NCBI GenBank assembly: GCA_002633005.1
Contig: NMRA01000017.1
Span: 79,125-143,124, forward strand
Reading direction: 5' to 3'
DNA: 64,000 nt
Origin: Phoronis australis
Taxonomy: Eukaryota > Animalia > Phoronida
Shown: positions 1-64,000 of the stretch, piece after piece
Position numbering within the stretch: the first letter of the stretch is position 1
How the letters are laid out: each line of letters opens with the position of its first letter
Notes under the pieces: model-generated
What the model saw: the letters and a program-made list of their open reading frames with translations, nothing else
Told to the model about the DNA's origin: nothing
The model's database searches: none
Made by a program: the position numbers and the translations under genes

Positions 1-190
1 TAGGTAACGGCTAAAAACTTAGCTTTTCTCATTCAAAAACACAGGTAAATCAGTTTCCTGGCACTTGTTTTCAACAAATTCTTCGAACCACCCGTCAAAC
101 CTGACGTACCTGCGCCCTGTAGCCTACACACGCGTTTAGTTCCTTGATCCACCGGCAGGGAATGTTTTTGGGTTTGAGAGTAATAGAGTT

Positions 191-202
191 CAAGATGGCG
201 AC
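191..202 (+). promoter_or_regulatory. YY1/TISU-like element over the SMARCD start codon
   Basis: CAAGATGGCGAC versus TISU consensus SAASATGGCGGC and YY1 core AAGATGGCG. Confidence 0.5.
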
Positions 203-299
203 GAGACCTCCCGGTTATCCTCAGCCAAATATGCAACAAAGACCTGGATTTCCACCCCAGGGTCCTCCAATGAGGCCATACCCTCAGCAGCCATTCGCT
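195..299 (+). CDS. SMARCD1: SMARCD exon 1 ([10 protein letters not shown]...QQPFA)
   Basis: ATG in CAAGATGGCG context; Pro/Gln-rich; donor GCT|gtaagt. Confidence 0.85.
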
Positions 300-3200
300 G
301 TAAGTAACAATAGATTTATACACTTATTAACTGACTCGTTATTCGATGATTGCCTTGCTCTCAAAATAGGAATATTCGATTAGTTTTTCTTTGTCTTCAT
401 CTGCCTGGCCTTGCCCTTGGCCTTGCCTTGGTTTTCTCAAGTCAATGACTGGGTCGTAAATGAGTGAATCTCATGTTTCTCGAATGTACTTTTTTCGTTT
501 TCTGTGGTAGGCAAGCCCAAGGCTTAGGGAATTTCGGCGAAAATTGGACGAAACCACCAAGCTAGTTGAGGTAGGTGGTTTCGCCCGAATTGTGTCGGCT
601 AATACATTTGTGACGGGAGCGCCTTGTATTGATGGAGTCGTGAGTTAAGTCGAGTCGTCAGTCAAGATTTTGTTTAATTCCAGAAGCGGACCCCGGAAGC
701 TAAAGTGGTCTACAATTACTGATATTTTAAATGGTTGTCTGTTGGTGAATCCCCTTATTTGGTACTTCCGATGACGAAAGTTTCACTTTACATTTTGATT
801 GGTTTTTACAATTCAACTTGAGACCCCTATTTTAGCGCAATTTGGTACATTCGCGGTGTGAATTTGTCTATATAAATGCGCCCCAAATGGTCAAACTTTG
901 GATTCTACCGAGTCTCGTTTCTATCTAGTAAGAGTCTCACATTTTCAACCCTATATCGGGTCTCGATTCTATCCGGTTAGAGTCTCTACTTTTTAAGTTT
1001 TAACTTTAGGATCAACTTTAGCTTACAAACTTTTCATTTTCTTGGCTTTGGAGACTGACTTGGGCGATTTCGCAGTCGATCCAAACTATTTGAGATTACA
1101 ATGACGATTGAAGCTAATGATGTGCTGTAAGTTTGTAGATTTTTATTTTACATTTAGGGCATAATAAACTCATTATATATGTCTTCTCTCTTGTTTCACT
1201 CTCTATAAGTTGTCACCATCGTTCTCTCGTATGCGATACGAATGAGTGAAAAGGGACACATTGCTGAAATTATTTTTATCGGCTATGAACAGTCGACTTT
1301 AGATCGGTGTTGGTCGCTCTACCGATTCCCGTTACACATTCATTTGACAAGTCATGGGATATTTACAAATCAACCAGTTAGACTCCTTGTTCCTAGTTCA
1401 GCATTAATGCCTTTGAACTTAAAGAATAATAACAATGGTCAAAATCGGGGAAATTCGGACGCCAGTGCGGAAAATGGTAGAGAGCGTTGGAGAAATTCGT
1501 ACCAGCAAATTCTATAGGTAAATCTCGGACAAAATATCTAATAGTACTTTATGATTTCAAAAAATGATAACAGGTGTTATTTAGCAGTGTCAGCATGAGA
1601 CAAATAATAAAATTTGAGAAGTTGTCATGTCCTGGCCACATTAACAGCCTTAAAATATGTCTTCCATTACCAATTTGTATGCAGCCTGCGTGGTAAGCAG
1701 TGCATTTGTTGTTAAAATTTAAGTCGTGAATTGACCTCTTAATGCAAAAGGTTATTATGTGAGTATGAATATCTCTCAAAAAAGCATTGAGAAAAGCATC
1801 TAGTAGTAGTAGCCCAAATGAATGGTGTCCAAATTTCCCCACGGCATACAATAAGTTGAGCATTGGGAAATTCAGACACCCATTTTTTGATCAAATCTTG
1901 CTTTTTGTATGTTTTTCAATTGAAATTAATACTGAAAACAGCATGTGTTATGCGACCAGTAAATATATGTAAATTTACACGACAAGGGACCAAGTGACCT
2001 AATGAGAGTGCACCTACTGTAGAGTCATGGTGCCCAAAATCACCGCGCCAATCAGGCGTCAGAGCAAAGTAAGGTGCTGAACATGCGTCATATGTGATAA
2101 ATAAATTCCTACTATTGTTCCAGGAAATGAATAAGTTTTTCACTTAGTAGAAAAGCAGCTTTGTTATTATTTTTGACATTTGTTTAGACTCTGCCAAATT
2201 TTGTTGCCGTGGGGAGTTTCCCTGCAACCATACTCTTTACCACACTAGGTCTATATATTGTGGAAAGAGTGTACTTATCTGTATCTCAGGCCCTTCAAGT
2301 TTAAGATCTATTTTCTGTATCCATCACTGGCACCAACATTCACTTGTAAATTAACATAAAGCTTGGACACTAAAAATCAGTATTCTCAAAAGTTTCTACT
2401 ATGAAGCTCTATGAAATTAGTATCGCACAAATCTTTGAATACCTCCTTTCACCTGATCACATCATATTGCATTAGACTTAATATCTCTATCGATAGAAAT
2501 TACAATTGATAGATAGTATCTCATGCATATGGGCGGCACAGCTCTGAAACAAGTGGGGGGAAGGGGGTTATAGCTCCCCAGCCCCCTATGGTGTGCTGCT
2601 CATGAGGCATGTTTTCTGTTGAACATTTACCAGGTTTTTTATGTGTTTCAAGGTTGACACTCTGAAGGTGTAACTCCACAGTGTTATTCCTTTCTTATAA
2701 AGGCATTGCATTTTTCAGGGGAGCCCTGCTAGACCGAACTTTGGCAGCCCTGGTCATCAAATGGGAGGCCCCCCTCGAATGGCCGGCCCTCCCCCTCCAC
2801 CTGGGATGCCCATGCATGCCCACCCTGGTGGAATGCCACACCCTTACCCAGTGATGACCCCGCAGAAAGGTTTGTGGAGATATTGAATTTTGCTTGAAAA
2901 TGTCTATTCATCAAATTTCAGCTTATGTGGTAAAGATGGCTTCAACTTTAAAAGCAAGTTTTACTGTTTTTGAAAAACCCAATTTATACCTTGTACTGTA
3001 AACGCGTCTTGCTTTCTTTGAATCTTCCAAAACTTTTAACTGTGTGTGCATTCATTTTAATTGAAATAATTGGTTTCAAGTGTTTGTGTGTTACCAAGTG
3101 CAGTGACCTTGGAGATAACTCAAAACTTCTCGATTCTCCTCTTGACAGCGAGCGGTAAAGCCAAGTCAAGTGAGTTTCTGAATGTTGTCATGGTAACCTT

Positions 3201-6200
3201 GCATGAGGGGGGGTAGGGCAAGCATGCTTGGATGTAACACTGTTGGCACTTCCTTCCACAATTGGGTCAAACTGCGCTTAGGTGCATCTAATGACGTCTG
3301 TTTTAGTACAGGTGTTGGGAGATCTGTATGTTTATCTTAGTAAAAGTCTGTAGTTAGCATGCTTATTAGGTAGGCTTAAATACTTGTGTTAGAAGATATG
3401 CTTGAACATAGTACAAAAGCCGATAATTTGCATTCTGTGATTGTATCAGTTGCATCTTCTTTGTGAAAGGAACTGTTATATGTTATTCTTAAAATTTTTT
3501 GCAACTCTGAGGTTTTGAATAAATATTCACTCCTTTGGGGATCATGGTTGCCACTTGCTTGACTAAGTTCCTGCATCAGTGCGATGACATCTAATGCAAG
3601 CCATCCCATTGTACGTGTGTGAAGGATACCAGCTACAATCTCACCACAAAATGTTTTCCCTTGAATGCAGGAGCAACAGGCGTAGCTCACCACCAGGTGG
3701 AAACATATGACCTCGAGAAGTTTATGGGCAACAGCAGGGCCCCCTACTGGCTTGTTGAATTATTGAATTTTATGCTCTTGAAGACTGTATAGCCAAGTTG
3801 GCTTACTACTAGTCCTGGACAGCACTATAGTTAACATTGTACTGAGTCCAATGAGTTGAGGTGTATGTTATAGGTGCGAATGATATATTGCGAGTTGGAA
3901 TGATTATCTATTAAAATTGTAAACAGACAACATTGCTGTGTGTTAAACCAGTCCTGTGTACAAGAGGGCTGCTGTCAAACTACTCGCAGTGTCACTCACC
4001 AGATACCACTGTCTTGCAGTCACAAATAGTGTTTGTTGGAAATAAGTGAAGAATTATGGTAGTAGCCAAAAGATGTCGCTCTAGTCAGCTAACTCTTTTC
4101 TTCTGTCTCTCCCCAGCCAAAAATAAAGAATCAGGTAAACACATTGTTCCATCTTCTGTAGATCTTGTAGTATTCATGTTCAGTTGTCTGCATGCTGTTG
4201 GTGTACTTGGATTACTGTCACAGATGTAAGAGGGCGCTAGTGAGTTGTGTTTAGTGGAAATGCTCACCTGAACACACGTTGATGGGTAAAACTTTGTAGC
4301 ATTACTGCAACTGTAACTGCATTTTGTAAAATGGGGGTACATTACCTTGAACCATTGCGTTTCCTGGTGGTTTACTGAAACATTCACTAATCATTTGATG
4401 GTGAATGAGACATCTACTGGTGAATCTCCCCTCTCTTGCCTGTGTTGGGCTTTGTTTTGTTTTGTTTCGTTTTGTTTTGTTTTGTTACTAAAATAACATC
4501 TGCTTCTTGAAGGGAAATGACAGAGAATTTTAGCAACTGGTTTTGTGTAGACAAGAATAGACATGGTTAGGGTTATTGTAAAGCTATTTTATACTAAACC
4601 AGCTGCTGTGGCATGTTTACTATTTAAAATTTTCATGCAAGAGTAAATTTTTATAGTTTTGAGTCTTAAGTGTTGTGTTTCTACGGCAACTGTTTTTTCG
4701 TTATTTTTGTTACCATATTAAGAAGGAATCCTCGAGTCGCAAGACTGTGGCATGTTAGAGACGCTGCTCCGAATGAAGTAATTGTAAAACATAGTTAGTG
4801 TTTTTAAATTCTATTTAAAAATAGCTGAATGTTACTAGTGTATATATTGCCACTGTATACTTTTTCACCCCTTAGATCAACTGCTGCCAAGTGCAACTGC
4901 TGTAGAACTGTACATTTCAAGACGGCTTATTTTTGCCAGTTTGGTCCAGGCCATTTCATGACATTTCATTTCACTATTTGTCTTCTCTGGTCACTCCGGG
5001 CTTTCATGTTGGGAAACTTTAGGCTTGTTCCCTACTGAAGGAGATATTTTAACCCAGCCAGAATAGCTGACCACAGTTTTCCATTTTTAGTACGCACAGT
5101 TGCCCACGTAGATTTATGTGTAACTCTAAAAACATGCCTAAATTTGGCTAGCCTTAAACATCTCGTATCCAATTTTAATGAAATTTTCAGATATTGCACT
5201 TTAAATACTATTTTTCAAAATGCTGCTAGACATTATTTTTAAAATTCCCTACTTTGGTGTGAGGGTCCATCAGATTCTTATGGAAAGAAACTAAAAGTTG
5301 CATGAAAGGAAAATGAAATAATTTGGAAAAACGGTTGAAACATTTTTGATATTTCAAAAACTATGTATACATATGAGTTATTTCATAGTGAGGGATTATC
5401 ACCAGAGGGCGCAGTGATAATGCCTCCAAATCCCAGTAGGGGTCCAGATACAGGAAGTAATGCCATAGGATATGTAGATATGGGTGATAACTCAGTAGTA
5501 CATATAATGCTCTATTTATCCCAGATATTTAGCAATGAACTTCATAAAACACGCAAAACAGAAATGAAAATAGTCAACTTTGTGTAACCTCAGTGATTCT
5601 TCATGCAGTGCACTGTATCAGACCACATGTGTGGACATCTTATGTAGAACATCACAGCATGCTCATTATGTTTTCTCACTAAATCATTATTGGTTGTTAC
5701 CCAATTGTTATTAATGATGCATGCTTGTATTGGCGGATAAAAACATACCTTCCGTAAAAATTCTTCAGTTTGGTACACAATATGGCAGACAGATGAAATT
5801 TTGTTTCATCAAGTTTTTCAAGAGAAATAACTTCAGGAAAATTTAGTTTGCTTTTAGCATGGTTTGTGCGGGGTAGTTATTACGAAGCAACATTTGGTAA
5901 AATTTTGAGCGTTTGCAATAATGTGGTATGCATCTGAAAAATAAAAATATGGCAATTTTAACGATTATTTTTGTACCAAATTGAGGAATTTTTACGGTAT
6001 TTAAATTGTGTAGTTGAGTAGGTACTTGACTAAGTACACAGATGTTGGCAGAGTAGTGACTTTCAATGTCTTAACTTTGCTTAAATTGCATTTAAACCCA
6101 TATTTGTGTGCTTTGTTATGCTACAAGGTCTGTGAATTTGTCATAATTTTATGTTTAGCATAGTGCTTTTAATTGATGTTGTTACAGTGCTTTGTATAAC

Positions 6201-9200
6201 TTAGTTTTAATGCAAAATGTATACTGTTCTCTTGTAATCGAAATCAGTGATTTTCATATTTGTTGTTGCGAGAACTGGGCGAACACGTAGCATTTTCGAA
6301 ATTATTTTCTGTCCACACGCGGATTGTTCAAAAGTGTGTGGAACCATTTATACCGGAAATGCTGCACTTGTTATCCATACTATTACAATGAGAATCTTGT
6401 AAATGTTTTTGATGTGTTTTGCCTCTGTTCGTCTTCTGTTGACACCATGTTTTCACCGTAAATTCTCTGTACTTGTATGGTTTCTCTCTCTCTCACCACT
6501 CTCATCTCTGCCGTGTCCTATTTTCTACAGCTTCTAAATCTAAGGATAAAGATTCTTCAGGTGTGTACAAATTGCATGCTGCATGTACACTGTACAACTA
6601 ACACCTCTCTCTTTAAAGCCACGTTCTCACTTTGTGTCTAGTTGACCCTGAAGTCATTTGGTAAAATCTCACTACACGGCTGACAAGTGAAATTTTATGT
6701 TTTTATTTTTTTAATAGATTAGTTGCACCAAGTAAATGCTATACCATTTTAAGCATCTATGCCCTCAGACTATGTTTCTGGGAAATTGTGGACATTTAAA
6801 ACTATGGAAACTTTTGAAAAATGAAAAGACCAATTTTAGTTTTGCCCGAAATTGGTGACGTTTCACCACGCATGAACTGGTGGCATACTGCTGTAGAGTT
6901 TACAGTTTGGTGATTCATCAGCCTTAAGTTTTTTGGCCTCAGGCGGAATGGGAACTCAGTTTGTATAACGTGTAAGAGTTGTATGGTGCTGTCTTAAGTT
7001 ATAGTTAAGTAGCATATTAATTACTGTTAAAATGTTTTAGCCAGTCTTACATGGAGGTCCAAAAAATCAACCAAACAAATTTCATTGTTACTTTGTTTAA
7101 TGCAATGGTTACTGAGTTTGACGCATCCCAGTTCAATCAGCCTGTGTGAAAGCAGCTTTAATTGGTCTTTTAAAACATTACCACTGTTCCTACAGAGGTG
7201 TGTATTGCAGCAGTTTTTGTGCAAAGAACTTGGAACTGTTTTAAACTGTGTAAACACTGTATGCTTAAAGTTGCTCTAAACCTCGGTTGTTCCAGCATTT
7301 TAACTTTTGACTAGTCATATACTATACAAGTGGTCTCATCGTTGTCTCGTACTCAAATGAGAAGAGATTTTTTGGGCTTGGATAAAATCAGCAGTTCGTT
7401 GTTGAGAGCATGTGTCAGACACGTGATGACACGCTGTGACAAGCTTGTGTGCACAACCACTAACAAGCTGTCAGTATTTTCCAAGTCCAGGGTAGAGTTC
7501 AGTGATGCTAGGATCTCACTTGAAAAGTATGACTTCGCGAGATTACACAACATATTGCCGTGTTCTTTAAATGAGATTTTTCTAGCCACGAGACAGCTAC
7601 AGAACTTTACCCAGAATTCACCTGTAATTTTAGTAAGGAACAATTTCAAAACAGTAAGTTGTCTTCAGTTGGTGGAAGGTAGGTTTATTGCAGCTTTGAA
7701 TTGGTGAGAAAGGTTGAACTTATTGCCCTGCTCAGAACTTATAACTGGGTGGCTGTGTAGGTCTGCACGAGCTGAGTTGAGATGAAGAAGATGGCCAGCA
7801 CTGGCATATCCAGAAGTATTCAATAGTATTATAGTGTAACCACGAAATTGTGGGCAGGGGTTGGCGAAATGAGTGGCAAACTGGGGCTCTTTTCAAAGAA
7901 CAGGTGCTAATCTCAAAACTGAAATTTGAATTTGTACTTCAGGGATTTTGTTTGCAATAAAGAGGAGGAGGGGCATGACCCCATTGTGCCGCTTTTCATT
8001 GTGGTGGCGTTGGTCATGCCCAATAGAAACCCCTATTTTGTCATTTTTGTAGCCCATGCATGGAAAGGGTACTTTTGAGTCATAACTGATGGCCACGGAG
8101 GGTAGATAATACAGATCTTACATGGTCCATAATAATTGAGGATCACTCTGGTACTAATATAGACTTGGTCTCTCATAACTCGGGTTGCTCTGGAACCTAG
8201 ATAATATATAGATCCTGTTTTCAAACTTGGTCCATCATAACTGAGGACCAAGTGCTCTTGCTAGATAGACCCCTGTTTTCTGTTTTGCACAATTCTTACT
8301 GAGAACCACAGTTGTTAGATATGTGGACTCCTCTGTTCTGTCCTTATACAGACATAACTCTGCACTTGTAACTGAGGATCACTGGCTCCACCCACTTGTA
8401 ACTGAGGATCACTGGCTCCACCCACTTGTAACTGAGGATCACTGGCTCCACCCACTTGTAACTGAAGATCACTCTTGCTAAGTTGTTTTTACATGAGGAA
8501 CAGTTGTCATGGCGCGAGTTGTCACAGCCCATTTACATTTACACGCAACATTAGATGGCAAACTGGATCAGCAGGAGTCATTTACATGACAAATGTCTGT
8601 GCTTGCTTGCATAAACAGTAGTGAATGTTCAAAGCCTGTGGAATGCTAGCGAATCACTTGTATCTGTGGTATTACGCTGGCGTAATTGAAATGATCCTTT
8701 CCGCCTTGCCCCAGTTTGTGTTTAGACATGTAATTGAAATTGGAGCAATTGATCGAGTGCAATTCACTCTATCTCTCAAATCGGTGTCAAAAATGGTCGC
8801 TGCGGTGTCAACTTGCTCCGTGTCTGGTGTTTACCCACAAATCTCTGCGGATCAGCTGTTCCATGATAGTTGCTCCGTGACAACTTTCTCCGGTGTAAAT
8901 GCAACTTTAGATGTATAGATCCCTGTGTTCTATCCTGACAGTCATACCTCTGTACTACTGGCAACCCCTATTGTAACTGAGGTTTACTGTAGTTACTTGT
9001 CTAGATTCTCCTGTCTTATGTCAACTGCACCTTTCACTCTTAAGGCAAGTCCCGTAAAAAGAAAGACAAAGAAACAGACGGTGATACCGACAGCAATAGT
9101 GAGGGTAACTAGCGGGCATGACACTTTGTCACAGTCAATATTATTTGATATTTGTTTTCTTATTATTTTAATATGTTTTCATTTCTTTATAGTTACACAG

Positions 9201-12200
9201 CGTTCTTCACGATTCGTTATTAGTTTAACTGTTGTTTGCTAAAAAGATAACGTCGCAAAAGAAAATGGATGATTGTATTTTGATTGCGCTTGTGATACTA
9301 AGTGTTACTACCGTACTTGTCCAAGGTAGCGCCCATATCCAGCTTACCCGTCTCCCCCCCCAAATTTTCTTATTTTCACTTCAAAAAAAACCATTTATGT
9401 GACTGAGACTTCCTTCAGTGTCTTTGTGAACGGCAGCCTCATCAGAATTTTGGTACGGAACGTGCTTAGCTATGAGTAATGATGGATCATTTTCTGTGGA
9501 ATCTTGCATTATTTGGTCAGGAATATAACCATGCTGTCCTCATCTTTACAGAAGGAGACATGTTTAGGCTCATGCTAACTGTAATTATCTTTAACGAAAA
9601 AACAGTTGTGTAAGCAGCTCATTGTATGTGTAATGTTCGTAAAGGAACGTACATTGCAGTATGTTGCACTAATGAATTTCTGTGGGCAATTATTCTCTTT
9701 CTTTGGGTAAGTCCCCCCTCGACTTCTCGGAAATTTTGTATGTTAATTATCTATGTTTTTGTTAATGCCTACCCCCTGGTTTTTGAGTTCCTCAATTTAG
9801 CCACCTTGGACGACCACTGTATACACCAAACTATCCGGTGCAAGTTTTGCACGTGTTCCACCGTGGACGAGCACGGTAGTCACCAAATTGTCTGGTGCAA
9901 GTTGTGCCCTTGTGTTCCACCTTGGACGAGCACGGTATACACCAAATTATCTGGTGCAAGTTGTGCACAATGTGTTCCATTCATGTGCTGTTTCGTATTC
10001 TTTCTGTGAAGAAATCTGTGCCTGTGCTCTGATAGCTCTCAGTGCACTGGAAGCCTGTTGTTATTACAATCCCGTGTGGAGTATTCAGTCCCAGTGTTCT
10101 ATCATTTTCTGCCTTTCAAAATTGTCAACAGTTTCAAGCCAGTAGGAGAAGTATACAAATACAACATTATGAACTTGCACTTAAAGACAACATATCGTGC
10201 CCTAAAGTTACTATCTTTTACATTACCTTTGTATCACCAATGGAGTGTGGCAACTGAGCACGGACTCCCCAACTCAGTAATGAGTGTGTTGCATCTGAAC
10301 TGGAGAAAGTGTTGATAATAGTTACCAAGGAACGAATGAACAAACATGAACAAACACTCTTGTTCAATGTCAGTGCCACCATTTATTATTTCTAATCTAC
10401 GTCGTATATTGTGTATTAAATTACTTGTTGCCTTGTGGCTTGATGTTCATGTGATTGACAGCATGTTGTAAGTAAGTAGTTGTATTTTGACAGATGTCAG
10501 CCAGTCATGTGTAGTAATGTTCTCCACAAGACACTGTCTTTGACAACACTTCTGGGAGGTTTGTGTACAATGTTACATGAACCGGTACTTTAAACTGGCC
10601 CAAAAGTGAACAAATATCCTTATATATTTGACAAAGGGGTGCGATAAATCTCCCATTTATTGAAACTTGTTGCATTGGTTTTTAAACTAGCCACGTTGAA
10701 AGACATCCGTATGGATGACAAGTCAAAACAGTTTGTGGAAAACACTGTATGTTGTTGCCAGTTTTCTTAAAAGTGCTAATTAGAATCTTGAAATGTTTGA
10801 TTTTGAACAGTCATGGATAATTCATATTGTTTACCGTAATCGTTCGGGTTAACGCCCTGGGCGGTTAAATTGGCGAACCCAAAAAATCGGGGGAGGGCGG
10901 TTAACCGAGCAGTGGGGGGTTAAATCGAAAATCCACTTAAAGTAGGGGATGGGTGGTTAAGTGAACATGGGCGTTAACCCGAACAATTACGGTAGTTTCT
11001 CTACGGTTCATTGAAAACAGTGTAGTCCATCTGAATGTTAGACTCTTGGTCAACTGATGGAAATATGAACTTGTGTCAGTTACAAAAGACTGATTGTTCT
11101 TGACGTGTGTGAGTTGTAGTATAAACTCAGAAATTTTTTGCATTTCACAGATGAAATTGTTTCTTAAACATTTTTGTCCCATTTATGATGTTGAAAAAGT
11201 TGTCTGAAGTCATAAAAATGCTTTCATGTCAAATGCGTTCTTGTAAACAAAATAATATGAAAGTTCATGTTTTCTGGAAAGTTAAACGAGTTCCAATTTT
11301 AAAATTTTTTTTCTCCCAACATGTCGACTATCCTCATTAAATAGGGTCGCAAGCTTCATTGTGTTAGAGTAAAAAATCTTCAATTTTGGACAAAAATAGT
11401 TGCAAATGCTCAAAATTTTACCAAATGTTGCTCGGTAATAGCTACCCCATACAAACCATTCAAACAGCAAAGTAATTTTTCCTGAAATATCATTTTGTTA
11501 AGAAATTTGACGAAGTGTAATTTCATCTGTCTGCCATATTGTGTCCTAAGTTGAAGAGTTTTTATCATGCCGTTTTGTGTTGTTTTGTTTTGTTAGTTAT
11601 TGTCAGGTAGTTATAATGACTACCATGGTATTATATTCTGTGCTAACCAGCTTTGTCTTTCTCTCTGTAATCATTCTGCGGTGATTCTGACGTCTCCGCC
11701 ATCTCTAGTCACAGCTACCACTGCCATCTGTTGTCGTACACTGTAGTGATCTGAGCTATAGGACTGATGTCTTGTGACACAGTTCCAGTCAGTGTACAAA
11801 CTCTGCTCAACTGATGCCACGCCCGATTCCAGTATCAGAAAGTGGCTTGTGTCAATGCTATCTTGAACTGTTCATTGCAGCAGTCTCAGTCATCAATTGC
11901 AATGATGTGCCAATAAACTGTTTGTAATCTTGTCAACTGCTCTAGATGTATTTGCTAATATTGCAAACTGTTTATTAAGTGATCATGTTTACACAAACAT
12001 TCTACAAATGGGACTGGGTGTTACATCCAATGTGTCTCCATGGAAACCCGTTTATTATCAAATTGCAATGTTAGGTCTAGATTTCCAATCACTAGGCACC
12101 AGTTGAGCCAGCTTCCAAAATGTTTAGGGTCCACAATTTTTAGGAGTACATGAACCAGTCCAGAAATGATAACATTAGTGCAAAACACTGGATGTTGAAA

Positions 12201-15200
12201 AAGTGAGACGAACCTGGTGTTATCGTTTTACCAACAGAGAATACAGGAAGGTAACTAACTAATGAAACTTAGAGTATTTCTTCAGTTTTATTTCTTACAA
12301 AAGTGATTTATCCATAAACTGGATATGCGCCATCTCCAGCTTTGTGCCTAATGATGCAAAAACATAGCCTCGGCCGAGCACTACTGACCATTGCTTGGCG
12401 GTGATGCCAGCATGAAATAAGATGCGTCTCATAACGTCTGCACTATCTCTACAGATGTCAAGTCCATGTGTCTCCCATGATCTTGTTTCTCTGCCCATTA
12501 TAGGTATGGCCATGCCTAGAAGTGGTATGTCCCCAGCCATGCAGTCGGACAGAAAGAGACCACACTACGACCCACGCGCACAACAGATGAATCGACCCCC
12601 GTATGTACTTGGCTTAAAATTGACCAACCGTGTCCAGGCATGCCAATGAGTCAGCATTTTTAGTATTTAATTTTAAGTTTGTGATACGTTGCTCTTCAAG
12701 CAATGATTGGTCTGTATGTTTCATTAATATTGACCAAATATTGAATTATGCCCACATTTTTTACTCGAGTTCTACTATGATTGTTCATGGTTGGTTATTA
12801 CACCTGGCAGTTCTGTACAAGCTGATACACAACGAAACTTAATTACTGTATGGATAGACATTAATTTTGTTTGGAACTGTGGATGTTTGTGTGTTTTTCA
12901 GGAAAAAGAAGAAAAAGCTGGCTGACCGTATACTGTCACAGCGAGTACGCGATCTGGTGCCTGAATCTCAGGCCTATATGGATCTGTTGGCGTTTGAGCG
13001 CAAGTTGGACTCGACCATCATGAGAAAGAGGCTTGATATACAGGAAGCTTTGAAACGGCCTCAGAAGGTGCAGTATTCTTTGCGAGTACATGATGCGATT
13101 CCTTGTCATATCTTCCTTCCTGTCGGGTTACGGCCAGTCAGCCTTGCAACTAGAACACCAAGACTTCACTGTTCAAAATCTTACTACTTACAGTAAATGT
13201 GCACTTTCAAGACTCATGTTTCTGCTTTCAGCTTAAGTAGTACAGTTGCAGTATGTAACATTACCCAACCCTGTGGATGGTTGGCCCATGTTGTTGCTGA
13301 CCTGTGATAACAGCTTTTGGTGTGAGGACATACTGAAGACTGGTTCAACTTAATCACTTAGTTAGTCTCTCTACAGAATGTACACAAGTCTACGCAAACA
13401 AAATAGCCGACCTAATGCCTGTTCTAATGCTCCAGCCAGTGCTGTGAAGCCTTGACTTATGATGAGCTCTTGAGTCCTTTTTAGCAACTGTCACACTTGT
13501 AGACTGATTCAATAACTTGCTGTCTCTAGCTGGCTCATTTTTGTCTCAGAAACAACTCTGTAACTGCTCACGCTGTGATTAACTTGTGCCGGAGTATCAC
13601 AGTGTCATATAATGTTCTAGAACTTTTCACCAACTCAAGCACATTCTAGAACTTTTTGGAATGTGCCTTATCATTATACTTGTATATGTTTTGGTCAAAA
13701 AGGTTCTAGACCATGGTTCTATGTCAGTCAGTAATATGTTGGCACCTAGTAGAATGTTCTCAAGTATTCTAAAATATAAACAATTACATAATCACTGGTC
13801 TGACATAACTCGGTCATGTCAGTCAAGTACACAAATAAAACAGCCATACAAAACTGAAAGAACTAAAACCAGTGCTAGCCTCCCGATGCAGTAGTTGACC
13901 AGGATTTGGGTTATGTATTTTGCCTTTTCCCATCTTGGTTTTTATGTTTGGATATTGAGCAATGAAATTTATGTTTACTATTAATTATTTATAGCAAAAA
14001 AGAAAGCTGCGTATTTTTATCTCCAACACATTCTACCCTGCTAAGCCAGACAATGAAGGCGAGGAAGCTGAGAACATTGCATCATGGGAACTGAGGGTTG
14101 AAGGTCGGCTCCTGGAGGATGTAAGTTCATAGCATGAACAGTTTGTACAATAATAAATTCAATGAGAGAATTGCACAAACTCCTGGAGATCACATTTAAA
14201 GTGCTTAAAACCACCATTTACCTTATTTTAACAAGTAAATCTTCCTTTGTAGCGCTGCATATCACAACCATGAATTCAATATCCCAATAATGAGAAAATA
14301 GATCAGAAGTGGCTGCAGTTCCTTAGATCCATGGATATGACCGTCATTTTTCAAAGACTGATTACTTTGCTACAAACAGTTGAAACTTGACCAAATGTTT
14401 TACGATATCTGCACAGTACAAACTATCCTGGTAATAGAGTAAAAAAAATTTTTAATCTTTATTTTTGTGAAGAAATTTGACAAAGTAGATTTTCACTTGT
14501 CCGCCATATTGTGCGCTAAATATGTGGAAAATTACGGTAATTAATTATTGACTGTGCATCTGTTGCAGAACTTTGCCTCTAAACCTCCAGAACAAGGAAA
14601 GAGCAAAAGGAAGTTTTCAACATTCTTCAAGAGTTTGGTGATAGAGCTGGACAAGGAACTGTATGGTCCTGATAACCACTTGGTGGAGGTGAGTCAATGT
14701 TTTATGTCTGTGTGGCGGTGAGTGTTAATGTTAACCTGAAAGTCTGGGTTGGGTTGTATAAACCTTCAAAAGTTATCAGCTGGATAAGTTTGATTGTTGC
14801 ATGACGTCAGGTGTTTTGTTCAACAACAACAACGCGGCACGTGATATTGTGATCTCATTGTTACTACATGTGCTACTTTTATGCAACTGAGCCCAGGTGT
14901 TTATTGAGATGTAGCACAAATTAGTTTTCAGTATAAAGTAGTCTGACGTTGACAGAACTCTGCCGAACTTGTATGAATTTCTTGCCAGAATTATTAATCG
15001 GGCTTAGTCGACTTTTTGTCACAATAAAATAGCGTTTGTGTCAAACTTTTGTCGGATTGTGAAAATGTGTTATGCTATCTTTGGAGTCATATAATGCTTG
15101 GTGTCACTCTGTTTCAGTGGCACCGTACCCCAACCACACAGGAGACAGATGGGTTTCAGGTGAAGCGACCAGGTGAACATAACGTCAAGTGTACAGTACT

Positions 15201-18200
15201 ACTCATGCTTGACTATCAACCCATGCAGTTCAAGTTGGATGCACGCCTCGCTCGTCTCCTGGGTATACACACACAGACTCGCCCCGTCATCATCAATGCA
15301 CTCTGGCAGTACGTGAAAACACACAAGCTTCAGGATCGTCATGAGCGCGAGTTCATCAACTGCGATAAGTATCTGCAACAGGTAGGTGGAGGGGGATATG
15401 TGTGATAAGTACCTGCAACAGGTGGGTGGAGGGGGTATGTGTGTTGGGGGTTAGGGTTGGGTCAGGTAGTTTTATCTTGATTGGCAAGGCTACCTCACAA
15501 AATCCAACATGCTTGAATGGTCCTTACTAGCAAGATTAATTGATATACTACCCTGTTCAAAGTAGCAAATATTATTTAACCTTTGGCTCTTCAGTGGCTT
15601 ATTCAAAGATTCACACTTATCTCATTACTTGAGTTCAGCTTCACGCTACAGCAGTTTTCATTCAAAAACTAGGTCAATGGAATTCTTGTCGAAAATTGAT
15701 GAAATTCTAATGCATAAATTTTCTGCTTAATTGTTTAAAACTTCATTTTTTGCCTGTTTACTTCTTGGTTTTTGCCATGTTTGATGAAGTTAGAAGAAAT
15801 GTGACGAAATTTGTTGAAGCATCTTTTTTGAAATCTACTGTACCATCTGTTTACCGATCATTGCTTCTAAATGTATTTTTAATTTTACTATGCAGTACTA
15901 CTAAATACATGGCTAGTTTTACTAGGTAGTAGTACTATGATATTTTCACTGAATATTGGTACCAAATGTAGTGCTAGTTCTACTGGATAGTACTACTACT
16001 AATCTGTTGCTAGTTCTATTGGGTAGTACTACTACTAATCTGTTGCTAGTTCTACTGGGTAGTACTGCTACTAATCTGTTACTAGTGATACTGGGTAGTA
16101 CTACTACTAATCTGTTACTAGTGATACTAGGTAGTACTAATACTAATCTGTTACTAGTGATACTGGGTAGTACTACTACTAATCTGTTGCTAGTTTTACT
16201 GGGTAGGGCTACTACTAATCTGTTGCTAGTTTTACTTGGTAGTACTACTAATGGTTTTTTCTTCTCCCTTGCTTGCAGATCTTTGAGTGTAGCCGTATCA
16301 AGTTTGCCGAGATTCCTCAGCGCCTACATAACTTGCTACATCCTCCAGACCCTATCATCATCAACCACGTGATTCAGTAAGTACTTCCCCGACCCTATCA
16401 TCATCAACCATGTGATTTAGTAAGTACTTCCCCGACCCTATCATCATTAACCACGTGATTCAGTAAGTACTTCCCCGACCTATCATCATCAACCACGTGA
16501 TTCAGTAAGTACTTCCCCAACCCTATCATCATCAACCACGTGATTCAGTAAGTACTTCCTCGACCCTATCATCATCAACCATTTGATTCAGTAAGTACTT
16601 CCCCGATCCTATCATTATCAACCATTTGATTTAGTACTACCCTCTACTGTGTCACTTGTGAGTGTGTACACATTACAGTGCCATCTGTGACTGTCAACAG
16701 ATGGCACTGTGATCAACTCTAGCCACACACAATGTGTACATGCTCCATGTTCTAAGTCTTAATTTTAGGGTGATTTCTCGAGTCTTATGCTTTTGATATT
16801 TTTGTTGGTCACAGAAATAGGATCCTGCCACAGTAAGGAATATTACGAGTCCGATTTTTTTTAGTGTAAAAGGTCCAATTCAGTTTTTGTTTTTTAACCT
16901 ATTAAGCAGTGCAAAATGCCTGCTTTAGGTAATGAGGTGGGCAATAATTTATGTTTTCTCCAATGTATCTAGACTTGTTTTCATTTTGCTCATTTGTGAC
17001 ACATGTCTTTGGAATGAAAGTTTAATCTAATTTCTCCTCCTATGGTGGAGATGAAACTGTGACTTTGTTTGTGATCTCTTTCAGTTTAGGTATCCAGTAA
17101 ATCATGTGCTTTTGATATCAGCCTCAGACAGCATTGTAACCAAACTATGATGGACTATGCCACAATGATGGAGTGTTTTGGTAGCGATTTTGAGGTTTAA
17201 TAGATATAGACTTTGCCGCAATGACAGAGTGTTTTGATAGCAATATTGAGGTTTAATATAGATAAAGATAAATCAACAGATGACTATGGACTTTGTATTG
17301 AAGGGTTGAAGGGCCTGATGCTGCCAAGAAGACAGCGTGTTATGATATTGATGTGGAGGTGGATGATACATTGAAACAACAGATGAATCAGTTCTTGTTG
17401 TCTACACAGAGTCAACAGGAAATCACAGCTCTCGATGCCAAGGTAGACTGTCTTTGAACTGAAATGCACAACCAGCGGGATTGTATCAGAGAGTGAATAT
17501 ATTTTTTTTAACTTAAAGATGTATTTGCAAGCTCCTAACAATAGGAGGGACTAAACAAAAATGTTGTTTTAACATAATCTACGCTAAACAAAGTGCAGTT
17601 GTATTCATTGACAACTTGAGAAAACAAAAAAATTCTGTAAATACCATAGCCACTTGGTATTTTATTAAAGGTCACCAACAGCAACAATCCAAGAATCATT
17701 TTACTTTTTCAGGATTTGCAATTCAGGCAACCTAAGAATGTTATTCAGTTTTTTGTTTGTTATATAATTATTTCTAAAGATAATCGCCACCATACATTAC
17801 ATGTCAAAACTACTATGAATGGGAAAAGTTTCTACCAAATTACAAAAAAATAACTTTGTCTCTGTTATCATTTTATTACTTGCTTAAACTTTGCTTTAAG
17901 TGTTCATCGTTTTGTTGCAAGCACACTTGCTGGTGGCAAGAAAAGTTGTCGCTGACTCAACTACATTCGTTGAAGTTTGTATGGCTGATTTTTGCAGTGG
18001 TTTCTCTCCAGCTTTTTAGTGCTATTTGGATAATTTGTATAAGCATTATTTTTAGCCTCCATGTTTTATCGTTCACCGAATGAATCATTTTATTGTGTAA
18101 ATTGATATATGTCCCACACTGTGACTATACTTCTTCACCCAGTAGGGGGTCAGAAGGTCTGTGGTTTGACTCCAGTATTGCACTAACGTGTCTCTTACTC

Positions 18201-19790
18201 CTCTTGGCTCGACATTAGTTGTGACGTGTAATGAAGTAAACTTGGATTTAAAGCAATTTTCAGGGAGTAGTGTATTGTGCTAATATTAAATTATTGACCC
18301 ACTTGCAGATTCACGAGACAGTAGACAGTATCAACCAGCTGAAGACAAGTCGTGAGTTCTTCCTCGGCTTTGCTAAGGATCCACAGGAGTTCATCAACAA
18401 CTGGCTCATCTCACAAACCCGCGACCTCAAGGTACACACTTTTATTATGACGAAGTTTTTGTTGTAGCTTTGTTGAACCACATGCAGCACCATCTGTTAG
18501 AGCGCTATTTTAGATGTCAGCTCTTAAGCTGTTTTTGAAAGATAATTGATTGCTGAAAATGCAAAATATTTAAACACTCATTGGTTATAATTTGGTGTTA
18601 GTGTCAAGAACATGTGCTTAATTTACTGTATTTAGATACATCTGTAATTTTAAAAAATTAGTGAATTTCATCAAACGTTTTCGCTTTGTTGAAGCTGTGG
18701 CAAAACTTCAGACAAAAATACTTCATACCTAAATATTTTTTAAATTATCCAAAACGTTGCACTCTGAAACTTTTCCTGATTTTTGAAGAGAAAAGATTCT
18801 TCAGCCTTTTTTAAAAAACAGGATTTCTTGCATGGTGGCCATGTTTCCACTTGGGTGAACTTAATCCTGTTTTTCTGTTGTGTCCCAGACCATGACTGAG
18901 GTGGTAGGTAACCCCGAGGAAGAGAGGCAGGCTGACTACTACAACCAACCCTGGACCCAGGAGGCCGTGTGTCGCTACTTCTATACTAAGGTAAGCACCA
19001 CAAGATTTGACTGCCGATGATGAGTAGGTAGGGGGAAGCCCCCCGTACAGTTTCGCAAAATCTGTCAAACTCGCCTTCTCCCCTCGCAGTATTAATTGTG
19101 GACGTGGCCAAGTCAGCAACATAGTGATTCTGGCTAGAGGGCAGTAGTGTTCATGACTTGAAGGTCTGTAGTCTGCTTGGTTGACATGACGCTGACTAAA
19201 TGGCAACAGTGTTCATGGCTTGGTGATCTTTAGAATGTTTGACTCGTATGACTAGCTAAATGACAACAGCGTTCATGTTTGCCCTTCCTTATCTTAAGTC
19301 TGCCCCGTCGGGAATGAAATTTTGACTGTAGTAGTCTAATGTGTGTTACGGGTATAAGACAAGCATCTGCAGTTCATTCATATATTGTACTAATACCAAT
19401 AATACAGTCATACTTCACAAACTCCGATAAAAGACTGCCTAAAATCACGAGATCTCCAGAGAACCCGCATGGACGTTTGCATATCAATGACTAGCCAATA
19501 GCTTCAAGTTTCAAGAAGACGTCACAATGGACATCAGAATACGAATAATGACTTGCGCTTATGGGCCACATGTTTGAAGTAGTACACTAAATTAAAATCA
19601 CTAAGGTTTGCATCTTGATTTACGAATTGTTTTAAATTCTGAGCATGACTCATCATCAATGCGATGGAAACCACATCTTTTTTGGTACGTTTTCGTTTTT
19701 GAATATTTATCATCATGTATTTTTTACATTTACTAGGTGCAACAAAGGCGAGTTGAATTGGAGCAAGTTCTGGGAATACGCAATGCCTGA
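195..19790 (+). CDS. SMARCD1: SWI/SNF-related regulator of chromatin subfamily D (BAF60, SWIB domain), 12 core coding exons, 514 aa
   Basis: Joined exons 195-299,2719-2869,12504-12600,12902-13067,13995-14120,14569-14688,15118-15381,16279-16376,17304-17442,18309-18431,18889-18990,19737-19790 = 1545 nt, all GT-AG with matching phases. Family motifs: [83 protein letters not shown]. Confidence 0.96.
2719..2869 (+). CDS. SMARCD1: SMARCD exon 2 (GSPARPNF...MTPQK)
   Basis: tttttcag acceptor; Pro/Gly/Met-rich open frame; AAAG|gtttgt donor; phase 0 to 1. Confidence 0.85.
3149..3169 (+). CDS. SMARCD1: candidate SMARCD cassette microexon, 21 nt (A-SGKAKS)
   Basis: cttctcgattctcctcttgacag acceptor, gtgagt donor, phase 1-1, no stop. 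Confidence 0.65.
4117..4134 (+). CDS. SMARCD1: candidate SMARCD cassette microexon, 18 nt (KNKES)
   Basis: gctaac branch point, long pyrimidine tract and ccccag acceptor; CAG|gtaaac donor; phase 1-1. Confidence 0.65.
5751..5920 (+). repeat. dispersed DNA-transposon-end repeat, inverted relative to copies at 11397-11566 and 14470-14540
   Basis: Shared blocks ACACAATATGGCAGACAGATGAAATT and AGCAACATTTGGTAAAATTTTGAGC. Confidence 0.75.
6531..6560 (+). CDS. SMARCD1: candidate SMARCD cassette microexon, 30 nt ([10 protein letters not shown])
   Basis: about 50-nt pyrimidine tract ending ttttctacag; CAG|gtgtgt donor; phase 1-1. Confidence 0.65.
8362..8473. repeat. 30-bp minisatellite, about 3.5 copies
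   Basis: CACTTGTAACTGAGGATCACTGGCTCCACC units. Confidence 0.9.
9045..9104 (+). CDS. SMARCD1: candidate SMARCD cassette exon, 60 nt ([20 protein letters not shown])
   Basis: ctttcactcttaag acceptor; GAGG|gtaact donor; phase 1-1; purine-rich exon-like composition. Confidence 0.65.
9800..9980. repeat. about 57-bp tandem repeat, 3 copies
   Basis: CCACCTTGGACGAGCACGGTATACACCAAATTATCTGGTGCAAGTTGTG units. Confidence 0.85.
10834..10992. mobile_element. Tc1/mariner-type MITE with TA target duplication
   Basis: TA|CCGTAATCGTTCGGGTTAACGCCC ... GGGCGTTAACCCGAACAATTACGG|TA; 24-bp TIR with 1 mismatch. Confidence 0.85.
11397..11566 (-). repeat. inverted copy of the 5751-5920 repeat
   Basis: Reverse complement aligns by eye over about 170 bp. 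Confidence 0.75.
12504..12600 (+). CDS. SMARCD1: SMARCD exon 3
   Basis: attatag acceptor; [19 protein letters not shown]; CC|gtatgt; phase 1 to 2. Confidence 0.85.
12902..13067 (+). CDS. SMARCD1: SMARCD exon 4
   Basis: [36 protein letters not shown]...RPQK. Confidence 0.96.
13995..14120 (+). CDS. SMARCD1: SMARCD exon 5
   Basis: [17 protein letters not shown]...[13 protein letters not shown]|gtaagt. Confidence 0.96.
14569..14688 (+). CDS. SMARCD1: SMARCD exon 6
   Basis: [28 protein letters not shown]|gtgagt. Confidence 0.96.
15118..15381 (+). CDS. SMARCD1: SMARCD exon 7 (start of SWIB domain)
   Basis: [19 protein letters not shown]...[11 protein letters not shown]|gtaggt. Confidence 0.96.
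15970..16252. repeat. 36-bp minisatellite, about 8 copies, ending at the exon 8 branch point
   Basis: GTAGTACTACTACTAATCTGTTGCTAGTTCTACTGG units. Confidence 0.92.
16279..16376 (+). CDS. SMARCD1: SMARCD exon 8
   Basis: [34 protein letters not shown]|gtaagt. Confidence 0.95.
16348..16636. repeat. 43-bp minisatellite made of the exon 8 3' end plus donor, about 6.7 copies
   Basis: GACCCTATCATCATCAACCACGTGATTCAGTAAGTACTTCCCC units. Confidence 0.95.
17304..17442 (+). CDS. SMARCD1: SMARCD exon 9
   Basis: [21 protein letters not shown]...EITALDAK. Confidence 0.94.
18309..18431 (+). CDS. SMARCD1: SMARCD exon 10
   Basis: [41 protein letters not shown]. Confidence 0.95.
18889..18990 (+). CDS. SMARCD1: SMARCD exon 11
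   Basis: [34 protein letters not shown]. Confidence 0.95.
19737..19790 (+). CDS. SMARCD1: SMARCD exon 12 (last coding exon)
   Basis: [20 protein letters not shown]. Confidence 0.95.
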   Translation: MQQRRVELEQVLGIRNA

Positions 19791-20190
19791 GATATATACA
19801 TTGTTAGTCCCGACACCTGGTGGTTGGGACAAAAAGTATCGTGTTCTTGGTGACCTCATTAAGTGTATGGTTATCAAGAATAAATGGAACTTCATCTAGA
19901 ACTCCCTGTATCGTTGTTGTTTGTACATATGGAAGATTAGGATAGTTGGAAACAGTCAGATTTTGAACTGTTTTATATCAGTGGTGGTTTGCACAGTGTC
20001 TCTATTGGTTTTCTTAATGAAATGGAAAGACGTTATTGGGTATGTCATGTCTTCAACTATTTTGACACTGTACTTTCCAATTGTCACCATTGATGGAATC
20101 TAGGCACTGTAACTAGTCAAATACATTCACCTTTGTATTCAAATTTTGTGGTTCATGTAAATAGCCTTGCATGTAGTTACAATACAAGAC

Positions 20191-20196
20191 AATAAA
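20191..20196 (+). terminator. candidate SMARCD polyadenylation signal
   Basis: AATAAA about 400 nt after the stop; another at 19879-19884. Confidence 0.45.
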
Positions 20197-21648
20197 GTTG
20201 TCAGACAAAATAGCATTTCCCTGCCATGATGGCTCATTCTGTTAACAGTAAAAATGACTGATAATAACTATTCAGGTGGCAAAATTCTAATCGTAGAATG
20301 GCTTAGTCACATTACTGTCCTGTTAACTCCCCTTCATTCTCAATCAGGGAGACTACTCACATGATTAATTCGCCATCTGCCCAGCAGTCATGACAGGGAA
20401 TTCCAGGTCATTTGGTCTGAATACTTTTGGTTTGTACTGTATATTGTAGTAGCCTAAGGTTAGAATAGTAATTGTACGTTTCAGGAAACTTGTAGTAAAA
20501 TACTTTAAAAATCTTATTTGTTTTCTTACGTCCATCATCACTGGTCTAGGTGCACAGGTTGATGCAGCACTGGTCATTGATTATTGATACATGCTACAGG
20601 ACTCTTGTCCTTTGTCAGTGCAAGTGTGCTACATAAACGCAATACTCATGGTATACATTAGCAAGATCTTAATGTAGTCTCAATACTGAATACTCTATTA
20701 CTGTCTGGTCACAATCATGCATGTCTTAACTTTATGTTAAGTCGTGTCACATGTACGTACATCAGGTCTAGAAAATGAGATTCAGAGTTGATAACAGTGG
20801 TTGGCATGCTTTTTGTCTTATGTTCATGTTGGCTACAAAATAAACTAGAATGTAAGCTTGCCGTCAAGCTCAGAGAAACTTTAATGACTTTTATTTTGTG
20901 TCAGGGTTAATTGTTATACACGGACTCACTGGGACTTAGTCAATGGTCATAATAGGTGCTTGAGGAAAATAATTGACTCTTTCACTGTCAATCTTTTTAC
21001 TGCAATAAATTGTGAGGATACATAAAACGGTGGGACCAATCACTAATGACGGATTAACGTTATTTGTTGGTGGATTGTTATGAAACTTTCAGGATAAGAT
21101 GTGCACGTTTACGGCATTTTAAGTTATGGCATCATGGCTGAAGCAGGTATTTGCCATGTGTTCTTCAAGATTTCAGGAGAGAAAAGACTCCATGAAGGGT
21201 TTTGATTTTGTAAATTATAGTCGCTGAGGTTGGTCAGTAGTGAAATGTATCAAATAAACACAGAAAAATCAGGAACCCCCAAACTCGTATCCTGAATTAA
21301 AATAGTTTTGAATCAATTAAACCTTGAGAACAGACAGTTTAGAGGCTGTTGAATGGATCACAATTTGACAGACGAGCTGTTGACGTGAATTTCTTAAAAA
21401 AGCAATCTTCATTCTCTGTAACTGGTAAAACTCAACTGTCTTCTTGGCGTATTATTTTAAAACCAGTAATCTCCCATGGAATTTAGGATTAACTGGGTCA
21501 AGTACCCCAACTCCCTTCCTGACATGTTTGGCAGTGAAGGGGTATTTTGCTGAAAGAAGCTCTGGGCACTGAAACTGTTAATATGTGCAACTGCGATCAC
21601 ATGATTAAGTTTCAAACACTAACAACAGATCGACTTATCTATTTTATG

Positions 21649-21654
21649 TTTATT
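21649..21654 (-). terminator. candidate HECW polyadenylation signal
   Basis: AATAAA on the minus strand about 1.9 kb downstream of the HECW stop. Confidence 0.4.
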
Positions 21655-23105
21655 CAGGTAATAAATAATCACTGAAGTAATAAACGTACAGTAGAAAGAT
21701 TAGATGTTTACAATCACCATAGTAACAAATGTTATTAAAATAATAAAAACAGTTTTGCAAGTGATATCTGTAGACAAAACCTGTCCTAGTTTGATTTTCT
21801 AATTGCCGCACAAATTACAATACCTCACTTTGCTCACACGTAATCTTTCCTCAACTTCTGCCGTGTTTAACGGAACAAAACTTAACGTAAAAATGCTCTT
21901 CAGAGTATCATGCCTAGCTTTCACCAGATAAAATCAAAATGCACTTCCACATATGGGTTAAGGCCTACCACTTTGTACATCTACTGAGCTGATCTCATGG
22001 CTTCCATCGGTCACCATTTTAACGAGACTACACTGCCTTCAAATCTCATGTTGGTGTAACGGAAGGCATGCTATGTGCACCAATAGACTGACTTACTGGA
22101 AGGACATCTGGTGTCCGTTTCATTAAAGTAACTTAAGACAGAATCAGTCTCGCGCTCTCACTTCACAGTAACTGAATAAAGGTTTAGTCAAGTAATTAGA
22201 GTGCATCACAGACTAACATAATTTACGGAAATTATCTGTCAGTAACTAGCACTTATGTGTGTATCTCAGAAACTGCCTTTTTTCTCACGTCAGATGTAAT
22301 TATTTTCCGAAATGGTTGTGTGGAGCATCAGACCAAATTTGTGTCTCAAGCTTCATGCAACTTTTCCTGAAACAGGCCCTTGACCACAAAAAACCTTAAA
22401 AACAACAAAATCTTAAGGTACGACGGAACAAAAGTTCTGATTATAAACATGATGCTTGATTTCACAACTTGCCGATTGATTTAACAAATCTTTAAACTGC
22501 CAGTTTATACACCGATATCACAACATTGATTACAAAGTAATGAAAAGTCAAATCAAATCTTAGTCTACACTTATTAAGCAAACAATAGTTCTCTGTAATA
22601 CTGAGGCACCTTTTAAATGGTTTTACTGGGATAAAGTACATATAAAATTCTTAGACTTACAAACTGTCTAAAATAGAGTTTACCTTGGCAACTAATTAAT
22701 TGGTGTCAAATCCATTTATCACTAGAATGTCCACTATATTCTAATTCTTAAAACTATGAGCATAGTCTTCACTATTAAATGTTCTTATTTCAGCACTAAT
22801 AACAATGCTTATATATTTACAATGATTGTGAAACGAGTCTGTTGTCAACAGTTATTGATTTACAAAGTCTACAAAACATACTATACTTCAGGTCACTGTC
22901 CACTCATTCAACTACTACATATTTTTAAATTGTAATTCGTAACTGATGAACCAGTTGATCCGTGGGAGGAAGTGAATGTACGTGACCTTCGCATGACCTT
23001 CAGAGTCCATACGATTTCAGCCCTACCTAATACTACCATTTCTTGTCAGTTTTAAATTTATACTTTTGCACTTTATTAATTGAATGATATGAATGTGTTA
23101 ATCTA

Positions 23106-23344
23106 TTGCAAACACTGGTCTAGACGCCACCTGTTGGTCACATCACATGACCTAATGAATACAAGTTTTGAAAAGATTTCTGCCAACACTCTAACCCAGG
23201 ACCTTCTGGTAACCGTGGAGATGCCCTAGTCACCGAGTCATCGGGACCACCGGTGGAACACAGAAATCTTTAAGATTTGCATCCATTAGGTCACGTGATA
23301 TGGTCAACAGATGGCGTGCAGACCAGATTTACAAATGTTTGCGA
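23106..23344. mobile_element. MITE-like foldback element in the predicted HECW 3' UTR
   Basis: About 65-bp imperfect inverted arms at 23115-23182 and 23261-23326. Confidence 0.75.
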
Positions 23345-23551
23345 TTGTTTCATAAACTAATGCAGAACACATGATGTGAACGTAACAGTAATAACTAATC
23401 AACACTGTCAATCAATTTGTTGTCACCATGACAACGCATCAAAGCTGCCATAAGAGTCAATCATAAATGTCCTAATCATTATAACTTACACAATTATCTC
23501 TTCATTATGCAGTAAGATCATGCAGCCAATAAGGTGAGACCACACAGTCTC

Positions 23552-48568
<25,017 letters not shown>

Positions 48569-50743
48569 AGTAGGGTTGGTACTGGAATGGGCAAAAGGTA
48601 AGACATGTCAAGGTCATCCAATATAGCAAGACCACATGTGGTGAACTAGTCAGTGACTTCCAAGAATAATGAGCCAATTGGCAGCTATGTTGATACGTTG
48701 TTCATTTCAACTGAGTCTGCAGCCAGTAGCAAAGCTGTGTGCCAGCTTTGCGAGCAAGATTTTCAATTGGAATGTGTTACCTTCACAGTTGTTAGGAAAC
48801 ATACCTGGATTACATCCTTCACAAATTTTACCGCCTCAAGTTACAGAAGTAGTAATGCCACATAAAAAACCATAACAGACATGCAGTCCTCTTTTGACTC
48901 TAGGTTGTATGTAATTCAATTATTCTTTTGATCAGCTGATTAGCGTTCCGTACTGTACATAACCATGCACTTGAATTGAACCCAGTCTTGGCTGTTAAGC
49001 ATAATATTCGTTCAATTTCCTGCACCATTTGAAACGGTACCCTTAATTAATTACAATTCAGAACTTTCACATTCGACACTGTCGATTCTCAGTCGAACAG
49101 GTTTTGTTTGTGATATCAGAAGTGCGAAACTCATAAGCTACAGTAATTTGTCAAATTGGACTATCTCAAAATTTGATAATTCAGGCATGAGATATCACGA
49201 GACATTTCATAGACTTTCGTGGCAAGGACATTCAACTATTTCAGTACATAGTTTTTGCGCAAAAAGAATAAAACCATTCAGCAGTTCCAGTTATAACAGG
49301 GTGTTTCTTTTAATTAGTTAATATGTTAAATTAAAGTAATAAAAACTTACTAAACTTTTTATTGGAATAAGACTCCTTATTTATTTCAAATATTGATAAT
49401 AGCAGACCAGTAATCATAGATATTGCGCGGAAATGATATATAGCCCGTATGTACAGTATTGCGCAAGCACAATAGATATGATCTCTCCTGCTTCGCCCCA
49501 GTTTCCCCAGTTTCGCACTGATGCAATTTACTTTATGTCAGTTCTGTTTACACACATACTTGCACCCGCCCAATCATCTCTTGACATGTCAGCTGATCCA
49601 TGACAACTTTTGTAGTGTAAATGGGGCAAGACAGCAGGAATTTACACCATACTGAGTTAGGGCACAACCCTAAATGAATCTGTAAACTCATCAATTCAAA
49701 ATATAAAGTGTAAACTCATCAATTCAAAATTCTCATTATTGTTGTGACATATTCAGAGAAACAACATTCTCAAGCTCAAAAAAAACAATTTTACCATGTT
49801 CAAGTGAGTGGCAAATAGGCTAGCAGTTTCACTGACTGAAATGCTCCAACATGTTTTAGTCAGACAGACGAGCTGTCTGGGAAGGGGACATTTTCGCCAG
49901 CGCTAACCTCGTTTCTTCACCACCCCATATCCCTTTTAAGAAAAAATGTATCAAAACATGTCATCACTCTAGCAAAAAACGCCAGCAGTTTTGGGTAACT
50001 CAAACCTCCAGCAAAAGTGACTCTAATAACTGTACTAGATATTAAAAGCACTATCGAGAACACTAGCATTTTAGTCCAGTCTGTGAAAAGGATGGCTGGA
50101 GCCACGAATGTTTCGATAAAAGCTACAATCAACAATTATAAAAATGTTTGCATATTAGTAAAATCAGTTGTAAAAATTGATTACCATCATGACTAATCTG
50201 GACACAATATCAACATTCAACCAGACTTGGTTCAAACATTAACTTGTGTTCTGTAAGATGATGCAAGCCTTATCTTTTGACACTTAAAACGGTAAACCTT
50301 ATCAAGGCAACACACTGTTTTCCATAAGAGTTCTACAGATATCGCAAAACACACATGTTTAATTAACATTTGGAACACAAGATATTAATCTAATACATTG
50401 ACATACACATAAAAGGTAGATGGGAATTTACTAGACTAGTCAAGTGGTAGCAGAACTCATAAGATATCCATGGAAACTACTAGTGTATGAATAATAATTA
50501 ACTCTGAACTAGAGAAGACACTTGACACTGAACAACAACAGTGGGATGACAGCTGATCAAAGCGTGAAGAGTGAATACCTGAACAAAATAAAAGTAAAAA
50601 TGATGATGAATGATGATGACAAAAATGAACGAAGCAGTACATCTTGTACAGTAACAACAAACCAGCAAAAGTGCATTGGTGAACAAGTTAACAAAAGTGC
50701 ATTGGTGAACAAGTTAACAAAAGAGTATTGGTGACCTAGTTAA

Positions 50744-52348
50744 AGGAGAATGCCACCCGATTTAATTAGTCTTTTTTGTCGTCTTGATCAGTCTATGTCC
50801 ACATCGCCTCGCATACGGTCGACCATACCTTGCCAAGAGGTGTCGCGTTAACCTGTGAGGAAGGTGAGAAACGACGCTAGCGACGTCAGTGGTTCATATG
50901 CAGAGTGAATGCCGCTATGTTGCGGTGCATCGTTCCCGCTTGTCCGAACTAAGCAGCTGCGAGAAAAGCGGGTAAATGTTTTTTTTTACTTCCTCGAGAG
51001 TCCGAAATGCTTAGGAAGTGGCTCGTGGTAGTGAAGAATGAAATGTACGCTGTAAATAGCAAGTATGAGGCCGTGAAACATCTCCGTGTCTGTGGCCTGC
51101 AGACGTCGACGGTGCCTCACGAATGCCGGCTTACCAAATAACTCCATACGTTCCGTTGTCTGAGCTTGTTCATGGTGCCTCTCTAGTATTTCTTCATCAC
51201 TGTATTCCTGTTCGAATAGATAGCCTGTAAAACTTAACGATCCACCTGCAAAGTCGGGACTGATAAGCTCCAGCTCGTCCTAAGTCGGGATTGCGAGTTG
51301 CCATGTTGGCGTTTATTACTGAGCGTTCTGTTTCAAAATGAATTATTCTCACCCTAACCAATATTTATATAAAACTGAAATAAAGTCTGTCTCATTAGAT
51401 GCAATTTGTAATGCCATTGGAGTTTTCATGAGTCCAAATGATTTGAGAAGCCAGCAATGAATAAATCACTGCGTTACCGGCTTTAGGTGTAATAGGGACA
51501 CCGAGGCCGTGTGAGCTCATGCTAATTTAGTGTTTGCTGGCAGAAACTGTTGTGAAACAACTCGATTTCCATCCCACGGCCAGGTGTTAGGGGAACCTTA
51601 ATTACGTTTACATTACTCAAATAATGATTGTCAATGTACAACTTCTGCCCTGACGGTGCTGTGGCCAAAGAGGAACCTGAATTCGCCGCGTCCCCAGACG
51701 AGTAAGTAGATTTGCAGTTTCGTAGCTAATTCACCAACATAATCACGTGCAAATTACTTTGGCCCACTAGCATAGTATTTTATTGACTGGAAGTTCAGTT
51801 CCCACTGAACTTTGGCTGGTTTATGTTCGTGATGTCTGATCAGTTTCCGAGCCACTGGCCGGGATAACAAGCGTTTTGTGTTTAGAACCCAAAAAATCAC
51901 AAGTCTAAATAACACAGATCTAAGTTCTCCTGTCTGTATCTCACGGAAAATACTTCGAAATTATCTCCGAACACACCCCAAACTCCTGCTACGGACCTTA
52001 TTGGCCTGCTGAACTTTGTAGGCTACGGTGTGTTCAAATACCAATAAATCCGTAAGAGCGAAATAGAACAACACGTTTTTGTAAGAACTCCGTGCATTTT
52101 TAAGGGTTTTACATCGAAGTTTGATGATTTATTGGTGTTAAACGATTTCAAGTGATAACCTGACACCAGTAACCCGTGTTGTGAACTGTTGAACAGACTG
52201 CGTGTGAAACCGATGACGTCATTGGATAATTTCAACACCTCCGCCTACTGTCAGGTGTCAGGTAACGCAACCGTAGGTGTCGTTATGGAGTAGAACTACT
52301 CGATCTAAATTGATACAAATTAGGTTGTTTTTTGGGTGGCATGCTCTT
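50744..52348 (+). mobile_element. non-autonomous Kolobok-type DNA transposon with TTAA target duplication
   Basis: TTAA|AGGAGAATGCCACCC ... GGGTGGCATGCTCTT|TTAA (13/15 TIR match); decayed THAP ORF at 50917-51105; the host 26-bp repeat resumes after the element. Confidence 0.8.
50917..51105 (+). pseudogene. THAP zinc-finger remnant of the transposase
   Basis: MLRCIVPACPN*...FFLLPRESEMLRKWLVVV...LRVCGL. Confidence 0.7.
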
Positions 52349-55300
52349 TTAACAAAAGAGCAGATATCAAATCAGAAAATCTTGACTAACTCAACATCAG
52401 TAAGACGTAGCAGGATACAGGTTGTACACTCCAAGATAACCTTTGATGAGGTCTACCTATAGTGTTCTCCACAACAGAAAAATCAAAGTCAATAAGAAAA
52501 CTCATGTACTAGTTGGCATTCAAAAGTTCACGTCCATTCTGTAGGGAGCTTGTGTTTTAGTACTGGAATGCACTCAACTGGTACGAAAAGACAAAAATGT
52601 CCAAATTTGCTTAAGAAATGATTAATCTCACAGTTTTTCTAACTCTTTGCATTGTTTCTAAATTCATCACAGCAAAATTCAAACTCCATACAACAGTTTG
52701 TAGCGAACGTTGACCCACAGAAGATTCCCTCAAAGGACTGCAAAGTTATAGCTCTCTATAAACATCTAATACGGTAATATTTGAAAAATGGCCGTCACGG
52801 GGTAATGTTGCATCGGATTTTCACCAAAAAGAATAGGCCTCAAGCTCTTGTTGAGATACATAAATACATCGTCTATATAAATTGCAAGTTGATCGGACAA
52901 AGTATACCACTTATAGCTTATGTACGATAGATCAACAAAAGAGCAGCGAGGAATCAGTCAATAAAAGAAGTTACCAGAACAGTAAATCTCGAATAACTTG
53001 AGAACAAGAACAGTAAGTTGGAGCACGAAACAGATGACACATTCTGGAGAGCAACTGACCAGAACTGTCCACTGACCAAATGGAAGGTCAGTCAAGGGAT
53101 GAGAAACGAATCAATAAAAGTACATCTGGATGGCATAATACCGACAGCGTTTTCAAGGCCAGATCTTTCCACACACCAAGTTTCAGAAAACCCCCTCCAG
53201 GAACAGAGGAGCTTTCACTCTGAATAACGAAAAATTTGAAAATGGCCGCCACAGCACATCTTGCGTCCGATTGCACATTTACCTATTGAACAGAAAAGAA
53301 ATTTGACCTGTAGCATGCAAACAAATACAAAAAATATGAGTAGTAGAATTGTCAAAAAATTGCCATAATCCAACCTAATATTAGTAAAGAGCAACATCGC
53401 TTACCACTTCTGAAATGAGCAACACCACAAGATCCGCAATATTAAAACTAGTTAATGACAGATGATACCATTGTTAACACCTCAGCTAGCCATCTGATAA
53501 GGCTGTTAGCCAGTACATTGCCAGCGAAACTGACTGAATGAGAGAACATACCGTACTCATCCGAGTTACCACCCAGGGCGCTTAAATAGGGTAATTCAAC
53601 CATTAGAGGGTATGCGTCAAGCCAACCATGGGTGCTTACTAACTTGATAGCGCACAGAAGTTCAGTAGCGTGAAGACACTTTTTACAAAGCTAATCTTTA
53701 AATTTCTCAGTGAACATACAAAGCAGGCAGGGTGTTAGTCGTTTGCGGATGCTTTACCCATTTTTGGCACATGAGCACGGTGAATGAAATGTGAGAGTTA
53801 AACTTAATTAAACCTAAGACATTCTAAGAAAAACATGTTTGAAGAGAGCACTTTCAACAAATTTCATGTCTTATAATGAACACAAAACATAATTTTAGTG
53901 GAAACATCAACCAACTGAAGGTCAGGCAATTAGGTATAGCCCCTAGAAAGCTTGAAACATTTATCTAATGATGAGTCTAAGTCTGTCAAACTCAGCTAAA
54001 GTACCTGTGGTACTCACAACGTGGTACTGTCAATTAAGAAACAGACAATATTTCATCCACGCACAGACGGCAAAAACAGTATTTACAAACACCACCTTCA
54101 TCATATTAAATTTTTAAGTTTAAAACTGAAAGGCATAAAATAAAGGTCATAGCCAATGAAGTTTACATTTCCGGGAGGGAGGGGGCTCCACCAGGGAACG
54201 TTTAGTTAGGGACGTGCACTCATTAGTTGGGAGGGTATTACCCTCTTAGGTAAATATTTTGAATTCTTAACATTTAGGGTCAGTAAAGAAGTGGCAATAC
54301 GCTGATAAATGGTATATATTGCTTCGAACAGCTATTTTCATCAGTTGGTATTGACTCGTTCCCACATGATTGTCTGAATTTTGAATGTTGTACAAGCTTG
54401 TCCTCCCAGTACAACTTATGTTTGTTAGCATCACATGATCACATGTGACCTCACAGAACTGTGACTGAAGTAGAACTGTTCTGTACATGGTACTGTAGTT
54501 GTCCCAGTGACTGATATAGGTGAACTAAAAACAAACCATGCACTACACCAATACTGTGGTAATTCATTCAGAATCAATCATCAAAACCACAACCTGTCAT
54601 TAATAATACCAAAATCTGACTATTTAAATTCAATTTCAATACAACCCAAACATTTGGCTAAACATCACATCGCAGTGTTCTCTAGAACAGGAAATTCAAC
54701 CTCCATAGGACTAGCTGCAATACTCATAAACATGTTCAATAGTATGTGAGAATGCTACCACCAGTTTGTACCTCAAGTCTTACAATAAGTGCATTCAAGT
54801 AGTGCAAATCAAAACATCTCAATTTGCTTAAAAGAAATTATAACAGATCTTTCAAAAAGTTCACAAACTGGTTGGTTGCGTAGATTTTCAAACTAGACGC
54901 AATGAAGTCAAACTTATAAAGGCAGAATGCTAAAGCGTTTCTGCGACGTTTGAAAACAGACTGCGGAGAACAGCGCACCAAGATATTCCTTAAATCAGTT
55001 AAACAAATGTTTGCTAACACAAACAAGCTAAGAATCGCGATCACTAGCCAAATTTCAGTAACACATTTAACTTTAAGTATGTTATATGATGAATGAAAAA
55101 GGTCATCACTGCTGAAAATTTTTGGTACTGTGTAAGATTCCAAAATGAACAATTTCAACCAACTACTCTACAGCTTTCAAAACTGATACAAAGACCACAT
55201 TTGATGACTGTGAGATAAGTTTATCTAATCCTTCTAAGTTTTTCCAGTATTTAGTAAATTAGTTTCATAGTGATTTTGAAGTGGCACATTGGCTGTAACT

Positions 55301-56792
55301 GGCTGACATCAAGCCCAACAAGGTCAGACGTACTTATCAATACATTTTGTCCAATTTGATATTCTGTCGTCCTTTTCTCTTGCAACTGAACCTCAGTTCA
55401 ATTCAAGCCCATTACCAGTGGTATTTACTTGTTACTAGGTGGCGCTGCTTGTATTGGACAGTCGTGTTCACGTCAATTCAACCCCATTACCATGGCTATT
55501 TAATTGTTACTAGGTGGCGCAGCAATTGGACAGTCGTGTTCAAGGCAATTCAAGCCCATTACCATGGCTATTCATTTGTTCAACATCGACTGTTCGCAAC
55601 TACATTTCCTTACAGTGAAGATCAAAACTTTATTTGGTTATGGTGACTTCAAGTTTGCATATTTATGCCAGAAATGAAAGTAACATACTTTATTTTATCA
55701 ATTCAAGAAGTAAAATGGTTGAGCATCTCCATTACAGGGCCATCTTCTGTATGCCTACAACATCCACAGGCAATGTAATTGCCAACTTTCCTCCCACCAT
55801 GGATGGCACATGGGTGACCTCCCTATCACCCTCTGTATATTTACCTTAAACAATTACATCGCCCGTAGCATACATGTAATAGCTTTGTATTGGTAATCAA
55901 CCAATTTACATTTTGATTGATACAATAAAATACATGTATGGAAACAGTTTCTTGTGAATAAGAGACAATACACTGCCAAAAAACTGTAATTTTCACCCGT
56001 TTAGTTTTTTTGTCCTAAATATACAAATAAGGGGTGAGAAAAATCTAACACTGTATCGCTATTCTACTCCTAAATTTGTGGAGCGATAAGATGTCATCTT
56101 TCAGCATCATGTCAAATACTGGCCGACTCTTTATTTTTCCACAAAGTTGCATATAGATCACAACACCATAGTCAGTATGCACTTAGTTTCACTTTCTTTT
56201 AAAATTTTCAGCTTAAATTACCAGCAAATTTCTGGAAAACTTTGGCTTCCCCAGCTGTGGTGAAGTTGGCATCTTCTCCCAAAGATGTCACAAAAGTTTG
56301 TTAATTATGTAAATTTTCCAACGGCACTGGCTGTGGTTAGATATAGCAGTCCCTGATATAGAGATCCAGTTTCGCCTGGTCCTGTTAATCAGGACAAGAT
56401 GACAAGGTCAAGCAGACCTACAGAATGAAATTTCAAAGTCTCTGTGAGGTAAACAAACATCAATTCCTAAGCGTACAGCCCAGCCACGGCTTCTACTAGT
56501 ACTCTCTGTCACTTGGTCCTCAGACGTAGGGACGTGGAGCTTATTTCATTCTCCCCGGTCTTTCAAAACATACCTCTTACACCATTGGCCTTTACTTATA
56601 AGGTGTACGTTAGTGGCACGTTCTAACAGAACGCAATAGGCTCCCATGCGTAGGGACGTCAGAGGGCCAGGGGCAGGGCAAGCCTGGCAAGGCCAATACA
56701 CGTTTCCTGACCAGTAACGCCTATTTTTCTGCGGTTAACGTCAAAAATATACTATCTACTTCCCCTAAAAATCAAAATATATTTGTACTTAC

Positions 56793-56920
56793 CCTTTACT
56801 TTAGCACTGTTTAGAGTCTGTCAAATGTTTTTGACTTCCTGTACTGTATTTTATGGCCATTAGGAAAGTTGCATTGTGGTCTGAAAATAACTTCCGAGTT
56901 TGTGTGGCGGGAAATTTGCC
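56793..56920 (-). promoter_or_regulatory. probable HECW non-coding first exon and core promoter
   Basis: Strong minus-strand donor AGG|gtaagt at 56792; E2F-like GGCGGGAAA at 56906-56914; ETS-like CTTCCG; local CpG enrichment. Coding exon 1 has an acceptor 13 nt before its ATG, so an upstream exon is needed. Confidence 0.55.
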
Positions 56921-58098
56921 GGTGTTTGTTTTTGTTCATCTGTTCATTCGTTACACAAGTCAAGTTGGCGCAAGTATCATGTCTGTGGTCGTGCAGAAAT
57001 GGTCCAGAACAGATGCAGCAACTAAAGACCTTCAGAAATTACTGAAATGTCTTGTTTGGTAAGGATATACTATTGTTGTCTATTCTGGGAGATGTGTCAA
57101 GGCAGACAACTGAGACTGCAGACTGCAGTGTGCAGTGACCACCGTTTGGCGTGGTAATTGTTTACAATATGACGACATTGACTTACACTCATGATTTTGG
57201 TATCGTTTGATTCCTTGCAAAGTTATCTTTCCAAAAATATTCAGAAATTCTTCCTACTCCATTCTTTTAATATTTTATCGTAAAATTTCTGTTCGTACTT
57301 AATTTCGTGATACGTGGTAGTAATACCGCCATGTTGAATGGAAGGAATCACCTGGTGGTCAAAAACTTAACTAATCTACCGACTTCTGTAGATCGTCGGT
57401 TTTCATAAGTTCAAATTGGCCGAGACTCGTCTATCCCCCACCCGAGTTACGGTGCCAAGGGTTCGAATTCGATCCTATGGTACGCATCGTGTTAGCACGA
57501 AACCGTGAAAAAAGTGGAAGTTGTTTTTGAGGTCCATATTGGTGAAAATGGTATCCACTTCAGACAATTGAGTGGAAAAATGGTCAAATGGTCACAATTA
57601 TAAAAAAATTGGAACAGGTGAAATGCTGCTACTTGTTCCTCCATACTCAGATATAGAGCTCCATATTATGTCGGGAAAACTTTAGCAGGATTCTTGCGCA
57701 GGCAAACGCCATTCAAAATCAATGATGCCGTTTCATTCATTAACAACAGGTGTCGCTGTAATCTTGAGTTAAGCTAACATGGCGATGTCAACCGGGAAAT
57801 AGTGCGAACCGAAATTAGACGATAAAATACGGAGGAAACACGGTAGGGGATAAATTCCTATATTTTTGGAAAGATAACGTTGCGAGGAATCGAACGATAC
57901 CAAAATCATGTGTGTACGTCAATGTCCTCATATTGTAAACAATTACCTCTGGCGTGTCTAGCTCAACTGAAAAGTGGAGACGTTTGGAAGCTTTTTGGCA
58001 AATTATGCCTAACACTGATTAAAACATCAAAGTCGCGTTATAAGTATACCTCTTGCACATAGAGGGACACCTTAATAAGTCCTTTTACAGTTTTAAGA

Positions 58099-58168
58099 CA
58101 CGGGCGGCGCAGCACTGAAAAAAGTGGGGGCTATAGCCCCGCCAGCTCCCTATGGTGCGCCGCCCATG
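58099..58168. mobile_element. 70-bp MITE, related copy at 2528-2604
   Basis: TIR CACGGGCGGCGCA / TGCGCCGCCCATG; internal AAGTGGGGG..TATAGC shared with the 2.5-kb copy. Confidence 0.65.
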
Positions 58169-58446
58169 TAGGAGACTGACGATGTCTTTGTAAATAGCCG
58201 AGATTACCCAACCCGGGAATTGAACCAGCGAGCGTGCTAACCATTCAGTTAATAGGTAATTGCCCGATAGTACCTGTTCTGTAGGAAAGGTAGGCGCCCA
58301 GTCGCTAATGCGAGTAAAATGGTACTGTGTGAGAAGAAGTTGACTTGCCGGTCACCCACGTGGCGAGCGAATTTTCAGAGCGCAAAAGTACTATATTGTT
58401 TCCCAGATGAACATGAATAAATTTTCTCCTCCTTGTGCTGTTTTTT

Positions 58447-58838
58447 ATGCGCCCACATATTTGTATGTGGACGCATTATGCCGTCATCTCCGTCTGTCCG
58501 GGCGGCGTCCCTCCGGCGTCCGCTGCTCTATCTAAAAACCCTTTGACATACGTTCATGGAATGTAGCACATGTGTTCCATTAATGAATGGGACGGCATGA
58601 GCGAACTTTCGGATGGTTCCGACTACCGGTGTGCCCCCTAGTGGCAATTTTAGTTTTTTACGCTTACCTTTGTATCTTCAAAAGTCCTGAACGGATTTTC
58701 ATGAACTTTAGTATATAGGCACCTATTAGTGAGATGACGCTATCCTCCCGTTTTCGGATGAATTCGACGTAGTTAGTGCCACCTAGTGGCCATTTTTACT
58801 GTTTTCGAGTGTTTTTTTTTTGCGTCCACATCTCTATC
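58447..58838. mobile_element. Helentron/HINE-like element, left part (right part 61639-62078)
   Basis: Inserted in a T run; terminal hairpin ATGCGCCCACATA..TATGTGGACGCAT; GTCT/GTCC-like tract; complementary GTGGGCGC at 62061. Confidence 0.55.
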
Positions 58839-58914
58839 NATGGTCCAGAACAGATGCAGCAACTAAAGACCTTCAGAAATTACTGAAATGTCTTGTTTGG
58901 TAAGGATATACTAT

Positions 58915-61000
58915 TCACCTATTTCACGAAAGCGCCATCTTCCCGCGCCATCTTTAAATACTGATCGAAAACGAGGCACACTGATAAAAAGTCGTGAGTG
59001 GTCACCAGCTGGCCTTGATGGTGTACTGTGCAGTGCCTGAACGTACCAATTCCAACTCGTCGGTATCCTTCCCGGGGATATACTTACCCACTCGCCCAGT
59101 CGCCAATGCGAGTCAAAATGTTGCTAGGCGAATAGAAGTTGACTTGCCGGTCGCCCAGGTGGCGAGCGAATTTCAAAGCGCAACAGCACTATATATCGTT
59201 TCACAAATGAATATGAATAATTTTCCTCCTCCTTGTGCTGTTTTTATCATGAATTTAAGGTTCAGTTTGGTCATCGTGTCGATGCTCCGGCAGTAAAAAA
59301 CATCCGCGCAGTGTGACCCTACCGATTCAGTACATGTCACCCGTTACGCGATTCGTCAAAAAATCACAGTGTGTGGTCGTGCACAAAGAATTTGTGGACT
59401 AGTCCGAAACGAAGAAAATGGGAGAAAGGTGGAAGACCGGTCCATGTGCTCTTAGCAAATGAAATACCATACTTCTTGGAACTGATTCCTTTTTGTAATG
59501 TACAATGTCATTTTAGCCAAAATTATTTTTGTAACATAAGCGCCCATGCCCCTATAAGCGTCCCCACTCGTTTCCTGCAGACTTCGCTAAAATAAGCGCC
59601 CAGTCCATGAATGTGTAAATATTTGTGCGAAAAATGTCTTACCTCACAGTTCTAAAATTCTCCAGTAATGTATTCAATTTATCAATAATATCCGACAATC
59701 CTGAAAAATCATTGTGCGCGGAATTTCTAGTAGACCACGAGCCTCGCCCCTATGTCGGGTATTTAGCCGTGGCTGTACACTTCAAACCGTTCCGCAGTGC
59801 TTCAAAAAGAACGCAAAAGATTTGCTGATCTTGCGAGGAAAGTGTCACACTATATGGTCTGGCCCTTCGAACAGACGCAGCGTACTGGTCAACGGGATTG
59901 GTATTGTATCTTTCCCGTACAGATTTTCTCCCACAACAGGAGTCCAGATTGCTTTGTACACGTAAAATTATAAAAACCGCGAATCGAAACTTGGCCAAGA
60001 AGCGCGCGCTAGGGGCTACATGTGGGCCTGCTCAATGAGATAAATATAACTACATATACAGCTCATTGGGCCTGCTACTCCGGCAAATGAACACTGATGA
60101 CACGCACGCGCTCGCTCACTCGGTGCACACCTGTTGACTCACTTCAATACAAACGTCACGTGACAACAACATATGTGTTCGTCCAGATTTTTCTCGTTGC
60201 CGGGTGCGATCTAGCCGGCGCAGATTTTGACTTAATCTGCGGTTAATCCCGACTCCGAGTCCACAGGAACTTAAGAATCTTAGGAAAGGCTATTTGGAAA
60301 ACTTAAGGAGGATTTGAGGTAATTTGAGTCGAAACTATTTTTACTCAAGAATTCAAGTTGTCCTATCGCGAAGCATGCAGCGACGCATCAGTCGGCAAGT
60401 TTTCGCACTGGGATTTCAGCGTATTTTTTTAAAGATTAACAACAGAGCCTTTGATAGCAATGCACCATAGTTTTGTAGAAAGTCTGTCATAGGTTACACA
60501 TACGTCACAGCGGAGACCGGGTTTTAACCGCCGTAGGTTACAAAAAGCGTCCCCCTGGGCGCTAATTATTAGGGCAAATACGGTAGCCCTAATAGATGGT
60601 GACATCAGTGCACGAAACGATGATTTTTATTTTTATACTATTAGCAAGTTTGTGGTGACTGGCGCCAACGGCCGGGTGACTGAACTTCGGGCGAGTAGAT
60701 TTTCTGACTCCGGCACTCGCCCAGCTGGCGAGCAGGATTTTTCAAGACTGGGTAAATCCCTGACTTCCACACTTTTCCAAAAAAGGGAAAACTACGGAGG
60801 AATGGCTGAGGAGGGTAAAAGTCTAGTTGCCGTGCGTATTGGTATGTTTTTGGAGATCGATTCAGCATCAGACAACTTGATTTTTGGTAACGTTGATAAG
60901 TCTTTTGACCACACCACCTTGCAGGACGATGCCATGTTTGTCAACGCGCCTCGTTTTCGATCAACACGACAGCAGCGCCTCGCGTTCGTGAAATAGGTGA
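58915..61000. mobile_element. 2086-bp non-autonomous TIR transposon with AT target duplication
   Basis: Perfect 16-bp TIR TCACCTATTTCACGAA / TTCGTGAAATAGGTGA; empty site visible at 57072-57073. Confidence 0.85.
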
Positions 61001-62078
61001 ATTGTTGTCTATTCTGGGAGATGTGTCAAGGCAGACAACTAAGGGACTGCAGAGTGCAGTGTGCAGTGACCACCGTTTGGCGTGGTAATTGTTTACAATA
61101 TGACGACATTGACTTACACTCATGATTTTGGTATCGTTTGATTCCTTGCAAAGTTATCTTTCCAAAAATACTCAGAAATTCTTCCTACTCCATTCTTTTA
61201 ATATTTTATCGTAAAATTTCTGTTCGTACTTAATTTCCTGGTACGTGGTAGTAATACCGCCATGTTGAATGGAAGGAATCACCTGGTGGTCAAAAACTTA
61301 ACTAATCTACCGACTTCTGTAGATCGTCGCTTTTCATAAGTTCAAATTGACCGAGACTCGTCTATCCCCCACCCGAGTTACGGTGCCAAGGGTTCGAATT
61401 CGATCCTATGGTACGCATCGTGTTAGCACGAAACCGCGAAAAAAGTGGAAGTTGTTTTTGAGGTCCATATTGGTGAAAATGGTATCCACTTCAGACAATT
61501 GAGTGGAAAAATGGTCAAATGGTCACAATTATAAAAAAATTGGAACAGGTGAAATGCTGCCATGCTATGAACATTCCCACTAAATAAAATTGGTTCTAAC
61601 CCCGGTGTTTAAGGTAAACGGCGGGGTATGGAAAATTNCTTGTTTTTGGCGCCCACCCCTGTATCAACCAAATCATTTGACAATTGGCATATATGTTCTC
61701 AGTGTGAAGACGACCTTTGACTGACTACTGTGGCGCCTCCTAGTGGTAGTTTTGTTTTTCGCCTATAGTTGTATCTCCTAAACCCACTGCAGGATCTTTA
61801 CTAAATTTAGTAAGTGTATTTATATGAAGATAACAACAGACGACGACGACTTTCAGGCGGATCCAGCGGACACTGTGCCAACTAGTGGCAATTTCATTTT
61901 ATCCTGTTTTTCTTTGTTTCTCTGAAGTTCCTTGACAGATTTTTTTTGAAATATGGCATGTTCCTGTTTTTGGATGGATTGTATGTTTTTGCGCCATCTA
62001 GTGGCCATTTTTATGATGCAAATAAATAACCCTAAAAGCACACCATTTGCAATGCATTCGTGGGCGCGTTGCTCTTAT

Positions 62079-63101
62079 ATCATGAATTTAAGGTCAACGT
62101 GTCAGCGTGTCGATGCTCGGGCAGTAAAAAACATTGGCGCAGTGCGATTCTACCGATTCAGTAGATGTCACCCGTTACGAGGTTCGTCTAGACAAAAGAA
62201 CACAGTGTGTGGTCGTGCACAAAGGAATTTGTGGACTAGTTCGAAACGAAGAAAAGGGGGGAAAGGCGGAAGACCGGTCCATGTGCTCGCAGCAAGTGAA
62301 ATACCATTATTCTTGGATCTGATTTCTTATTGTAATGTACAATGCAATGTCACTTTAACCAAAATTATTTTATAAATAATAACATTCGTAATAATAAGCA
62401 CCCATGCCCCTATAAGCAACCCCCCCGCACTCATTTTCAGACTTCGCTAAAATAAGAGTCCAATCCATGAAGGTGTACATATGCGAAAAATGCCTTACCT
62501 ACAGTTCTAAAATTCTACAGTAATGTCTTCAATTTATCAATAATATCCAACAGTCCTGAAAAATCATTGTGCTCGGAATTTCTAGACCACGAGCCTCACC
62601 GCTATGTCGGTATTTAGCTGCGGCTGTACACTTCAAAAAGAACGCAAAAGTTCTGCTGATCTTGCGAGGAACATGTCCCACTATGGCCAGGTCTTTCAGA
62701 ACAGACGCAGCGTACTTGTCAACGGGATTGTATTGTATCTTTCCCGTACAGCTCTTCTCCCTCAACAGGAATGCAGATTACTTTTATACACATAAATTCG
62801 TAAAAACCCCGAAACTTGACTAGTGTTAATGAGCACGTGGCCAAAAAGCTCGCGCTAGGGCCCACATGTATATTGGTATGTGGGCCTGCTACTGACTCTG
62901 GCAAATGAACTCTGATGACACGCACGCGTTCGCTCACTTGGCGCACACCTGCAGACTCTTCAAAACAAACTCCACGTGACAACATGTGTGTTTGTCCAGA
63001 TTTTTTTCTTGTTGCGGGGTGCGATTTAGTCCAGATTTGGACTGCGGTAAATCTCGACTCCACAGGAACTTCAAAATCTTAAGTACGCTATTTGGAAAAC
63101 T
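62079..63101 (+). repeat. diverged copy of the repeat at 59246-60305
   Basis: Colinear similarity over about 1 kb (ATCATGAATTTAAGG ... GCTATTTGGAAAACTT). Confidence 0.85.
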
Positions 63102-63105
63102 TTAA

Positions 63106-63515
63106 GGAGAATGCCACCCAATTTAATTATTTTTTTACCGTCTTAATCGGTCTACATCCACATCATATCGTATATGGTCGATCTCACTTTGCCGAGAGGT
63201 GTCGCGTTAACCTGTGAGGAAGGCGAGAAACGACTCAGCGACGTCAGTGGTTCTTCTGCAGAGTGAGTGCCGCTATGGCGTGGTTTATCATTCCCGCTTG
63301 GGCAAACTATGAAGCTACGAGGAAAACAGGTATATCGTCTTTTCGATTTCCTTGAGAGCACACAATGCTTCGGAAGTGGTTCGCGGTAGTGAAGAATGAA
63401 AAGTACGCCGTAATACCAATTAAGTATGAGGTCGTGAAACTTCTGCGTGTCTGGCCGACATTTCGTCTACAGTGATTTTACTGATGATCAAATGCCGGCT
63501 TACTAAACAGCTCAT
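63106..63515 (+). mobile_element. second, truncated Kolobok copy nested in another repeat
   Basis: Same left end AGGAGAATGCCACCC; THAP remnant from 63275 (FRFP..LRKWF..; after a frameshift GRHF..DF). Confidence 0.75.
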
Positions 63516-64000
63516 GCCAGGGCAGAAAAAGCGACTGAGTAATGAAGTCAAATGTTGTGCCAAGTTTGTTTGGGTTCAGTGGGAAGGTGAAAAACAATGC
63601 GGATCGGTTGTTGCTCAGTTTTTGATTATGGAGAATTGTAGCTGACCATGGAAACATAAACAATTAAATTAATTCAAGGCATGAGAACATAACGTTTTAT
63701 GTAACCTGTTTTTTGACTTACTCGTTCGTCAGGCTTCTGTTTGGACCTCTGGGTGTAGGATGTTTTCACCTGTTCTTTTACCCAGTCTCAAAAACGTCGT
63801 AATCAGACTTCTGTTTAGATCCGGTGCAAAATCAGGATGGTCCGTGAGACGTATCTACGCTTCTGCAAGAAGGCGTTTCACTTGCAGAATTTCGTGGCAG
63901 CAAACGCAAGCGTCTGTTGTTTCCATTATCATGCAGTTAGCACACTGACGCCATGACAAATTATTCAAACAGTTTTCGGAACTATCCAGTGGCGGATCTA

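Follow-up and report, generated by a model that had tools for sequence, protein, structure and literature searches.

Short alternative exons in subunits of chromatin complexes

Neuron-specific microexons have been described in several chromatin regulators, including LSD1 exon 8a, PHF21A and TAF1 34' (PMC11864812, PMC11701043). In the available portions of the papers cited in this section, these are short in-frame alternative exons of broadly expressed chromatin-complex subunits that give cell-type variants of one complex, and in these respects they resemble the exon array described here in intron 2 of a SMARCD/BAF60 gene. The LSD1, PHF21A and TAF1 microexons are single vertebrate exons, several of them tied to SRRM4, whereas SMARCD carries up to four in tandem within one intron (six in Lingula), accompanied by Rbfox-type motifs and encoding a peptide motif that recurs. 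The term 'SMARC' is absent from the main texts of PMC11864812 and PMC11701043, and no description of such a SMARCD/BAF60 exon array was found in the literature.

Splicing of exon 7 of DPF2/BAF45d likewise alters the behaviour of the BAF complex in differentiation, though it concerns another subunit and one mammalian exon that is repressed by PTBP1 (PMC11701043). Exon 6 of Snap23, which is activated by Rbfox, is likewise short and in frame and has (U)GCAUG on its downstream side but not upstream, as do the exons at this locus; for Snap23 binding and knockdown were tested, whereas the evidence for Rbfox at SMARCD is the motif itself, repeated behind four exons (PMC12064062). Vertebrates exchange SMARCD1, SMARCD2 and SMARCD3, one copy per complex, which also gives tissue-tuned BAF60 variants, but this diversity comes from separate genes and not from cassettes in an N-terminal tail (PMC13300182). 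The homologous system is found in the SMARCD isoforms of other lophotrochozoans (Lingula anatina XP_013410646-XP_013410737), whose optional modules are also rich in K and S and occupy the same position in the protein. The database entries are annotated only as numbered isoforms with no annotation of regulation, and their modules differ from those of Phoronis australis in number and sequence.

The SMARCD gene and its second intron

The window, a stretch of 64,000 nucleotides from P. australis contig NMRA01000017.1, contains a complete SMARCD/BAF60 gene of 12 exons that encodes 514 aa when the short exons are skipped, with intron 2 at 2870-12503 in the gene model. The 514-aa product is approximately 70-80% identical to lophotrochozoan SMARCD, which places it in this family. 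Homologues of exon 7 with PF02201 exhibit 83-92% identity in 119 of the 120 matches listed and 73% in the remaining one; exon 2 alone, used as a homologue query, gave no match. In the trees the protein falls outside the mollusc and arthropod clades, and its position beside Lingula, Owenia and others is not fixed. The exons are as follows.

195..299, + strand: coding portion of SMARCD exon 1; start codon ATG at 195, open reading frame; joint 299-2719 in 17, 12 and 5 reads of three runs
2719..2869, + strand: SMARCD exon 2, constitutive, phase 1 at its end; gene model and RNA joints
3149..3169, + strand: microexon A, 21 nt, internal codons SGKAKS; 3 RNA reads, splice rank 16/486
4117..4134, + strand: microexon B, 18 nt, KNKES; RNA joints, splice rank 1/486
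6531..6560, + strand: likely microexon C, 30 nt, SKSKDKDSS; splice rank 2/486, likeness to relatives' inserts, no RNA joint listed
9045..9104, + strand: likely exon D, short (60 nt), with a basic stretch followed by an acidic one; likeness to relatives' inserts, splice rank 38/486, no RNA joint listed
12504..12600, + strand: SMARCD exon 3, constitutive; spliced directly from 2869 to 12504 in 5, 2 and 3 reads and onward to exon 4 in 14, 5 and 8 reads
12902..19790, + strand: SMARCD exons 4-12, conserved body including the SWIB domain; stop codon at 19788-19790, gene model

Geometry and splicing of the short exons

The initial annotation proposed four short exons in intron 2, and their coordinates, lengths of 21, 18, 30 and 60 nt and AG..GT ends were confirmed. 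All four are also multiples of three, in phase 1-1 and stop-free, both singly and joined, as had been claimed. A splice score trained only on the 11 constitutive introns of this gene was applied to the 486 intron-2 candidates that are AG..GT-bounded, 3n and stop-free, and it placed B first, C second, A 16th and D 38th, the weakest of the four. Exon D may also use alternative donors, which lie after 9080 and 9098. Microexon length limits are given as 3-27 nt, up to 30 nt or up to 51 nt in the available portions of the sources; A and B lie inside all of these, C inside the two wider limits and D inside none. Comparison of A-D at the DNA level revealed no clear mutual similarity and no sign of copying from one another, and no fifth K/S-rich exon emerged when 659 intron-2 candidates between 6 and 180 nt long were scanned. 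Schistosome micro-exon genes are composed mostly of symmetric microexons and encode a secreted product; membership in this class was rejected, as A-D supply 43 of the 557 residues of the full-inclusion product, which is a nuclear BAF subunit.

Use of the exons was examined in raw RNA runs of the same species (X1-X3), of which approximately 18-19% each was used, with joints listed from a threshold of 3 reads in one run. Exon 2 is joined to B in four reads (three in X1, one in X2). Three reads of X2 with three different starts join A via B to exon 3, the letters of B standing between A and exon 3 in each of them, and ten reads join exon 2 directly to exon 3. Inclusion and skipping of A and B are therefore both present in RNA (7 versus 10 reads), and all of these joints lie on the strand expected of sense RNA. 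With about 17 reads in all spanning the exon 2-3 junction, inclusion of B is approximately 7 of 17, or 41% (interval 22-64%), which does not resemble a switch confined to rare cells, provided that bulk samples were sequenced. No joint of C or D is among those listed for X1-X3, at a depth too shallow for forms under approximately 10-20%, and contigs of X4 contain only the skip joint among the matches listed.

The junction reads bear out alternative splicing of A and B into RNA, so that the claim of real, alternatively used, frame-preserving exons holds for these two and is likely for C and D, given their splice scores and the likeness of their peptides to inserts of relatives. Combinatorial use, also proposed initially, is seen in three forms here and in one bivalve isoform set, where three modules occur in 8 of 8 possible combinations; the suggested 16 combinations are an upper bound, and the Lingula and limpet lists look nested. 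Mutually exclusive tandem duplicated exons are homologous exons used one at a time (PMC9741552, in its available portion), and this class was rejected because A and B share reads and the four exons have no clear DNA similarity.

GCATG motifs downstream of the exons

Each of the four exons is followed by one or two motifs identified by motif scan.

3200..3226, + strand: TGCATG (3200) and GCATG (3222), behind A
4189..4194, + strand: TGCATG, behind B
6573..6585, + strand: two TGCATG, behind C
9116..9120, + strand: GCATG, behind D

The GCATG cores start at 3201, 3222, 4190, 6574, 6581 and 9116, and the first of them lies 32, 56, 14 and 12 nt after the donors of A, B, C and D respectively; only 10% of intron-2 positions have a GCATG within that distance. 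This is the sole 5-mer common to all four downstream flanks. When four GT sites were drawn at random 20,000 times, they had GCATG in common in 4 draws (2e-4) and any 5-mer in common in 5.8%. The motif is absent from the 150 nt upstream of each exon, so the placement described in the initial annotation is upheld, and all four exons exhibit the arrangement of Rbfox-activated exons, with (U)GCAUG proximal downstream and none upstream. Binding of Rbfox downstream of an exon promotes its inclusion (PMC12064062, in its available portion). GCATG is, however, approximately twofold enriched across intron 2 as a whole in any case (19 versus 10.4 in shuffled sequence, P 0.015; antisense form 14).

An annelid-like contig (L044) encodes a 63-nt in-frame K/E-rich candidate exon in the same phase-1 intron, with the nearest downstream GCATG approximately 200 nt away. 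The intron-level excess of GCATG is not significant in L044 (P 0.10) or in a further locus, L037 (P 0.25). These two loci have in common a tandem GCATG island, situated approximately 200 nt behind the L044 candidate; the island has no alignable counterpart in the window. Conservation of intronic islands in relatives had been named as a check, and comparison of the window with L044 gave no conserved island (best E 0.12).

Optional modules in relatives and a repeated peptide motif

In the databases, the SMARCD isoforms listed for Lingula, limpets, snails, bivalves and octopus differ from one another by short K/S-rich modules at the same site, with 11 variants in 12 proteins of Lingula, 8 in 10 of one bivalve set and 8 in 9 of the limpet set. 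The expectation that gene predictors would miss such exons proved wrong for these relatives, whose database isoforms include the modules. Similar optional lysine-rich pieces occur at this site in brachiopods, molluscs and annelids, and judging from these proteins the array is not peculiar to the P. australis genome. The main point, absent from the initial annotation, is that lophotrochozoans have this array in common and that it repeats one motif. Inserts at this site are absent from the cnidarian, chelicerate and fish clusters examined, from sampled vertebrate SMARCD1 proteins and from 6 annelid-like assembled proteins of one cluster, and the sampled cnidarians, arthropods and vertebrates have no array. 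In echinoderm-like proteins a comparable array lies one exon further upstream, and N-terminal variation at other positions is seen in echinoderm-like and insect proteins alike. The number of modules ranges from 1 to 6 across lineages and their sequence differs as well. Fast turnover of this kind is expected of tolerated drift too.

The repeated motif is K-x-K-[D/E], which was chosen after viewing the sequences of species that are related and so not independent. Of 15 relatives' inserts 11 contain it, with 19 copies in total against 1.9 in shuffles; the four exons of the window contain 5 copies against 0.6 in shuffles, and it is present in 0 of 453 pseudo-exons. The four inserts without it are from octopus, another cephalopod-like pair, mussel and a scallop-like species. 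The KNKE of exon B recurs in limpet and snail modules. Tested for likeness to 11 relatives' inserts, A, B, C and D were matched by 0/166, 0/130, 0/242 and 0/403 pseudo-exons of equal or shorter length, and none of the 453 non-overlapping pseudo-exons is as similar to these inserts as C and D, both of which carry the motif. The likeness and motif counts leave out the Owenia, heterobranch and echinoderm-like inserts, and the likeness test also one oyster pair. In a structural model of the Lingula protein the insert site has a pLDDT below 50 and no secondary structure, the model being poor overall (pLDDT 57.5, pTM 0.34).

Proposed explanation and alternatives

We favour, with moderate confidence, the explanation that intron 2 holds the alternative microexons A and B and the likely cassettes C and D, that Rbfox likely promotes their inclusion, and that they would vary the number of K-x-K-[D/E] copies in an N-terminal tail predicted to be disordered, so that its partner binding is likely adjusted according to cell type. 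Rbfox, a putative regulator named from its motif, would bind the downstream GCAUG and promote inclusion of A-D. Depending on the inclusion pattern the tail would carry a variable number of copies, and the optional lysine-rich pieces at the same site in molluscs, brachiopods and annelids suggest that splicing probably sets this number. The motif may serve as a site of binding or of lysine modification at which copy number matters, and inclusion may be biased by tissue, perhaps towards nerve or muscle as the initial annotation proposed. Splicing would then diversify one BAF60 gene in a manner comparable to the three vertebrate paralogues.

It is very improbable that A and B are the sole exons and that C and D are pseudo-exons fitting by chance. 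No C or D joint is listed for the three RNA runs and D ranks only 38th of 486 by splice score, but that depth would miss the rarer forms, C ranks second of 486, GCATG lies within 14 nt of both, and both surpass all 453 pseudo-exons in insert likeness while carrying the motif. A neural eMIC programme (SRRM3/4, Srrm234), with GCATG secondary, is an unlikely driver of the array. The AG exclusion zone, UCUC tract and CUAAY branch point are listed as features of eMIC exons (PMC8797185), and a long AG-free zone (136 nt) with a TCTC run is found before C only and a CTAAC branch motif before B only; A and B fit the 3-27 nt range, and UGC is not strictly required (10.1101/2024.09.17.613571), both sources being considered in part. 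However, D is 60 nt long, and none of A-D has UGC where eMIC exons typically carry it, close to the AG and after the pyrimidine tract. The SRRM3/4 signature invoked initially is not borne out: TGC is indeed present in the tracts of C (-22) and D (-19), upstream of that position, but it is lacking before A and B and is uninformative here because 5 of the 11 constitutive acceptors carry it too.

A switch of nuclear import or CK2 phosphorylation, proposed earlier for exon D, is highly improbable. Exon D does encode a cluster of basic residues together with two sites of CK2 type, yet the skipped form already contains RKR and KKKKK clusters, and in 15 relatives' inserts the NLS pattern is at chance (5 versus 3.8 in shuffles) and the CK2 pattern below it (3 versus 11.6), which speaks against acidic phospho-sites as a conserved feature. 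The SUMO pattern is not enriched in relatives' inserts either. It is also rather unlikely that the exons are real but follow from default splicing strength only, as nearly neutral additions tolerated in a disordered tail and gained or lost without a function of their own. The differing number and sequence of modules and the annelid-like cluster without an insert agree with neutrality, and the variation at other sites in echinoderm-like and insect proteins indicates that the tail takes inserts easily. Against this stand the shared site in brachiopod, mollusc and annelid proteins, the ordered K-x-K-[D/E] far above composition shuffles, the one RNA motif behind all four exons and the cnidarian, chelicerate and fish clusters without such inserts. 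If the inserts are neutral, they would still show clearly how a disordered region gains exons and turns them over.

Under the favoured explanation of Rbfox-promoted cassettes, a conserved array in the BAF60 tail gives a testable answer to how animals without the vertebrate paralogues tailor BAF, as cell-type-specific BAF complexes are known mainly through swaps of those paralogues. It also draws attention to K-x-K-[D/E] as a repeated linear motif. A bolder version is possible but doubtful: a spliced copy-number dial may have been kept in BAF60 since before the brachiopod, mollusc and annelid split, each Rbfox-driven microexon adding one K-x-K-[D/E], which partly fits the SET7/9 consensus, to a transcription-factor-recruiting tail and so giving cell-type-specific BAF complexes, with an independent array one intron upstream in echinoderms and paralogues instead in vertebrates. 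Cassette exons appear to have arisen repeatedly and independently in this disordered tail in lophotrochozoans, echinoderm-like taxa and insects. The SET7/9 core pattern, with the methylation consensus taken from the available portion of PMC8949485, occurs 7 times versus 1.5 in relatives' inserts; it is a lead only, because it overlaps K-x-K-[D/E] and occurs once in the window.

Host gene and short exons of intron 2

The SMARCD/BAF60 gene is complete in the window and is composed of 12 constitutive exons (195–19790) encoding 514 residues, approximately 70–80% identical to lophotrochozoan homologues. The host is most probably a lophotrochozoan other than a mollusc; two trees place the protein outside the mollusc and arthropod clades, with no finer placement. 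The phase-1 intron 2 spans 2870–12503 and contains four short segments, whose positions, AG..GT ends and lengths are as the initial annotation stated.

Short segments of intron 2
A, 3149–3169: AG..GT-bounded, length a multiple of three (21 nt)
B, 4117–4134: AG..GT-bounded, length a multiple of three (18 nt)
C, 6531–6560: AG..GT-bounded, length a multiple of three (30 nt)
D, 9045–9104: AG..GT-bounded, length a multiple of three (60 nt)

The reading frame is likewise kept by A–D, singly or combined. Reads from three raw RNA runs labelled as the same species (X1–X3; approximately 18–19% of each run) were mapped to the gene, with mates counted as separate reads and a joint listed at three or more reads in one run. 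The exon 1–2 and exon 3–4 joints are covered by 17, 12 and 5 and by 14, 5 and 8 reads, respectively, and the skip joint from exon 2 to exon 3 by 5, 2 and 3. Exon 2 is joined to B by three reads (three starts) in X1 and one read in X2, the letters between not being fixed by the reads, and three reads (three starts) in X2 run from A into exon 3 and carry B's letters in between. Matched lengths of 23 letters would fit a form in which exon 2 precedes A and B is followed by exon 3. Since the exon 2–B, A–B–exon 3 and skip joints all occur in RNA, A and B are alternatively used exons; B is included in roughly 7 of 17 reads (22–64%).

Inserts in related proteins

Homologue searches and cluster look-ups identified optional K/S/T-rich modules at the point where exon 2 meets exon 3 across lophotrochozoan SMARCD sets. 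XP records are RNA-guided predictions and not validations. Lingula anatina has six modules of 6–10 residues (11 variants among 12 proteins), a Patella cluster has four (8 variants among 9 proteins), and a bivalve set, which we take from its accession to be oyster, has three that occur in 8/8 combinations. The combinatorial use initially proposed is supported, with 16 combinations as an upper bound for A–D, because the variants of Lingula and the limpet seem nested and not freely assorted. Modules are likewise present in Littorina, other snails, Mytilus, Octopus, two sets that we label scallop-like and abalone-like, and one further set that is presumably nemertean. Inserts at this boundary are also found in Ridgeia and Paralvinella proteins and in two intronless metagenome contigs (L004, L014). 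Ten clusters were chosen for showing inserts, so that 10/10 is not a frequency; among four lophotrochozoan clusters chosen without a visible insert, two had inserts among their members, that of Owenia could be read either way, and no insert was present in the fourth, made up of six assembled annelid-like proteins. No variation at this site was found in two chelicerate, two insect, one fish, three cnidarian and one cyclostome-like cluster, a thin sampling.

A clade that we take to be echinoderm-like (support 0.95; P0349, P0410–P0415, P0394, P0416–P0420) has an S/T/K-rich array of three modules that lies one exon further upstream, and its invariant junction residues suggest phase 0 and an independent origin. 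Insect BAP60 isoforms (P0064, P0065, P0069, P0097 cluster) vary just upstream of a KKKKK cluster, so that this tail varies at three sites in all.

Downstream GCATG motifs

The Rbfox-type (T)GCATG sites were found where the initial annotation had placed them, the first GCATG lying 32, 56, 14 and 12 nt past the donors of A, B, C and D. All four downstream flanks share GCATG and no other 5-mer; four random GT sites share it in 4 of 20,000 draws, and it is that near for 10% of intron positions. Nine of the 29 donors with scores no lower than that of D have GCATG within 60 nt, and six of these nine belong to the four exons or their variants. With A and B established by RNA and C by its splice rank, the pattern cannot all be due to selection during annotation, though its weight is reduced by a twofold enrichment across intron 2 (19 vs 10.4 shuffled, P 0.015; other strand 14).

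The protein encoded on metagenome contig L044 is annelid-like, and the same intron, also in phase 1, contains an in-frame candidate of 63 nt (1644–1706) that is rich in K/E, has a modest splice score and is similar to exon D as well as to the inserts of Ridgeia and Paralvinella. A tandem GCATG island approximately 200 nt downstream is common to a second contig, L037 (E 0.01); the intron-wide GCATG excess is non-significant in the annelid-like contigs (8 vs 4.6, 7 vs 5.1). A second conserved island (L044 2569–2601, L037 1179–1206) has a common acceptor and GCATG clusters 60–90 nt upstream, its segment being 33 nt in one contig and a frame-shifting 28 nt in the other; it is possibly an Rbfox-repressed or poison exon.

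Alternative explanations and proposed function

A splice matrix trained on only the gene's 11 constitutive introns ranks B 1, C 2, A 16 and D 38 among 486 intron-2 candidates (AG..GT, multiple of three, stop-free, 9–75 nt). Independently, each candidate peptide was aligned to the inserts of 11 relatives. The C and D peptides score above each of the 453 candidates that lie clear of A–D, and those of A and B above every candidate of equal or shorter length (0/166, 0/130), with five longer candidates scoring as high as A and three as high as B; this likeness is partly compositional. Neither C nor D has a joint among the three listed across intron 2, where forms below 10–20% would escape because listing needs three reads in one run; that the two are not exons is very unlikely. 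Control by the eMIC neural programme, to which TGC upstream of C and D had pointed, is quite unlikely: the TGC is present but is uninformative as an SRRM-type signal, being found before 5/11 constitutive acceptors.

The insertion point, after residue 85, lies in a tail rich in Pro, Gly and Met. The model of the longest Lingula isoform is of low confidence (pLDDT 57.5); in it, nearly all of residues 1–173 fall below 50 and show essentially no secondary structure. The site maps approximately to human residue 90. For human SMARCD1, PMC13300182 (Table A1) annotates disorder at this place and binding of nuclear receptors through the N-terminal part; p53 is a further partner (PMC11895388). The element that recurs is K-x-K-[D/E], present in B, C and D, in 0/453 pseudo-exons, and in 19 copies in 11/15 inserts of relatives (1.9 in 3,000 composition shuffles), a motif picked after inspection and counted in related taxa. 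Net charge is positive in all 16 inserts (+1 to +17; window +4). That the inserts represent tolerated drift is unlikely. A nuclear-import or CK2 switch is the least probable reading; the NLS-like and acidic phospho-site roles initially suggested are not upheld, as relatives' inserts show no enrichment of NLS-type or CK2-type patterns and two basic clusters are present even when the exons are skipped.

The most likely explanation, which we favour at somewhat better than even, is Rbfox-driven graded inclusion that tunes the K-x-K-[D/E] units in the tail. Rbfox binding behind each short exon would promote inclusion in Rbfox-rich cells, following the positional rule for downstream binding (PMC12064062), and graded inclusion would add zero to several basic units, which may change how the complex binds partners or nucleic acids, or how its lysines are modified. 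The SET7/9 consensus (PMC8949485) fits part of the motif and may serve as a lead. The array is real and broader in scope than initially described; the evidence shows its geometry, that A and B are used, where the motifs lie and that the array is conserved. Alternative microexons are already known in chromatin regulators (PMC11864812) and in a BAF subunit (PMC11701043). A published description of the SMARCD array was not found among the papers listed, as judged at abstract level, and may sit in the gene list of PMC11864812 or in invertebrate splicing atlases. The relatives' modules are already in public annotations as unnamed isoforms.

Other features of the gene

Intron 1 contains a 60-nt phase-0 stop-free candidate exon (511–570, +) with the top splice score of the scan (20.8) and no RNA joint among those listed; optional pieces occur in Octopus isoforms at roughly the same position. 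Owenia P0019 and P0226 differ across the whole exon 3 region, plus an S/T-rich insert, as if an alternative exon 3 existed. In P0124 (Lingula, about 413–425) and P0038 (snail), the stretch following the SWIB region carries optional inserts where the window has its exon 8–9 junction, and many isoform lengths differ through this insert. Tandem repeats at 16348–16636 (43 nt x 6.7) and 15364–15443 (40 nt x 2) copy the 3' ends of exons 8 and 7, respectively, donor sites included, and so provide additional potential donors. Intronic dispersed repeats (5754–5990, 10832–11000, 13427–13640, 14450–14800) attract many reads that originate in other parts of the transcriptome. The last coding exon of a gene convergent with SMARCD lies at about 23510–23665 (-), and by eye this gene is presumably a HECT-type E3 ligase.
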